Shown here in pieces: positions 1 through 64,000 of a stretch of 64,000 nt of DNA. Each line of letters opens with the position of its first letter. The first letter of the stretch is position 1. Both the position numbers and the translations under genes were made by a program. This DNA is from an uncultured candidate division Zixibacteria bacterium (GTDB lineage: Bacteria > Zixibacteria > MSB-5A5 > GN15 > FEB-12): contig CAWDXE010000007.1 of NCBI GenBank assembly GCA_963806185.1, positions 544,001 to 608,000 on the forward strand, in the 5' to 3' direction. The notes below the pieces were generated by a model, which did no database searches, was not told the DNA's origin, and was given only the letters and a program-made list of their open reading frames with translations.

Positions 1-22
1 GGACAAGAAGTAAGCAGGCCCG

Positions 23-1195
23 ATGGCAGCGACCAAGAGGGACTACTACGAGATCCTGGGCGTTGATCGAGGCGCCGACGACGCCTCGATCAAATCGGCC
101 TACCGGAAGAAGGCGTTCGAGTACCATCCCGATCGCAATCCGGGGAACAAGGACTCGGAAGATCGCTTCAAAGAGGCCACCGAGGCGTACGAGATTCTCA
201 AGGATCCGGAGAAGCGGCAGATGTACGACCAGTACGGTCATGCCGGAGTCGGCCAAGGGGGCGGTTTCGGCGGCGGTTATGGCGGCGGCTTCGAAGGGTT
301 CGATATCGGTGACGCTCTGCGGGCGTTTATGCGTGACTTCGGCGGCGGCGGGAGCGGCAGTCCGTTTGACGATTTCTTCGGCGGTTCATCAGGACGCCGA
401 CAGTCGAACCGGGGTGAGGACCTTCGCGTTCGCATTCCGCTGACGCTGGAAGAGATTGCCACGGGGACGGAGAAGACACTGAAGGTCAATAGGCTGGTGC
501 GGTGCGACACGTGCGACGGTTCGGGGGTTGCGGCAGGTTCATCGCGGCGAACTTGTCCTCAATGCAAGGGGCACGGGCAAGTCCGCTCGGTGACGAGAAC
601 ATTTCTCGGGACTATCCAGCAGGTGACGACCTGTTCCGTTTGCCGAGGAACGGGAGAAATCATCGCTGATCCGTGTCCGTCGTGTCGTGGTGAAGGGCGC
701 CACCAGGGATCATCAAAGGTTACCATGAAAGTACCTCCGGGGGTGGCGAGCGGCAATTATATGACGGTCGAGAGTATGGGGAACGCAGCTCGACAGAATG
801 GCGAGCCGGGGGATTTGGTGGCCGTGTTTGACGAGATTGCACACGAGTCGTTTTCGCGCCATGGTGATAATATTCTTCTGGAAATGCCCATTTCATTCAC
901 GATGGCGGCCATGGGGGGCGAGATCGTCGTGCCGACGCTGGCGGGTGAGACGACGCTGAAGATTCCGTCGGGTACGCAATCCGGGAAGATGCTCAAGCTG
1001 CGCGGTAAGGGCATCCCGCATCTTCACCAACAGGGGAAGGGGGATCAGCTCGTGCAGGTGGTCGTGTGGGTGCCGACCAAGTTATCAGGGGAGGACAGAA
1101 AGCTTCTGGAGAAACTCGATCAAGCCGAGTCATTTCGACCGCCAAAAGCAGATCGTTCATTTTTCGAAAAGCTCAGGGAGACATTGGGGGTATAG
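23..1195 (+). CDS. dnaJ: Chaperone DnaJ
   Basis: J-domain with HPD motif, G/F-rich region, four CxxCxGxG repeats. Confidence 0.98.
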   Translation: MAATKRDYYEILGVDRGADDASIKSAYRKKAFEYHPDRNPGNKDSEDRFKEATEAYEILKDPEKRQMYDQYGHAGVGQGGGFGGGYGGGFEGFDIGDALRAFMRDFGGGGSGSPFDDFFGGSSGRRQSNRGEDLRVRIPLTLEEIATGTEKTLKVNRLVRCDTCDGSGVAAGSSRRTCPQCKGHGQVRSVTRTFLGTIQQVTTCSVCRGTGEIIADPCPSCRGEGRHQGSSKVTMKVPPGVASGNYMTVESMGNAARQNGEPGDLVAVFDEIAHESFSRHGDNILLEMPISFTMAAMGGEIVVPTLAGETTLKIPSGTQSGKMLKLRGKGIPHLHQQGKGDQLVQVVVWVPTKLSGEDRKLLEKLDQAESFRPPKADRSFFEKLRETLGV

Positions 1196-1200
1196 GCAGT

Positions 1201-2076
1201 ATGACAACGACGGCGCAGCGATATATAGAAATGAAACTGGACGTGCCACGCGCCCAATCGGATGCGGTGTGCAATTTCATAATCGATAACATCACCAATG
1301 GCATTGTGCTGGAAGAGGAAGATGGCGCGACGACGGTAGGGATCGGATTCTATGTCGGGGCCGACGATCCCACCGACCACAAAGGAGCCCTGCGAGATTA
1401 CCTTGCCCAGGTTCTCGGGCCGGGGAGCGAAGTACCGTTTATCCGCGAGAAACTGGTCGCGGAAGTGGAGTGGGTGGAACAATACAAGCAATCGGTGCAT
1501 CCGGTCGTGATCGGCAAGGATGTCGTTGTGCGGCCTACCTGGCATGAGGCGCCGTTCCAGACGCCATACGATATTGTGATCGAGCCCAAGATGGCGTTCG
1601 GCACGGGGACGCATGAAACGACGCGCAGTTGTCTCATTATCATTCGTAATAATTTTTCGACCGGGATGCGGTTCCTGGATTTTGGCTGTGGCTCCGGTAT
1701 TCTCTCCGTGCTGGCCGATAAAATGGGTGCATCGTATATTAAAGCCATAGACTACGATGTGGTGGCAGTCGAAAATTGTGTCGAGAACTTCGGCATCAAT
1801 AAGGTCAAGGCGCCGAACGACGTGAAGTTCGGTTCGCTCGAAAAGGCGATGGGCGATCCGGTCTATCAGTTCGTGTGCGCGAATATTATCAAGAGCACAA
1901 TTCTCCCGCAACTGTCGAATCTCCGGAATCTGACAGCCGACGGTGGGTGTCTGGTCTTGTCCGGGCTTCTGGATCAGGACGAAACAGACGTGAATGCCGC
2001 TCTGGCCGCGCTGAATATCACCGCATATGACATCCTTCGTGATGAAAAATGGCTGACCTACACTATTCGTAAATGA
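1201..2076 (+). CDS. prmA: Ribosomal protein L11 methyltransferase
   Basis: IEPKMAFGTGTHETT and LDFGCGSGILS motifs; follows dnaJ; start moved to ATG 1201 to avoid overlap. Confidence 0.95.
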   Translation: MTTTAQRYIEMKLDVPRAQSDAVCNFIIDNITNGIVLEEEDGATTVGIGFYVGADDPTDHKGALRDYLAQVLGPGSEVPFIREKLVAEVEWVEQYKQSVHPVVIGKDVVVRPTWHEAPFQTPYDIVIEPKMAFGTGTHETTRSCLIIIRNNFSTGMRFLDFGCGSGILSVLADKMGASYIKAIDYDVVAVENCVENFGINKVKAPNDVKFGSLEKAMGDPVYQFVCANIIKSTILPQLSNLRNLTADGGCLVLSGLLDQDETDVNAALAALNITAYDILRDEKWLTYTIRK

Positions 2077-2082
2077 GCCGAC

Positions 2083-2832
2083 ATGCCGCAAACGCCGTTA
2101 CTTTACGCCCCGCCGGAAGCCGTACGCGATGATTTGATTTTGTTACCGAGCAGCGAGGCGCATCATGTGGCGACCGTGCTCCGCATGGGCATCGGCGAAC
2201 CGGTGACGGTTGTCGACGGGCTGGGGGTGGCCTACGACGGCGAAATCCGATCCATCGAAAAAAAGGCGGTTACCGTGGCCGTGCGGACAATCGTTCGCAA
2301 TTACGGCGAGCCGTTCGTACGGTTGACGCTGGCAGCGGGGATGTCGGCCGGGGAGAAGTTTGACACGGTTGTGGAAAAGGGGACGGAGGTCGGTGTCAGC
2401 CGATTCGTGCCGGTCATCTCTGAAAAGACGAAAGTGAGATTTGACGACGACAAGCGCGTCATCAATCGAGTTGAGCGTCTCGAAAAAGTCGCGCTGGCGG
2501 CGATGAAGCAGTGTCGACGATCGTATCGTCCCGATATTTCCCAGCCTCTCACGATGCGTGAATACCTGCAGGAGAGTGTTGACGCCGAGCTGAAATTGAT
2601 CTTTCATCCGTCGGAACGGGCAATGGCACTGTCCAAAGTGGTCCCCAAAGGAGCGCCGAAACGGGTGGCCGTGCTGGTAGGGCCGGAGTCCGGATTTTCC
2701 CCTGTCGAGGTCGAATTGGCGACGGAGTCCGGATTTCTGCCGGTACATTTGGGCCGACGAATCCTGCGGGCTGAGACGGCTGGTCCGGTGGCAGTGGCGC
2801 TGGTGATGTATCGCCTGGGCGAGTTCAGCTAA
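2083..2832 (+). CDS. rsmE: 16S rRNA m3U1498 methyltransferase
   Basis: HHVATVLR, EKGTEVGV, VGPESGFS and LGRRILRAETA motifs; dnaJ-prmA-rsmE synteny. Confidence 0.95.
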   Translation: MPQTPLLYAPPEAVRDDLILLPSSEAHHVATVLRMGIGEPVTVVDGLGVAYDGEIRSIEKKAVTVAVRTIVRNYGEPFVRLTLAAGMSAGEKFDTVVEKGTEVGVSRFVPVISEKTKVRFDDDKRVINRVERLEKVALAAMKQCRRSYRPDISQPLTMREYLQESVDAELKLIFHPSERAMALSKVVPKGAPKRVAVLVGPESGFSPVEVELATESGFLPVHLGRRILRAETAGPVAVALVMYRLGEFS

Positions 2833-2851
2833 AACCGTTCATTGCCGATAA
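2825..2851 (+). promoter_or_regulatory. Sigma28 (FliA/SigD)-like promoter upstream of pilD
   Basis: TCAG-N15-GCCGATAA; the -10 element matches consensus exactly. Confidence 0.5.
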
Positions 2852-2861
2852 TCTATCTATC

Positions 2862-3644
2862 ATGGAATCATATCATCTGGTGCTGGTGGGGCTGTTTGGC
2901 CTCGTGATCGGTTCGTTCCTAAACGTGCTCATTTACCGCCTTCCGCGTAAGAAGGGGCTGGTGCTGGAGCGGTCGATCTGTCCTCACTGCTCGACCCAAT
3001 TGCGGTGGTATCACAACGTGCCGGTGCTCAGTTACCTGGCGCTTCGCGGAAAGTGCGCCTTCTGTCACAAATCCATTTCGCCAAGATACCCACTGGTGGA
3101 GCTGCTGAATGCCGTCGGGTATGTGTACTTCTTCCTGGGCTCAGGACCGACGCTCGGCTTCATGGTGGGCGCATTTCTGACGTCGGCTCTGCTGGTCGTC
3201 TTTTTCATCGATCTGGATTTTCAGATTATACCCGACGTGATCACGTTGCCGGGAATAGCTCTCGGCCTGCTGGTCTCGTTTCTGCCGAACGGCATCGGTA
3301 TCGTGCAGTCAATCATCGGCGTTCTCGTGGGTGGCGGATCACTCTACCTGATAGCCATGCTGGGCGACTGGCTGTTCAAGAAGGAATCAATGGGTGGCGG
3401 TGATATCAAGCTGACGGCCATGCTCGGGGCCTTCCTGGGATGGCAAAAGGTTGTGTTCATATTCATCGGTTCCGCGGCCATCGGGCTCGTGGTGTCGGTT
3501 GTTATCCTGGCTTTCTCGAAGGCGCTGCGGGAACATCGAATGATACCATTCGGCCCGTTCCTGGCGACCGCGGCCGTCATTGCCATTATTTATGGCGACC
3601 GGATTATCGAATTCTATATCTCCCACTTCCTGATGGGCAGATAG
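2862..3644 (+). CDS. pilD: Prepilin peptidase / N-methyltransferase (A24)
   Basis: GSFLNVLIYRLP, two CxxC pairs, FID and MGGGDIKL aspartate motifs, IPFGPFL. Confidence 0.96.
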   Translation: MESYHLVLVGLFGLVIGSFLNVLIYRLPRKKGLVLERSICPHCSTQLRWYHNVPVLSYLALRGKCAFCHKSISPRYPLVELLNAVGYVYFFLGSGPTLGFMVGAFLTSALLVVFFIDLDFQIIPDVITLPGIALGLLVSFLPNGIGIVQSIIGVLVGGGSLYLIAMLGDWLFKKESMGGGDIKLTAMLGAFLGWQKVVFIFIGSAAIGLVVSVVILAFSKALREHRMIPFGPFLATAAVIAIIYGDRIIEFYISHFLMGR

Positions 3645-3657
3645 CGCAATCTCCGTC

Positions 3658-3684
3658 TAAACGAGGACCTGTTTCTTCCGATAC
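3658..3684 (+). promoter_or_regulatory. Sigma28-like promoter upstream of histidine kinase
   Basis: TAAA-N15-TCCGATAC, 10 nt before ATG 3695. Confidence 0.5.
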
Positions 3685-3694
3685 TACGAGTATC

Positions 3695-5530
3695 ATGTTG
3701 AAGCAGGGTAAGAAGTTTGAGCACGAGGTTCACCTGGGATTTCTGGTGATCGTTTTCGTGTTGCTTCTGCTCAATGTCGTTGCCAACTACGTAGTCTACC
3801 GGGCGCGGGCGACGCAGCATGAAACGTGGTCATCCCAGTTCGGAACGGCGGCACTGGCGGCCAGCCGTGAAGTGGCACAGCAGTGGCCGGCTCAATTGAC
3901 CAATGAACAAATCGCCCGACTCACCGGACAGTATGAGTTGACCGGAATTGTGGTAGTGCGCTCCCAGCCTCAGGCGGACAGCCTGGAGGCGCGGCGGGAG
4001 TGGTTTGCCTCGGTCGTGTGGCAACTTCCTCATGACCAGGTGCCGCAGTTTGTCGAGAAGCTGATCCTGTCGGACTACTCGCGAGTGACCCGAGGGAGCA
4101 AGAATGAGTACTTCTTTGTGTATCCGACGGCCGGCGCAGGGGGGAGCCTCGTAATTCTCTCCGCGAATATCCCAGAGTTGGCGTTTCTTGATGATTCGGC
4201 AAACGTGCTTTTGTATTTCGGTCTCGGAGCGCTCGCCCTGGTGACCCTCGTGTATCTGGTGCTGTCGCGCTATATCTTTTCGCCGTTCAGACGGATCAAG
4301 GCCGAAGCGCTGAAAGCCGGGAGGAGTGTGGATCTGGGCGATGACGACGCCGAAGCGCTGGTGGCGGAGTATCGTTCGATCATCAGGGAATTGCAGCGAA
4401 ACGAGACGGAGCTGCGGCGGCTCAATGACGAAATTACCCGGCGCGCCGACTCGCTGGAACATCTCCATCAATCCATGTTGCGGTCTATGCAAATCGGATT
4501 AGTGACGCTGAACGCCAGGGAGACCGTGATCGAGGTAAACGAGGTAGCGGCGAGGATGCTGGGGACCGATGACAGTGCCGTGGGCAGACGTTTCGAGGAC
4601 GTAGTGCCAAACCTGGAGCCGCTTCACAAATCTGCCCGGCAGGCGTTACAGGCGGGTGTCGTTGGCGGGTACCGCGAGCTGGCCGTGGGAGCGCACATGG
4701 ACCGTCGAACGGCGACGTGGGGAGTGACGCTTTCACTGATAAAAGATCAGGATGACAAGCTGATGGGGCTGTCAATCTGGATGGCCGATATCAGCGAACT
4801 GGTTCAACTTCGCGGCGAAGTCGAAAGCAAGAACCGGCTGGCGGCATTGGGCGAGATGGCCTCCGGGCTGGCGCACCAATTGCGAAATTCACTGGGGGCG
4901 ATTTCCGGTTACGGGACCTTGGTGAAGAAGCGGCTGGTGAAGGCGGAGATTCCGGTTGACCAGGCGGAGTCGCTGCTGGACGAATCGCGCCAGGCGGAGA
5001 GCCTGATCAGTCGCTTTCTGACCTTTGCCCGACCGTTCGACTATTCACCAACAGGGGTGAGGCTCGATGATCTGTTGGTTCAGATTGTGGAATCGTTCAC
5101 TGTCCGTGATGACTGTCGGTTAGTGACAGTGGAGACGGATCTCAGGGCAAAGGCGACTATCGCGGCTGACGCCCTGCTGCTGAAGCAGGCGATTGGGAAT
5201 CTTCTGGACAATGCGGCCAACGCCTACGCCGATCGTCGAGGTGTGATCCGCGTCACGTCAACGCTGCAGAACGGCGGCGTGTCGATATGTATCGCGGATG
5301 AAGGCGAGGGAATCGCCGCTGACAAACTGGACCGGATTTTCACGCCGTTTTACTCCTCACGCTCGCTGGGGACCGGACTGGGGTTACCACTGGTGCGCAA
5401 GATCGTCGATCTGCATCAGGGTCGAATCACGGTTGAGAGCGCAGAAGGCCGGGGCACGCGCTTCACCCTGATATTCCCTGTGGCCGAGTATAGCGAATCG
5501 GTTTCGCCTTCCCTTCATTCTACGCGCTAA
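3695..5530 (+). CDS. Membrane PAS-domain sensor histidine kinase
   Basis: Two TM segments, PAS-like region, H-box LAHQLRNSL, N-box NLLDNA, DEGEG, FTPFYS and GTGLGL; start set at ATG 3695. Confidence 0.92.
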   Translation: MLKQGKKFEHEVHLGFLVIVFVLLLLNVVANYVVYRARATQHETWSSQFGTAALAASREVAQQWPAQLTNEQIARLTGQYELTGIVVVRSQPQADSLEARREWFASVVWQLPHDQVPQFVEKLILSDYSRVTRGSKNEYFFVYPTAGAGGSLVILSANIPELAFLDDSANVLLYFGLGALALVTLVYLVLSRYIFSPFRRIKAEALKAGRSVDLGDDDAEALVAEYRSIIRELQRNETELRRLNDEITRRADSLEHLHQSMLRSMQIGLVTLNARETVIEVNEVAARMLGTDDSAVGRRFEDVVPNLEPLHKSARQALQAGVVGGYRELAVGAHMDRRTATWGVTLSLIKDQDDKLMGLSIWMADISELVQLRGEVESKNRLAALGEMASGLAHQLRNSLGAISGYGTLVKKRLVKAEIPVDQAESLLDESRQAESLISRFLTFARPFDYSPTGVRLDDLLVQIVESFTVRDDCRLVTVETDLRAKATIAADALLLKQAIGNLLDNAANAYADRRGVIRVTSTLQNGGVSICIADEGEGIAADKLDRIFTPFYSSRSLGTGLGLPLVRKIVDLHQGRITVESAEGRGTRFTLIFPVAEYSESVSPSLHSTR

Positions 5531-5590
5531 ATTTCCTCTTGGGGAATCGACCAAAGCTGTTATATTACCGGTCGCTTTCCAGGAGGTTAC

Positions 5591-6151
5591 ATGTATTCGG
5601 TATCAGATTTTAGACGCGGCCTGCCCATATTGGTCGAAGACCAGCCCTATTACATTGTTGAGTATCAGCACTTTAAGATGGGGCGCGGAGGGGCCAACAT
5701 TCGTACCAAGCTCAAACACATTATCACCGGACAAGTGGTTGAAAAGGTGTTCGGTACCAAGGATACGTTTAAACCGCCCGATCTGGAAAACCGGAAGTTT
5801 CAATACATGTACGAAAGCGGCGGCGAATACGCTTTTATGGACAGCAAGACGTTTGATCAGATCACGATTGCCGACGAAGGTCTGGGCGATTCCAAGTGGT
5901 ATCTGCTTGAACATCAGGAATACATCATTCAATTCCTCAACGGCCGTCCGATCAATGTCGACCTGCCGGCCTCTGTCGTGCTGAAGGTTATCGAGACCGA
6001 GCCGATCGTGCGCGGTGATACGGTGAGCAATGTGACCAAACCGGCAAAACTGCAGACCGGTCTGGAGGTGCGCGTGCCGCCGTTTATCAAAGAGGGCGAC
6101 ATGGTCAAAGTCGACACGCGCAGCGGTGAATACCTGGAGCGCGCCAACTGA
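5591..6151 (+). CDS. efp: Elongation factor P
   Basis: QHFKMGRGGA, RGDTVS and VPPFIKEGD...VDTRSGEYLER motifs; AGGAGG RBS. Confidence 0.97.
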   Translation: MYSVSDFRRGLPILVEDQPYYIVEYQHFKMGRGGANIRTKLKHIITGQVVEKVFGTKDTFKPPDLENRKFQYMYESGGEYAFMDSKTFDQITIADEGLGDSKWYLLEHQEYIIQFLNGRPINVDLPASVVLKVIETEPIVRGDTVSNVTKPAKLQTGLEVRVPPFIKEGDMVKVDTRSGEYLERAN

Positions 6152-6807
6152 TGAAGGCATCCCCGCCGCGGATCATCGGGGTCGATGAATCGGGCAAGGG
6201 AGACTTTTTCGGACCGCTGGTGATTGCCGGCGTGCTGGTTGCGGCCGAAGACCACGAGGCGCTAAAAGCGCTCGGAGTTCGCGATGGCAAGACCATTGCC
6301 GACAAGAAACTGATGGGGATCGATGAGCAGATTCGCTCGTCGTATCCCCATTCGCTAGTCTGCTATCCCCCAAAAGACTACAATGCGAAGTGGCAGGCAA
6401 TTCGCAATTTGAATCTGCTGCTGGCCGAAGGGCACGTTGCGGCGATCACGAAGATCCTGGAGTCCCATGAGGCGGACCTGGCGATTTCCGACAAATTCGG
6501 CAAGCCGGAGTTGATCGAGAAAGAGATGCGGCGGCGGAAGTGCGAACTGCCGATCGAGCAAATTGTCCGTGGTGAGGCGGAATTGGCGGTGGCGGCTGCC
6601 TCGATCGTGGCGCGAGCCGGGTTCCTGCGATTGCTTGCCGCTCTGTCGAAGCAGTATGATATGGCCCTGCCCAAAGGGGCCGGAGCGCCGGTGGATGCTG
6701 CGGGGCGGCAGTTTGTGCATCGTTACGGTGCTGCGGAACTGGAGCAGGTTGCCAAGGTGCATTTCAAGAATTTCGTCCGCGTCGCCAATCCCTCGCTGGC
6801 CATCTGA
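6151..6807 (+). CDS. rnhC: Ribonuclease HIII (catalytic domain only)
   Basis: IGVDESGKGDFFGPLV, VAAASIVAR, LPKGAG and AKVHFKN motifs. Confidence 0.88.
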   Translation: MKASPPRIIGVDESGKGDFFGPLVIAGVLVAAEDHEALKALGVRDGKTIADKKLMGIDEQIRSSYPHSLVCYPPKDYNAKWQAIRNLNLLLAEGHVAAITKILESHEADLAISDKFGKPELIEKEMRRRKCELPIEQIVRGEAELAVAAASIVARAGFLRLLAALSKQYDMALPKGAGAPVDAAGRQFVHRYGAAELEQVAKVHFKNFVRVANPSLAI

Positions 6808-6837
6808 ATAAAAAAGCCGGGTTGAACCCGGCTTCTT
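6808..6837. terminator. Intrinsic terminator between convergent genes
   Basis: AAGCCGGG-ttgaa-CCCGGCTT hairpin with flanking A-run (U tract on minus strand). Confidence 0.8.
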
Positions 6838-6862
6838 ACAACGCTACAGCAGATACAACGAT

Positions 6863-7579
6863 CTAGCGACTGTAGCTGATCAATTCTCCATTTATCTGAC
6901 CGTTAGGCAGCGTCGGCGTCGCTCCCAGAACGTATTTGACAATGCCGATGCCGGGTGCGTACCAGTAGTAGTTTGAGGTGCCATTGCTGTTGTCGTTTCT
7001 CACTTTGACGGTGCCGGAATAGTAACTGCCGTGCACCAGTTGAATGCCCTCGATCGAAGCAACGGTCAAGGTTGAGTTCCCCTCGACAAAAAAGTTCGAC
7101 GAAAGGGTGACGCCTCCTCCGCCGCCACCGCCGGTGCCGGACGTATCGATGCCGGTGCCGATGGTAATGGTGTCCTGAACCTCATCAGAAAGCGACCAGG
7201 AGTTGCCGACCGTAGGCGGGTAGGCCAGCATCCTCTCCGTCGATGCGCCAAGCCACTCAACGAAGAAGAGCCCGTTTGCCGCCTCAAAGAAATAGCTGGT
7301 GTCAATAGCGCCGGTCGATTCTTTCTTAATCCAGCGATAGGTCTGACGCCCCTTGTAGTCGAGCGGCTTGCCGACCGTGTAGGAAAGCGTGCTCGATGAG
7401 CCGTTGGCATTATCGATGCGGTAGGTTGTCGTCAACCCCGGATCAAGGGGGAAGTACTGATTGACGGCAGTCTGGTCTTCACCAGGCTTGGAAACGTTTT
7501 CCACCGGGCTCGAGCAGCCGAGGTATAGGGCAATGGCGGCGATGAGCAAAGTGGAACAGTAGATGAAACGCGCAGTCAT
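6863..7579 (-). CDS. Hypothetical lipoprotein
   Basis: Signal peptide ending LYLGC, beta-rich, C-terminal YWYAPGIGIVK; GGAGG RBS. Confidence 0.75.
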   Translation of the reverse strand: MTARFIYCSTLLIAAIALYLGCSSPVENVSKPGEDQTAVNQYFPLDPGLTTTYRIDNANGSSSTLSYTVGKPLDYKGRQTYRWIKKESTGAIDTSYFFEAANGLFFVEWLGASTERMLAYPPTVGNSWSLSDEVQDTITIGTGIDTSGTGGGGGGGVTLSSNFFVEGNSTLTVASIEGIQLVHGSYYSGTVKVRNDNSNGTSNYYWYAPGIGIVKYVLGATPTLPNGQINGELISYSR

Positions 7580-7638
7580 GTGTGTCCTCCGTGTTCCGCC
7601 GAGGGCGGTTCGAAACGAATGTTATCGAGGGCAAGGAG

Positions 7639-7654
7639 TGCAAGTCGGATGCCC
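7639..7654 (-). promoter_or_regulatory. Sigma54 (-24/-12) promoter candidate
   Basis: GGGCATCCGACTTGCA on minus strand (GG-N10-GC with TTGCA), about 60 nt upstream of the lipoprotein. Confidence 0.55.
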
Positions 7655-7859
7655 GGAAATCGACCCTCTCATAACCGATTTATCAACAATCGCTTGCGCA
7701 GAGGGAGGGGAATTGACGAAGTTAGGTCTGCAGACTAACCTGTTGGATCGTGACCATGCTGGCTTGGCCGGGGTCTTGTCGTGAAGCCGGCTAAGCGTCT
7801 ATGGGATTTTGCCGATACTTTGGTTGGATAGGCCTGTGTTCCAACCATTTGAGGACGTG

Positions 7860-9890
7860 ATGAGATTTGAGCAAGCGTACTGGGCAGCGGCCGTATTCCT
7901 GGTAACGGCGCTCGTGCTGATCCTGAGATTTCGCAGACAGATTTCGGAGATAGATCGTCGCAGTTATGCCTTAATTGTCGCCGGCGTAGGGCTGCTTCTT
8001 CTGGCGTCGATAATGCAGATCGGCCGTGATTACCTGCCGGTTACCGCCGCGACTATGATGCCGCCGGCACTGTTTGTCCAACTGGTGTGGGGTATCATCG
8101 GCATCACGGGCCTTTCGTTAATGCTGATCGGCGTGACGAACTGGGTGCCGCTGGTGCGACGTCATCGCCAATTCAACGATGAGCGGTTCGGGCGGCTGAA
8201 TCTGCTTCGCCATCTGGAGCAGTTACTCACGGTGGAGCATCGCCTCGACGTCATTCTGACCAACACCCTCGAGAGTATTATCACACAGTACAATTTCTCT
8301 GCCGGATCGGTGCACAAGATAAGCGCCCGCGGCCGGAGAGTGCAGTTGACCGGGGCGAAGGGGATGTCATTCGAAGATGAGACGGAACTGCTGACGATGG
8401 CTTTCGAAGAGGATCGTTGGCTCGAATCCCGATCGAAACAATCGGCGCAGACGGTGACCGGTTTTTCCGGATTTCCCGAGGCTCTCGGACTACCCTGGAA
8501 GTGCCTGCCGGTGCTGGTCGATGATCGCGCCGTGGTCGTGTTTCTGTTCTGGGTTGATCGCTCATCATCTTTCACCGGTGAAGACGCACAGATCTTTTCG
8601 ATCATCGGAGACATTCTCTCTCGCAAGATCGCGGCCGATAGAGAGAGCTTCGCGCATCTCAATGCGATTTCCCGATTGTCATGGCGCAACCGGTTGGACG
8701 GCTGCTATAGCGGACGGCGTGACCTCAAGGAGAATCTGAAGGCGCTGGTCGAGCGACTGAGAGAGCAGCTCACGGTGGAGATTGCGTCACTGACCATTTT
8801 GCGCGATGATCGATCGGCCGCCCGGGCGACGGTCACGGCGAACGGCGCCTCGCTGATAGAACCGCGCGTCGAAGTGGGCGGTACCCGATCGCTGACGAGG
8901 CACGTGCTGTCGGGTGGTGAACCGGTGCTCATCACGGATACGAGAAAGAAAATGACGCTGGCGATTGAATCAGCCATGGGCGGCGAGTCGGTGCGATCCT
9001 TGATCGCGCAGCCTATCTCGGTGGATGCCGAGCCGTGCGGCATGCTCGTACTGGCCTCCACTGAGACGGATCGGTATACAAAATCGGACATTGGCATGCT
9101 CTCGACAATCGGGCCGGTGCTTGCGATGATGATTCGGGACTGGCGGCGCGCCGAGCGAGAGAGCAGAATTGTGGCGGCGGTCGGGCGGCTGGTGGCCGCG
9201 ACTGACGTGGCCGTCGTGGACAGCGAAACTGATCCGGTGTTCGGCGAAATGGCCGAGACGCTGCACGATATGCTCGGCATCGCGGCTGTGCGGATCATGA
9301 CGGTGAAAGACAATCGGGAAGCGCTGGAATCGCAGTCGTTGTATACTTCCGGGGATCTGAGGCTGGCTTTGGGGGCGACTGAAAGCATCGACATGGCATT
9401 GCTGCCGGCACATGGTGATGTGGTGAAGCGCGCGGCCATGCTGACCGCCATCCCGGCGATGCGGATCGACAGCGTCGAGGCGCGGCAGGTATACGGGTGC
9501 GAGGTTCAGCTGGCCCGAATCGAACCGGTGTTGTTGCATGGACGGGTGATTGCCCTGATCTCAGTCGGTGTTCAATCAGCCGTGCTTCCGGCCCACACCG
9601 ACAAATGGCTTCATATTGTGTCGCGGCTTCTGACCATTGCCGTGCTCACGGCCCGAAGACCGGGAGCGGGCAAATTGTCAATGTCTGATCGGATTCTGCG
9701 TGCCAAAAGCGGCGAACTGCGCATGCGCAGCAAGATGAAATCGTCGCTTACAGGGATCCTTGGATCACTGGAGATACTCAAGTCACAGTCGGGTCAGGAA
9801 GAGGGGAATCTGGAGAGGTACCTGTCGATTATTGATCGATCGGCCCGTCGACTCCAGACCTACCTGGAGGGGGCGCGAGAGACTGAGTAG
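7860..9890 (+). CDS. Membrane multi-GAF signalling protein with C-terminal HisKA-like helices
   Basis: Three N-terminal TMs, GAF-like segments (VRSLIAQPI), C-terminal SSLTGILGSLEIL...YLSIIDRSARRL, no ATPase domain; GAGGA RBS before ATG 7860. Confidence 0.7.
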   Translation: MRFEQAYWAAAVFLVTALVLILRFRRQISEIDRRSYALIVAGVGLLLLASIMQIGRDYLPVTAATMMPPALFVQLVWGIIGITGLSLMLIGVTNWVPLVRRHRQFNDERFGRLNLLRHLEQLLTVEHRLDVILTNTLESIITQYNFSAGSVHKISARGRRVQLTGAKGMSFEDETELLTMAFEEDRWLESRSKQSAQTVTGFSGFPEALGLPWKCLPVLVDDRAVVVFLFWVDRSSSFTGEDAQIFSIIGDILSRKIAADRESFAHLNAISRLSWRNRLDGCYSGRRDLKENLKALVERLREQLTVEIASLTILRDDRSAARATVTANGASLIEPRVEVGGTRSLTRHVLSGGEPVLITDTRKKMTLAIESAMGGESVRSLIAQPISVDAEPCGMLVLASTETDRYTKSDIGMLSTIGPVLAMMIRDWRRAERESRIVAAVGRLVAATDVAVVDSETDPVFGEMAETLHDMLGIAAVRIMTVKDNREALESQSLYTSGDLRLALGATESIDMALLPAHGDVVKRAAMLTAIPAMRIDSVEARQVYGCEVQLARIEPVLLHGRVIALISVGVQSAVLPAHTDKWLHIVSRLLTIAVLTARRPGAGKLSMSDRILRAKSGELRMRSKMKSSLTGILGSLEILKSQSGQEEGNLERYLSIIDRSARRLQTYLEGARETE

Positions 9891-9974
9891 TCACACATGT
9901 ATCTTGTTGTTGTTTAGCGTATTGCGTCAATCAATTAGAGTTGATTGTCCGTTGAAGCCGCCGGTGAATCGATC

Positions 9975-10003
9975 TTGCCCTGGCGGCTGTTTCATAGTAT
10001 ATT
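9975..10003 (+). promoter_or_regulatory. Sigma70 promoter of rib operon
   Basis: TTGCCC-N17-TATATT immediately upstream of the riboswitch. Confidence 0.6.
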
Positions 10004-10011
10004 GATCAGAC

Positions 10012-10135
10012 AAATTCTTCGGGGCGAGGTGAAATTCCTCGATCGGCGGTACAGCCCGCGACTCGGCAGAAATGGCCGACTGAGCCTGGGAAGTTCAGGC
10101 GCCGACGGTAATAGTCCGGATGGGAGAAGATATCG
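10012..10135 (+). ncRNA. FMN riboswitch (RFN element)
   Basis: TTCGGGGCGAGGTGAAATTCC...GGCGGTACAGCCCGCGA...GCCGACGGTAATAGTCCGGATGGGAGAAGA consensus, upstream of ribD. Confidence 0.96.
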
Positions 10136-10166
10136 ACGCGCCGGTCGTGGTGTGTCGGCTTGCCAT

Positions 10167-10193
10167 ACCCCGAGGAACGTCCGGGGTTTTTTT
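10167..10193 (+). terminator. Riboswitch expression-platform terminator
   Basis: ACCCCG...CGGGGT stem followed by a T7 run. Confidence 0.8.
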
Positions 10194-11303
10194 ATGGCGA
10201 CCTCTGTGGACAAAGTATACATGAAACGAGCGCTCGACCTCGCTGCGCGAGGCCGCGGAATGACATCGCCTAATCCGATGGTGGGCGCGGTCGTAGTGCG
10301 GCATGGGCGGATTGTCGGGGAGGGGTATCACCACGGTACGGGCAAACCGCACGCGGAGATTCTTGCTCTGAAGCAGGCGGGGGAGAGGGCCAAAGGCGCC
10401 ACGATTTATGTGACGCTGGAGCCATGCTGCCACACCGGTCGAACCGGTCCGTGCACGGAGGCCTTGATTGCGGCAGGTATCGCGCGGGTTGTCTACGCCA
10501 CAAAAGACCCTGATCCTCGGGTGAATGGGCGCGGCGCCGCCCGACTCCGTCGCGCAGAAATAGTCACCTCTGGCGGCATCCTGTCGAGTGAAGCCCAAGA
10601 TCTCAATGAGTATTATTTCACGTACCACAAATATGGCCGACCGTTTGTCATTCTAAAACTGGCGCAATCGCTCGACGGACGAATTGCCACGTCGACCGGC
10701 GATTCGAAATGGATCTCCGGGCCGGAATCCCGTGAGTGTGTTCACCGGCTCAGGGCCGAGGTTGACGCTGTGGTGGTTGGCATGGGGACGGTGCGGCAGG
10801 ACAATCCCGCGTTGACGGTGCGACTGGTCCGTGGTGGTAACCCGCACCGGATAGTGCTCACCAATTCGCACAAGTTTCCTCCGAGGAGCAAACTGCTGAG
10901 TCAGGCAGGCGACGGCCGGACCATCATTGCCTCGTCACGGGAGAGCAACGAGCGCTTTGCCCGGCGCAATCGAAACCGTGATCTGATTTATTGGGACGTG
11001 AGGATGAGTGAAGAGGGGCAGGTTGATCTCAAAGTTTTGTTGAAGCGAGCGGGGCAATTCGGATTCCGATCGATGCTGGTGGAAGGTGGGGCGGAGGTGG
11101 CAACGCAGTTCTTGAAGCAGCGTCTGGTCGACAAAGTGTTGTTCTTCACGGCGCCGATGGTAATTGGTGCCGGTAGGGACGCGATTGGTGAGCTGGGTGT
11201 GCGGCGGATTGCAGAGGCGATGACATTTGAGAGGAGCCGTTTCGAAAAGCTGGGCAACGACAATCTGTTTGTTGGTTATCCCGCGAAACGAACGGGCATC
11301 TGA
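10194..11303 (+). CDS. ribD: Riboflavin biosynthesis deaminase/reductase
   Basis: PNPMVGAV, HAE, TLEPCCH, SLDGRIA and VEGG motifs; start 10194, alternatively 10221. Confidence 0.96.
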   Translation: MATSVDKVYMKRALDLAARGRGMTSPNPMVGAVVVRHGRIVGEGYHHGTGKPHAEILALKQAGERAKGATIYVTLEPCCHTGRTGPCTEALIAAGIARVVYATKDPDPRVNGRGAARLRRAEIVTSGGILSSEAQDLNEYYFTYHKYGRPFVILKLAQSLDGRIATSTGDSKWISGPESRECVHRLRAEVDAVVVGMGTVRQDNPALTVRLVRGGNPHRIVLTNSHKFPPRSKLLSQAGDGRTIIASSRESNERFARRNRNRDLIYWDVRMSEEGQVDLKVLLKRAGQFGFRSMLVEGGAEVATQFLKQRLVDKVLFFTAPMVIGAGRDAIGELGVRRIAEAMTFERSRFEKLGNDNLFVGYPAKRTGI

Positions 11304-11935
11304 TGTTCACAGGATTGATAGAAACTGTCGGTACACTGGTCGAGTCCGGTGCGCGGAGCAATTACCGGGTGTTGACCATTGAAGCGCCGGCATTCGAGAA
11401 GGTGGCGCTCGGGGAGTCAATTGCCTGTGACGGCGCGTGCCTGACCGTGACGGCGGTGGCCGGAACCAGGTTCACGGTGGAGGCCTCGCAGGAGACGGCG
11501 AAGCGAACGACACTCGGCGGATACAAGCTGCGCGACCGGATTAATCTGGAGCGGTCGCTCCGGGTGGGTGACCGGATGGGGGGGCATTTCGTCACCGGGC
11601 ATGTCGACGACCGGGGGGCTGTCGATTATCTCCGACCAATTGGGGGATCGCTGGAACTGGCGGTGAATTTTGACCCTGCTTATGATAGGCTGGTAGTTGA
11701 AAAGGGTTCGGTGGCAATCAACGGCGTATCGCTCACCATCAATGCGGTGCGCGCCGGATGGCTCAGCGTGAATCTGATTCCCCACACAGCCAAAGAGACC
11801 ACGCTGGGAGCATTGACTTCGGGACAGCAGGTCAATCTGGAATTTGATTTGATAGGCAAGTACATCGCACGATATACCGGTCACGGCGCCCAGGCCGGCG
11901 TGACCGCGGAGATGTTGTTGAAGAACGGATGGTGA
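11303..11935 (+). CDS. ribE: Riboflavin synthase (alpha chain)
   Basis: MFTGLIE N-terminus; [10 protein letters not shown] and [12 protein letters not shown]. Confidence 0.96.
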
Positions 11936-11937
11936 TC

Positions 11938-13158
11938 ATGCACGACGAGATCATAAAGTACAACACTATTGAAGAGGGCATAGCGGACATTCGCGACGGG
12001 AAGTTCGTGATAGTCGTGGACGATGAGGATCGTGAGAACGAAGGCGACTTCCTCATGGCGGCAGAGAAAATCACGCCGGAGACGGTGAACTTCTTTGCCA
12101 TGCACGGCCGGGGGCTAATCTGCGTGGCGATCACGGATGAACGCATGGAGGCGCTGCGACTGCGACAGATGGTAGAGCAGAGCACGGCCAAGTTGGGAAC
12201 GGCATTCACGGTTTCGGTGGATGCGATCGAGGGAACGACCACCGGCATATCGGCGTATGATCGTGCTCTCACCATCAAGCTTCTGGCGGACGATCGTACC
12301 CGGCCGGAGGAGCTGGCCCGGCCGGGTCATGTCTTTCCACTGCGGGCGGCCAAAGGGGGCGTGTTGACGCGGGCCGGGCATACGGAGGGGGCAGTTGACC
12401 TGGCGCGGCTGGCCGGCTGCAAACCCGCGGGCGTACTTTGTGAGATCATGTCACCTGACGGCAGTATGGCGCGGGCGCCGGAGTTGTACCAGGCGGCAAA
12501 AACATACGGCGTCAAACTCATAACCATTCGTGATCTGATCGCCTACCGGCACCGGACGGAATTACTGGTGAAGAAAATGGCGGCTGTCGACTTCCCGACT
12601 CGATACGGCGATTTCACCCTGCACATGTATCATTCGGAAGTCGACGACCACCACCATCTGGCGATTGTCAAGGGAGATATCAAGGAGCAGAAGAATGTCC
12701 TGGTGCGGGTGCATTCGAGCTGCCTGACCGGCGACGTGCTCGGATCGTGCCGTTGCGACTGCGGGACGCAGTTGCACAGCGCGCTTCGACAGATCGAAGC
12801 GGAGGGGAAGGGAGTAGTCCTGTACATGCGCCAGGAGGGGAGAGGCATTGGCCTGGCCAACAAGATCCTGGCCTATGAATTACAGGACAACGGCCACGAT
12901 ACGGTGGAGGCGAACGAAAAGCTGGGATTTCGGGCCGACCTGCGCGATTACGGGATCGGTGCTCAGATCCTGGTCGATTTGGGACTTTCGTCCATCCGGC
13001 TGTTGACGAACAATCCGAAAAAGGTTATTGGTCTCCAGGGGTATGGACTTGAAATCGTGGAACGAGTGCCGATTCAGGTGGAGCCGACAAAACATAACGC
13101 TCGGTATTTGGAGACAAAGCGAGATAAGCTCGGGCATTTGCTCGATTTTACGAAATAG
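11938..13158 (+). CDS. ribBA: DHBP synthase / GTP cyclohydrolase II
   Basis: [30 protein letters not shown] and QEGRGIGL motifs; start 11929 or 11938. Confidence 0.97.
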
Positions 13159-13170
13159 GAAGAGGCAGGA

Positions 13171-13635
13171 ATGAATATCCTTGAGGGAAAACTGAATGCC
13201 ACCGGGCTGAAGTGTGCTCTGGTGGTCAGTCGTTTCAACAACTTCTTCACCGACAAACTTCGCGACGGGGCGCTGGATTGTCTGGTGCGGCACGGCGGCC
13301 TTGAAGCTGACCAGACGGTTGTGTACGTGACCGGATCATTTGAAATTCCGGCGGTAGCCGCGCGGCTGGCGAAGGCAGGGCGGTACGACGCCGTTATCTG
13401 CCTCGGCGCTGTAGTCCGGGGCGATACGCCGCATTTTGATTTTGTGGCCGGCGAGAGTGCCAAGGGAGTTGCCGCGCTGGCGATGCAGGCGCAGATTCCG
13501 GTGGTCTACGGCGTGATCACGACGGACAATCTGGAGCAGGCGATTGAGCGGTCCGGCACCAAGGGGGGAAACAAGGGATGGGATGCCGCCATGACGGCGA
13601 TCGAGATGGTCAGTCTTTACCGGGCGATAGGGTAG
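13171..13635 (+). CDS. ribH: Lumazine synthase
   Basis: VVSRFN, GSFEIP, GDTPHFD and NKGWDAA motifs. Confidence 0.97.
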   Translation: MNILEGKLNATGLKCALVVSRFNNFFTDKLRDGALDCLVRHGGLEADQTVVYVTGSFEIPAVAARLAKAGRYDAVICLGAVVRGDTPHFDFVAGESAKGVAALAMQAQIPVVYGVITTDNLEQAIERSGTKGGNKGWDAAMTAIEMVSLYRAIG

Positions 13636-13639
13636 ATCG

Positions 13640-14068
13640 ATGATAGAACTACAACGTCGGCATGCCCGCGAGCTGGTGCTCAAGGCGCTATATGCAAATG
13701 AAACCGGTGAGGTCGCCGAGAGTGATGCTTTGCGGACCATCATCACGGACCCGGAGTTGGCTTCGAAAGCACAGGAATTCGCCATCAACCTGTTCAAGGC
13801 GACGCGAAAATACCGCCTTCAAGCGGACACGGCAATCAGCAACCTGGCAACCAACTGGTCGCTGGAGCGGATTGCCGAACTGGACAAGCACATCATGCGG
13901 ATGGCGATGGTTGAGCTGACGGTGATGCCGGACGTGCCGGCCAAAGTGGTCCTGAACGAGGCAATCGAGTTGGCCAAGACCTATTCGACGGCGGAATCAT
14001 CGTCCTTTATTAACGGAATTCTCGACCAGTTCCTGAAGAAAGTGGAGCGGCTGGCCGAGCCGGTCTGA
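13640..14068 (+). CDS. nusB: Transcription antitermination factor NusB
   Basis: RRHARE, WSLERI, NEAIELAK and FINGILD motifs; follows ribH. Confidence 0.95.
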   Translation: MIELQRRHARELVLKALYANETGEVAESDALRTIITDPELASKAQEFAINLFKATRKYRLQADTAISNLATNWSLERIAELDKHIMRMAMVELTVMPDVPAKVVLNEAIELAKTYSTAESSSFINGILDQFLKKVERLAEPV

Positions 14069-14173
14069 GCCGGACTTCGGAAAACAGAACTGGACTTAGT
14101 TCGGCCAAAAGGGTATTTTGCCGACCGTTGCCGCGTATAAGATTGCGGCGCGCAGTGGATTGCTCCTTTTGGG

Positions 14174-17137
14174 ATGAAGCTCTATTTTGGCGACAGATTT
14201 GACCGCACCAATGCCCTGGTAGCCACGGGCGTTTGGTTGTTTATTCTGGTCATTTTTACCCTTACCAAAGCCCCGACCGTTTCATTTTGGGATTGCGGAG
14301 AGTTCATCGCCGCGGCCAACATTCTCGGGGTGCCGCACCCGCCGGGGACGCCGTTATACGTGATGGTATCGCGGCTGTTTATCCTCAATCCGTTTATTGC
14401 CGACATGGGCGCGCGGATCAACTGGCTTTCCTCCCTCACATCGTCGCTGGCCGCCCTTTTCGGGTATCTTGCAGCAGTGCGGATTCTTCGGCCGTGGCTC
14501 GGCAATCCGAGCGACACGTATGGCCGTTTTATCATGTACGCCGGGTCGGCGGCGGGGGCAATGTTCCTCGCGTTTAATCTGACGCAGTGGTCAAATTCGA
14601 TCGAAGCGGAAGTCTATGGCTTCTCGATGACGATCCTCGGAGCGATTTTCTGGCTGTCGTTGGTCTATCACCAGCTGCCCGAAACGCGCACAGCGTATCG
14701 GATCATGTTGCTCATCGTATATCTGGCCTTTCTGGGAATCGGCGTTCACATGACAACGTTTCTCATTTTCCCGGTAGCAGCGCTCTTCTTCGTTCTCAAG
14801 AAGGGATCGCCCGTCAAGGTCTGGTTCCTGATGGCGACCTTTGCCTTTCTCGAGTTGTATTACATTTTCGGCTTGTCGTCTCGCCCGGGAGAGATCCCGG
14901 CCTACTTCCCGGCCCTGGTGGCGCTGGTGTTGTTTCTGTTCTATGCTCTGTCTGCGGAGCGGGTGTCGACCGTCATGCTGGGGCTGGCGGGCGCTCTGGC
15001 CCTAGCGGCCAGTCCGATTCTATCGGCCATCCTGCCTGAGCAACAGGTTCTGTTTACGGTGCTTTCCTACGCCGGCCTCGTCATATGCAACGGACTCGCG
15101 ATCTGGTTCGTGATTTTGCACGTGAGGTCGCGTCGGATCGGCGAATCGACTGGTGACCACTTTATCATACCGGCGTTGTTTGTGCTGGTGGTCGACTTGC
15201 TGATGCTGATGCACCTGAGTCACCTGCACGGATACCGAGCGTTCCTGATCGTCACAGTGATTTTCGGACTGCTCATCGGGCTGTTGATCCGGCGGCACAT
15301 CAACTGGCCGGTCTTGATCGTCATCGCGGGCACGTCGCTGGTTATCATCGGCGTGTGGCAATTCGTGTACGGAACGCTGGCCGTTATTGTGGTCGCTCTG
15401 GCCCTTTGGGGTATTACCCGCAACGTTGCATGGGCGGCCGCGGCCCTTATTGCGATCGCGGCGATGGCCGGGTACTCAAATCATCTGTACATCCCGATCC
15501 GGTCGGACCAGAATCCATATATCAACGAAAATAGTCCGGGGCAGAGTGTGGCGGCGACCGTTGGCTACCTGGAACGAAAGCAATACGGTTCGGAATCGAT
15601 GGTCGAGCGAATGTTTGATCGTCGCGCCGAGTGGACGAACCAGTTCGGGATGCATCGCCGCATGGGGCTTTGGGGCTTCTTTCACCAGGAGTATGGTGTG
15701 CCTGGCGGCCGCTTTGCGGTCGTCCTTTTACTTGGGCTGGTTGGCGTGTGGGAGGCAATCCGGCGAAAGCCGGAGACCGGCCTGTTTCTGGCGTTGCTGA
15801 TCATCATTGGGTCTGTCGGACTGGTCTTGTACATGAATTTTGCCGACGGCACAAGGTACAATCCGTCGGCCGGCGGGAACGACTACCTGGAGGTCCGCGA
15901 CCGGGATTATTTCTTCACCCCGGCGTTTATGTATTTCGGACTGGCCATCGGCATCGGGATGACGATGCTCATATACTTGATTCGTCAGGGAATTGCGAAG
16001 TTCCATGCGGCGCCGCGACGAATCATACTGGCGGCCGTTTGCGTGTTGTTTCTGCTGCCGGGAGTAACTATCGCCGCCAATTGGACTTTGTCGGACCGCT
16101 CCAATAATTATATACCGTACGATTATGCGTGGAATCTGCTGCAGTCGGCTGATCCAAATGCCGTGCTTTTCACGGCCGGCGACAACGACACATTCCCTCT
16201 GTGGGCGCTGCAGGAAGCGTACGGCATACGCAAGGACGTTCGCATAGTCAACCTGTCGCTTGGAAACACCAAGTGGTACATCAAACAGGTGCGCGACTAT
16301 ATGGGACTGGACCTGAAAATGTCGGACGATGAGATAGACAAGATGGTGCCGTACCGGTATCCCGATGGGCGCACGTTCCGGATTCAGGATCAGTTAATCG
16401 ATGCGATCATCACCAACAATGCCGCGAGCGTGCCGATTAATTTCTCGATCACGGTTGATGCAGCCTCGCGGCGATATCTCGGAACACAGCTTGACTCAAT
16501 GATGATACTCCGTGGTGCGGCGTTCCGTTTGCGCGACCGCAAGGGGCCGGCGATCGATATGGAAGCGACCGAGGACCTGTTGACCAACACGTTCCGCTTC
16601 CGGGGTCTGAATGATCCTGCGGTCTACAAGGACGAGGCGACGTTGCGGACGTTGACCAACATCCCGCAGATCTTTCTGGCCGTGGCGGACAGCTTGCTGG
16701 GCGCGGGCGAGAAGGAGAAGTCGCTGGAGTTCACCAGGAGAGCGGTCGATTTGATGCCCTTTTCCACTGATGCGGTCAATGCGCTCACGGCTCGATACGC
16801 GGATGCGGTGATGATCCCTGAACTGAAGGGGCTGTTGGGTCGGTCGTATATCGACGAAAAGCGAGTGAACGTCGCAATTGCCCGCGCTTATCGGAAAACA
16901 GGGCAAACGGCCGAAGCGGAGGCGCTACTCAAGAATGTACTGGCGGCGAATCCAACGTATCGGCAGGCGCTGGATGAACTGATGCGAATATACGTCCAGA
17001 GTGACAATACTTCGGCATTCAAGGAAACGCTCCGTAACTGGATTTCCGCAAATCCCACGGATAATCAGATGATCCAGTTGTTTAGACAACTTGAAGATGC
17101 CGAGCGCCAGGCCCGAGACAGCGGGAAGTCGAAATGA
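14174..17137 (+). CDS. DUF2723 (TMEM260-like) GT-C-type membrane glycosyltransferase with C-terminal TPR-like helices
   Basis: PTVSFWDCGEFI, GVPHPPGTPLY, EAEVY, RDRDYFF and GDNDTFPLW motifs; many TMs. Confidence 0.85.
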   Translation: MKLYFGDRFDRTNALVATGVWLFILVIFTLTKAPTVSFWDCGEFIAAANILGVPHPPGTPLYVMVSRLFILNPFIADMGARINWLSSLTSSLAALFGYLAAVRILRPWLGNPSDTYGRFIMYAGSAAGAMFLAFNLTQWSNSIEAEVYGFSMTILGAIFWLSLVYHQLPETRTAYRIMLLIVYLAFLGIGVHMTTFLIFPVAALFFVLKKGSPVKVWFLMATFAFLELYYIFGLSSRPGEIPAYFPALVALVLFLFYALSAERVSTVMLGLAGALALAASPILSAILPEQQVLFTVLSYAGLVICNGLAIWFVILHVRSRRIGESTGDHFIIPALFVLVVDLLMLMHLSHLHGYRAFLIVTVIFGLLIGLLIRRHINWPVLIVIAGTSLVIIGVWQFVYGTLAVIVVALALWGITRNVAWAAAALIAIAAMAGYSNHLYIPIRSDQNPYINENSPGQSVAATVGYLERKQYGSESMVERMFDRRAEWTNQFGMHRRMGLWGFFHQEYGVPGGRFAVVLLLGLVGVWEAIRRKPETGLFLALLIIIGSVGLVLYMNFADGTRYNPSAGGNDYLEVRDRDYFFTPAFMYFGLAIGIGMTMLIYLIRQGIAKFHAAPRRIILAAVCVLFLLPGVTIAANWTLSDRSNNYIPYDYAWNLLQSADPNAVLFTAGDNDTFPLWALQEAYGIRKDVRIVNLSLGNTKWYIKQVRDYMGLDLKMSDDEIDKMVPYRYPDGRTFRIQDQLIDAIITNNAASVPINFSITVDAASRRYLGTQLDSMMILRGAAFRLRDRKGPAIDMEATEDLLTNTFRFRGLNDPAVYKDEATLRTLTNIPQIFLAVADSLLGAGEKEKSLEFTRRAVDLMPFSTDAVNALTARYADAVMIPELKGLLGRSYIDEKRVNVAIARAYRKTGQTAEAEALLKNVLAANPTYRQALDELMRIYVQSDNTSAFKETLRNWISANPTDNQMIQLFRQLEDAERQARDSGKSK

Positions 17138-18250
17138 ACATCCTGGCCCTGAACTGGAACGACCTGGAGAATCCGTATGGCGGCGGAGCAGAGGTACACC
17201 TGGAAGAACTGCTGCGGCGGCTCGTGACTTAGCGGTCACACGGTCACGCTTTTCTGTTCCGGGTGGCCGGGGTGTGCGCCGGAAGAGGTCATCGAAGGAG
17301 TTCGCATCATTCGCCGGGGCGCGCGTTCGACCTTCAATCTGGTCACGCCACTGCACCTGCCGGGGATAGTCAAGTCCGGGAACTTTGATCTGCTGATCGA
17401 GGACATCAATAAGATTCCATTTTACACGCCGTTGTATGTGAAGATCAGGACGCTGGTGGTGGTTCCGCACCTGTTTGCCTCGACGGTGTTTCAGGAGATC
17501 AACCCGATAGTCGGCTCGTATATCTACCTGGCGGAAAAGCCGCTCGTGCCGGTGTATCGCGGTCGGATGTTTAATGTGATCTCGGAATCGACGGCGCAGG
17601 ATATCATCGCCCGGGGAATTCCACGGGAGGACATGTCAGTCATTCACTGCGGTATTGACCGCACGGTGTATTTTCCTGACCCCAAGGTCGCCAAGTACGA
17701 TCGGCCGACCATTCTGTACCTCGGCCGGATAAAGAAATACAAATCAGTGCAGCACTTGCTGGTGGCGTTTGCGAAAATCAAACGGAGTGTGCCGGACGCC
17801 CGGCTGATGGTAGTGGGGGCAGGGGATTACCTGCCGGAATTGCAGAAGCTGGCGGCGGCATTGGAGTTCGGCAGTAATGTCGAATTTCCGGGTTTTGTAT
17901 CACAGGACGATAAGGTAGACCGGATGCGCCGATCCCACGTCAGTGTGCTGCCGTCGATCCGTGAAGGGTGGGGGTTGACTAATATCGAAGCCAATGCGGT
18001 GGGCACGGCGGTGATCGCGGCCAATTCGCCCGGACTTCGAGATTCCGTCGTCGACGGCGAGACCGGTTTTCTTTATGAGTACGGTAATACCGATCAACTG
18101 GCGGAACGTTTATTGCGCGTGCTGACCGACCAGGCGTTGCGTGAATCACTGGAGCGGGGGGGGCTGAAGTGGGCGGCGCGATTTGACTGGGATATCGCCG
18201 CGAAGGCGTTTGAGAAGTTGTTATTTGACGTCATGAAGCGAGCGAAATGA
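17134..18250 (+). CDS. Glycosyltransferase family 4 (one +1 frameshift near 17230)
   Basis: MNILALNWNDLENPYGGGAEVHL from ATG 17134 continues after one extra base as GHTVTLFCSG into ORF 17432-18250 (YLGRIKKYK, PSIREGWGLTNIEANAVG). Confidence 0.88.
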
Positions 18251-19266
18251 TAACGAGTCAGAAGAAGCGGCTGTACGTAGCGTTTGGCATACTGGTATCG
18301 GTGGTGCTGATCTGGGTGTTGTTCCGCAACATTGATGTCGTGGAACTGGTACGCGTCCTCAAGGGAGCGAATTATTGGTGGCTCTTGCCCAATATAGCGA
18401 TGGCCATGTTTGCCATGTACCAGCGAGCGTATCGCTGGCAGGCGATGATGGCGCCCATCAAGAAAGTCGCGTACAAGAACCTCCTGGCGGCAACCTGTGT
18501 CGGTTTTATGGCGAACAATGTGCTGCCGCTGAGGTTGGGCGAATTTGTTCGCGCCTACTCGCTCGCTTATCAGGACAAGGGGGTGACCAAGTCGGCCTCG
18601 CTGGCGACGATATTTGTTGAGCGGATGGTGCTGGACTTGGTGGCCCTCCTGCTGATTTTTGGCGCTGTGCTCGGGCTGAGCCATAAGACCCTGCCCGAGT
18701 CGATCGTAGTGGGAACTTTCATTTGCATCGGCATTGCCTTGGTTGGTCTGGGGCTCATGTTAACACTGGCGCTCCGGCCGCAGCAATCGGGCAACATGCT
18801 GGCCAAGTGGCTGTTTTTCGCACCGGATACCGCCAAGGAGTCCGTTCGGAGTATCATCCTGAAATTTTCCAGAGGGCTGGAGTTCATGACCAAACCAGGC
18901 CTTCTGACGTGGGTGCTGGTGCAAACAATCGTCCTCTGGATATTCATGGGGGTATCGAACTACTTCGTATTCCTCGCTTTTGGTTTCGACCTGCCCCTGT
19001 GGGCGTCCTTTGTTCTGCTGGTTGTGGTATCCATATCGATCCTGATTCCGTCGTCTCCGGGCTTTATTGGAGTGTACCATGCCGGTACGGTGCTGACCCT
19101 TCAACTCTACGCCGTGCCTGACGTCGACGCCCGGGCTTTTTCACTCGTGCTTCACGCCGCGCAGTTCATCCCTATCACCCTGATGGGATTCTACTTCCTG
19201 AGGAAAGAACACCTGTCGCTCAAGAATCTGGAAGACAGCGCGGTCGAAGGCATCGGGTCGAACTGA
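18247..19266 (+). CDS. UPF0104 / lysylphosphatidylglycerol synthase TM-region (flippase-like) protein
   Basis: RAYRW, NNVLPLRLGEFVR, TIFVER and IPSSPGFIGVYH motifs. Confidence 0.88.
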   Translation: MITSQKKRLYVAFGILVSVVLIWVLFRNIDVVELVRVLKGANYWWLLPNIAMAMFAMYQRAYRWQAMMAPIKKVAYKNLLAATCVGFMANNVLPLRLGEFVRAYSLAYQDKGVTKSASLATIFVERMVLDLVALLLIFGAVLGLSHKTLPESIVVGTFICIGIALVGLGLMLTLALRPQQSGNMLAKWLFFAPDTAKESVRSIILKFSRGLEFMTKPGLLTWVLVQTIVLWIFMGVSNYFVFLAFGFDLPLWASFVLLVVVSISILIPSSPGFIGVYHAGTVLTLQLYAVPDVDARAFSLVLHAAQFIPITLMGFYFLRKEHLSLKNLEDSAVEGIGSN

Positions 19267-19326
19267 CATTCTCATCCCAAAAAGTTCAAACTTGACTGCC
19301 GTGAGCCGCAAGTCTACCGTAATGGC

Positions 19327-19860
19327 ATGATGCGTGTATTGGGAGCAGTCTGTCTGGCCCTGGTAGTAATCGGGGTCATTTATCTCAGTCAATCGCGAAG
19401 CAAGGATCGCCAGACGCAGGCCTTCAGCGAGGGTCTGAAGAAGGGATCAGTCGAGGTTTCCGCGCAGAAAAAACACGCCGACTCGCTGGCCGCCCGATAT
19501 CAGGAAGAACGGCAGATGTGGCGCGACTCTGTGGCGCTCGTCCGCGCTCAATCGGATACCGTTATCGATTCGCTCACCCAACGAGTGGAGCAACAGAGCG
19601 ACCAGATCCAGAAGTACGCCGCTGAATTGAAGAAGCGGCCCAAGACAAAATCGCTGGCCAAGTCTCCAACTACTCAGACCAACCGCCACAAGGAAATCTT
19701 GTCGTACTACAAGAATCGGTACGAGACGCTGCCGAAAGATCTTTCGGAATACGAAATGCGCGTCGCGCTGACGGAGATTCGTGAGGAAACGGCCACCAAA
19801 TTTGCTATTTCCGTGGCCGACCTGGAGACCATCCGCCGCAATAACGGCCTGACCTACTAA
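19327..19860 (+). CDS. Hypothetical membrane-anchored coiled-coil protein
   Basis: N-terminal TM and helical body; TTGACT-N17-TACCGT promoter upstream. Confidence 0.65.
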   Translation: MMRVLGAVCLALVVIGVIYLSQSRSKDRQTQAFSEGLKKGSVEVSAQKKHADSLAARYQEERQMWRDSVALVRAQSDTVIDSLTQRVEQQSDQIQKYAAELKKRPKTKSLAKSPTTQTNRHKEILSYYKNRYETLPKDLSEYEMRVALTEIREETATKFAISVADLETIRRNNGLTY

Positions 19861-19877
19861 GCACACGGACGCGTTGC

Positions 19878-20198
19878 ATGAAGCGACGTAAAGAGGAATT
19901 TGAATTTGCGGAGATTCCGGTCGACCGTCTGTTTCTGGAATCATTCGCCAATGAGCACTCCGCATACCATCAAGCCGGTCTTGCCGCGTCGGCCACGGAT
20001 CGTGTCGATCAAATTCGCCGCAAACTAATCTGGCACATTGCCCACTCTCTCTCCGATCGTCAGAAGCAGGTGATTCGATTTTACCTGATCGGGAAAAAGG
20101 AGAGGGAAATTGCCGAGATTTTAGGGGTGAGGCAGCAAGTGGTTCATACGTATAAGCATAGAGCAATCAAAAGGTTGCACGAATTGCTCACGAAGTAG
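19878..20198 (+). CDS. Small sigma70 region-4 / LuxR-type HTH protein
   Basis: LSDRQKQVI...EREIAEILGVRQQVVHTYKHRAIKRL. Confidence 0.8.
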   Translation: MKRRKEEFEFAEIPVDRLFLESFANEHSAYHQAGLAASATDRVDQIRRKLIWHIAHSLSDRQKQVIRFYLIGKKEREIAEILGVRQQVVHTYKHRAIKRLHELLTK

Positions 20199-20425
20199 GT
20201 GTATGTCAAAAAGCTAATATATAGGAAAGTGATGTGCCGTTTTTGCACAGACGGCTGGATCGAGAACCTTTAAACCGTCAGGTTGAGGAGGTGAAACCAG
20301 AGATAGTCGGCATCCCAAACCCTGCTTACTTCACCGGATCAAGGAAAAGATCGAACTGCCATGAGAAGTAAGGGTAACTAACAACTCCGCCTGGTGATCA
20401 AGAATGCAAGAAATGGGAGTTCGTT

Positions 20426-20599
20426 ATGCCCAAGAGAAAAGAAGCAGAGAAGTTCGCCGATCCAGGTCCAAAAGACTGTTACCAGTTGTATAGTCTTCAA
20501 GTTTTGGCGCCCAACAAATTTGCTGCCGTGGTGGCCAAGGTTCTTGACGGACGGTACATGTTGGTGAATACGAGACCGGGAGAGCGGCTGTCGGCTTGA
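20426..20599 (+). CDS. Small hypothetical protein (57 aa), absent from ORF track
   Basis: GGGAG RBS, ATG 20426, MPKRKEAEKFADPGPKDCYQLYSLQVLAPNKFAAVVAKVLDGRYMLVNTRPGERLSA*; terminator downstream. Confidence 0.55.
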   Translation: MPKRKEAEKFADPGPKDCYQLYSLQVLAPNKFAAVVAKVLDGRYMLVNTRPGERLSA

Positions 20600-20667
20600 G
20601 TCAGGATGAGTCCGGGGCTTGACAAGGGCGCGAGAGCAAGTTCGAGGTGAATCTCCTCGCAAAGTGT

Positions 20668-20700
20668 GGGTCTGTCGTTGGCGACAGGCCCTTTCTTATT
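20668..20700 (+). terminator. Intrinsic terminator
   Basis: GGGTCTGTCG-ttgg-CGACAGGCCC followed by TTTCTT. Confidence 0.7.
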
Positions 20701-20757
20701 GTGGTTCAGAGTTTTTCGCTTGACAGTGTGCTGCCCGGCCCGCTTGTTTGACCCGCC

Positions 20758-21537
20758 ATGTATATGCAATTAATCTGGCAGTCGTCTCTTCTGTTTGCCC
20801 TGGCATTTCTGGGCGGTCTGGCGACGTTAGCCCGGCCCTGGTCGGATGTCCATCTACATCGGTTTGTCTCTTTTGGTGCAGGGATTTTTCTGGGTGCTGT
20901 CTTCATCCATCTCTTGCCGGAGACCATGGCTGGGGACGGAGCCACCGGGGTGGGGATTATGGTACTGACCGGGTATCTCGGGATATTCTTTATCGAGCGA
21001 TTTCTGGTCAGCCGGAAGGGGAACGAGGGGTATGATCACAACCACCTGGTCGTTTCGCTGGCGGCGTTCATCGGCATGTCGGTGCACGAGTTGTTTGACG
21101 GCCTGGCTTTGGCTGTGACGAATACCGATTCAGAGAAGGGGTGGGTGACTTTTGTTGCGATTCTGGCCCACAAGCTTCCCTCGGCCGTAGCGCTGGCTTC
21201 GCTGTTTATTCTCGCCAAGATGCGCCCGCGGCGGATTGTGGGATTTCTGCTGGTGTTTGCCCTGATGACTCCTCTTGGAGCGCTGTTGATGGCGCCTTTT
21301 TTCAGTCAGAGTAACGGTGCGTTGACGGCTCTTTTGACCGGTTTGGTGACCGGATCCTTCTTGTATGTAGCAACGGGAGACCTGCTTCCGGAAGTTTTTC
21401 ATACCCGCGACGACCGGTGGGTGAAGCTGGCGCTGCTCATTCTGGGCATCCTATTGATGGCTTTGTTTGGATTCGCCATTACCGAGCCCGGGCACGAGCA
21501 TACATCCCGCGAACTGATTGGCCTTCAGTGCGTATAA
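20758..21537 (+). CDS. ZIP family divalent metal transporter
   Basis: GAGIFLGAVFIHLLPE, SVHELFDG, LAHKLP and FLYVATGDLLPE motifs. Confidence 0.92.
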   Translation: MYMQLIWQSSLLFALAFLGGLATLARPWSDVHLHRFVSFGAGIFLGAVFIHLLPETMAGDGATGVGIMVLTGYLGIFFIERFLVSRKGNEGYDHNHLVVSLAAFIGMSVHELFDGLALAVTNTDSEKGWVTFVAILAHKLPSAVALASLFILAKMRPRRIVGFLLVFALMTPLGALLMAPFFSQSNGALTALLTGLVTGSFLYVATGDLLPEVFHTRDDRWVKLALLILGILLMALFGFAITEPGHEHTSRELIGLQCV

Positions 21538-21568
21538 GACTCAAACCTTTACGTGAGAGCGAACACCG

Positions 21569-22084
21569 ATGATTCGACAGGCACTCGTTCTGCTGATTGT
21601 CTCCACCGTTTTCGGCCTGGGGGTGAATCTCGTTTCTCCCAACAAGATCGATTATATCGGGCAGTACCGATCCCTGCATACGGGAGAAGGTCCAGTCGTG
21701 CCGCCGGCGGCGATGGAAGGAGACCCGCCGTTCATAGACATAAATCTGGCGCAACTTGAATTTGCCACCAAGTCGTCGCTTTTCGTGGACGCGCGCGATC
21801 TTTCGGAATGGGAATGCGGGACTATCCCGGGGGCGGTTGACGTTCCGTTCGAGGGACTTCCGGAAGGCGAATTGGGGCCGTATCTCGATTCCGCCTTGAC
21901 GTATGCCCCCAAAGACAAGGCGATAATCATATTCTGCTCCGGAGAGGAGTGTGACCTTTCGCTGATGTTGGGGCGCCTGCTTCAAAAAGAAGGGTACACG
22001 AACCTCTCGATTTTCTTCGGGGGGGCGCGCGAGTGGGAGAAGGCTGGCTTTGAAATGGAACGGAGGCAGAAATGCGGCGGCTGA
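21569..22084 (+). CDS. Membrane-anchored rhodanese-domain protein
   Basis: FVDAR, GTIPGA, IIFCSGEECDLS and GGAREW motifs. Confidence 0.88.
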   Translation: MIRQALVLLIVSTVFGLGVNLVSPNKIDYIGQYRSLHTGEGPVVPPAAMEGDPPFIDINLAQLEFATKSSLFVDARDLSEWECGTIPGAVDVPFEGLPEGELGPYLDSALTYAPKDKAIIIFCSGEECDLSLMLGRLLQKEGYTNLSIFFGGAREWEKAGFEMERRQKCGG

Positions 22085-22518
22085 TAGACAACGATTATGT
22101 GACGATGGCCTCACGTCTCATACTGGGGATCATGTTCATATACGCCTCGTTTTACAAGATCATTGAGCCGGCGTCGTTCGCCAAATCGATCTGGTTCTAT
22201 CAAATGGTGCCGGGGAGTCTGATCAATCTGATGGCCCTGATCCTGCCCTGGCTGGAGCTGCTGGCCGGGTTGGCGCTGATTTTCGGAGTGACGTATCGTG
22301 GCGCCGTTCTCTGGATGAATGTCATGCTGGTCATCTTTATAGTCGCCTTGGCGAGCACGATCGCCCGGGGTCTGAGTGTCGATTGCGGCTGTTTTAAGCA
22401 AGCCAGATCGGCAACCGGGCCGGCTTGGGAGGCGCTGATCCGTGATCTCGGTATGATAATTCTCGGGGCGCAACTCTGGTTCAGCCGATCGCGACGATGG
22501 ATGATCGGCCGCAACTGA
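22072..22518 (+). CDS. MauE/DoxX-family membrane protein
   Basis: RLILG...YASFYKI, LPWLELLAG and ARGLSVDCGCF motifs. Confidence 0.88.
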   Translation: MRRLIDNDYVTMASRLILGIMFIYASFYKIIEPASFAKSIWFYQMVPGSLINLMALILPWLELLAGLALIFGVTYRGAVLWMNVMLVIFIVALASTIARGLSVDCGCFKQARSATGPAWEALIRDLGMIILGAQLWFSRSRRWMIGRN

Positions 22519-23826
22519 TCATTTCAGAATATGCGGCGTAATCAGGATGATGAGATCGGTCGTCGTCTTTTCTTTGGACTTATTGGTGAACAGCAGCGAA
22601 CCGAGTATCGGAATATGGCCGAGCAGCGGTACGCGTTGGATGCGCTCGATCTGATTTTCCTTCAATAATCCGCCCAGAGCTATTGACTCACCATCTTTCA
22701 CCGTAATTCTCGTTTTCAGCGACCGTTCCGTCGTGATCGGGCGTTGATTGTCGATCGGTCCGGTATAGCCGATGATGTCCTCGATGTGCGGGGCGACTTC
22801 GAGAGTGAGCGTGCCTTCTTCATTGATGCGCGGCGTCACCTTAAGCGAGATGCCTACCTCTTCGTCCTGGAACGAGACGATGTCCTGAATGACCGCTCCT
22901 TCGCTGAAGCGATTGAGCGTCTGGATCGGTATGACCGTGGCGATTTTGATTTCGGCTTCCTGGTTTTCGGTAGTGGTGATTTTCGGGTCGGAAATCAGTT
23001 TGCTGTTGCCGTCACGACTCAGCAGATTCAGCACGAGGTTCATTTGCTGGATTGAGAGTTTGCCCCAGGTCCAGCGTTTTTGCTCGAGGTCAAAAGCGCC
23101 GAGATCATTCTGTGAAGTCGTGGTGGTGGACGTTTCGGTGGAGGTCGTACCCGCTACGTCGCCGCCGCGAGTGGTGACGGTACTGGGCCAGAGGAACCCC
23201 AGGTCGCGATCTGAATCGAGCTGGGTTTCAATGATCTTGGCTTCAATCAGGATCACTCGTTCGGCCACGTCAAGTTGAGAGATGACTTTCAAGGCTTGTT
23301 CGATGACCGCCGGGTAGTCGGTAATGATGAGGCGGTTGGCCTGATAGGTGCTTTTCGCCGCTTGCGCGTCGGCGCCTTCGGCGACCTTGTCCAAGACAAC
23401 CACTTTGCCGCCGGCCGACAGGCACGACGTCAACGCTTTAGCGACCATGGTAGGGTCGGCGTAACGGAGCGTGATAACACGCGACGACAATTCGGCGCCC
23501 ATGCCCTCAGCGGCGCTCTTGATGATGATCACGTCACCTTTCAAATAGTAGGTCATGCCGTTGGCCGACAAAATTGCGTCAAGGGCAGTGGCCAGGTCGA
23601 CACTGTCGAGGCGAAGGGTGACCTGCTCTTTCAGGTCCGGTGAGAAGACCATGTTCAAGCTATGTTGCTGAGCGATTGAACTCAGTACCGAGGTCAGCGG
23701 TACCCCTTTGAGATCGAGGGAAAGAGTCTTGCCGTCGTCCAGCGGTCCCGCGGCTGCGGTGTCAAATTGCATTGCTGAAAAGAAGAGTATCAGCAGAGGC
23801 GCGAGTAGGATTATGGTGCGTTTCAT
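22519..23826 (-). CDS. Secretin (PilQ/GspD family)
   Basis: ILIEAKIIE, ISDPKITT, VGISLKVTPRI and VPLLGHIPILGSLLF motifs. Confidence 0.93.
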   Translation of the reverse strand: MKRTIILLAPLLILFFSAMQFDTAAAGPLDDGKTLSLDLKGVPLTSVLSSIAQQHSLNMVFSPDLKEQVTLRLDSVDLATALDAILSANGMTYYLKGDVIIIKSAAEGMGAELSSRVITLRYADPTMVAKALTSCLSAGGKVVVLDKVAEGADAQAAKSTYQANRLIITDYPAVIEQALKVISQLDVAERVILIEAKIIETQLDSDRDLGFLWPSTVTTRGGDVAGTTSTETSTTTTSQNDLGAFDLEQKRWTWGKLSIQQMNLVLNLLSRDGNSKLISDPKITTTENQEAEIKIATVIPIQTLNRFSEGAVIQDIVSFQDEEVGISLKVTPRINEEGTLTLEVAPHIEDIIGYTGPIDNQRPITTERSLKTRITVKDGESIALGGLLKENQIERIQRVPLLGHIPILGSLLFTNKSKEKTTTDLIILITPHILK

Positions 23827-23838
23827 TATGCGTGCCCT

Positions 23839-24312
23839 TTAGCGCGGGGTGACAGTCAATTGTTTACCGGCCGCTTCCAGCGTCACCGACGACTTGGTTA
23901 TCGCTATGACCCTGGCATTGTCAATGGTTTGGCCAACTGTGACCGCTTTGCCGTTTATGTATGCAATCGGATTGGTATCGTTGTAGAGTATGCCGCTGAC
24001 GATCCAGCCGGCTGACTTTGGGGCGGTTGGCGCGTCTCCAGCTTTGAGCCGGCGCTCGGTGCGCTGTGGTAGAGGACGTGAGCCGTAGCGAAAGGGATCG
24101 CGGCCCCATGGAGCGGCCAGGCGGGCAGGTCGATTATGGACGGTCGCATTGACTGCCGGCGATGGAATCGCAGCCGCAAGTGAGGCGACGGCCGCCGGCT
24201 GGTTGTTCACGGTCGGAGCGGCCGGCTCATTTGTCTGCCAATTGTACAGGGCATAGAGCAAGGCCAGGGGTAGAGTCAGGAATACCAGCTTCTTTCGGAG
24301 GGAAGCACTCAT
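23839..24312 (-). CDS. Pilus accessory protein (PilP/MshK-like)
   Basis: TM anchor, GRDPF motif, VSGILY...AYING...GQTI; lies before the secretin. Confidence 0.65.
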   Translation of the reverse strand: MSASLRKKLVFLTLPLALLYALYNWQTNEPAAPTVNNQPAAVASLAAAIPSPAVNATVHNRPARLAAPWGRDPFRYGSRPLPQRTERRLKAGDAPTAPKSAGWIVSGILYNDTNPIAYINGKAVTVGQTIDNARVIAITKSSVTLEAAGKQLTVTPR

Positions 24313-24869
24313 GACGATCCCTCCGACTCGCCCAGTAAGGCGCGGAAGCCGAAGGTGCATTGTAGACGATCGGGTTCGGCGTTTTCGTCGAGAATCTGAC
24401 AGGCGGTGGCTCCGCGGAAATAGGGAGCGGTTTCCAGGTTGAGCACGAAGCGCGAGAAGCTGTAGTAGTCGCCCCGCAGTTTCATCGTGATGTTCAGGAA
24501 TGCCGGATCACCCTGATTCTGCACTGATCGATTGAGTGTCAGCAGTTCCTCAATGGGCGGCGTGATGGCAGTGACGGAGAGGCCCTGCAAGCGTGCGTCG
24601 GCCTCAAGTTTGTCAAACAGCTTCGAGTAAGTCGCCTTTGCGTACAGACTGGAGCGTTGGTGCCGCTTTTGTTATCCAAATCCCCTTGGCCATCATGAGA
24701 GTCGGGAGCTGCGCGATCGTGGAATTATAGTCGGCGATTTCGGCCTTGGCCGCGGCAGTTTGCGCCGAAGTATCGGCCATCTGTCGGGTGAGTGGCATCC
24801 AGGCGAAGAAGAGCCAGGCGAGAGTCAGGCCGACGGCGCCGATTATGATGGTGGTAGTTTGTGTTTCAT
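24309..24869 (-). CDS. PilO-like pilus assembly protein (frameshifted)
   Basis: Fragments 24613-24798 and 24309-24590; TM, coiled coil and ITMKLRGDYYSFSRFVLNLE; frameshifts near 24860 and 24600-24690. Confidence 0.7.
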
Positions 24870-26515
24870 AGCCCGGCCTTCATTTCCAGTTCAAAGTCGA
24901 GCAGCATCACGCCGTCCACGTTGCGCGGCGCATAGTGGATGATGTGTGACGTCGTCGAAAAAGTCAGATCCGCCAAGATTCTCGACAAACTCAGCCAGAA
25001 CGACTTCCGGGGGCACGCCGTCAGCCAGCACGGAGCCGTAGATAGAGAAATTACGGCCATGGTCGGCGACTGCTGTCCTATCTGGACGAAAGCGAACGGC
25101 CGGAGGCGTGATCGTGGTGAGTTCTTTGAGTACCACCCGAGATAGCTGGGCTGGGCTTTGGCCTGTTCGAGGTAATTCTGGCTGGCGGCGATCTGCAGTT
25201 TTATCGTTGATAACTGCTGTACAGATCAGACGCCTTGAAGTCGGCCAGCCTGCGTGATGAAGCTCGGCTAGTTGCTTGTGTTCGTTCGCGAGCAGGATAG
25301 ATCGCTGGGCCCAGAAGAGCGCCATGACGGCCAGGCAGGCGGCGATGCCGGCTGATGATACGCCTTTCCAGTCGAATGACGCCGCAGAGAGTACCTTTGT
25401 CTGCGGTCGGGCAGGAGGTCCGGCATTACGGCGGTGTTGACCGCGGCGGCGACGACGGGACAAGCAGACGCCGAGCGGCGTTTCGGTCTCGACGGGGTGG
25501 TTTTTGAGGAATTTCAGCTGCTCGACGGGAAAACGCTCTGAATTCCAGTTCAAAGCGGTTGTCGAGAAGCTCGATGAGGTCGTCAGAGTAGGCCAGATCG
25601 CCATAGATGTAGAGCTGGCTGCCGAACCGGCTGGCAAATTGCCCGGAATAATAGTCGAGCGAGTTCTGAATCTCGGAGGCCAGTGATTCAGCAAAGTACT
25701 CGAACATGGTTGGATCGGTTCGGTTGGCCAGGAAGGATGAACCGACCGACAATATGTGGGAAAACTCGAGGTTTGATCCCTTGAAGTACGATATCTTCGG
25801 AGCGCGTGCGTTCGATGTTTATGAGGGCATAATTTGCCTGTGCCGAGAAATCAGGCAGTTGCCGCATTAATTGCCCAATGACATCCTGTGCCAGGACGCA
25901 CGCCTGGACAGGCAGGCCCAACGTCCTAAAGGGCTGCAACCGGTCGTCGATGAGCTGCCGAGTTGCACCGACCAATGAGATGCGGAATTTCTTCGACTCG
26001 GCAGCAGCGTATTTCCATGTGACGCGATGGTCAAACCAGCAGTCGGTGATCGGAAAGGGAAGAGTCTTGCGCGCTTGGAAATTGACGGAGGCGGCCAAGG
26101 CTTTCCGGCCGAGGGCCGGGAGAGTCAGTTGGCGAAAAGCGGTCTCAGGACCGCCAATGGCAATCGTGATCATCGATGGACGGCCAAGTTCCTGAACAAT
26201 CTCGTCCACGGTCCGGGTGATAAAGGCTTGGCGCAATTCCGAAGTGGCTATCGCCGCGGACGGAAAGTAGATCTTGCGCACGTCAATGATTTTGCTTCGC
26301 TTTCCGAAACGGGAGGCCATAGCCACCTGAATGGCCTGTTCGTCGACGGCGACAGCCATCTGGCAGCCGAAAAGAAGAAGATGTCGCGGGTTCACCGGAA
26401 CCTCAGGCGTGCCGCCATTCGGTTCGGCTGGGCCGTTCAAATCCCCATGGGGAACGGAGGCCGCATCTTCGGTCGGCCGTATCCGCGAGAGAAGGTGTTT
26501 AATAGCCGTTGTCAA
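24866..26515 (-). CDS. PilM-like actin-fold protein apparently fused to a PilN-like module (multiple frameshifts)
   Basis: FRQLTLP, ARKTLPFPI and LASEIQNSLDYY (PilM-like), then MPDLLP, a TM and LKELTTITP...FVENLGGSDFF (PilN-like), spread over several frames. Confidence 0.7.
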
Positions 26516-26979
26516 AACGTCACAATAATGCTGTCGCTGCCGCCGATCGAAATGATGCGGCGACTGGCGGGTTGATAGACGTAATTGACGCCCCAGGCGT
26601 CCTTCAAGTATTCCCCCCCGGAACTATCGACATACGGTCCGTTCCAGCCGAGACGAGAGAGCCGGTTGTAGGCGGACAACGAATCCGGCCGACGGGCGAG
26701 ATCCCGCAACTGAGCGGGGAGGAATCCGACGTCGCCCTCGAAGCCGCGATCGATGTACTCGCCGCCGGCGACGACGGCCGGATTGCCGATGATGGCACCC
26801 TTGAGGGAATTCAATTCCTCTCTGGTCGCCGTCACTTTTGAACTCGAAAAGAGGGTTCCGAATTTGGGCAAGGCGACGGTCGCAACTATGCCGAGAGCCA
26901 CAATTACGATAACAAGCTCGATCAGGGTGAAACCTCCCTGGTCGAGCTTGTCAGCGACTTGACGTCGACCGTGTTGCAT
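26512..26979 (-). CDS. Type IV pilin / pseudopilin
   Basis: G|FTLIELVIVIVALGIVA class III signal; WNGPY and DAWG motifs. Confidence 0.9.
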   Translation of the reverse strand: MQHGRRQVADKLDQGGFTLIELVIVIVALGIVATVALPKFGTLFSSSKVTATREELNSLKGAIIGNPAVVAGGEYIDRGFEGDVGFLPAQLRDLARRPDSLSAYNRLSRLGWNGPYVDSSGGEYLKDAWGVNYVYQPASRRIISIGGSDSIIVTF

Positions 26980-26996
26980 ATTGCTGCTGCGCCGGT

Positions 26997-27428
26997 CTAG
27001 AAGTTGTTCTCACCCGCGACGTTGGTGTTGGGCCATATTTCGCCGGTGGAAGCCAGGTAAGCCCAGCCGCCGCGCGCGCCGACAACGACGCCCTTCGTGA
27101 CGCCGGTGACGATTGAATCAGGAGCGTTGGCTTCGCTCTGATACGGATTCGGCGGAAGGGACTGCTGCATGACCGTGCCGCTGGTCCGGAGTTCCGCAAC
27201 TGTCGGCCAGGTGGCCGTGCCGGTGGTCACCGCCTTGTTGGCGTAGAAGATGGTGATGCCCGAACGGAGCGCGCCGAGCGAACCTTTGCAGGCAGCTTCT
27301 TTCGCCTCGCCGGTAATGTCCTGGTACTTGGGAATTGCGACGGCCGCGAGAATGCCGAGCACGACAATGATGATGACGAGCTCAATCAACGTAAAACCGC
27401 GCGACCCATTCAGTTTATTAGACCGCAT
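26997..27428 (-). CDS. Probable major type IV pilin (MshA-like)
   Basis: G|FTLIELVIIIVVLGILAAVAIPKYQD; GGAGG RBS before ATG 27428; own promoter candidate. Confidence 0.9.
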   Translation of the reverse strand: MRSNKLNGSRGFTLIELVIIIVVLGILAAVAIPKYQDITGEAKEAACKGSLGALRSGITIFYANKAVTTGTATWPTVAELRTSGTVMQQSLPPNPYQSEANAPDSIVTGVTKGVVVGARGGWAYLASTGEIWPNTNVAGENNF

Positions 27429-27483
27429 GTCGTCCTCCATAGTCCGCAAGAGGGGCTATAATTGTTTATTGTTCTCCATGAGA

Positions 27484-27511
27484 GTATCGGCCTGATCCCG
27501 TATTCTCTTTA
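27484..27511 (-). promoter_or_regulatory. Sigma28-like promoter upstream of major pilin
   Basis: TAAA-N16-GCCGATAC on minus strand. Confidence 0.6.
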
Positions 27512-27517
27512 GGGCGG

Positions 27518-28732
27518 CTATTTGCTGAAGACGTGGATTAAGTTCCACATTGGCAGGAAGATGGCCAGAGCCAGAATCAGGACAAGGGCGCCGAGAACGA
27601 GAGTCAGAATAGGCTCGATAATAGCCGTCAGGTGACGCGAGGTATACATCACCTGCTTGGTATAGTGGTCGCCGGTCTCCTTAAGCATCGTCTCCAGATT
27701 TCCGGATTCGAGACCGATGGCGATCATTTGCAGTGCCTGCTGCGGGAAGTGCCTGAATTGACCTTCGACCTCGTTCAATTCCTTGCCACGGCGGAAAAGT
27801 TCATCCAGGCTTTTCACCTCGAGCGCGAAGGCCGTGTTCCTGAGTGTTGCGGTGAGGATATCCAGACAACGAATGACCGGCAGACCGGCGTTGAAGAGGA
27901 TTCGGAACATCAGGCAGAAGCGAGCGGTGTTGCCCCGAATGACGAGGTCTCCCAGAACCGGTAACGTGAGCATCTTGCGATCCCACCACAGTCTGCCTTT
28001 GGGCGAGGCGAGCAGTCGGCGAAAACCGTAAAAAATCAGTCCGAGGGCCGCCAGCATCACCATCCAGTAAGTGGAAGCAAAGTGACTGACGGCAATGATC
28101 AGGCGCGTCGGCAGCGGCAACTGGGATCCGAACGCGGCGTAAAACGAGACGAAACGGGGGACGACGAAGATCATAAGGACGGCAATGGCCGCAAAGATGA
28201 CGCTCATGACAATCAAGGGATACCGCACGGCCGACTTGATTTCGCGGGTCAACTCGAGTTCGCGTTCCAGCATGAGCGCCATTTCATCGAGGGTCATATC
28301 GAGCTTGCCGGACTCTTCGCCGGCGGCAATACTGGCGGTATACACCTTGTTGAAGTACTGCGGATGTTCCGCCATGGCTTCGGAGAGGGACTTGCCCGAT
28401 TGCACGGCCGTTCGGATAGTTTCGATGGTTTGATTAAACGGGCCGATGGCACGGCCGATCCGGACGATCGAGAGGATGCGAAGGAGCGGGATGCCGGCTC
28501 GATACATGGTAGCCACGGAATTGGTGAACATGATGAGCAGTTCGTAATCCTGCTTTCGGCTAAATGCGAAAACCGAAAATGGCCTTGCGTCGCGGACGGC
28601 CGTGATGGACACAGGCAGGAGCTGCTGGCCGCCCAGATACTCTTCGACCTGTTCCGACCCTACGGCGGTGATAGTGCCGGTCCGCTCGCGTCCCTCGGCA
28701 GTAACCGCCCGGTACTTAAATCGGGTCTGCAT
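27518..28732 (-). CDS. Type IV pilus platform protein (PilC/GspF/MshG)
   Basis: AGIPL, GKSLSEAM, AGEESGKL, SAVRYP, IEPIL and AIFLPMW motifs. Confidence 0.94.
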   Translation of the reverse strand: MQTRFKYRAVTAEGRERTGTITAVGSEQVEEYLGGQQLLPVSITAVRDARPFSVFAFSRKQDYELLIMFTNSVATMYRAGIPLLRILSIVRIGRAIGPFNQTIETIRTAVQSGKSLSEAMAEHPQYFNKVYTASIAAGEESGKLDMTLDEMALMLERELELTREIKSAVRYPLIVMSVIFAAIAVLMIFVVPRFVSFYAAFGSQLPLPTRLIIAVSHFASTYWMVMLAALGLIFYGFRRLLASPKGRLWWDRKMLTLPVLGDLVIRGNTARFCLMFRILFNAGLPVIRCLDILTATLRNTAFALEVKSLDELFRRGKELNEVEGQFRHFPQQALQMIAIGLESGNLETMLKETGDHYTKQVMYTSRHLTAIIEPILTLVLGALVLILALAIFLPMWNLIHVFSK

Positions 28733-30458
28733 GAGTCACCTCGGTCGAGCGCGGCTGGCCGTAGCTGGCAAAGTAATCTTCGATGTTGGATGTTTCCTTG
28801 AGGAGTTCTTCGAGACAGACGCGCCCCTCGTTCACCGATTGCAGTCCGGCTTCGAAGAGTGGAAGGTACCCGTGGCGGCGGCCCACATCGCGAATAAGGC
28901 GAAGCGAGCTATTGCTGAGAATCAGTTCGGCAATCGGCTGGCTGATTTCCAGATATTCAAAAACGCCGGTCATCCCGGAGAAACCGGTGCCCTTGCATTG
29001 CGCGCAGCCGATCCCTTTGTAAAACGTGATCGTGCCGGCGATTTCGCGGATGCCGGCGCGATCGAGTAAGGTTTCCGATGGGGTGTAGGTTTCGTTGCAG
29101 TGAGGGCAATTGGTCCTCACCAGGCGCTGCGCAAGCACCCCTTTGATGGCCGCGGCCAGAAGGTACGGCTCGACACCCATGTCGATAAGGCGGGTGATGG
29201 CGGACGGTGCATCGTTGGTGTGAATGGTCGAGAAGACCAGGTGTCCGGTGAGGGCCGACCGGATGGCCATCCGGGCCGTTTCCGTGTCGCGGATTTCGCC
29301 GATCATGACGACATCGGGATTCTGGCGGAGAATGGCACGCAGGGCAGAGGGGAATGTCAGGCCGGCTTTCTCGTTGATCTGAATCTGGTTGATCAACGGA
29401 AGGGAATACTCCACCGGGTCTTCGACGGTAATGATGTTCTTCTCTATGGAATTGATTTCCTGCAGAGTGGTGTACAGGGTCGATGTCTTTCCGCTCGAGG
29501 TCGGTCCCGAGATGAGGATGAGTCCTTCCGGTTTGCGAATGATATGGCCCCAAAATTCAATCAAACGTTCGGTGAAGCCGAGCTGGCGGAAATTCAGGCG
29601 CAGATTGCGGCGATCGAGAATGCGGATGACGATTTTCTCGCCGTGGATGGTCGGCAGGGTGGAAATGCGAAGGTCGATCGGGGTGCCTTCGACTTTCATG
29701 ATGAAGCGACCGTCCTGCGGCAGTCGTTTCTCCGAGACGTCGAGATCGGCGGCGATCTTGATGCGCGAGATGACTTCGCTCTGCATCGATTTGGGAGGCG
29801 CGGCTTCCTCGCGCATGACGCCGTTGATCCGGTAGCGGATACGCAGCGTGGCCTCATCCGGCTCGATGTGAATGTCGCTGGCCCGTTCGGATACCGCCCG
29901 CGCGATAATCAGGTTGACCAATTTGATGATCGGCGACTCAGCTTCGAGTTTTTCCTCGATCGCTTCCTTCTCGGCCAGATCAATTTCGGTGGTGTCACGA
30001 TGTCCGCCGATGAGATGGTTCAGGGAGTCGGCCACCGAGTAGTACTGATCAATGGCGTGTCGTATCTCCTGACTGGTGGCGATGGCGCGCTTGATATCGC
30101 TGCGGGTCTGGTATTTGATTTCGTCGATAGCGATAATGTTGAGCGGATCGGCCATGGCGAGCGTCAGCGTATTGCCGATGGCGAAGATGGGGATGACGGT
30201 ATAGCGCCGCGCGACGTCGACACTGACGCGCTGAATGACAGCGGGATCGATGACCATCTGGGCGAGTGAAACCTTGGGAATGTCCAGGCGTTCGCTGACG
30301 GTGTCCATCAACTGATCTTCACTGATCAGCCCGCTCTCGACGAGAATCTGTCCCAATCGCTTGCCGGTCGCGGCCTGAAGTCGCAATCCTTCTTCAAGTT
30401 GATTCGAGGAGATCAGGCCCCGGTCGACGAGCAAATCACCGATCTTTTTTCTTGCCAT
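28716..30458 (-). CDS. Type IV pilus assembly ATPase (PilB/GspE/MshE) with MshEN domain
   Basis: ASDIHIEP, GPTSSGKT Walker A, LRQNPD..IGEIRD, CxxC pairs; N-terminal KIGDLL/RLGQIL repeats. Confidence 0.95.
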   Translation of the reverse strand: MARKKIGDLLVDRGLISSNQLEEGLRLQAATGKRLGQILVESGLISEDQLMDTVSERLDIPKVSLAQMVIDPAVIQRVSVDVARRYTVIPIFAIGNTLTLAMADPLNIIAIDEIKYQTRSDIKRAIATSQEIRHAIDQYYSVADSLNHLIGGHRDTTEIDLAEKEAIEEKLEAESPIIKLVNLIIARAVSERASDIHIEPDEATLRIRYRINGVMREEAAPPKSMQSEVISRIKIAADLDVSEKRLPQDGRFIMKVEGTPIDLRISTLPTIHGEKIVIRILDRRNLRLNFRQLGFTERLIEFWGHIIRKPEGLILISGPTSSGKTSTLYTTLQEINSIEKNIITVEDPVEYSLPLINQIQINEKAGLTFPSALRAILRQNPDVVMIGEIRDTETARMAIRSALTGHLVFSTIHTNDAPSAITRLIDMGVEPYLLAAAIKGVLAQRLVRTNCPHCNETYTPSETLLDRAGIREIAGTITFYKGIGCAQCKGTGFSGMTGVFEYLEISQPIAELILSNSSLRLIRDVGRRHGYLPLFEAGLQSVNEGRVCLEELLKETSNIEDYFASYGQPRSTEVTHADPI

Positions 30459-30496
30459 TACTGCAGCGCCAACTATGGTTACAGGTTGTTCCTCCT

Positions 30497-30524
30497 GTAT
30501 CGGTAGGGGCAGTTGACCCCTTGA
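30497..30524 (-). promoter_or_regulatory. Sigma28-like promoter upstream of pilus operon
   Basis: TCAA-N16-ACCGATAC on minus strand. Confidence 0.5.
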
Positions 30525-30603
30525 GCCGGTCAAGGAGACGGCGTTAAGGGGCCGACAGGCCGGTTGGGCTGGGGCGGGAAATTTCGAACTGCTATAAGGG
30601 TCT

Positions 30604-32244
30604 GTGGCGATACGTACTTACCTGATCGCGCTCTCATCTTTGCTGGCGCTGCATAGCGGCGGCTTCCTAAAAGTTCAGGCACAGCCGCAAGCTGGGCGAG
30701 TTGATCGAACGCCCATGTATCGAGCGGCTGAGGGCATGCCTATTGACAGCATCATTATCGAGACACGAAACATCTACAATCTGGACGATCCGAGATACGA
30801 CAACTTCTTGTTCCGCACCGCCAATCGGCTGCACATCGTAACCAAGAGCGGGGCTGTTCGCCGGGAACTGCTGTTTCACGCCGGCGAGCCGTTTTCGGCC
30901 GACGCGGCCGAGGAAACGGCGCGCAATCTGCGGACTCGACTCGCGGTCAACACGGCTTGGATTGAACCTGAGCGATTACCCAACGGCCACCTTCGGGTTC
31001 GCGTTATCACCGTCGATCAATGGAGCCTGCTGGCATCGCTGGATATCGCCCGCGAAGGGTATGGGACCAATTATCGAATTGGCTTTGAGGAACGGAATTT
31101 TCTCGGCAACCACCAGTTCTGGTCGTTTGATTACAGCGTCCAGGCGCGTGACGACAACTTTCATGTCGCCACTTTCCGGGACTCGCGATTTCTCGGGTTG
31201 CCTATGCAGGTGGTGTTCACCGATCAGAATGATCCGATCAACTCCATTCGCCAGGTGACGCTGGCTCATCCGTACTACAATCTGACCCAGCGTTTTTCCG
31301 TCTCGGGAACGACGGCCAGTACAAGTGCCCGCGAGGACGTGTATCGGGAAGGGGAGCTGATAGCCCAATGGTACGATCAGGGCGAGTTCACGACGCTCAA
31401 CGGCGACTACCGATGGGGACCGCGGTACGTAAAAATTGGCGTCGGCGGGGGATATACTTATCGCCATACGGGGATTTCCGATCGGCGCGTTCGCGTCGGC
31501 ACCGATCCGACGTCGATTCACTTTCCGGAGGATTCCACATATCATCTCTTCATGTCGAGTGTGTCGCTATCCACGGTGAAGTTCGCGATCGTATCGCGAA
31601 TTCAGCGGGCCGTGTATCCGGAGGACATCACCTTGGGCGTCAATCTGCAGGCGGGGTACGGCCGGGCGTTTACGCCCGACTTTGACAAGTACTACTACGA
31701 CGTTGTCACACTTGACGGATCCACGCTGCAGAAGTTCGGCTCCAATCTGATTGGGTGTGGACTTGCCCAGGAGTACCAGTTCAAAGGCGCCAGGTATTTC
31801 CGGCGGGAGACCAATTATTCGCTGAAGTTCTACAACAATGGTCTGTCGTGGTTTACCCTGGCCTCGCAGGCAAGATATTCGAGAGAATGGCGATCAGACG
31901 GGCTGGGTACTTTGCAGCTTGGCGGGCGAACCGGGATCAGGGGGTATGATCCGTTTTACCGGACCGGTTCTTCGCTGGCCGTCCTGAACCTCGAAGGGCG
32001 GTTTTTTTCCAATATCGAGGTACTCTCGACTATGCTGGGGGCGGTCGTATTTAGCGATCTGGGAACGGTTTGGCAGAACGATCAGCGAGCCCTGAGCCAG
32101 CCAATATATCGCAGCATTGGGTTTGGCTTGCGCCTGTCACTGGAGAAATTCACGAAAGACGAGATCTTCCGGCTGGACGTTTCCCGGGGCCAGGACAACA
32201 ACTGGGAGATCTCTTTTGGGAATCACCAGTATTTTAGTCTCTAA
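30604..32244 (+). CDS. Omp85/BamA-TamA-like outer membrane protein
   Basis: POTRA-like VRRELLF...ETARNLR, ERNFLG, LGGRTGIRGY and aromatic C-terminus. Confidence 0.8.
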   Translation: MAIRTYLIALSSLLALHSGGFLKVQAQPQAGRVDRTPMYRAAEGMPIDSIIIETRNIYNLDDPRYDNFLFRTANRLHIVTKSGAVRRELLFHAGEPFSADAAEETARNLRTRLAVNTAWIEPERLPNGHLRVRVITVDQWSLLASLDIAREGYGTNYRIGFEERNFLGNHQFWSFDYSVQARDDNFHVATFRDSRFLGLPMQVVFTDQNDPINSIRQVTLAHPYYNLTQRFSVSGTTASTSAREDVYREGELIAQWYDQGEFTTLNGDYRWGPRYVKIGVGGGYTYRHTGISDRRVRVGTDPTSIHFPEDSTYHLFMSSVSLSTVKFAIVSRIQRAVYPEDITLGVNLQAGYGRAFTPDFDKYYYDVVTLDGSTLQKFGSNLIGCGLAQEYQFKGARYFRRETNYSLKFYNNGLSWFTLASQARYSREWRSDGLGTLQLGGRTGIRGYDPFYRTGSSLAVLNLEGRFFSNIEVLSTMLGAVVFSDLGTVWQNDQRALSQPIYRSIGFGLRLSLEKFTKDEIFRLDVSRGQDNNWEISFGNHQYFSL

Positions 32245-32386
32245 AAGTTGAACAGCCATTGACAAACCGTTGGATTTCAATATATTACCGTTGCAGGACT
32301 ATGGGCAAATCCCGCCTCACGGGACCCTTGGAATGGTACTTACCACGACGGTCGGTTAGCGCCGCAATCTGAACGCTTGAGCCTTA

Positions 32387-34480
32387 GTGAGCACACGAAT
32401 GCAGATTCCCAAACTTCAGTCGATGAATACACCAATGGTTTCAATCCATCGCACATATCGTCTCTGGGCGTGCATATTGGCCGCGGGGTTTCTGATGCTG
32501 TCGTCTCTGCCCGCGATGGCCGGCAATCTTGTTTTGGCGGATCGGGACCCGTTGCGACTGATTGAACAGGAATTCAGCGCCGGTCAGATCACGCGAGACG
32601 AGAAGGCGTTGCTGCAGATTCGGGCCATTGTGCATCCCGACCGACTGCCAGCCCGTTTTCAGTCACTGGCGACAGCAGCCGATCAAGTAGCTTCGCGCGG
32701 CGCCACGCCGGCGATTCTGGATATTCGCCACCATTGGGATGAATTGTCGGCTGCCACGCAAGCGGAAGTGACTGAGGCTCTGTCGCGACCCGCGCGGGCG
32801 TTTGCGTACGTTTCCCCGGGCGGATTTTTCAAGATGCACTACGACACTCTGGGCACGCATGCCGTTCCGAAGACGGACGGCGACTTCGATGGCGTGCCTG
32901 ATTTCGTGGAGAGGTGTGCAGCCTATTGTGATTCGTCGCTCGACAAGCAGCGCGTGCTCGGCTTTCTGGATCCTCCGTCTGACGGTACCACTGGGGGGGA
33001 CAGTCTCTTCGATGTGTATTTCGAGCAGACGATCTATTACGGTTACGCGGTGCCGGAAGTGCCGGGTCCCCAGCCCTGGCCGGATTACACCAGTTATCTC
33101 GTATTGCATCGCAACTTCGTGGGTTTCGCACCCAATGATGATCCGGAGGGCGACGTGGCCGGCGCGGCCAAAGTGACCGCGGCACATGAATTTCATCATT
33201 GTATCCAGTTTGCGTACGATTCCAACGAAGGCAACTGGTTCATGGAGCTGGACGCCACCTGCATGGAGGATATTGTTTTCGATCAGGTCAATGACAACTA
33301 CAATTACCTGTCTGAGTACATGGACTATCCGGATACGTCGCTGATGACCAATACCATGCAGTACCATTGGTACGCTTCGTTTATCTGGGACCTGTTTCTG
33401 GTGGAGAATTTCAATGTATCCCTGCTGCCGGCTGTCTGGAACGGCGCCCGGTACACCAGTGTTTACACGGCGCTGAGCGATTCACTCTCCGCAGACTTCG
33501 GCTGGTCTCAGGACTCGGCGTTCGTGGAATTTACCAAGTGGTGTTTTGCCACGGGATATCGGAACGACAATCTGCATTTTTCAGAGGCATCATCGTATCC
33601 GCTGGTGGATTTGAGTGCGCTGCATACCAGTATCCCGGTGGCCAGCACAAGTTCTGCTTCGATGCCCGCGGGCTATTCGGCAACGTACATACAATTCATG
33701 CCGGGCACGGAGACGGGCACGTTGCGGATCAACTTCGACGGTTCCGACAGCCGTCAATGGGCGGCGTACGTCATCCGCTCGACCGCTGTCAACGCGCACG
33801 AGTTCATGGCGATACCATTGACTCCGGGGAGCTACACCGGGTACGTCAATGTGCCGCAGTATGACGATTGTTATGCCGTGACGCTGGTGGCGGTGAATTT
33901 GACTGAATTCTCGACCCCGGGTAATTTTACCTATTCGGCGGTGATGAAATCGCCATATGAAGTGAGCTCTCGGATCGTAACCGACTCTGGGATCTATTCC
34001 GGGGCCGTGCGCCAATTCGAGTATCTGGTGCGTAATCCCGCACCGGTCGGTGACGTTTATCGGGTCAAGGCGACCGACGAGCACCTGTGGATAACTCCGT
34101 CCGCCCAGGACGTATTTGTACCCAGTCACGACAGCGCGATCGTGACAATTCCGGTCTCGGTGCCGGATCTCACACCGTTGGGGACGACGTCACATCTGGT
34201 CTTTTCGGCCCGATCGAAGAGCGATTCAACGGTTTCCGATACGGCACGGATGACGGCGATCACCGTTCTGCAAAGGGGAGATTGTGCGTTTGACGGCGGG
34301 GTGGACATCGGTGATCTTACCCGGCTCATTGATTTTCTCTTCCTCTCGAACAGTCCGATCACACCCGACCCTGAGGCCGGGAATATTGATTGTATCGGGT
34401 CGATAGATATAGCCGATCTCACCTGGCTCTTGCAGTTTTTGTTCTCTTTGGGTCCTCCTTCGCCCTGCAATCCGTACTGA
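32387..34480 (+). CDS. Secreted zinc metallopeptidase-like protein (MXAN_6640-like) with C-terminal dockerin-like domain
   Basis: TAAHEFHHCIQFAY (HExxH), WFME; duplicated GDCAFDGGVDIGDL / GNIDCIGSIDIADL; start uncertain (32387-32435). Confidence 0.8.
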   Translation: MSTRMQIPKLQSMNTPMVSIHRTYRLWACILAAGFLMLSSLPAMAGNLVLADRDPLRLIEQEFSAGQITRDEKALLQIRAIVHPDRLPARFQSLATAADQVASRGATPAILDIRHHWDELSAATQAEVTEALSRPARAFAYVSPGGFFKMHYDTLGTHAVPKTDGDFDGVPDFVERCAAYCDSSLDKQRVLGFLDPPSDGTTGGDSLFDVYFEQTIYYGYAVPEVPGPQPWPDYTSYLVLHRNFVGFAPNDDPEGDVAGAAKVTAAHEFHHCIQFAYDSNEGNWFMELDATCMEDIVFDQVNDNYNYLSEYMDYPDTSLMTNTMQYHWYASFIWDLFLVENFNVSLLPAVWNGARYTSVYTALSDSLSADFGWSQDSAFVEFTKWCFATGYRNDNLHFSEASSYPLVDLSALHTSIPVASTSSASMPAGYSATYIQFMPGTETGTLRINFDGSDSRQWAAYVIRSTAVNAHEFMAIPLTPGSYTGYVNVPQYDDCYAVTLVAVNLTEFSTPGNFTYSAVMKSPYEVSSRIVTDSGIYSGAVRQFEYLVRNPAPVGDVYRVKATDEHLWITPSAQDVFVPSHDSAIVTIPVSVPDLTPLGTTSHLVFSARSKSDSTVSDTARMTAITVLQRGDCAFDGGVDIGDLTRLIDFLFLSNSPITPDPEAGNIDCIGSIDIADLTWLLQFLFSLGPPSPCNPY

Positions 34481-34609
34481 ACGGATTCAGACAGTACTTT
34501 TTAGTTGACTTGTCTACCCCCACTCTGGTATTAAGCGGCGTACGTTAATCCACTTAACTGTGTGATCTTCCTCACGACGATGGTCGGTTCACACAGGAGA
34601 GAGGGGGAC

Positions 34610-34825
34610 ATGATGGATAACGGATTTGAACCGCGCGTTCTGATCTGTTGTGATTGTCACGAGGAGTTTGTGTTCACGGTCGCGGCGCAACAGTACTTTG
34701 CCGAGCGGGGGTACACGGAGGATCCCCGGCGGTGTAAGACCTGTCACACGACGTTCAAGAAGTCGCAGCGTGACGGGCAGACGCACCACGTTGTGCATGA
34801 TGACGCAACCTTGCGGGAGGCCTGA
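34610..34825 (+). CDS. Stand-alone zinc-ribbon protein (zf-trcl-like)
   Basis: LICCDCHEEFVFT..AQQYFAERGY..DPRRCKTC; RBS before ATG 34610. Confidence 0.85.
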   Translation: MMDNGFEPRVLICCDCHEEFVFTVAAQQYFAERGYTEDPRRCKTCHTTFKKSQRDGQTHHVVHDDATLREA

Positions 34826-34850
34826 AGCTTTGTCGTGAGATCAAGAAGAC

Positions 34851-34882
34851 AAAAAGCCCCTCGGAAATCCGAGGGGCTTTTT
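34851..34882. terminator. Bidirectional intrinsic terminator
   Basis: AAAAAGCCCCTCGGA-aa-TCCGAGGGGCTTTTT between convergent genes. Confidence 0.9.
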
Positions 34883-34922
34883 CTTGGGAATGTGGTGCGA
34901 AAAAAGGAAACGTGGTCAAAAG

Positions 34923-36650
34923 CTAGCGTATCAGAGCCATTTTCTTCACTGATTCCATACCGGCGGCAGTCAGGCGGTAGAGGTAGATTCCGCTGGCCAC
35001 CGGCTGCAAAAAGTCATTGGTGCCGTCCCAGACAAGACTCATGGTGCCCTCGGCGACCGGACCATTCACCAGCGTCTTCACCTTTTCGCCGATGATATTA
35101 TAGATTTCAAGCGTTGCCTGACCGGTCACCGGGACTGAAAACTCGATATGTGTACTCGGGTTGAACGGGTTAGGGTAGTTCTGCGCCAGCCGGATGCTGG
35201 CTGGCAGTGTGGTGTTGGTATCGTCGACGCCCGCCGAGACGTTGACCATGAGATCGGCCGTGATGACCGGGCCGGCGGCGACGATGTTTTGTACGCTCAC
35301 CAGCGTACCGCCAGACTGGTAGGCATCGGAGCTGGGTGATGAAATTGCGGTGAACGAGGTGTTGGCCGCGCTGCCCGGGTAGGGATCGCCGGCGTCGCCG
35401 CTATTCGTCTTCTTCTCGATCTGATACAGACCGTCAGCCTGTTCCAGGGCCACCCAGTAATGGTTGGCGTCGACTTTCCCCGGCTGAGTAGGATACCACT
35501 CTTGTTGATTGCTCGATTTGCCGTCATCGATGTGCCAGATCATCAAGCCGGAAGCCGGCAAATAGGTATCAAAGCCGGTCTTCAGTCTATTTTCAACCAG
35601 GAAATACTCGTTGCTCGCGGCACCGGAGGTCCACATCCGGTAAACCGCACCGCCGGCCTCGACCGGGAGAATAGTCACACCGGTTTGGTTACTGGTAACG
35701 TTGGTAGGGGTGATGATTCCCATCTGCTCGCGGCTCCAGGCGCACGGATGCGCCGGTGACCCACCCAGCCCGCCGGGGCCGTTCCAGGAACCGTAGGCCA
35801 TGATACACCATTTGCCCAGGCCATACGAGCTGTTGTCAGTGTCGTACAGGTCCGGCAGGCCGAAGCCGTGAGACAACTCATGCGCATAGACGCCGGGGGT
35901 CATATCGCCGGAGACATACCAGTATTCGGGCTGGACGGTATAGCTGGAGAGCCATACGCCATCGCGATTCAGGCTGGTTTTCAGCCCCCACTTGTGGGAC
36001 CACATGTCGGCCGTGCTCCCGGACAATTCGGCGCCGGTGCCGGTGTGGATAATCAGCAGGCAGTCTACCCAGCCGTCACCGTCGTTGTCGTAGTTCGAGA
36101 AATCCACGAGGCTATCGGTAAGGTTGATCATATCCTCGGCCAGTCTCTGTGAGTTCTGCGGATAGGTGCCCGTACCGTAGCTTGTGCCTACGTAATATGC
36201 ATACGTGCTGGGTGCCGTGCGCCAGCCGATGGCCGTGGGGAGGTTGACGGTGATCAAGTCAATCTGCCCATAGGAGATCTCGTTGAAGTAACTGTTCACC
36301 GTGTTGCCGTTCGCATTGAACAACAGCGAATCATAAAAAGTAGCAGATACGCTGGAATTCTTATCCGAGAATTTGACGAGCAGGGCAAGAATCTTGAAAC
36401 CGGCCGACCCGGGAGCTCGGTTGATGCCGCCATTCGCGGCAGCATTTTGCTTCCGGAGGTATCTTGTCAGGAAGCTGTCCGGCTGACAAATTCCACGTTG
36501 ATGCCATTCCTGATTATCCGGCAGCAGGACTGGCGCCCGCAGGGCCGCGGAATCGTTTGATTCCAACAGGCTCGGATTTGGGGGCATGGCGTTCAGGGTT
36601 CCGACCAGAACGGCCGCAATTGAAAGCAACATGAGCAGTAGTTTTCGCAT
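34923..36650 (-). CDS. M6 family metalloprotease (immune inhibitor A-like) with C-terminal FlgD/T9SS-like sorting domain
   Basis: YAHELSHGFGLPDLYD, IMAYGSW and EYFLVENR; C-terminal QNYPNPFNP...WDGTND...SGIYLYRL. Confidence 0.92.
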   Translation of the reverse strand: MRKLLLMLLSIAAVLVGTLNAMPPNPSLLESNDSAALRAPVLLPDNQEWHQRGICQPDSFLTRYLRKQNAAANGGINRAPGSAGFKILALLVKFSDKNSSVSATFYDSLLFNANGNTVNSYFNEISYGQIDLITVNLPTAIGWRTAPSTYAYYVGTSYGTGTYPQNSQRLAEDMINLTDSLVDFSNYDNDGDGWVDCLLIIHTGTGAELSGSTADMWSHKWGLKTSLNRDGVWLSSYTVQPEYWYVSGDMTPGVYAHELSHGFGLPDLYDTDNSSYGLGKWCIMAYGSWNGPGGLGGSPAHPCAWSREQMGIITPTNVTSNQTGVTILPVEAGGAVYRMWTSGAASNEYFLVENRLKTGFDTYLPASGLMIWHIDDGKSSNQQEWYPTQPGKVDANHYWVALEQADGLYQIEKKTNSGDAGDPYPGSAANTSFTAISSPSSDAYQSGGTLVSVQNIVAAGPVITADLMVNVSAGVDDTNTTLPASIRLAQNYPNPFNPSTHIEFSVPVTGQATLEIYNIIGEKVKTLVNGPVAEGTMSLVWDGTNDFLQPVASGIYLYRLTAAGMESVKKMALIR

Positions 36651-36683
36651 ACCATTTCCTTTCATCGCGATTCCACGTTCCCT

Positions 36684-37952
36684 TTAGAATTGAAGCCCGG
36701 TGGAGACAGCCAGATCGAGTCCCTTGGCCGAGTAACCGGAGAGCTTGTGACCGGTCACGACAGCGGCATCGAGGTAAAAGCCGACAAAGTGCAGGCCGGA
36801 GCCGAAACTGAATGCGGTATTCTTGTCACCGCCGGTGGAAAAACCGGCGCGCAGCGGCAGCAGACTGATGAGTGACCATTCGGCACCCGCGCCGATGCGA
36901 GGATCGGTGGAGGTCCCTGGTCCGTCACTCAGGCCTTGTTCATAATCCAACGCCCAGACAAAGCTACCGGTGGTATTCGCTATCCCGAGAGTAAGGGTGC
37001 GGGGAAGAGTAGTTGAAAAATCGTTGATCGATTTTGAGTAATCATCCGAGGTGATGTAATCCTCGTCGGCATTGTCCACCGTCATGGTGTCGAAGTTGAA
37101 CAGATAGCCGTGTTCTTCAGTCTCGCGATTCCACTTGATCGTGCCGATGGCGTTTTCAAGTTGAGCGCCGATCGTATAGTTCTTTCCCATGGCCAGGGCG
37201 ACACCGAGATCCAGGCCGTAACCGCGTCCGCCGGTGGCGGTTCGAGCCACCATTTCACCTTCACCCTGAAAGCCGGCGGCATAGGTGGCGGCGACGCCGT
37301 GCATTTTGGTCACTTCTTCGACGGCAATGCCGTAGAAGTATTTGAAGGTTGCGCCGACGGCAAGCTGACGGCTGCCGTTGGAATAGATCGGGAAGCCGTA
37401 CGAAAGACCGGCGGAGGCATAGCTCATCACGTCAGAGTAGGAGCCATTGACGCTGATTGAGTCGGCGAAGGTATTTCCGTTCAGGACGAGGTCCAGGAGA
37501 TCCTTGCTGAGATTGATGTCGGCCGTGCCCACGCCGGAGGTGGCAAAGGCGACGTTACCGCTGGAAAAGCCCATCGCGGTAGCTTCAGCATCAAGCGAGA
37601 GCTTCATGCCTTCAGCCGGAACCTTGTCGAGGATGTCCGATTTGTCGTCGTCAGTGAGAAATGCGCCGGTGTACTTGTTGTAGTCATCGAGAGTGAACGT
37701 GTTGTTCACCAGACTGGCGCCGACGCCGATCAACTCCAGGTTTGTCTTCTGGTGATTGGACAGACCCAGGTTGGCCGGATTGTACTTGACCGCGCTGACG
37801 CCGGTGGCGAGAGCGGTCTGAGCGCCGCCCATGGCGACGCTGCGGGCGGAGGATTGGCCCCCGGCAAGTGTTGACGTGGTGCTCAAGGCGACCAGCGCGA
37901 CCGCCAGGGCTGCCGACTTACGGCAGGCGAATACGTGATTCAGTGTACGCAT
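36684..37952 (-). CDS. Outer-membrane beta-barrel (DUF5723/FadL-PorV-like N-terminal motif)
   Basis: Signal peptide, ARSVAMGGA...YNPANL, GYGLDLG, LPLRAG and terminal Phe. Confidence 0.75.
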   Translation of the reverse strand: MRTLNHVFACRKSAALAVALVALSTTSTLAGGQSSARSVAMGGAQTALATGVSAVKYNPANLGLSNHQKTNLELIGVGASLVNNTFTLDDYNKYTGAFLTDDDKSDILDKVPAEGMKLSLDAEATAMGFSSGNVAFATSGVGTADINLSKDLLDLVLNGNTFADSISVNGSYSDVMSYASAGLSYGFPIYSNGSRQLAVGATFKYFYGIAVEEVTKMHGVAATYAAGFQGEGEMVARTATGGRGYGLDLGVALAMGKNYTIGAQLENAIGTIKWNRETEEHGYLFNFDTMTVDNADEDYITSDDYSKSINDFSTTLPRTLTLGIANTTGSFVWALDYEQGLSDGPGTSTDPRIGAGAEWSLISLLPLRAGFSTGGDKNTAFSFGSGLHFVGFYLDAAVVTGHKLSGYSAKGLDLAVSTGLQF

Positions 37953-37963
37953 GGCGGCCTCCC

Positions 37964-40009
37964 TTAAAAATTCCCGTCGAAATGGTATTCCACTTCGATG
38001 CGGGCGTTAATTCTGAGATAGTCACTGGCAGTCAGCTTCACCGGTTGTCCGTTGGAGTCGTGCAGCGTGATGACTGACATGCTGTAGAGAGTGTCGTTGG
38101 TGAGGATGGCGTTGACATCATCGGACGTCAGTATCAAAGTCTGGTAACCGGTGGACACGGTGTCCATGGCCAGCGAATTGACAACAGGAGCGGCCGGCAC
38201 GGTGATACCGTCAATCACTTTGTCCGGATTGGTCAACAGCGTGGCGGAATCACCGCCGAGGAAAATCTGGAAATCGGCGCCGATCGGCAGACGGCTGGTG
38301 ATGTTATACACGAACCGTGCTTCGACGACGTGATCGGTGATCATGTCGATGTCGTCCTGCTCGATCTTTTCGTCCTCGACATCCGTATTGATGTGATTCT
38401 CATTGATGATCAGTTCGAGCGGGGCGATGATTTTGATCCGGCCGAAGATGAAATCGTTGGCGCGGATGGTCCCTTCACTGACGCCGTCGCCGAACGAAGC
38501 TGTGCCGCTGGCGGAAATCTGGGCCGGAATCGGCGACAGAAAGTCAGCCACGGAGGTGTCGGAGAAGGTCGTGATGACCACGCCGTCAGCGGAGCCAGGA
38601 AGAACGGTTCCGGTGAGGTGGAGGGTCTTCCCGTTGCTGCCCTGGACGTTCAAGTCAATGGAGCCGGGCAGTTCGACCTTATTGTGAATTTCCAGTTCCA
38701 GCGCGGCATGCACCAACTGGACGGAATCGAATCCCTTGGGTATATCGATATCTTCCTGCACCGGGTCGATATTGGCTTCGACGGCATCAAACAGCCCGGT
38801 GACGGAGCTGAAATTCAGGTTGGTCAGCGCCGCGGAAACTGAGAAGTTCTGCGACTGCTGGATGTTGACCTGATTGGGCGCCGTGGCCGGTGCATCAGCA
38901 GTAACGTCGATATTGATGGACTGGGGCACGGTCTGGTCGATCGGAGCCAGTTCGTAACCGGCAAGATTCTGAACGACGTTGGCCGTACTATTGGCAGCAA
39001 TCTGGCGAGTCACGGTCAGCGCCTGGCCCGACTGCGTGAGATCCGGAAACGCAATATGAATCGCAGCCGCCAGCGGCGTGTTGTTGCTGATGGTTAATTG
39101 GAGTTGACCATTACCAAACGTGGCGTTGGTGATGGGTGTCGTTTCGGCGAGTCCGACTTGCTGACTGAATGAGCGTGAGATCGCCGGCACTTCGGCCGTC
39201 GCGGCGATTACCGTGAGAGGGCCGTCAGCGTGCATCGAAGTCGTGATTGTCGCGGCTGCGGTCGAGAGGACGACGGCCGCCTGGTTGTGGCAGTCGGCGT
39301 TGACGCGCAAGTTATTGGAGACAGTCAGGCCATCGAGGACGAACGGAAGCGAATCCGTAGCGCCGTTGGCCAGGCCGCCGGGTATGCTCTGTGTGCCCAG
39401 TGAAACACTGTTGCCGACGTCGTAAAGTTGGACGCGCACCGTATCGAGATCGATGCCCAGATTATTGTCGATGACCGCGTAGAGCGTACCTGACGAGATA
39501 GTCGCCGAAGAGAAATTCGATATCGGCGGCATGTCGTTGGAGATCGAGAAACTTGCCGGCGGTACAACGCCGCCGCCTCCGGCCGCGAGACCGGCGATAT
39601 CGTCAAATGACACCTGCACCGGCGCGACGGAAGGCGATTCGATTTCAATCGGCCCCAGGGTCTGCGAGGTGCTGTAGCTCAGGTTGCCGGTGGAGAGGTT
39701 GGACGCGTCCAGATGAAAGGTATCCAGATCTTCCGTGATCGAATACACCACGTTAGCCAGCGAGTCCATCTCCAGACCTTCCTGGTCGATCCGACGGATC
39801 AATTCTTCCATGGGATAGGTCCGGTTGATGGCCGGCACGACAAACTGCGTGTTCCATTCCGGAGCCTCGGGCTTCTTAATAGTGCACTGAGTAAGGGTGA
39901 GGATAATCACTACCAGTGCGGTTCCGAAAGCGATCCGGCCCAACCAGCGCCACAGCGCCTGGTCCAGGCTGTTTCCATCAGTGTTCCGTTGGTTTCGCGC
40001 CATACACAT
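37964..40009 (-). CDS. Large beta-rich exported protein / probable lipoprotein
   Basis: Hydrophobic segment ending LTQC; acidic, beta-rich 681-aa ORF co-oriented with barrel and protease. Confidence 0.7.
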   Translation of the reverse strand: MCMARNQRNTDGNSLDQALWRWLGRIAFGTALVVIILTLTQCTIKKPEAPEWNTQFVVPAINRTYPMEELIRRIDQEGLEMDSLANVVYSITEDLDTFHLDASNLSTGNLSYSTSQTLGPIEIESPSVAPVQVSFDDIAGLAAGGGGVVPPASFSISNDMPPISNFSSATISSGTLYAVIDNNLGIDLDTVRVQLYDVGNSVSLGTQSIPGGLANGATDSLPFVLDGLTVSNNLRVNADCHNQAAVVLSTAAATITTSMHADGPLTVIAATAEVPAISRSFSQQVGLAETTPITNATFGNGQLQLTISNNTPLAAAIHIAFPDLTQSGQALTVTRQIAANSTANVVQNLAGYELAPIDQTVPQSINIDVTADAPATAPNQVNIQQSQNFSVSAALTNLNFSSVTGLFDAVEANIDPVQEDIDIPKGFDSVQLVHAALELEIHNKVELPGSIDLNVQGSNGKTLHLTGTVLPGSADGVVITTFSDTSVADFLSPIPAQISASGTASFGDGVSEGTIRANDFIFGRIKIIAPLELIINENHINTDVEDEKIEQDDIDMITDHVVEARFVYNITSRLPIGADFQIFLGGDSATLLTNPDKVIDGITVPAAPVVNSLAMDTVSTGYQTLILTSDDVNAILTNDTLYSMSVITLHDSNGQPVKLTASDYLRINARIEVEYHFDGNF

Positions 40010-40054
40010 TCCCCCGAGGGTTGATGTTCCACTTCTTCACTGGAGGAGAAGTAG

Positions 40055-40070
40055 TGCAAGCGCAGTGCCG
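40055..40070 (-). promoter_or_regulatory. Sigma54 (-24/-12) promoter candidate
   Basis: CGGCACTGCGCTTGCA on minus strand, a close match to TGGCAC-N5-TTGCA. Confidence 0.7.
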
Positions 40071-40192
40071 ACCGGGATTTCGTCCGGAACTGATTGGCGG
40101 GCAGCGCATTAGTTGATTGTCTGGGGGGATGTTCCCATAGCGGTACACTGGCGCTTGCCATGAAATATGGGCGAAGCGCCATGATGATCGCA

Positions 40193-40221
40193 TTGACAAG
40201 GCCGGTGGGCAGCCGTATACT
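40193..40221 (+). promoter_or_regulatory. Sigma70 promoter of WYL gene
   Basis: TTGACA-N17-TATACT. Confidence 0.75.
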
Positions 40222-40248
40222 CGATGAGGAACGGGGATATGATTATCT

Positions 40249-41211
40249 ATGGGAATGTCTAAGCAGGATCGTCTGCTGTTTATCCTTAATCTGCTGCGCA
40301 GTCGCAAGAATCTCAACGCGGCGCAACTGGCCGCGGAATGCGGTGTGACCGAGCGGTCGATCTATCGCGACATGCTTTCGTTGTCGGAGGCAAATGTCCC
40401 AATTTACTATGACAACGGATACAAGGTTGCTTCCGAAAACTTCCTCCCGCCGCTCAATTTCAGTTTTGAAGAATACCGGGCGTTGAAAATGGCGCTGGAG
40501 TCGTCGCCGCTGTCCAAAGCCGGTTCGTATGCAGAACTCTTCCGGCAGGTGCAGGCAAAGATCGAGGCCGGACTCACTGACGGTGTACGCGAACAGAAGC
40601 GCTTCGCCATTCCTACGACAGACGTAGAGGTGCCGCTTACGGTTCACGAGGAGTTGGCCGCTTCCTTCTTTACACAGATCGAAGAGGCAGTACTGCACGA
40701 TCTGGTGCTCGACATGGAGTACGATTCAATAGCGGCAGGGGTGGCGCGACGAGAGGTGGAGCCGTATTTCATCGTGTTCCGAGGGAGAGCATTTTATTTT
40801 GTCGCTTATTGCCATGAGCGCGAGGATTTCCGGACTTTTCGCATTGACCGGGTCAAAGCGCTGGCGATTAAGGCAGAGCACTTCCGTCGAAAATCAGGAA
40901 TTGATGCCAAGTCTTACTTCGGAGGCAGCTGGCAGTTTCATCGGGGTGAGCCGGTCGAAGTAGTCGTTCGATTCGTCGGCCGGGCAGCCCGAGTCGTCGC
41001 CTCCAGCCGGCATCACGCGGACGAAACGGTCGAAGTGGTGAATCCGGAGGAGGTGATTTACCGGGTTACCGTCTCCGGCATCGAGGAGATTAAGCGGTGG
41101 ATACTCGGGTTTGGCGCGGAGGCGTTAGTCCTTGAACCTCCTGAACTTAGAGACTCCATGGTAGCTCTGGTCAAGGCGCTCGCAGCGCTTTACGAGCCGT
41201 CTCAAAAATAA
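40249..41211 (+). CDS. wHTH-WYL-WCX transcriptional regulator (YafY/PafB-like)
   Basis: GVTERSIYRD HTH, REVEPY, FYFVAYCHEREDFRTFRIDRV and WILGFG...VLEPPEL. Confidence 0.93.
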   Translation: MGMSKQDRLLFILNLLRSRKNLNAAQLAAECGVTERSIYRDMLSLSEANVPIYYDNGYKVASENFLPPLNFSFEEYRALKMALESSPLSKAGSYAELFRQVQAKIEAGLTDGVREQKRFAIPTTDVEVPLTVHEELAASFFTQIEEAVLHDLVLDMEYDSIAAGVARREVEPYFIVFRGRAFYFVAYCHEREDFRTFRIDRVKALAIKAEHFRRKSGIDAKSYFGGSWQFHRGEPVEVVVRFVGRAARVVASSRHHADETVEVVNPEEVIYRVTVSGIEEIKRWILGFGAEALVLEPPELRDSMVALVKALAALYEPSQK

Positions 41212-41231
41212 TCGGAGAAACTTAAACTCGG

Positions 41232-41265
41232 ACTGACGGCATCTGTCAGTAGCCAAACTTATCGT
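41232..41265 (+). promoter_or_regulatory. WYL-regulator operator/promoter (PafBC-type)
   Basis: Palindrome ACTGAC-N7-GTCAGT; right arm forms TGTCAG-N10-TA-N3-T. Confidence 0.65.
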
Positions 41266-41289
41266 GTCCGAAGAAAGGAGACGGCTAGT

Positions 41290-41826
41290 ATGGCAATTAC
41301 CAGACGAGGGGAGCGTCCGAGGAAGACGGCAGTAAGTGATCGCCCCATGACCAAATCAGAACGCATATTATTCCTTATTGAACTGCTCAAGGCTCGCGGG
41401 TGCGTGGAGCGCGGTGAAGCGGCCGAAGCGTGCGGTATTTCTGAGCGGACGCTCTATCGCGACTTGCAGACATTGGCGCGGTTGAACATGCCGGTGGTTT
41501 CAGACGGTCCCTATATCCTGAAGACTGAGCGGGTTTCGATCGAGAATTTTGCCGAGACTTCGGATGCGGAATTGGCCAGGTACAGCCGGATACTGGAGAC
41601 GTTTATTTCCGCGATCAAGTGGGGGATGCCGTTGATTATCACTATGCTGGGGGAGCATCGCTCGACCGAGCATCGGCACCTGGCGCGCGGGATAAAGCTG
41701 AAGCGGAACGGGCTGTGCTTGTCGGTGTTATCCTATCCGCACAAGAAGCCGGCTGACATTCCCATTGCGCGAATAGTGCGGATGTCGGCGGTCACAGATG
41801 GTGCACGGGATGGCATCAACAACTGA
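41290..41826 (+). CDS. HTH_11 protein with a degenerate WYL-like C-terminus
   Basis: CGISERTLYRDLQTL similar to upstream gene; C-terminal DIPIARI resembles FRIDRV; AAGGAG RBS. Confidence 0.7.
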   Translation: MAITRRGERPRKTAVSDRPMTKSERILFLIELLKARGCVERGEAAEACGISERTLYRDLQTLARLNMPVVSDGPYILKTERVSIENFAETSDAELARYSRILETFISAIKWGMPLIITMLGEHRSTEHRHLARGIKLKRNGLCLSVLSYPHKKPADIPIARIVRMSAVTDGARDGINN

Positions 41827-41929
41827 GATTGTCCCGTTTATCGTGTAGTGACCGTTTCACAATTGCGGCCAATGTGAGGGTGCGAAGCGGGGGCCGTGTT
41901 GAAATCTTCCGGCTACAGATGCCGCTTGC

Positions 41930-41964
41930 AAAAACACGCCGTCGGGAGCAATTCCCGACGGCGT
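41930..41964 (-). terminator. Intrinsic terminator after DUF1573 gene
   Basis: ACGCCGTCGGGA-gcaat-TCCCGACGGCGT with T tract on minus strand. Confidence 0.8.
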
Positions 41965-41990
41965 ATTGGTGTGCGATCGATCGGCAGATT

Positions 41991-42743
41991 TTAGTGGCCA
42001 CTCACCTGCGTGGCGTTGGTTTCCGGAGCCGCGGCCTGTCCGGGCACGCGCAGTGCACGCTTGATGGGCACGGTAAACCGGTTGTGGGCTTCGTCATTTA
42101 CTTCAAAGGTAAACGATTTCTCGAACTCCTTTTCGACCGCTCCTTTGGTGAGGGCGATCGTAGCTTCCGCCGAACCGCCCGCTGCGACGCTCTTGGGGAG
42201 AGTGATGTTGACCAAGTCGGACGGAGCAGAAATAAGCGTCAAGTCCAACGGCTTATCGGACATGTTATTTATACGGAACTCCATCTTATCCCGGACCTTC
42301 TCGCCGAATTGCGACAGGTCGAGCTTGTAGGGCTTGATGGTGATTGGGAAGAGGGAGTCGGGCTTAATAACAACGTTGCAGGTGAACTCGACAAATTTCT
42401 CCGGATCGCCCTCGTTGGTCTCAATTTTCGGACGTTTGATGACGTGGCCGATGTAGCTGCCGGAACCGAAAATGATCTCCAGTTTTGCGCTGTCGCCCAC
42501 GGCGAGCGCATCCTTGTCCAGCGGCGTCTTGGTGCAGCCGCAACCGGGGGTCACTTTGACGATGTGAAGGGTGTCCTCGCCGGTTGACTTGAGCCAAAAG
42601 GCATGGGTAATCTGCGAGTTTTGCGGCACATACCCGAAGTTGAAGGTTGATTCCGAAATGTTCATGCGGGGCACGGCCATAGCTGAGCCGTTGATCAGAA
42701 AGGCGCAGGCTGTGGCGGCGATAGTGTGACGAAAGTTGATCAT
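41991..42743 (-). CDS. Exported DUF1573 / Ig-like protein (CGC motif)
   Basis: Signal peptide, FNFGYV, HAFWLKSTG and KVTPGCGCT. Confidence 0.88.
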   Translation of the reverse strand: MINFRHTIAATACAFLINGSAMAVPRMNISESTFNFGYVPQNSQITHAFWLKSTGEDTLHIVKVTPGCGCTKTPLDKDALAVGDSAKLEIIFGSGSYIGHVIKRPKIETNEGDPEKFVEFTCNVVIKPDSLFPITIKPYKLDLSQFGEKVRDKMEFRINNMSDKPLDLTLISAPSDLVNITLPKSVAAGGSAEATIALTKGAVEKEFEKSFTFEVNDEAHNRFTVPIKRALRVPGQAAAPETNATQVSGH

Positions 42744-42834
42744 CTCATTCTCCTCTTCTTGCTTGATTCGTGTAACAATCTATTATAGTTCTATTCTCGC
42801 TACTCGTTCCGGCTTCATCGTCCGCGGCGGACCC

Positions 42835-42868
42835 AAAAAAAAGAGCCGCTCGAAGCATCGAGCGGCTC
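42835..42868 (-). terminator. Intrinsic terminator between DUF1573 paralogues
   Basis: GAGCCGCTCGA-N4-TCGAGCGGCTC followed by T8 on minus strand. Confidence 0.88.
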
Positions 42869-42894
42869 AGGAATAACTTCCCTCAATTCAGCGC

Positions 42895-43698
42895 TTAGTG
42901 GCTGCCAGTCTGCGGTGTCGCCTGGTTGGCGGTCGGAGCGGCCGGTTCGCCCGGCTGGCCCGGAATCCGCAGGGCCCGTTTAATCGGGACGGAGAAGCGG
43001 GTGTGGGCTTCGTCCGAGAGTTCGAACGTGAAGATTTCCTCGAACTCCTTGGTCAGCGCTGCTTTCGTCAGTTTGATCGTCCCTTCAGCCGTCTGGCCGG
43101 CTGCGATGCTCTTGGGAAGAGTCACCGTCGCCAGTTCGTTCGGCAGGCAGACCATCGAGAGGTCGACCGGTTTGTCGGAGACGTTGACGATCATGAATTT
43201 CATCTGATCGCGCACTTTCTCTCCGAACTGCGAGAGATCGAGCTTGTAGGGGCGAATTCGCACCGGGTAGGTGGAATCCGGCTTCAGCGTGATGTTACAT
43301 CTGATCTCTACGAACTTGTCCGGCGGCCCTTCGTTGGACTCGATTTTGGGACGCTTACTGACGTTGCCTTGGTAATGCTTCGTGTCAAAAATGATCTTCA
43401 GCCGAGTGCTGTCACCGACAGCAAGTACCTCTCGTTCGAGAGGCGCCTTGGTGCATCCTCAGCCAGGGGTCACTTTGATGATGCGCAGGCTATCATCGCC
43501 CGTGGAATACAACCAGAAGTCGTGCACGATCGAGGCGTTCTGCGGAACGAAACCAAAGTCAAAAGTGCTTTCTTTGATCTCGAGCCGCGGAGCCGCCAGT
43601 GCCGCACCGGCTATCAGGAGCATGCCAATCGTCGCACCAATCAGGTGGCGTCGTGCTTTCATCACCGTTGATGTCCTCGCTATTTCAAGTGCTTTCAT
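42895..43698 (-). CDS. Exported DUF1573 / Ig-like protein, probable selenoprotein (UGC motif)
   Basis: ORFs 43459-43698 and 42895-43263 are in one frame separated only by TGA (43461-43459); read-through gives KVTPG-U-GCTKAPL, collinear with neighbour KVTPGCGCTKTPL; start 43698 or 43662. Confidence 0.85.
43425..43446 (-). promoter_or_regulatory. Putative bacterial SECIS element
   Basis: GCCUCUC-GAAC-GAGAGGU hairpin; G-initiated apical loop 21 nt 3' of UGA. Confidence 0.7.
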
Positions 43699-44441
43699 TA
43701 TTGTTGTCCGGTCATTGTGGTGGCGGCGTTCAGTACCGCCCCCTGGCGAACGGGAACAGTTATACGATAACTTTTCTTGCTCGCCGCTTCAAACGCTTCC
43801 AGAGTAATCGAACGTTCAAATCTTGTCGTGTCGTCAGGCTGGACCAGCCCTATCTGCGCTGTCACCACACCGCCCGGAGCGAGCTTTTCCGGTACGACTA
43901 CCTTCATTTTGTCGGCGGGCACCGAGACGACCTTCAGCCCGAGCTCCCGTCCGGAGAGATTGGACACCCGTATTCCGGCCGATTCCTTGCGAGCGGCTTT
44001 TGCGGTCGGAAACTCGACGGATGACGGACTGACCGATAAAAACGGGTTGGGTGACGGTGATGCAGTCACAACATTCAACCGAACCGGTTCCGGGCTGCCT
44101 TCAAAGAACACATATGCTGTCTGCGAAGTATCCGAGTCTGACTTGGAATTCCAAAGCAGAGTTACGCCGAGGGAATCGCCAGGCTGGGCGAGATCCCCAT
44201 TGCGATCCGCGCGAACGCAGCCGCAACCGGTCTTAACATCCCTAAGGCGGATCGTGTCGGCTGGGCCGGATCGGATCCAGAAAGTATGAGAGACGGTACC
44301 GGACGTGGAAATCATACCAAAATCAAACCGAGTAACTTCAAGAATCCCTTGTGATTGGGCTAATCCGACGGATCCGGTCAGGGAGATGCCCGCGACCAAG
44401 ATCAACCGAAGCCAACTTGTTATATTATAGCGGACATTCAC
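43698..44441 (-). CDS. Exported DUF1573 / Ig-like protein (divergent, CGC motif)
   Basis: FDFGMI, HTFWIRS, VKTGCGCV and FERSITLE; TTGACG-N17-TACCTT promoter at 44498-44470. Confidence 0.8.
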   Translation of the reverse strand: MNVRYNITSWLRLILVAGISLTGSVGLAQSQGILEVTRFDFGMISTSGTVSHTFWIRSGPADTIRLRDVKTGCGCVRADRNGDLAQPGDSLGVTLLWNSKSDSDTSQTAYVFFEGSPEPVRLNVVTASPSPNPFLSVSPSSVEFPTAKAARKESAGIRVSNLSGRELGLKVVSVPADKMKVVVPEKLAPGGVVTAQIGLVQPDDTTRFERSITLEAFEAASKKSYRITVPVRQGAVLNAATTMTGQQ

Positions 44442-44557
44442 CTATTTCGTTCCATACCAAATCGTTAGTAAGGTAGCCGGAATTTGCCAAAGCGTCAAGA
44501 CATTTCAAGTTTTGTACTTGTTCTGGGTCCATTTTGCACTCAATTTGGACACGGGAA

Positions 44558-45505
44558 ATGGACGATACGACAAATATAGTGACTGCAATTATAGACATCA
44601 GAGAATTAGTCAAGATTTACCCCGGCGGACGTCGGGGTAATATTGTGGCCGTCAACGGCGTCAGCATGACGATTCGACCGGGCGAGATAATCGGGTTGGT
44701 TGGTCCCAACGGAGCGGGCAAAACGACACTCGTCAAAGCGGTACTGGGACTGGTCCGAATCGACAAGGGAGAAGTCTACCTCAACGGATTGCCACCGGCC
44801 AATCCTGAGTCGCGCGAGAAGGTGGGGTATTTGGCGGAGAATCATCGATATCCTTCCCATCTTACCGGCAACAATCTGCTTCGCCTGACGGGGGAGATGC
44901 TAGGGATGTCGGCGAGCAGCATCCGAGAGCGGACGGAAGCACTGTTGCTCCTGGTCGGGATGAGCAAGTGGGGGGAGACTAAAGTCTCGAAGTATTCCAA
45001 AGGAATGGGGCAGCGCATTGGACTGGCCCAGGCGTTGATGGGAGATCCTGATTTATTGCTGTTGGATGAGCCGACCGACGGCATCGACCCCGTAGGAAAG
45101 ATAGAAATCCGCGAGGTGCTCAAGCAGTTGCGCCAACAGGGGAAGACCATTCTGCTCAATTCGCACCTCTTGTCCGAAGTGGAAGCGATAGCCGACCGGG
45201 TAGCGATGCTATCGCAGGGGAAATTAGTGAGGATCGCCACGATGGATGAACTAACCGTTAAGGGCATGCAGTTCGAAATCGTAGCGGACCTCGGCAACGA
45301 GATACTGGAGATTCCACCGGAGATCGGGAAGGTCATCACCATTGCCGCCAAGGGGATGATTGTAGAGCTGAAGAACGAGAGCGACATCAACGGGATTATC
45401 GATATCCTGCGCACGGCGAGAATTACCATTCATTCCATCGCGCCGCGGAAAATGACCTTGGAGCAATCCTTTATTGAGACGATAGCGAAGGCGGAGCAAA
45501 ACTGA
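44558..45505 (+). CDS. ABC transporter ATP-binding protein
   Basis: GPNGAGKTT, YSKGMGQR, LLLDEPTDG and NSH motifs. Confidence 0.94.
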   Translation: MDDTTNIVTAIIDIRELVKIYPGGRRGNIVAVNGVSMTIRPGEIIGLVGPNGAGKTTLVKAVLGLVRIDKGEVYLNGLPPANPESREKVGYLAENHRYPSHLTGNNLLRLTGEMLGMSASSIRERTEALLLLVGMSKWGETKVSKYSKGMGQRIGLAQALMGDPDLLLLDEPTDGIDPVGKIEIREVLKQLRQQGKTILLNSHLLSEVEAIADRVAMLSQGKLVRIATMDELTVKGMQFEIVADLGNEILEIPPEIGKVITIAAKGMIVELKNESDINGIIDILRTARITIHSIAPRKMTLEQSFIETIAKAEQN

Positions 45506-46299
45506 TGCGCGGCTTTGTGCGAGACACGTTCAATGAGGCGCTGGACCGGAAATTCGTCCTGATTTTCGGTGTGGTGGCGCTTTTGGCGCTGCTGTTGGTG
45601 TTCATGTCACGGGGGATGAACTTCCAAATGCGGATATCGACCAGCGGCATGGAGTCGCCGACGGGGATCCCCACGCCAACTGAGCTGTACGGTTTTGCGT
45701 TTAGCGGTTACATGTCGGGTCTGGTATTGATCGGCCTATTGTGCGCCGGTGGCATCATTCCGCACATGTTCTCACGCGGGATAGCCGAGTTCTACCTGTC
45801 CAAGCCGATGTCCCGATCGAACATCCTTTGGAATCGATTTGTCGGTCTGGTGGTGATACATTCCGGGCTGATAGCCGTGGCCGGACTTATACCGTTGCTG
45901 GCCGGATTTCTGGTACAACAGACCTTTGACGGATCGCTTCTTTTCATCCTGGTGATCGAGTTGATTTCATTTCTCATCTGGCTGTGCATTGCCGCCGCGG
46001 CCGGCGTATGGTTTGGGTCGACTGCCAAGGTTTTCATGACTATTGCCGCCATCTGGGCTATGGCGGCCGTGCTGGCCTCACGTGAGCAGCTCAAGATGTT
46101 CTTCACCTCGACGTTTATGGCCAACCTGCTTGATGTACTCTACTACATCGTGCCCAAGAACAACGCCTTTACGTCGATCTCCCGGAATCTCGTTTCCGGT
46201 CAACCGATCGAAAGCTGGCTGCCCGTGTGGAGTTCCTTGCTTTTTGCGGTTGCCATGTTATTTTTGGCCCAATGGCGACTGAACCGACGGGAATTCTAG
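45505..46299 (+). CDS. ABC-2 type permease
   Basis: Six TMs, YLSKPMSRS motif, coupled to the ATPase. Confidence 0.85.
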   Translation: MRGFVRDTFNEALDRKFVLIFGVVALLALLLVFMSRGMNFQMRISTSGMESPTGIPTPTELYGFAFSGYMSGLVLIGLLCAGGIIPHMFSRGIAEFYLSKPMSRSNILWNRFVGLVVIHSGLIAVAGLIPLLAGFLVQQTFDGSLLFILVIELISFLIWLCIAAAAGVWFGSTAKVFMTIAAIWAMAAVLASREQLKMFFTSTFMANLLDVLYYIVPKNNAFTSISRNLVSGQPIESWLPVWSSLLFAVAMLFLAQWRLNRREF

Positions 46300-46333
46300 G
46301 GGATATCTCCAAAGAGTCAGAAAACGGGGAGCA

Positions 46334-46861
46334 ATGACAGATCAGCAATCCAACAGGCCGGTTTCCGAACTTCTCGAACCGCTGAAGATAGCCTTGGCGC
46401 TGGAGTGCGAGGGGCGGAAGTTCTTTACCGACACGGCCGCGCGGCTCAAGAACACGCTGGCCCGGCAGACCCTGGAATTTCTGGCCAAGGAAGAATCCAA
46501 GCATATTGAGCGAATTCAGGAGTTCTATAGTTCTATCGAACAGTCAGGCGGGCGGATTATCCCCAGAGTGGACCCTTCCGACGCCGACCGTCGGCTGGGG
46601 GAATTCAACGACCGGTTGGCCCTGCTCAAGGATACGCTGCCGCCGACAGCGACCGACGTGGAAGCGTATCGGATGGCGCTTAAGTTCGAGAATGGGGCAG
46701 AAGAGCTATACCAGAGACAGCTCGAGGAGTCGAGGGATCCCAATGTCCAGGCATTTTATCGGTGGCTTATCCATGAAGAGACAATGCATTCCAAGGTGCT
46801 CAACTCCTGTATCAAGTTTATCGAGGACCCGACCGGATGGTTCAGGGAGCGGGGGAAATAG
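46334..46861 (+). CDS. Rubrerythrin/ferritin-like protein
   Basis: IALALE, LAKEESKH, ALKFE and LIHEETMH di-iron motifs. Confidence 0.88.
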   Translation: MTDQQSNRPVSELLEPLKIALALECEGRKFFTDTAARLKNTLARQTLEFLAKEESKHIERIQEFYSSIEQSGGRIIPRVDPSDADRRLGEFNDRLALLKDTLPPTATDVEAYRMALKFENGAEELYQRQLEESRDPNVQAFYRWLIHEETMHSKVLNSCIKFIEDPTGWFRERGK

Positions 46862-47002
46862 GGCGCTCGAACGGTCAATTTGAACGTGTTTCGGCGGTCG
46901 GTGTGACCGCCGATTTTGTTTAGGCTTCGCGCTTTACTCGCTGAAATCGCCGTTCTATATTTGACGCCATACAGCAAGATTAACGGATTAAGGAGAACTG
47001 CA

Positions 47003-48376
47003 ATGTCCCCACTGGAATATCTGGAACAGACCAAGGATCAGCGGATGAATGACCTGTTCGAGCTCATCCGTTTTCCCTCGGTGTCGGCCAAGTCGGAACA
47101 CAAGGGCGATATCAAAGCCTGCGCCGAGTGGATCAAGAATCACCTGAACAACATCGGTTTCACGGCGTCGCTTGAAGGGACGCAGGGGAACCCGGTCGTG
47201 TATGCCGAGCACCAGACAGCCGGCCCAGCCGCCCCGACAGTGCTGTATTACGGTCACTATGACGTTCAGCCGCCGGAGCCGCTCAATCTCTGGACCACGC
47301 CACCGTTTGAGCCGCAGATCCGCGATGGGTACATTTGGGCGCGCGGCGCCTGCGACGACAAGGGGCAGACCTTCTCGCATATCAAGGGGTTGGAAGCGGT
47401 GATCAAAGCAACGGGTAAGCTGCCGGTCAACGTGAAATTTCTTATTGAAGGCGAAGAAGAGTGTCATTCGGTGAACCTGCCTGAGTTTATCAAGAACAAC
47501 AAGGAACGGCTCAAAGCGGATATCGCCGTGGTGTCCGATACCGCGATGTTCAACAAGGAGCTGCCGGCGGTGACGTTCGGTTTGCGCGGATTGGCCGCGT
47601 GCGAGGTATTTGTTTACGGTCCGGATCGGGACCTGCATTCCGGCACATTTGGCGGCGCGATTGCAAATCCGGTGAACGTATTATGTTGGATGGTCGGCCA
47701 GTTGCATGACCCGAAGACCGGAAAGATCAAGATTCCGGGTTTCTACGACAAGGTGAAGATGATGTCGAAGTGGGAGCGGACGCAGTTCAAGAAACTGCCG
47801 TACAGCGACGCCAAGTACAAGAAGACCACCGGCGTTCCGGCGCTTCACGGAGAAAAAGGGTTCACTACCTACGAGCGGAGCTGGTGTCGGCCGACCTGTG
47901 ATGTCAACGGCATTACCGGCGGGTATCAGGGTGAGGGAGCCAAGACCATCATCCCGGCGATGGCGTCGTGCAAGATCACGATGCGTCTGGTGCCGGATAT
48001 GGACCCGATGGATATCTGCAATAAGATCGAGAAGTATCTCAAGAAGATCGCACCGAAGTCGGTGAAGGTGAAAGTCGACAAGGGTGGCGGAGCGAGAGCG
48101 GTGGTCGTCCCGACCGACGGGCCGTGGCTGGAAGCGGCCGGCAAGGCGATCAAAACCGGATTCGGCAAGACGCCGGTGTACATGAAAGAGGGCGGATCGA
48201 TTCCGATTGTCGGCGATTTCAAAAAGATGCTGGGTGTCGATACACTTCTGCTCGGATGGGGACAAAACGACGACAATATCCATTCGCCCAACGAACGGTT
48301 CCGGGTGATCGATTTCGAGCGCGGCTGTCGTACGGCGGCGTTGCTTCCGGAGGAATTGGCGAAAGTGAAACGGTAA
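47003..48376 (+). CDS. M20 family dipeptidase
   Basis: YGHYDVQP, ARGACDDKGQ, EGEEE, GGSIP and IHSPNE motifs; AAGGAG RBS before 47003. Confidence 0.94.
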   Translation: MSPLEYLEQTKDQRMNDLFELIRFPSVSAKSEHKGDIKACAEWIKNHLNNIGFTASLEGTQGNPVVYAEHQTAGPAAPTVLYYGHYDVQPPEPLNLWTTPPFEPQIRDGYIWARGACDDKGQTFSHIKGLEAVIKATGKLPVNVKFLIEGEEECHSVNLPEFIKNNKERLKADIAVVSDTAMFNKELPAVTFGLRGLAACEVFVYGPDRDLHSGTFGGAIANPVNVLCWMVGQLHDPKTGKIKIPGFYDKVKMMSKWERTQFKKLPYSDAKYKKTTGVPALHGEKGFTTYERSWCRPTCDVNGITGGYQGEGAKTIIPAMASCKITMRLVPDMDPMDICNKIEKYLKKIAPKSVKVKVDKGGGARAVVVPTDGPWLEAAGKAIKTGFGKTPVYMKEGGSIPIVGDFKKMLGVDTLLLGWGQNDDNIHSPNERFRVIDFERGCRTAALLPEELAKVKR

Positions 48377-49155
48377 TGGAGCTGGGCATTCGCGGAAAGC
48401 GGGCATTAGTCACCGGGGCATCGGGCGGACTCGGGCAAGCCGCCGCCATTGCCCTGGCGCATGAGGGGGTTGAGGTCATCATCAACTCCCGAAGCCAGGA
48501 GCGGCTGGCGGAGTCGGCGACGCAGATTGCCAAGGCGACCGGCCAGCGGCCGAAGTACTTCGCCGCCGACATCTCCAATCGCGATCAGGTGGCGAAACTT
48601 CTGCAACAGGCGGGGCCGATCGATATCCTGGTGTCAAATACCGGCGGTCCGCCGCCGGGCAGGCCGATGGAACTCGATGCGGAGAAGTGGGAACATGCCG
48701 GAAAACTCATCCTTGAGTCGGCCATCGTGCTCACTCATGGCGTGTTGCCGCACATGATCGAACGGAAGTGGGGGCGCCTGATCTACATAACGTCGATCTC
48801 CGCACTTCAGCCAATTGACGATTTGACGCTCTCGAATGTATACCGGTCCGGCGTGGCGGCGTTTTCGAAAACGATTTCAAACAACCATGCGCAGGACGGT
48901 ATAACGGCCAACTGTGTTTGCCCCGGGTATATTGGGACGGCACGGTTGCAGTCGCTGGCCGAGAAGCGGGCGCAGGCGGCGGGGAAGTCGGTCAAAGAGA
49001 TGTTCGACGAATTCGCGGCCGGGAATCCGATGAAGCGTATCGGCAAGCCGGAGGAATTGGCGGCGGCGATAGCGTTTTTGGCCAGCAACCAGGCGGCGTA
49101 TATCAGCGGGTCGGCCATTGCCGTTGACGGCGGCGCGCGAAAGGCGCTCTTCTAG
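48376..49155 (+). CDS. SDR family oxidoreductase
   Basis: VTGASGGLG, NTGGPP, SNVYR and VDGG motifs. Confidence 0.92.
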   Translation: MELGIRGKRALVTGASGGLGQAAAIALAHEGVEVIINSRSQERLAESATQIAKATGQRPKYFAADISNRDQVAKLLQQAGPIDILVSNTGGPPPGRPMELDAEKWEHAGKLILESAIVLTHGVLPHMIERKWGRLIYITSISALQPIDDLTLSNVYRSGVAAFSKTISNNHAQDGITANCVCPGYIGTARLQSLAEKRAQAAGKSVKEMFDEFAAGNPMKRIGKPEELAAAIAFLASNQAAYISGSAIAVDGGARKALF

Positions 49156-49167
49156 GAGCGAACCTTC

Positions 49168-50067
49168 GTGACGCAAGCCACTGAGCGTAACGGCAGCAAG
49201 AGCCTGTTAATGCACTTGCTGCCGTTCATTTTGATCCAGCAGACGCTGGGCGCGCTTTGTTTTCCCATCTCCAAGTATGGTCTTGCGATTATTGAGCCAT
49301 TCACATTTGCCTTCTATCGGTTTGTCATTTCGGGCGTCATACTGCTCGTGATCGCGAGATTCAAAGAGCACGGCCGGCCAATCGAACGAAACGACTGGTG
49401 GCGAATTTTTCTGCTTGGATTTCTGATTATTCCATTCAACCAGACCGGTTATCTCTGGGGGCAGTCTCTAACTGCGGCAGGGCACGGATCCATCCTCTTT
49501 GCCACTACGCCGATCTGGGTGTTCATTCTGGCGGTGATCCATCTTGGTGAGAAACTGCTTTGGCGGCGAATTGTCGGAATCGTCATCGCCCTGATTGGCG
49601 CCATGACGATCATGCTTACCGGCGCGATCAAGCTGGGAACTGAATATCTTTTTGGCGATTTGATCATTCTCGTCGCGGTCTGGGCTTGGGCCTACTATAC
49701 GATCTTAGGCAAACCGTTGATTGAGAAGTACGGCGCGATTCGAATCACCGCTTATGCGCTGGCGTCGGGGTCGCTCATGTACTTCCCGTTCGGAATAGTG
49801 CGGGCGGTGCAGTACAACTACTCGCAGGCGACCTGGGGCGCCTGGCTGACCGTGCTCTACATGGCAATCGGGGCGTCGGTCGGCTCGTATCTCATCTGGT
49901 CCTGGCTGCTCAAGCACATGGAAGCATCACGGCTGGCGGTATTCAGCAACATGCAGCCGGTGATAGCGACGGCGGTGGCGTGGGTGGCGCTCAATGAGCA
50001 GCCGACCACGGCGTTTTTCATCGGTTCGGCGGTTGTGTTGGCGGGGGTGTTGATTACGGAGGTGTAG
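49168..50067 (+). CDS. DMT/EamA family transporter
   Basis: Ten TMs, duplicated EamA pattern. Confidence 0.9.
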   Translation: MTQATERNGSKSLLMHLLPFILIQQTLGALCFPISKYGLAIIEPFTFAFYRFVISGVILLVIARFKEHGRPIERNDWWRIFLLGFLIIPFNQTGYLWGQSLTAAGHGSILFATTPIWVFILAVIHLGEKLLWRRIVGIVIALIGAMTIMLTGAIKLGTEYLFGDLIILVAVWAWAYYTILGKPLIEKYGAIRITAYALASGSLMYFPFGIVRAVQYNYSQATWGAWLTVLYMAIGASVGSYLIWSWLLKHMEASRLAVFSNMQPVIATAVAWVALNEQPTTAFFIGSAVVLAGVLITEV

Positions 50068-50069
50068 TT

Positions 50070-50483
50070 CTAATTCCCGGGTAACCGGAATTCCACTGTG
50101 TACGATATCCAGGCTGCAACCGGGTGATGGTTGACGAGTGCCGGTCGGAAGTGATTGGCCAGGGCCGCATGCCAGGCTGAATAGGCAAACCCGGGGAAAT
50201 TGCCGGCGTCGAGGATCTCCACCTGCTTCACCACGCCATCGGTGCCAATCAACGTCCGGAGTCTCACTGCGCCCTCGATGGCCGCCTGTTGTGCGAGACG
50301 TGGGTATTCGGGCACCACGTAACGCTGAAAAACGGGGGGGCGGTCGACGTGCCCTTCCACCTCGATACTAGGATAGTGCACGACGCGGTCGTTACTGACG
50401 GCACTGCCGGTAGTCGACGAATCGCCGCATGCGGTGAGGCAGGCGATGGCGAACACGATGACAAAGAAGAAACCAATCTTCAT
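50070..50483 (-). CDS. TonB C-terminal domain lipoprotein
   Basis: LTAC lipobox; PEYPRLAQQAAIEGAV...IGTDGVV...FRPA; TTGACA-N17-TATCGT promoter. Confidence 0.8.
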   Translation of the reverse strand: MKIGFFFVIVFAIACLTACGDSSTTGSAVSNDRVVHYPSIEVEGHVDRPPVFQRYVVPEYPRLAQQAAIEGAVRLRTLIGTDGVVKQVEILDAGNFPGFAYSAWHAALANHFRPALVNHHPVAAWISYTVEFRLPGN

Positions 50484-50585
50484 CGACAACTCTCTTACCA
50501 CCCGATTGTATGACGTGTCTAACGATATCCATGATTCACGCGGGTGTCAAGAGGCAAATTCGCGTTATCAAGCTTGATGGAGAGC

Positions 50586-50864
50586 CTATCGTTCTTCTGA
50601 CGTAGTCGGGTCGATGACGGCACGGACGGCCGAAACGGAGTTGGCGGGGAAACCGCCGCGCCGGGCATGTTCGCGAATGATCTCCGCGTTGGGCGCGATA
50701 TACACACAGTATATTTTGTTATCGGTCACATAGCTTTCGACCCATTGGATTTCGGTACCCAGGGCCTCAAGCACGCTGCAGGATTTCTGGGCGATCTTAT
50801 GAAGATCTTCACTGGAGGCATTCCCGATGGCGGGGATCTCGCGCTCGATGACAAACTTCGGCAC
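50586..50864 (-). CDS. DUF4242 domain protein
   Basis: MPKFVIER, IQWVESYV, YCVY.AP and HARRGGFPA motifs. Confidence 0.88.
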   Translation of the reverse strand: MPKFVIEREIPAIGNASSEDLHKIAQKSCSVLEALGTEIQWVESYVTDNKIYCVYIAPNAEIIREHARRGGFPANSVSAVRAVIDPTTSEER

Positions 50865-51028
50865 TTAAGTACTCCTCCCCGAAGGGGGCGTTAGACGTTT
50901 GGCCCGATCGGGGCCTCGTTCAATCGGCGACTTAATGAATCTACCTTGTAACTCTTCTGGGGTCAGGGAAGTTCCCACCAAACACGCTGGTTGACAATGG
51001 GCGTACTTTGTCTCACATTCGGGCTACT

Positions 51029-51784
51029 ATGGCACCAACAGACCAACCGGAGAAGGAAATCGTCGGCGGCTTGATGCCGTTTCTCGAACATCTCGAGGAA
51101 TTGCGCAAGCGAGTAATTCGTTCGGCGCTGGCAGTGGTTGTCTTTGCGATTATTGCTTTCTATTTTTCCGATTATCTGATCGCTTTTCTGATCGCTCCGC
51201 TTGGCGGTATTAAACTGCACGTCACCGAGGTCACCGGGTCTTTCAGCGCTTATATGCGAGTCTCGATTATCGCGGGCATCCTGTTCGCCCTGCCGGTGAT
51301 TTTCCATCAGCTCTGGGGGTTTGTCTCGCCGGGGCTGTACAAGAAAGAACGATCCAAGGTTGTGCCGCTGGTGCTTATCTCCACCGTGCTCTTTCTTGTT
51401 GGCTGTGCTTTCTGCTACTACCTGGTATTGCCGTTTGCGCTCAAATTCCTTATTGAGTTTTCAGGTGGGCAGTTCAGCCCGATTATTACGGTCGGCTCGT
51501 ACATCTCTTTTTCCGGCATGCTCCTGCTGGCATTTGGACTGGGGTTTGAAATTCCGGTCGCCGCCTATCTGCTCGGCAAGATGGGAGTGATCACCGCTGG
51601 TTTCCTGAGCCGGGGGAGACGGATAGCGATTGTGGTAATTTTGATAGTCGCCGCAGTTCTGACGCCGACACCGGACGTCTTCACGCAATTGCTCCTGGCC
51701 ATACCGCTTTATATCCTCTACGAAGTGTCCATTTTGATTGTCTGGCTCACCCAGCGGAAGCCAAAAGTGGACACCGAAAGCTAA
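51029..51784 (+). CDS. tatC: Twin-arginine translocase subunit TatC
   Basis: MPFLEHLEELRKR, FVSPGLY..E, GFEIP, TPTPD and LYEVSI motifs. Confidence 0.96.
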   Translation: MAPTDQPEKEIVGGLMPFLEHLEELRKRVIRSALAVVVFAIIAFYFSDYLIAFLIAPLGGIKLHVTEVTGSFSAYMRVSIIAGILFALPVIFHQLWGFVSPGLYKKERSKVVPLVLISTVLFLVGCAFCYYLVLPFALKFLIEFSGGQFSPIITVGSYISFSGMLLLAFGLGFEIPVAAYLLGKMGVITAGFLSRGRRIAIVVILIVAAVLTPTPDVFTQLLLAIPLYILYEVSILIVWLTQRKPKVDTES

Positions 51785-51889
51785 TTCGTTACGTTTTATT
51801 AGCTTATCCGGGACAGTTCAAGGGCTGGAGACAGAATCCTGATTGACTTTCGGGGCTGAAAGCAATACCATGTTGGCACAAAATTGCCG

Positions 51890-51961
<72 letters not shown>

Positions 51962-51982
51962 CTTTTTTATTGGGATTTATTG

Positions 51983-53266
51983 ATGAAGATACTCGATGTC
52001 AATCCGGATTCGCCGCTCTTTGGCTATGTAAGGCCGGGGTATTCTATTGTCTCGGTCAACGGTCAGGCCATTCAGGACAGCATCGATTTCCGGTACAAGC
52101 TGGCCGAGGATCAGGTGAAGATTGTTTTCTTGGACAGCAACGGCCGCGAAATTGATTTTCAGTTTGATGAAATGGCGGCTGGTGATCTGGGATTGACGCT
52201 CGATGATCGCAAGATAAAGCTGTGCAAAAACGACTGCATCTTCTGTTTCGTGCTGCAGCAGCCGCAAGGAATGCGGCGGATGCTGTATCTCAAGGACGAA
52301 GACTACCGGTTGTCGTTCACCCACGGCAATTTCATCACGCTGTCGAATACCACGCAGGCCGATCTGGAACGGATTGTCGAACAGCGGTTATCGCCGCTGT
52401 ACGTGTCCGTTCACGCCACCGATGACAAGCTTCGTCGGTGCATGTTGCGCAACGAACGGCTGGCGCCGATCGTCCCGCGCTTGAAATATCTGGCGGAAAA
52501 CGGTATTACCATTCATACGCAGGCGGTGCTCTGCCCGGGCGTTAACGACGGTCCGTATCTGGAGAAGACGGTGACGGAACTTGCGGCGCTGTACCCGTCG
52601 GTGGAGTCGCTGGCGGTGGTGCCGGTGGGACTGACCAAGTACCGCGACCACCTGCCGAATCTTCGCACCTACACGCCGGCGGAAGCGGATCAGATTATTG
52701 ATTATGTCGAATCGGCCCAGCAGAGATTTTTGCAGGAGACGGGAAGCCGGTTTGTCTGGCCGGCCGATGAGTTTTATATCGCAGCCCAGCGCACGGTGCC
52801 CCGGCAGGTCTCATACGAGCACATGCCGCAATTCGAAAACGGCATCGGCATGGTGCGCGAGTTCATCACGATGTTCAATCGTCGGCGCAAGCGGATCGCG
52901 GGCCTGAAAACGTCGCGGCGGGCGCTCATGCTGACCGGATTCTCGGCGCATTCGTTCCTGTGCCGAGAAATCATGCCGTTTATCCAGAATGAGCTGAAGC
53001 TGCCGGTGTCCCTGGCCGCCGTGCCGAATCGGTTTTGGGGAGAAAGTGTGACCGTCTCGGGACTGCTGACCGGGCAGGACATGTTGCGGTATGCGCGGTC
53101 GCACAGTGATGAATTTGATGTGGTTGTTTTGCCGCCGAACTGCATCAATAATGACGACCTGTTCCTGGATAATCTTTCGTTGGCACAGTTTGCCACGGCA
53201 CTGGGGAAACCGGTGTTGATCGGCCAGTACAATTTAGCGGCGACCCTGCAAGAAGTGTGTTCATGA
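51983..53266 (+). CDS. DUF512 radical-SAM-like protein with N-terminal PDZ-like domain
   Basis: CKNDCIFC, KDEDYRLSF..GNFITL, VVPVGLT, QFENGIG and VSGLLTG motifs. Confidence 0.9.
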   Translation: MKILDVNPDSPLFGYVRPGYSIVSVNGQAIQDSIDFRYKLAEDQVKIVFLDSNGREIDFQFDEMAAGDLGLTLDDRKIKLCKNDCIFCFVLQQPQGMRRMLYLKDEDYRLSFTHGNFITLSNTTQADLERIVEQRLSPLYVSVHATDDKLRRCMLRNERLAPIVPRLKYLAENGITIHTQAVLCPGVNDGPYLEKTVTELAALYPSVESLAVVPVGLTKYRDHLPNLRTYTPAEADQIIDYVESAQQRFLQETGSRFVWPADEFYIAAQRTVPRQVSYEHMPQFENGIGMVREFITMFNRRRKRIAGLKTSRRALMLTGFSAHSFLCREIMPFIQNELKLPVSLAAVPNRFWGESVTVSGLLTGQDMLRYARSHSDEFDVVVLPPNCINNDDLFLDNLSLAQFATALGKPVLIGQYNLAATLQEVCS

Positions 53267-54573
53267 ATCTCCCCACGGTAGCCATCATCGGGCGACCAAA
53301 TGTCGGCAAATCGTCCTTGTTCAACCGATTTCTGAAACGCCGCGTCGCCGTGGTCGACCCAACCTCCGGAGTTACGCGCGATCGCAACTATGCCGTTTGC
53401 GACTGGAACGGCCGGGACTTTCGGCTGGTGGACACGGGGGGCATGGTGCCGGATTCGCGCGATTTGATGGAACGGCTGATTACGGATCAATCCGACTTTG
53501 CCGTCAACGAAGCCGACCTGGTGCTGTTTGTGGTCGATACGCAGGTGGGCGTTGCCGATCATGATCTCGCCTTGGCCCGTCGACTTCAGAAGGCGAAAAA
53601 GACGACGATTCTGGTGGCGAACAAGGCCGACAATCAGGATCTCACCAACCAGTCATACGAGTTCATGCAGTTTGGGTTCGGCGAACCGATGGCCATCTCC
53701 GCTACCGAGGGATTGGGGATCGGTGAACTGCTCGACGAGTTGGTGAAGCGACTGCCGCCGCTGGTCCCGAACGAGGAAGCCGATGATACGATTCGCGTGG
53801 CGCTGGTGGGTCGACCCAACGTAGGTAAATCGTCGTTCATCAATAAGCTGTTGGGGGAGGATCGCCTGATCGTCACAGAAATCGCGGGGACGACGCGCGA
53901 TTCGGTTGATACCGATGTCGTGCTGGACGGCCAGCGGTATATCGTTGTTGACACCGCTGGACTGCGCCGGAAATACAAGGTGCAGGAAAACATCGAATTC
54001 TATACCAACCTTCGGACGATCCGGGCGGTCGAGGGGTGCGACGTTGCCATTATTCTCATTGACGGTGTTGACGGCGTCACGAGCCAGGATCAACGGGTGA
54101 TTGCCGATGTGCTGGAGGCCCGACGAGGGGCTGTGCTGGCTGTCAACAAGTGGGACCTGGTTGAGAAGGATGAGAAGACGGCGGATAAGTACACCATCCA
54201 GATCAACGAGAATCTGGCCCGGTTTGCCTATCTGCCGATCATTTACATCTCCGCGCTCTCCGGGCAGCGCGTCAACAAAGTCATGCAACTGGTGAAGAAG
54301 GTGTATGAAGAACAGCGCAAGCGAGTGCCTACTCCTCAGCTGAACGATCTTCTGCAACGGGCCGTGGGTCGTCGGAAGCCGCCGGCGTTGCACGGAAAGT
54401 ATATCCAGATCAAATACGTCGCGCAGACGGAAGTCAATCCGCCGACGTTTATCTTTTTTGCCAACCATCCTGAACTGCTGGACAAAGGATATCTGGCGTA
54501 CTTGACCAATCAACTCCGCGACGAGTTTGGGTTTGAAGGAGTACCGATTCGAGTCAAGGCGCGTGAGAAGTAA
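53263..54573 (+). CDS. der: Ribosome biogenesis GTPase Der
   Basis: Two GRPNVGKSS G-domains (DTGG/DTAG, NKAD/NKWD) and a KH-like tail. Confidence 0.97.
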   Translation: MNLPTVAIIGRPNVGKSSLFNRFLKRRVAVVDPTSGVTRDRNYAVCDWNGRDFRLVDTGGMVPDSRDLMERLITDQSDFAVNEADLVLFVVDTQVGVADHDLALARRLQKAKKTTILVANKADNQDLTNQSYEFMQFGFGEPMAISATEGLGIGELLDELVKRLPPLVPNEEADDTIRVALVGRPNVGKSSFINKLLGEDRLIVTEIAGTTRDSVDTDVVLDGQRYIVVDTAGLRRKYKVQENIEFYTNLRTIRAVEGCDVAIILIDGVDGVTSQDQRVIADVLEARRGAVLAVNKWDLVEKDEKTADKYTIQINENLARFAYLPIIYISALSGQRVNKVMQLVKKVYEEQRKRVPTPQLNDLLQRAVGRRKPPALHGKYIQIKYVAQTEVNPPTFIFFANHPELLDKGYLAYLTNQLRDEFGFEGVPIRVKAREK

Positions 54574-54640
54574 GATCGCATTCATCCGCGATCGGATTAG
54601 TCAATGTCCGGTATGCTCTTAATCTGCATTCATTTATAGC

Positions 54641-54667
54641 TCCAGAAACCGCCCTGTCAGCCGATAC
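54641..54667 (+). promoter_or_regulatory. Sigma28-like promoter upstream of signalling operon
   Basis: TCCA-N15-GCCGATAC. Confidence 0.45.
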
Positions 54668-54675
54668 CTAGGTTG

Positions 54676-55974
54676 ATGGTCGAAGCAGTCGTCACAACCG
54701 AGAAAATAGACTCGCTGGAAGCAAAGCTGGCCAGTCAGAAGGCGCAATTGCGCGATCTGGCCACCATGGGCGCTGTCATTACCTCTATCCATGAGATCGA
54801 TGCGGTCTTGTCGGTAGTCATGGACATGGCTATGGGATTGGTGGCCGGTGAGGTGGGGGCAATCCTGCTGGCTGACGGAGAGAGACTCAAACCGCGCATA
54901 TCGTGGGGCGTCGAAGATTCATTCTTGCACGATCTTGCCTACCAGGATGGGTTATCGCTTCCGGAGTACGCGTGGCGACATCGGACGCCGATCCTTCTTT
55001 CCGATCTGGAGCTGGTTTCCGCTACCGGCATCAAACTGAATTCCATCATTGTCATGCCGATTCAAACGCACGAGACCTGCCACGGGGCGTTGGTCATCTT
55101 CAACAAGACTCACGGCGGCAATTTTGACGATGAGGATCGCGACAGCCTCGAAATGCTGTTGAACTTTGTCGCCGTCGCCATCGACAATACTCGCCTCATC
55201 CAGGAGAAGCTGGAAAGTCAGCGGATGCAGCAGGAGATGGCGGTCGCCAAGCAGATTCAGGAAACGATTCTTCCCCAGGACGTCGGCACGATTCCCGGCG
55301 CCACCATCGGGGTGGCGTATTTTCCGGCCCGCGAGGTGGGGGGTGACTTCTACGACGTGGTGAAGGTGAGCGATCAGGAATTTCTTGTTATCATCGGCGA
55401 CGTCTCGAATAAGGGCGTGCCGGCGGCGCTGGTCATGTCGGCGTCATGGGGAATCATCAAATCGCAATTGGCGCATGAACCGGGGATATCGGTATCGCAG
55501 TTGGCCTGTCGTCTGAATGATTTGCTCAGCCATGAGATCATCAAGGATAAAGAGATGTTCGTCACGCTCTTTTTCGCCCGGTTCAACCTGGCCGAGCGGC
55601 GGCTGACGTTCTGCAATGCCGGACATCTGCCGGGGATGTTTTGGGACAGCCAGGCGAATCGCGTCGAGACGTTGTCAGAGGGGGGATCGATCGTCGGGCA
55701 GTTTCCCGGAGCGGCTTTCAAACAAGGAGCCATTTCCCTTCATGAGGGCGATCGGCTGTTTCTATTCACCGATGGATTGACGGAAGCGGCCGATGCGCAG
55801 AATCGGCTCTTCGGGCGCAGTCGAGCGGAGCAGGTATTTATCAGCGAGTTGAATTTGTCACCCCAGGAGTTCTGCTTGCGCGTCAAGGAGTGGGTGGACC
55901 GATACACGCTTGATGCGCCACCGGATTCGCAAGATGACTTCACAATTCTTCAGGTTCGGGTGGGAGAACTATGA
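54676..55974 (+). CDS. GAF plus SpoIIE/RsbU-like PP2C phosphatase
   Basis: VGGDFYD, GDVSNKGVPAA, CNAGH, FTDGLTE and DDFT motifs. Confidence 0.93.
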   Translation: MVEAVVTTEKIDSLEAKLASQKAQLRDLATMGAVITSIHEIDAVLSVVMDMAMGLVAGEVGAILLADGERLKPRISWGVEDSFLHDLAYQDGLSLPEYAWRHRTPILLSDLELVSATGIKLNSIIVMPIQTHETCHGALVIFNKTHGGNFDDEDRDSLEMLLNFVAVAIDNTRLIQEKLESQRMQQEMAVAKQIQETILPQDVGTIPGATIGVAYFPAREVGGDFYDVVKVSDQEFLVIIGDVSNKGVPAALVMSASWGIIKSQLAHEPGISVSQLACRLNDLLSHEIIKDKEMFVTLFFARFNLAERRLTFCNAGHLPGMFWDSQANRVETLSEGGSIVGQFPGAAFKQGAISLHEGDRLFLFTDGLTEAADAQNRLFGRSRAEQVFISELNLSPQEFCLRVKEWVDRYTLDAPPDSQDDFTILQVRVGEL

Positions 55975-56399
55975 AACAGCACACGTACATCTACCCATCG
56001 GTCTCGGAGGCGGAAGAAACGTTTTACGAGGATTTGCGGAAGGCCTTGACGGCGAGTGGGATAGACCCCGCTGTCAGCCACCGTTTCATGCTCGCCCTTT
56101 CGGAGGCCTTCACCAATGCGCTGGTGCACGGTAACCAGCGTGATCCCAACAAGCTGATCACGGTTCGTCTGGAGGTAATGGAAGACGAGCTCCGTGCCGA
56201 TATAATCGATCAAGGAAAAGGAGGAATGGCGAGGATTGCCCGTCGACCGGAACCCACTGACATGTCGGAGGGAGGTCGGGGAGTGGATCTGATACGACAT
56301 TTCTCACCGGGGGCAGAATTTTCGGAAGACGAAGCGGGGGGGCTGAAAGTGACGATCCGGATGGCTCGCCGGTCGTGCTGTGAACACAAGTATAGTTGA
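55971..56399 (+). CDS. Anti-sigma factor Ser/Thr kinase (RsbW-like)
   Basis: SEAFTNALVHGN, DQGKG and EGGRG motifs. Confidence 0.9.
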   Translation: MKQHTYIYPSVSEAEETFYEDLRKALTASGIDPAVSHRFMLALSEAFTNALVHGNQRDPNKLITVRLEVMEDELRADIIDQGKGGMARIARRPEPTDMSEGGRGVDLIRHFSPGAEFSEDEAGGLKVTIRMARRSCCEHKYS

Positions 56400-56420
56400 A
56401 GTTGCCTTAGCGGAGGTAGT

Positions 56421-56771
56421 ATGGAAATCAGTGTTCGGGAACGTGGTGGTGTGGCGGTAGTCGTATTGCGCGGCCGGCTCGATCTGGCCAGCGGCACTAT
56501 GCTCAAGGATCAGGTGAAGTCGCTGCTTAAGAAGGGCACGCTGCAGGTGCACTTGAATCTGGCCCAGGTGGAGTTTATCAACAGCTCCGGTCTGGGAGCC
56601 CTGGTTTCGGTGATGAAAGAAGTGCGGCTGCAGAAAGGGCGCTTCACGCTCTCCAATCTGGTCAGCTACGTCCAGGAAATTTTCGATATCACGCAATTGT
56701 CTCACATCTTCGAGATTTTCGCGACCGAAGAGGAAGCGTTGATGTCTTATCAGAACGCTACGACGGTATAA
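56421..56771 (+). CDS. STAS anti-anti-sigma factor (RsbV-like)
   Basis: GRLD and FINSSGLGAL motifs. Confidence 0.92.
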   Translation: MEISVRERGGVAVVVLRGRLDLASGTMLKDQVKSLLKKGTLQVHLNLAQVEFINSSGLGALVSVMKEVRLQKGRFTLSNLVSYVQEIFDITQLSHIFEIFATEEEALMSYQNATTV

Positions 56772-56801
56772 GGTGGCGATCTGCGACAGAGGGGTAGGAA
56801 C

Positions 56802-58709
56802 ATGGAAAATGTCGTAGCGCAAATTGGGGAACTGCTATCCGAATTGCAGTCGCCCGACTTCTTCGTCCGCGAAACTGCGGTCAAATCGCTTGGGCAGTTT
56901 CAGGAAGACGAAGCGGTTGCCGGCCTGGTCATGGCGCTCGAGGACTCCGACCTGGGCATACGCGAACTGGCCGCCCAGCAACTGAGCCAGATTCGCGGCG
57001 GCACGGCCGCTCAATTGCTCATTCGCTTCCTGGCGCATGTCGATATCGGCACGCGCAATCTGGCCTCTGAGATCCTGGTGAAAATCGGTCACGACGCGGT
57101 CGAGCATCTCGTGGCCAATTTGAAGGATGAAGACCATGACGTACGAAAGTTCATCGCCGACGTGCTCGGCTTGATTGGCGATGACGCGGCGGTTGACGGA
57201 TTATGCCAGGCGTTGTGGGACGATCATATAAATGTGGCTTGTTCGGCCGCCGAGGCGCTGGGCGAGGTTGGGTCCGCAAAAGCGATGAGCCATCTCATTG
57301 CGGTGGCGAGACAGTCGGAGGATGTGCGACCATCAGCCATTGAAGCGTTGGGCAAGATCGGTGATCCGGAAGCATTGCCGGCACTCTACGAGTTTCTCGG
57401 CACGAGCGATCCGGTCATCCAGTTCGCGGCAATCGAGGCCATCGGCAAGATCGGTCGGGCTGATTCGGTACCGCAGTTGGTGAAGTTTCTCAGTTGCTCA
57501 GAGCAACCGTTGGCTGAGACCTCGATGGCCGCCATCATTCGGGTGTGCATGAAGCACGGCGGGAGGATCAATTACGATATCCCCCTCACAAAATTCACCG
57601 ATTACCTGTTCGACGCCATCAAGAATCACGATGCCGAAGTGACCGAGTTCACTCTCAGTCGACTCGGTCGGTGGTACGGCCACGACGTAATTCGCAAGCT
57701 GCTTGATGTGATCGAGTGCTTCGACGAACCGAAATTCCGCCGGGTCATGGCGATCCTGGCTGAGATAGGAGAGCCGGCCGGTGTACTGATCATCGAACGA
57801 CTGCCGGCCGCTGCGCCGGCATTAAAACTGAAATTGCTGGAAATCCTGCGGATGATTGTGACCGACGATCTGGCGGCGCGCCTGCTCCCGATAGCTTTCG
57901 ACGAAGATCAAGAGGTGCGCATGAAGGTGGCACAGATTCTCGGGAGCTCGACCAACAAGGACGCCGTGCCGGTGCTGAAAAAACTGGCCCTGGATGACAA
58001 CGGTCACGTGAGAGCGTCGGCCTATTCGGCGCTCGGGTGGCTGGCCCAGGAAGCCGACGCCGACTTCATTTTTGCCGGTCTGGACGACAAATATGCGGAT
58101 GTTCGCGAAGCGGCGGTAGGCGCCCTGGTGATACTGGGCGGACCGCGCGTCGTCGCAAAATTCACTGCCGATCTTTACCATGAAAATCCGGAACGTCAGC
58201 GCCTGGCCGTCACTGCCCTTGGCTGGATCGGCGAGGCTGACGTGGTGGAGCCGCTTCTCCGGGCGATCAATCACCCCGAGCCGCAGGTGCGCAAGTCAGC
58301 CATTTCGTCGCTGGCGCGAATCGGCCTGGTCCCGGACAGCGAACCGATCGCGATGGCGCTTAATGACGAGAACAGCGCCGTGCGAAAGGCCGCGGTCACA
58401 GCGCTCTTGGCCATTGAGGGTGAGGCGGCCGTCAACAAAATCAAATTCCTGCTTGACGACGGCGATGTCTGGGTGCGCTATCATACCATTGCCACAATCG
58501 GCGAGCTGCGGAACAAGGCGTATGCCGAGTATCTGCGTCCGCATCTCGACGCCGACCTGGATATTATCAAGATTGCCTCCGCCAAGGCGTTGTCGCTGCT
58601 CGGCGATGAGCAGGCAATCGCCACGCTGCAGCGACTCACGGGGAACAAGAACAAAGATCTAGCTGAAGCGGCGGCCTTTGCGCTGCAGCGCATCGGAGGG
58701 CCGTTTTAA
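56802..58709 (+). CDS. HEAT/PBS-lyase repeat protein
   Basis: Many L.D....VR..A..ALG repeats. Confidence 0.9.
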   Translation: MENVVAQIGELLSELQSPDFFVRETAVKSLGQFQEDEAVAGLVMALEDSDLGIRELAAQQLSQIRGGTAAQLLIRFLAHVDIGTRNLASEILVKIGHDAVEHLVANLKDEDHDVRKFIADVLGLIGDDAAVDGLCQALWDDHINVACSAAEALGEVGSAKAMSHLIAVARQSEDVRPSAIEALGKIGDPEALPALYEFLGTSDPVIQFAAIEAIGKIGRADSVPQLVKFLSCSEQPLAETSMAAIIRVCMKHGGRINYDIPLTKFTDYLFDAIKNHDAEVTEFTLSRLGRWYGHDVIRKLLDVIECFDEPKFRRVMAILAEIGEPAGVLIIERLPAAAPALKLKLLEILRMIVTDDLAARLLPIAFDEDQEVRMKVAQILGSSTNKDAVPVLKKLALDDNGHVRASAYSALGWLAQEADADFIFAGLDDKYADVREAAVGALVILGGPRVVAKFTADLYHENPERQRLAVTALGWIGEADVVEPLLRAINHPEPQVRKSAISSLARIGLVPDSEPIAMALNDENSAVRKAAVTALLAIEGEAAVNKIKFLLDDGDVWVRYHTIATIGELRNKAYAEYLRPHLDADLDIIKIASAKALSLLGDEQAIATLQRLTGNKNKDLAEAAAFALQRIGGPF

Positions 58710-59083
58710 TGGCACACCCATCGATTCTGGTGGTGGATGACGAACTCCTGATCCGGGACCTGCTGTACGACTTCTTCAGCGGCCAGGGCTGGGACATAGC
58801 AGTCGCCGAGAATGGCGAGAAGGCGCTCGACATCCTGAAGACGAAAGCCGTGGATGTGATCCTCACCGACATCAAGATGCCGCAGATGGACGGTCTGACG
58901 CTGGCGTCACGGGTGCGGGAAATGAAGCCTGAAATCCCGGTCGTGGTCATGACCGGATTTCCTTCGGTTGACACGGCGGTAACGGCGTTACGCTCGAAAG
59001 TCGCCGACTATGTCGTCAAGCCGTTCAACATTCACCAGCTTTATAAGACCCTCGAAGGGTACGCGAAAGAAGCCAAGAAATAG
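58709..59083 (+). CDS. Single-domain response regulator
   Basis: VVDDE, TDIKMPQMDG and KPF motifs. Confidence 0.92.
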   Translation: MAHPSILVVDDELLIRDLLYDFFSGQGWDIAVAENGEKALDILKTKAVDVILTDIKMPQMDGLTLASRVREMKPEIPVVVMTGFPSVDTAVTALRSKVADYVVKPFNIHQLYKTLEGYAKEAKK

Positions 59084-59117
59084 CCGACCGTTGGCAGAGG
59101 AATGAAAAGGGTGCTGT

Positions 59118-60109
59118 ATGCTGACCGGTCCAACGCAGGAACTTGAAATGACGCTTGAGGAGTTTACCATGTTTCGTGACTATATTCACGAAAAGAGTGG
59201 TATATTCTTCGCCGAAAATAAAGTCTATCTCCTGAAGAACAGGATTCAGAAGCGCATGGCCGAGCTCGACATGCGCAGCGTCAGAGATTATTTCTACCAC
59301 GTCAAGTACGACGTTTCGCTTCGCGAATTCAACCGTCTGATGGAACTGGTGACCACCAATGAAACCAGTTTCTTCCGAAACGAGCCGCAGCTCTTGTCGT
59401 TTTCCGACGAAGTCGCTTCCCCTCATTATCGCTCAAAAGCTGAAAGAACGGGGACTCAAGACGATTCGCATCTGGTCAGCCGGGTGTTCCACGGGCGAAG
59501 AACCGTATACGCTGGCGATTATCCTGATGGAGGCACTTAAAGGGCAGGTGGGCTGGAACGCTGGAAATCATCGCCAACGACATTTCCGAGCAGGTGCTGC
59601 AGAGGGCGAGAAGGGTGAGTACTCCGGTATTACACTGCGCAACTTGAAGCCGGATATGCTGGAGAAGTACTTCACCCGCACCGGGGAGATGTATAAGGTC
59701 AAGCCGGATGTCAAGATGCTGGTGAAGTTCTCCCATCTGAACCTGAATGACCCGAAGAAGATATCGCTGATCAATAATATGGATGTCATCTTCTGCCGAA
59801 ACGTCATGATCTATTTTTCGGATGACGTAAAGCGGCAATTGGTTCGTGGATTTTATAACGCCTTGAAGCCGGGCGGGTACTTCTATATCGGCCATTCCGA
59901 GACGTTGCACGGTATTTCGAAGGCCTTCAAGCTGGTCTATTTCAAGAATGCGCTGGTGTATCAGAAGGAGGCGACGAGTGCAGACGGTCGAGAGTGCGGC
60001 CGGCAAGACGGCGACGGCTGCCGCCGCTGCGACCAATCCGGCGTCGGCCGGAGTCTCGCGAGCGCTCGATCTGCTCAGTCAGATTCGATCGAGTGCGCCA
60101 AAGAAGTGA
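59118..60109 (+). CDS. cheR: Chemotaxis methyltransferase CheR (frameshifted)
   Basis: TTNETSFFR, IWSAGCSTGEEPY, FCRNVMIYF and GHSE split over frames; shifts near 59415, 59560-59610 and 59985. Confidence 0.88.
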
Positions 60110-60140
60110 ACGAAACGGGGCCAAGGACAGGATAAACAGT

Positions 60141-60523
60141 ATGAGCCAGACGATCTTAGTGGTCGATGATTCTCCGACAGTCGTCAAGTTCGTCTCCTTT
60201 TCGCTGCGCAACAGCGGTTTCACGGTAGTGACCGCCTGTGACGGCATGGACGCGATCGAAAAGATGTCGACCCTCGAGGGGAAAGTCGATCTGATCATCA
60301 CCGACCTGAACATGCCGAACCTGGACGGGTACAGCCTGATTCAGACTGTTCGGCAGAATGATCGAACACACGCGACACGCCGATCATCATCCTGTCGTCG
60401 GAGGAAGGTGATGACGACAAAGCCCGGGGGATGGAGGTGGGCGCCAGTTCGTATCTGGTCAAGCCGTTCAAGTCATCGGTGCTTTTGAGCGAGGTCGACA
60501 AATACCTGAGCAAAGGCACATAG
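60141..60523 (+). CDS. CheY-like response regulator (frameshift near 60370)
   Basis: MSQTILVVDDS and TDLNMPNLDG, then PIIILSS...GASSYLVKPF in another frame. Confidence 0.85.
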
Positions 60524-60545
60524 CGGTCAGTAGCAAGGAGGCACA

Positions 60546-60919
60546 GTGGCGGAAATGAAGATCCTGGCGGTTGATGACAGCCCGACTATGCGGCGCATCA
60601 TCATCAACACGCTCAAACGGGCCGGCTACAATGACGTGATTGAGGCCGAAGGCGGACGCGAAGCGCTGGCCAAAATGAAGGTGGAAAAGTCAATTTCATC
60701 ATCACCGACTGGAACATGCCGGAGATGGACGGTCTGACGTTTGTCTCGACGCTGCGCGGGATACCGGAATACAAGAATATCCCGGTTCTCATGGTGACGA
60801 CGCGTTCGGTCAAGGACGACATCGTTGAAGCAATGAAAGCCGGCGTCAACAACTACATCGTCAAGCCCTTCACGCCGGAAACCCTTAAAGAGAAGATCGA
60901 ACAGATTCTGGGCAAGTGA
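60546..60919 (+). CDS. cheY: CheY response regulator (frameshift near 60690)
   Basis: KILAVDDSPTMRRII, then TDWNMPEMDG and AGVNNYIVKPF. Confidence 0.88.
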
Positions 60920-60942
60920 CGCTCGCGATCAAGGAGGATGGC

Positions 60943-61544
60943 ATGTCGGGTACTGACAATATGCAAGACAAGATACAGCAGGAGATCGCCGACCTTACGC
61001 AGTCGATCACCGCACTGGTGGAAAGCGTGCGCAAACTGCGCAATCCGCTGTCAGAATCGCAAGAGAAAGGTGCCGCAGGCGACCAACCAGCTCGATAAGA
61101 TCAGCGAGCAGACGGAGAACGCCACCCACCAGATGCTGGATCATGTCGAAAGGATCACCCAGCGCGAAGAAGAGATGATCAAGGGGCTTGACATCGCTCA
61201 GGAAATCGCCGCGCGCATCAACGACGGCGAACTGACCGTCGCTCACCGGGAAACTGGTGGACAACGCCAATACGAATCTGAACGACGCGTTTGCGCTGAT
61301 GGATGCCCTGCAGTTCCAGGATATCACGAGCCAGCAGATGGATCACGCGGCGGCGCTGCTGGAGGAGATCGAATCGCGGCTGCACATGCGTGCTGAAGAC
61401 TATCGGCGGCGAGCGGCTGCGGAGATCGTCGCGTCGAACCGTCCGAAAAAGGCACGCGCCTATGATCCGCATGCCGACCTGTTCGAACGCAAGACCGAAC
61501 AGAAAGAGATTGACACTCTGTTTGCGCAAGCCAAGCCGAAGTGA
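60943..61544 (+). CDS. cheZ: CheZ-like phosphatase (frameshifted)
   Basis: QLDKISEQTENATHQMLD and ALQFQDITSQQ (DxxxQ) motifs; AAGGAGG RBS. Confidence 0.8.
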
Positions 61545-61561
61545 AGGGGGGGAGTACGACG

Positions 61562-63387
61562 GTGAGTAACGAAATCGAATCCGATCTGGACGAGATGAAG
61601 GAAATCATCGACGAGTTTCTGATCGAAGCCGATGAGCTCATTCATACGCTCGACACGGATCTGGTCAAGCTCGAGTCGACACCACGCGATCTCGATCTGC
61701 TCAATTCCATTTTCCGGGCTGCGCACACCATCAAGGGGACCTCCAGTTTCCTGGGCTTTGAGCAGGTCACGAGCCTGACGCACAAGATGGAGGATATTCT
61801 GAACCGGCTGCGCAAGTCGGAGATGGTGGTCACGCCCACGATCATGGACATTCTGCTGGAATCGGTCGACGTCCTGAAAGTGCTGCTCGAAAATGTCCGC
61901 GAGCATGTGACCGAGGAAGTCGATCTGACCGGACATCTCGCAACCGTCTCAACGGTCGCCCTGTCCAGTCAGGACGAGCCGCGGCCGCGCCTGCGGTGCA
62001 GGCGTCAGTCTCCAGCAACGACCCGGCCAGAACACTCGAACAGCCGGCCGCATCGGCGATTGACGTCGACGCAACGCCGATGGAAGCGAGTCCGACGCCA
62101 GACGAGTCAAGGCAAAGCAATGACGCGCCGGGCAACGGAAATCGAGCGCCGAAACTAAGGGCGATCAGACGATTCGCGTCGACATTGGCCGGCTCGATCA
62201 ACTCATGAACCTGATGGGTGAACTGGTGCTCGGTCGCAATGCCCTGGTTCAGTCGCTCAATCGGCTCAATGTCGAAGGCCAAGGGACAGGGCGACGGCAA
62301 GCTCGAGCATAATGAATCGGGCGGCGGCCTCGGTCAGCTACATCACCACCGAACTTCAGCTGGCCGTGATGAAGATGCGGATGCAGCCGATCGGCAAGGT
62401 CTTCGGCAAATTCCCGCGGCTGGTGCGGGATCTGTCGCGCGACTCGAAGAAGGAAATCGATCTGGTCATCTCCGGCGAGACGACCGAGCTCGACAAGTCG
62501 GTGATCGAAGAGATCGGCGATCCGCTGGTGCACATCCTCCGCAACTCGTGCGATCACGGCATCGAGTCTCCGGCCGACCGGTCGGCCAAGGGTAAACCCG
62601 GCCAGAGGGAACGATTCGATCTCTCGGCGTTTCAGGAAGGTTCGAACATCGTCATCCGCATCGAGGACGACGGCAAGGGTTTCGATGTCGTGGCGATTCG
62701 GGACAAAGCGGTGGAGCGGGGACTGGCCACGCGCGCGGATGTCGACAAGATGCCGGATCGGGACGTGTTCAAGTATATTTTTGAAGCGGGATTCTCGACC
62801 GCCAAGGTGGTTACCGACGTCTCCGGTCGCGGCGTCGGCATGGATGTCGTCCGGACCAATATCGAAAAGCTTAACGGTCTCATCGAACTTGATTCGGCCA
62901 AGGACGCAGGCACCTCGATCACGATTAAGCTGCCGCTGACGCTGGCTATCATTCAGGGTCTGCTGGTGCAGTCGCGATGACGAGATCTTCATCCTGCCGC
63001 TGTCGTCGGTTCACGAGACGGTACGACCGACTCACACTGACATCAGTTATGTCAATCAGACGACCGGTGCTGCGACTCCGCGACGAGATCATCCCGATCG
63101 ATCAATCTCAACCGGATCATTCGAGGCGACGCTCGCGGTTTCGTCATGGCCGAGAAGCCGTACATCGTGGTCGTCGGCCTGGCCGACAGAAACTGGGCAT
63201 CAACATCGACAGATTCCTGGGTCAGGAAGAGGTGGTGATCAAGTCGCTGGGCACGTATCTCGGCTCGACCGAGGGAGTGGCCGGTGCGACGATTCTGGGC
63301 GACGGCCGGATTCGACTGATTGTCGATCTCATGGGACTATTCAACATGGCCGAGAAAACTGCGATAGGAATGCGTCGTGGCGATTGA
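61562..63387 (+). CDS. cheA: Chemotaxis histidine kinase CheA (frameshifted)
   Basis: Hpt FRAAHTIKG, TIRVD...LMNLMGEL, HILRNSCDHGIE, SGRGVGMDVV and CheW-like GATILGDG. Confidence 0.92.
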
Positions 63388-64000
63388 AACCAAACCTGAA
63401 GTGACGGTAGTCGTGGTCGATGATTCCGCGTTCATGCGGAAAGCGATCACCATGATGCTGGAGTCCGACCCGACGATCAAGGTGATCGGGACAGCCCGCG
63501 ACGGCGAGGAAGGGGTGGAGAAGGTCCGCCGGCTCAAGCCCGATCTGGTGACGATGGATATCGAGATGCCGCGGATGGACGGTCTGACGGCTCTTCGCGC
63601 AGATCATGTCCACCAATCCGGTGCCGGTGATGATGATTTCATCGATTACCACCGAGGGGCGCAGGCTACGCTTGATGCGCTCGAACTGGGAGCGGTGGAC
63701 TTCATTCCCAAGCAGATGTCTTTCGTCAGTCTGGACATCGTGAAGATCAAGGACGAGCTGCTTCAGAAGATCAAGCATATCGTAAAGCGTAAATCGATCC
63801 TCATGGCGAGATATCGGACGCGGGCCGGTTTCCGTGCTGTCACCGGTCAACAGGCTCCTGGGGCGACGGCCAAGTCGCTAATCCGGCCCTCAGACAAACC
63901 GGTGGAGTCCGCCAAGGCATTGATCAAACGCCATCACAACGTCAATCTGATTGCCATAGGTTCCTCTACCGGCGGTCCGCCTGCGCTTCAGTCGGTCATA
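63377..64000 (+). CDS. cheB: Chemotaxis methylesterase CheB (frameshifted, truncated by window end)
   Basis: VVDDSAFMRK, PDLVTMDIEMPRMDG and AIGSSTGGPPAL; not in ORF track. Confidence 0.9.
   Translation, partial: MAIETKPEVTVVVVDDSAFMRKAITMMLESDPTIKVIGTARDGEEGVEKVRRLKPDLVTMDIEMPRMDGLTALRADHVHQSGAGDDDFIDYHRGAQATLDALELGAVDFIPKQMSFVSLDIVKIKDELLQKIKHIVKRKSILMARYRTRAGFRAVTGQQAPGATAKSLIRPSDKPVESAKALIKRHHNVNLIAIGSSTGGPPALQSVI

Follow-up and report, generated by a model that had tools for sequence, protein, structure and literature searches.

A Zixibacteria branch of the DUF1573 selenoproteins with a likely two-hairpin recoding signal

We analysed a window of 64,000 nt (the whole stretch of DNA under study) from the Zixibacteria genome G000, whose assembly is 82% complete. 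It carries three tandem genes on the minus strand, all with a DUF1573 domain (Pfam), the middle one bearing an in-frame TGA. The features of the locus, in the direction of transcription, are as follows.

43698..44441, minus strand: divergent Cys paralogue (TGCGC), upstream; its TAA overlaps the ATG at 43698
42895..43698, minus strand: predicted selenoprotein gene, 267 codons if started at 43698, with DUF1573 and another Ig domain of PapD/ASH-like type
43594..43662, minus strand: predicted signal peptide MKARRHLIGATIGMLLIAGAALA, A-L-A/A cleavage site by eye (sequence; helix in the structure model)
43459..43461, minus strand: in-frame UGA, predicted Sec80 of U-G-C (translation, alignment to Cys homologues)
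43424..43447, minus strand: hairpin A, +12 to +35 from the UGA; core GCCUCUC-GAAC-GAGAGGU at 43444-43427 (shuffles, covariation)
43407..43423, minus strand: hairpin B, UGCUGUC-GGU-GACAGCA, +36 to +52 (conservation, shuffles, Sec/Cys contrast)
42835..42868, minus strand: intrinsic-terminator-like 11-bp stem and T run, between the Sec gene and the Cys paralogue
41991..42743, minus strand: Cys paralogue (C-G-C), 64% identical to the Sec gene, without both hairpins

Plain table-11 gene calling cuts the Sec gene into two ORFs, 43459-43698 (79 aa) and 42895-43263. Translation bore out the sequence-only reading that they share one frame and are parted by the TGA at 43461-43459. With this TGA read as U, the span 42895-43698 gives 267 aa in which U80 is the sole recoded codon, in the context IKVTPG-U-GCTKAPLEREVLAVGDS. 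As had been claimed, the read-through product is collinear with that of the adjacent Cys gene; the identity is 64%, against 24% to the upstream paralogue, where the reported GCGC is present as TGCGC. The Pfam domain (PF07610) spans the recoded codon, covering residues 39–135 at 74.5 bits against a cut-off of 26.1. Met13 (43662) is the more likely start than 43698, since its column is conserved at 90% or above in an alignment of 119 proteins, and would give 255 codons; by our own reading of the sequence, it opens a signal-peptide-like stretch. Terminator-like stems in the region number three, versus 4.3 in shuffles, and the stem at 42835-42868 is rated on its own strength; a search of the locus for a sigma-70 consensus promoter found none. 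Convergent with the cluster, a PafBC-like pair, made up of a WYL/WCX regulator and, after it, a short HTH paralogue, lies at 40249-41826 on the plus strand.

Profile searches of G000 for the Sec machinery, a check proposed with the sequence-only reading, detected selA, selB, selD and tRNA-Sec (selC), all above curated cut-offs. SelB has the winged-helix end and selD itself contains a TGA. The tRNA-Sec, with anticodon UCA and discriminator G73, is the sole UCA tRNA of the genome, and tRNA-Trp has CCA. TGA ends 1449 of the 3008 predicted genes, more than any other stop codon, so there is no genome-wide reassignment. A Cys-inserting tRNA is recognized by a U73 discriminator; a Cys-inserting UCA tRNA was ruled out because the discriminator here is G.

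In a comparison set of 151 phylum genomes, relatives labelled Zixibacteria, DUF1573 homologues occur in all 151, a selA match in 147 and the PG-TGA-GC pattern in 131. The fetched loci yielded 207 distinct copies (5 further matches, with the position or flank absent, were dropped), of which 92 carry TGA, 113 a Cys codon and 2 something else, the alternation of TGA and Cys expected under Sec decoding. Because the same TGA is conserved across genomes, a sequencing error is ruled out, and we infer that the UGA is almost certainly decoded as Sec. It is very improbable that the UGA is a true stop, in a pseudogene, split gene or misassembly, or that it is otherwise read as Cys or Trp. A true stop would agree with the absence of a contig bridging the recoded codon in three read runs, which contained less than one-tenth of the words, and with an apparent frameshift in at least one G000 paralogue. 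Against it, the TGA is followed by an open, conserved frame in 131 of the 151 genomes and termination would halve the Ig domain; the tRNA and stop-codon inventory given above argues against another readout. An RNA-library contig from a related strain covers 42898-43248 and was left out of the evidence.

Scanning G000 de novo for UGA gave noisy results, among which repeats of about 69-nt period (contig C1, 835944-836834) turned up several times; by-eye reading together with five family searches gave four selenoprotein candidates: selD, two DUF1573 copies and one thioredoxin-TPR (Trx-TPR) gene. With the genome 82% complete and five families covered, this list is a minimum; molybdopterin, AhpC/TSA, FlpD and Pyr_redox_2 matches in G000 contained no TGA. 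The Trx-TPR gene (contig C3, 277892, minus strand; locus L265, 1701-3598) encodes an exported thioredoxin with W-U-S-W-C, beside a tandem Cys paralogue, and is the only selenoprotein found in G000 that is neither SelD nor DUF1573. Its discovery led us to drop the idea that DUF1573 is the phylum's only reason to keep Sec. In this family, whose motif is W-U-x-x-C, 50 of the 102 matches listed (101 genomes) contain one TGA; its position was checked for the 15 copies with TGA in a set of 30 fetched loci. The second Sec DUF1573 copy (contig C7, 86900-87790, plus strand; locus L008, 14901-15790) carries both hairpins and a longer, membrane-anchor-like N-terminus; its second domain is apparently frameshifted, through either decay or an assembly error. 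Separately, loci L041-L053 (selD matches in families f5 and f8 and in two f1 genomes) hold SelD-like domains without TGA in open frames of 713–796 codons, likely fusion proteins.

Hairpin A had been put forward in the sequence-only reading as the SECIS element. Its 7-bp stem and GAAC loop, at +22 to +25 and thus 21 nt past the UGA, are present as described, and the region is more stable than shuffles (z -2.5 over 31 nt, -2.7 over 60 nt and, more weakly, -1.6 over 80 nt), while the Cys copy in the same test gives z +0.6, in line with the earlier statement that its codons do not form the hairpin. With synonymous shuffles, the median z is -2.7 in 85 Sec copies and about 0 in 113 Cys copies. The hairpin also covaries among homologues, as had been proposed for checking, with 69 double-change cells versus 33 in shuffles, exceeding every slid control. 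The RNAalifold consensus of the 85 copies (-6.4) was uninformative. We considered an extended lower stem between +2..+9 and +43..+51 and rejected it as a conserved feature, since +3 and +9 vary uncompensated and the mean pair probability is at most 0.14.

Directly downstream, abutting hairpin A, lies hairpin B, which is absent from the sequence-only reading: a 7-bp stem with its loop at 43416-43414, 42 nt past the UGA. Each of the 31 TGA copies that were picked for their protein similarity has the motif GCUGUC-GGY-GACAGY at +37..+51. Among the PG-U-GC matches listed (150 of 158), obtained with a pattern blind to the hairpin region and classified by eye, 126 have the exact hairpin B, 12 a variant of it, 8 an alternative distal hairpin and 2 neither, and 2 are non-homologous; about 11–12 copies have a mismatched or weakened B, and 2 no visible distal hairpin. 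Hairpin B scarcely covaries within Zixibacteria, where it shows almost no variation: of 25 fourfold sites in the gene only two are invariant, both of them in its stem, with its loop U ranking third in conservation. Of the 85 main-class Sec copies, 81 have a G[GU] loop here; this set was defined by a B-like match (the B pattern was used to fetch 40 of its loci), so that invariance figures from it are partly circular and the similarity-picked and PG-U-GC counts are the unbiased ones. Synonymous shuffles give a median z of -3.0 in the 85 Sec copies and about 0 in the 113 Cys copies, only 2 of which have the exact hairpin. Rfam release 15, searched over 41800-44700, returned 7 weak matches at E <= 5, with no SECIS family among them.

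A tree of 201 sequences, built with hairpin residues masked and 9 short sequences left out, requires about 29 U/C state changes, versus 66 for shuffled labels, and Sec and Cys copies of one locus are frequently sister tips. This suggests either repeated duplication with a Sec-to-Cys change or gene conversion sparing the Sec/SECIS segment. In 12 such same-locus pairs, several at poorly supported nodes, the Cys partner keeps the exact hairpin B once and a strong hairpin A twice. Given this loss in Cys partners and copies, the hairpins track the UGA and not the lineage. Cys-codon copies that keep the exact hairpin B occur at L075/L038 (genome G105, which has selA and in which no TGA copy was found) and L143 (G021); they are probably recent Sec-to-Cys changes, and the accessible part of PMC1794560 provides a precedent for remnant SECIS elements in reverted Cys copies. 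Four genomes (G110, G021, G046 and G116) hold TGA copies with hairpin B yet have no selA match at 1e-30; since two of the four have a TGA-containing selD, an unassembled selA is likely.

The bSECISearch model specifies a 3–9 nt loop with G in its first two positions and an MFE <= -7.5 (PMC13188914). Canonical bacterial elements lie 16–37 nt from the UGA, often with a G-G/G-U loop, and some genes do not fit (PMC13188914); the available text of PMC10778597 gives the distance likewise. Hairpin A of this copy falls within these limits, with its GAAC loop at 21 nt and -11.9 kcal/mol, and hairpin A alone passes the canonical model in 46 of the 85 Zixibacteria copies. Hairpin B has the stem (7 bp, at least 4 being specified), the G[GU] loop (GGU) and the energy (-9.1 kcal/mol), but at 42 nt it misses the 16–37 nt spacing, and 0 of the 85 copies pass. 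One reading, which we regard as unlikely, is that Sec is inserted with hairpin A as an ordinary SECIS and hairpin B as an accessory that slows the ribosome, blocks the release factor or stabilizes the mRNA. The canonical distance, selection and covariation of hairpin A speak for it, as does the GG of loop B doubling as a Gly codon that 97 of the 113 Cys copies retain. The loop of hairpin A speaks against it: position +22 is G in 48 of the 85 Sec copies, G[GU] occurs in only 14, and hairpins at the same position in Cys copies have the G in 47 of 97 from codon content alone, so that no conserved loop G or G[GU] is found for hairpin A across orthologues.

The other selenoprotein genes of the same genomes point in the same direction. 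The SECIS of selD, in each of the 15 TGA copies, combines a 6–7 bp stem with a loop of GGU/GUU type at +20/21 (16 of 30 loci matched the motif used). The Trx-TPR gene of G000 has a canonical ACAC-GGUC-GUGU with its loop at +24, and the core YAC-GGUC-GUR stands at +24 in all 15 TGA copies fetched. These G-G/U-N loops resemble hairpin B and not hairpin A, and the anatomy of hairpin B is that of the phylum's selD SECIS. In the alternative class of DUF1573 copies, 6 of 7 have a longer arm followed by CCAC-GGUC-GUGG with its loop at +54, sharing the CAC-GGUC-GUG core with the Trx-TPR SECIS but 30 nt farther out.

An outgroup was obtained from metagenomes with a TG-U-GC pattern, which matched 120 loci, 115 of them distinct and 105 both homologous and long enough. 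All six of the KTG-U-GC copies tested pass the NCBIfam OS_HP2 model NF041425 (scores 131–144). These OS_HP2-type copies have an arm at +12..+29 and a G-G-N triloop hairpin at +40, of different sequence from Zixibacteria. Both hairpins are under selection in the 105 copies (z -2.2 and -2.7), the arm covaries (60 of the 105 aligned), and 102 of 105 have a distal G[GU] loop, in most cases at +40. An MFE scan placed a hairpin with a loop G in the canonical range in only 3 of 105. A relaxed scan, in which the G18-C23 closing pair is opened, found a G[GU] loop at 17 nt in 48 of 105, so these copies can expose a GU-starting loop, a point in favour of hairpin A as the SECIS; against this, G18 is a wobble base of the arm, present in 44 of 105.

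When the length of arm A is subtracted, the median spacing becomes 18 nt in the main class and 23 nt in OS_HP2-type copies, and the spacings in the alternative class become 20–25 nt, all within the 16–37 nt model and comparable to selD (19–20) and thioredoxin (23). From these comparisons we consider it quite probable that hairpin B is the SelB site and hairpin A a spacer arm. Hairpin A would fold out about 24 nt, and SelB would bind the distal G-G-U loop of hairpin B. The earlier proposal of hairpin A as the SECIS therefore stands in part: the hairpin is real, under selection and covarying, but with G at +22 in just 48 of 85 copies it is probably not the loop that SelB recognizes. Somewhat less firmly, the three versions appear to form a distinct class of bacterial SECIS, in which a sequence-free arm would loop out 18–33 nt and so bring an ordinary SelB-binding G-G-U hairpin, 39–53 nt downstream of the UGA, within canonical reach.

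The structure model of the Sec protein (mean pLDDT 92) shows a helix at the N-terminus and a pair of Ig domains of the ASH/PapD/MSP type.

43288..43590, minus strand: Ig domain 1 (DUF1573; ASH/PapD-like), from Pfam, the model and structural matches
42976..43266, minus strand: Ig domain 2 (MSP/PapD chaperone-like fold), from the model and structural matches

The predicted signal peptide and the two-domain model support the exported Ig-like protein with U-G-C anticipated by the sequence-only reading, and the Sec protein is predicted to be exported. In the model, U80-G-C82 sits between strands 71–77 and 82–84 of domain 1; throughout the 119 aligned proteins C82 never varies, and conservation at position 80 is 90% or above. 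The structures matched best, at Z 10.6–12.8 and with about 97 residues in each domain, were the C-terminal domain of VesC/VesB, HYDIN, CEP192, pilus chaperones and P. gingivalis 2QSV, and a PDB sequence search with the Sec protein gave no match.

CsgC carries its redox CxC (-139 mV) on an Ig fold, a CGC peptide has -167 mV (both from the accessible part of PMC3173608), and MauE requires a periplasmic CGC, according to the part available of bioRxiv 10.64898/2026.03.05.709764. We tentatively favour, at somewhat short of even chances, an extracytoplasmic thiol-disulfide shuttle acting through U80-C82. Its selenenylsulfide would undergo exchange with the disulfides of further envelope proteins, in the manner of CsgC and nDsbD, and the recurrent Cys duplicates would act as selenium-independent versions. 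The Trx-TPR protein, the other non-SelD selenoprotein found in G000, offers a further analogy, being exported, thioredoxin-like and likewise paired with a tandem Cys copy. The same recoding could serve a U-G-C site for soft metals or metalloids (Cu, Hg or As) in the envelope, which we hold to be improbable. For metal binding, ArsP-permease, LMW phosphatase/arsenate-reductase-like, ABC and ArsF-family genes surround the second Sec copy of G000 (some 13 kb away from selC), and a similar ABC permease is found at 6 of 79 loci and an SBF/Acr3-type transporter at 4 of 79; against it, the main locus has no frequent metal-transport neighbour and the 119-protein alignment shows no invariant His or Met besides the start Met. 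The neighbours of the 79 DUF1573 loci include a GWxTD protein (46 of 79; L012-L144), LexA (22 of 79) and an ABC ATPase (19 of 79), with no redox pathway and no functional partner indicated among them. Taken as a whole, the reading in which the UGA is decoded as Sec, probably by SelB bound to hairpin B with hairpin A as the spacer, in an exported U-G-C shuttle, seems to us probable on balance.

Whether Sec forms of DUF1573 were already catalogued had been left open by the sequence-only reading. They are: 'DUF1573 domain-containing protein, UGC' is listed in selenoproteome review tables (PMC9312934 and PMC13188914), so that the selenoprotein itself is an annotation fix. OS_HP2 was described by Zhang & Gladyshev 2007, in the part of PMC1976440 available, where the SECIS figure legend covers five of the six new families and omits OS_HP2; from row position, reference and HMM hits, OS_HP2 appears to be the DUF1573 UGC table row. 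The protein described here has the U-G-C motif and the Pfam score (74.5 versus 26.1 bits) of the DUF1573 UGC selenoproteins and scores 67.9 bits with NF041425, below the cut-off of 100. The Zixibacteria DUF1573 selenoprotein is a new branch of a known family; predicted to be exported, it is present in most genomes sampled from this uncultured phylum and scores under the NCBIfam cut-off. In the titles and abstracts of the literature on selenocysteine and selenoproteins in Zixibacteria we found no paper on this family.

The novelty lies in the two-hairpin recoding signal, likely with the SelB site beyond the canonical distance. We found no description of tandem or distal bacterial SECIS elements in the open-access literature. 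Prediction of bacterial SECIS elements has the 16–37 nt rule built in; in the parts available, reviews state that other bacterial SECIS classes must exist and describe none. The DUF1573 family offers a concrete candidate class in three sequence-distinct versions, with internal controls in the selD and Trx SECIS of the same genomes and in the Cys sister genes. New here are the phylum-wide counts, the contrast of Cys sister pairs, the selD and thioredoxin references and the core shared at two distances. If the interpretation is true, mRNA distance is not the constraint on bacterial Sec insertion, and spacer-arm elements could explain part of the catalogued genes without a canonical SECIS, which make up 12.6% of BSepDB entries, with canonical elements in 87.4%, in the part of that source available. 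In the design of recombinant selenoproteins, where the SECIS currently forces changes beside Sec, the SelB site could then move away from Sec-adjacent residues.

Both domains of the Sec protein have the fold of the ASH/PapD domains of HYDIN, CEP192, VesB/VesC, 2QSV and the pilus chaperones. We know of no Sec in these proteins, and the shared fold shows no function. Like CsgC (CxC) and nDsbD, the Sec protein is an Ig-like beta-sandwich, predicted to be exported, with a close thiol/selenol pair on a loop, the activity here being predicted as well. Unlike them, it has the ASH/PapD topology, two domains and Sec; by strand order in the model, its U-G-C lies in a different loop from the CxC of CsgC. 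CsgC and nDsbD are absent from the best 50 structural matches listed. The likeness to OS_HP2/DUF1573 UGC is closer, extending to the Pfam domain, the U-G-C position, the signal peptide and the existence of Cys homologues, and the tandem-hairpin layout is shared with the OS_HP2-type metagenomic genes. The Zixibacteria branch differs in having PG-U-GC instead of TG-U-GC, other hairpin sequences and recurrent tandem Cys duplicates. As with the canonical bacterial SECIS, the signal is within the coding region just 3' of the UGA, with a short stem and a G-G/U loop. Unlike the canonical element, it consists of two abutting hairpins, the one at canonical distance has a variable loop, and the loop whose G is conserved is 39 nt away from the UGA in OS_HP2-type genes, 42 nt in the main class and 53 nt in the alternative class.
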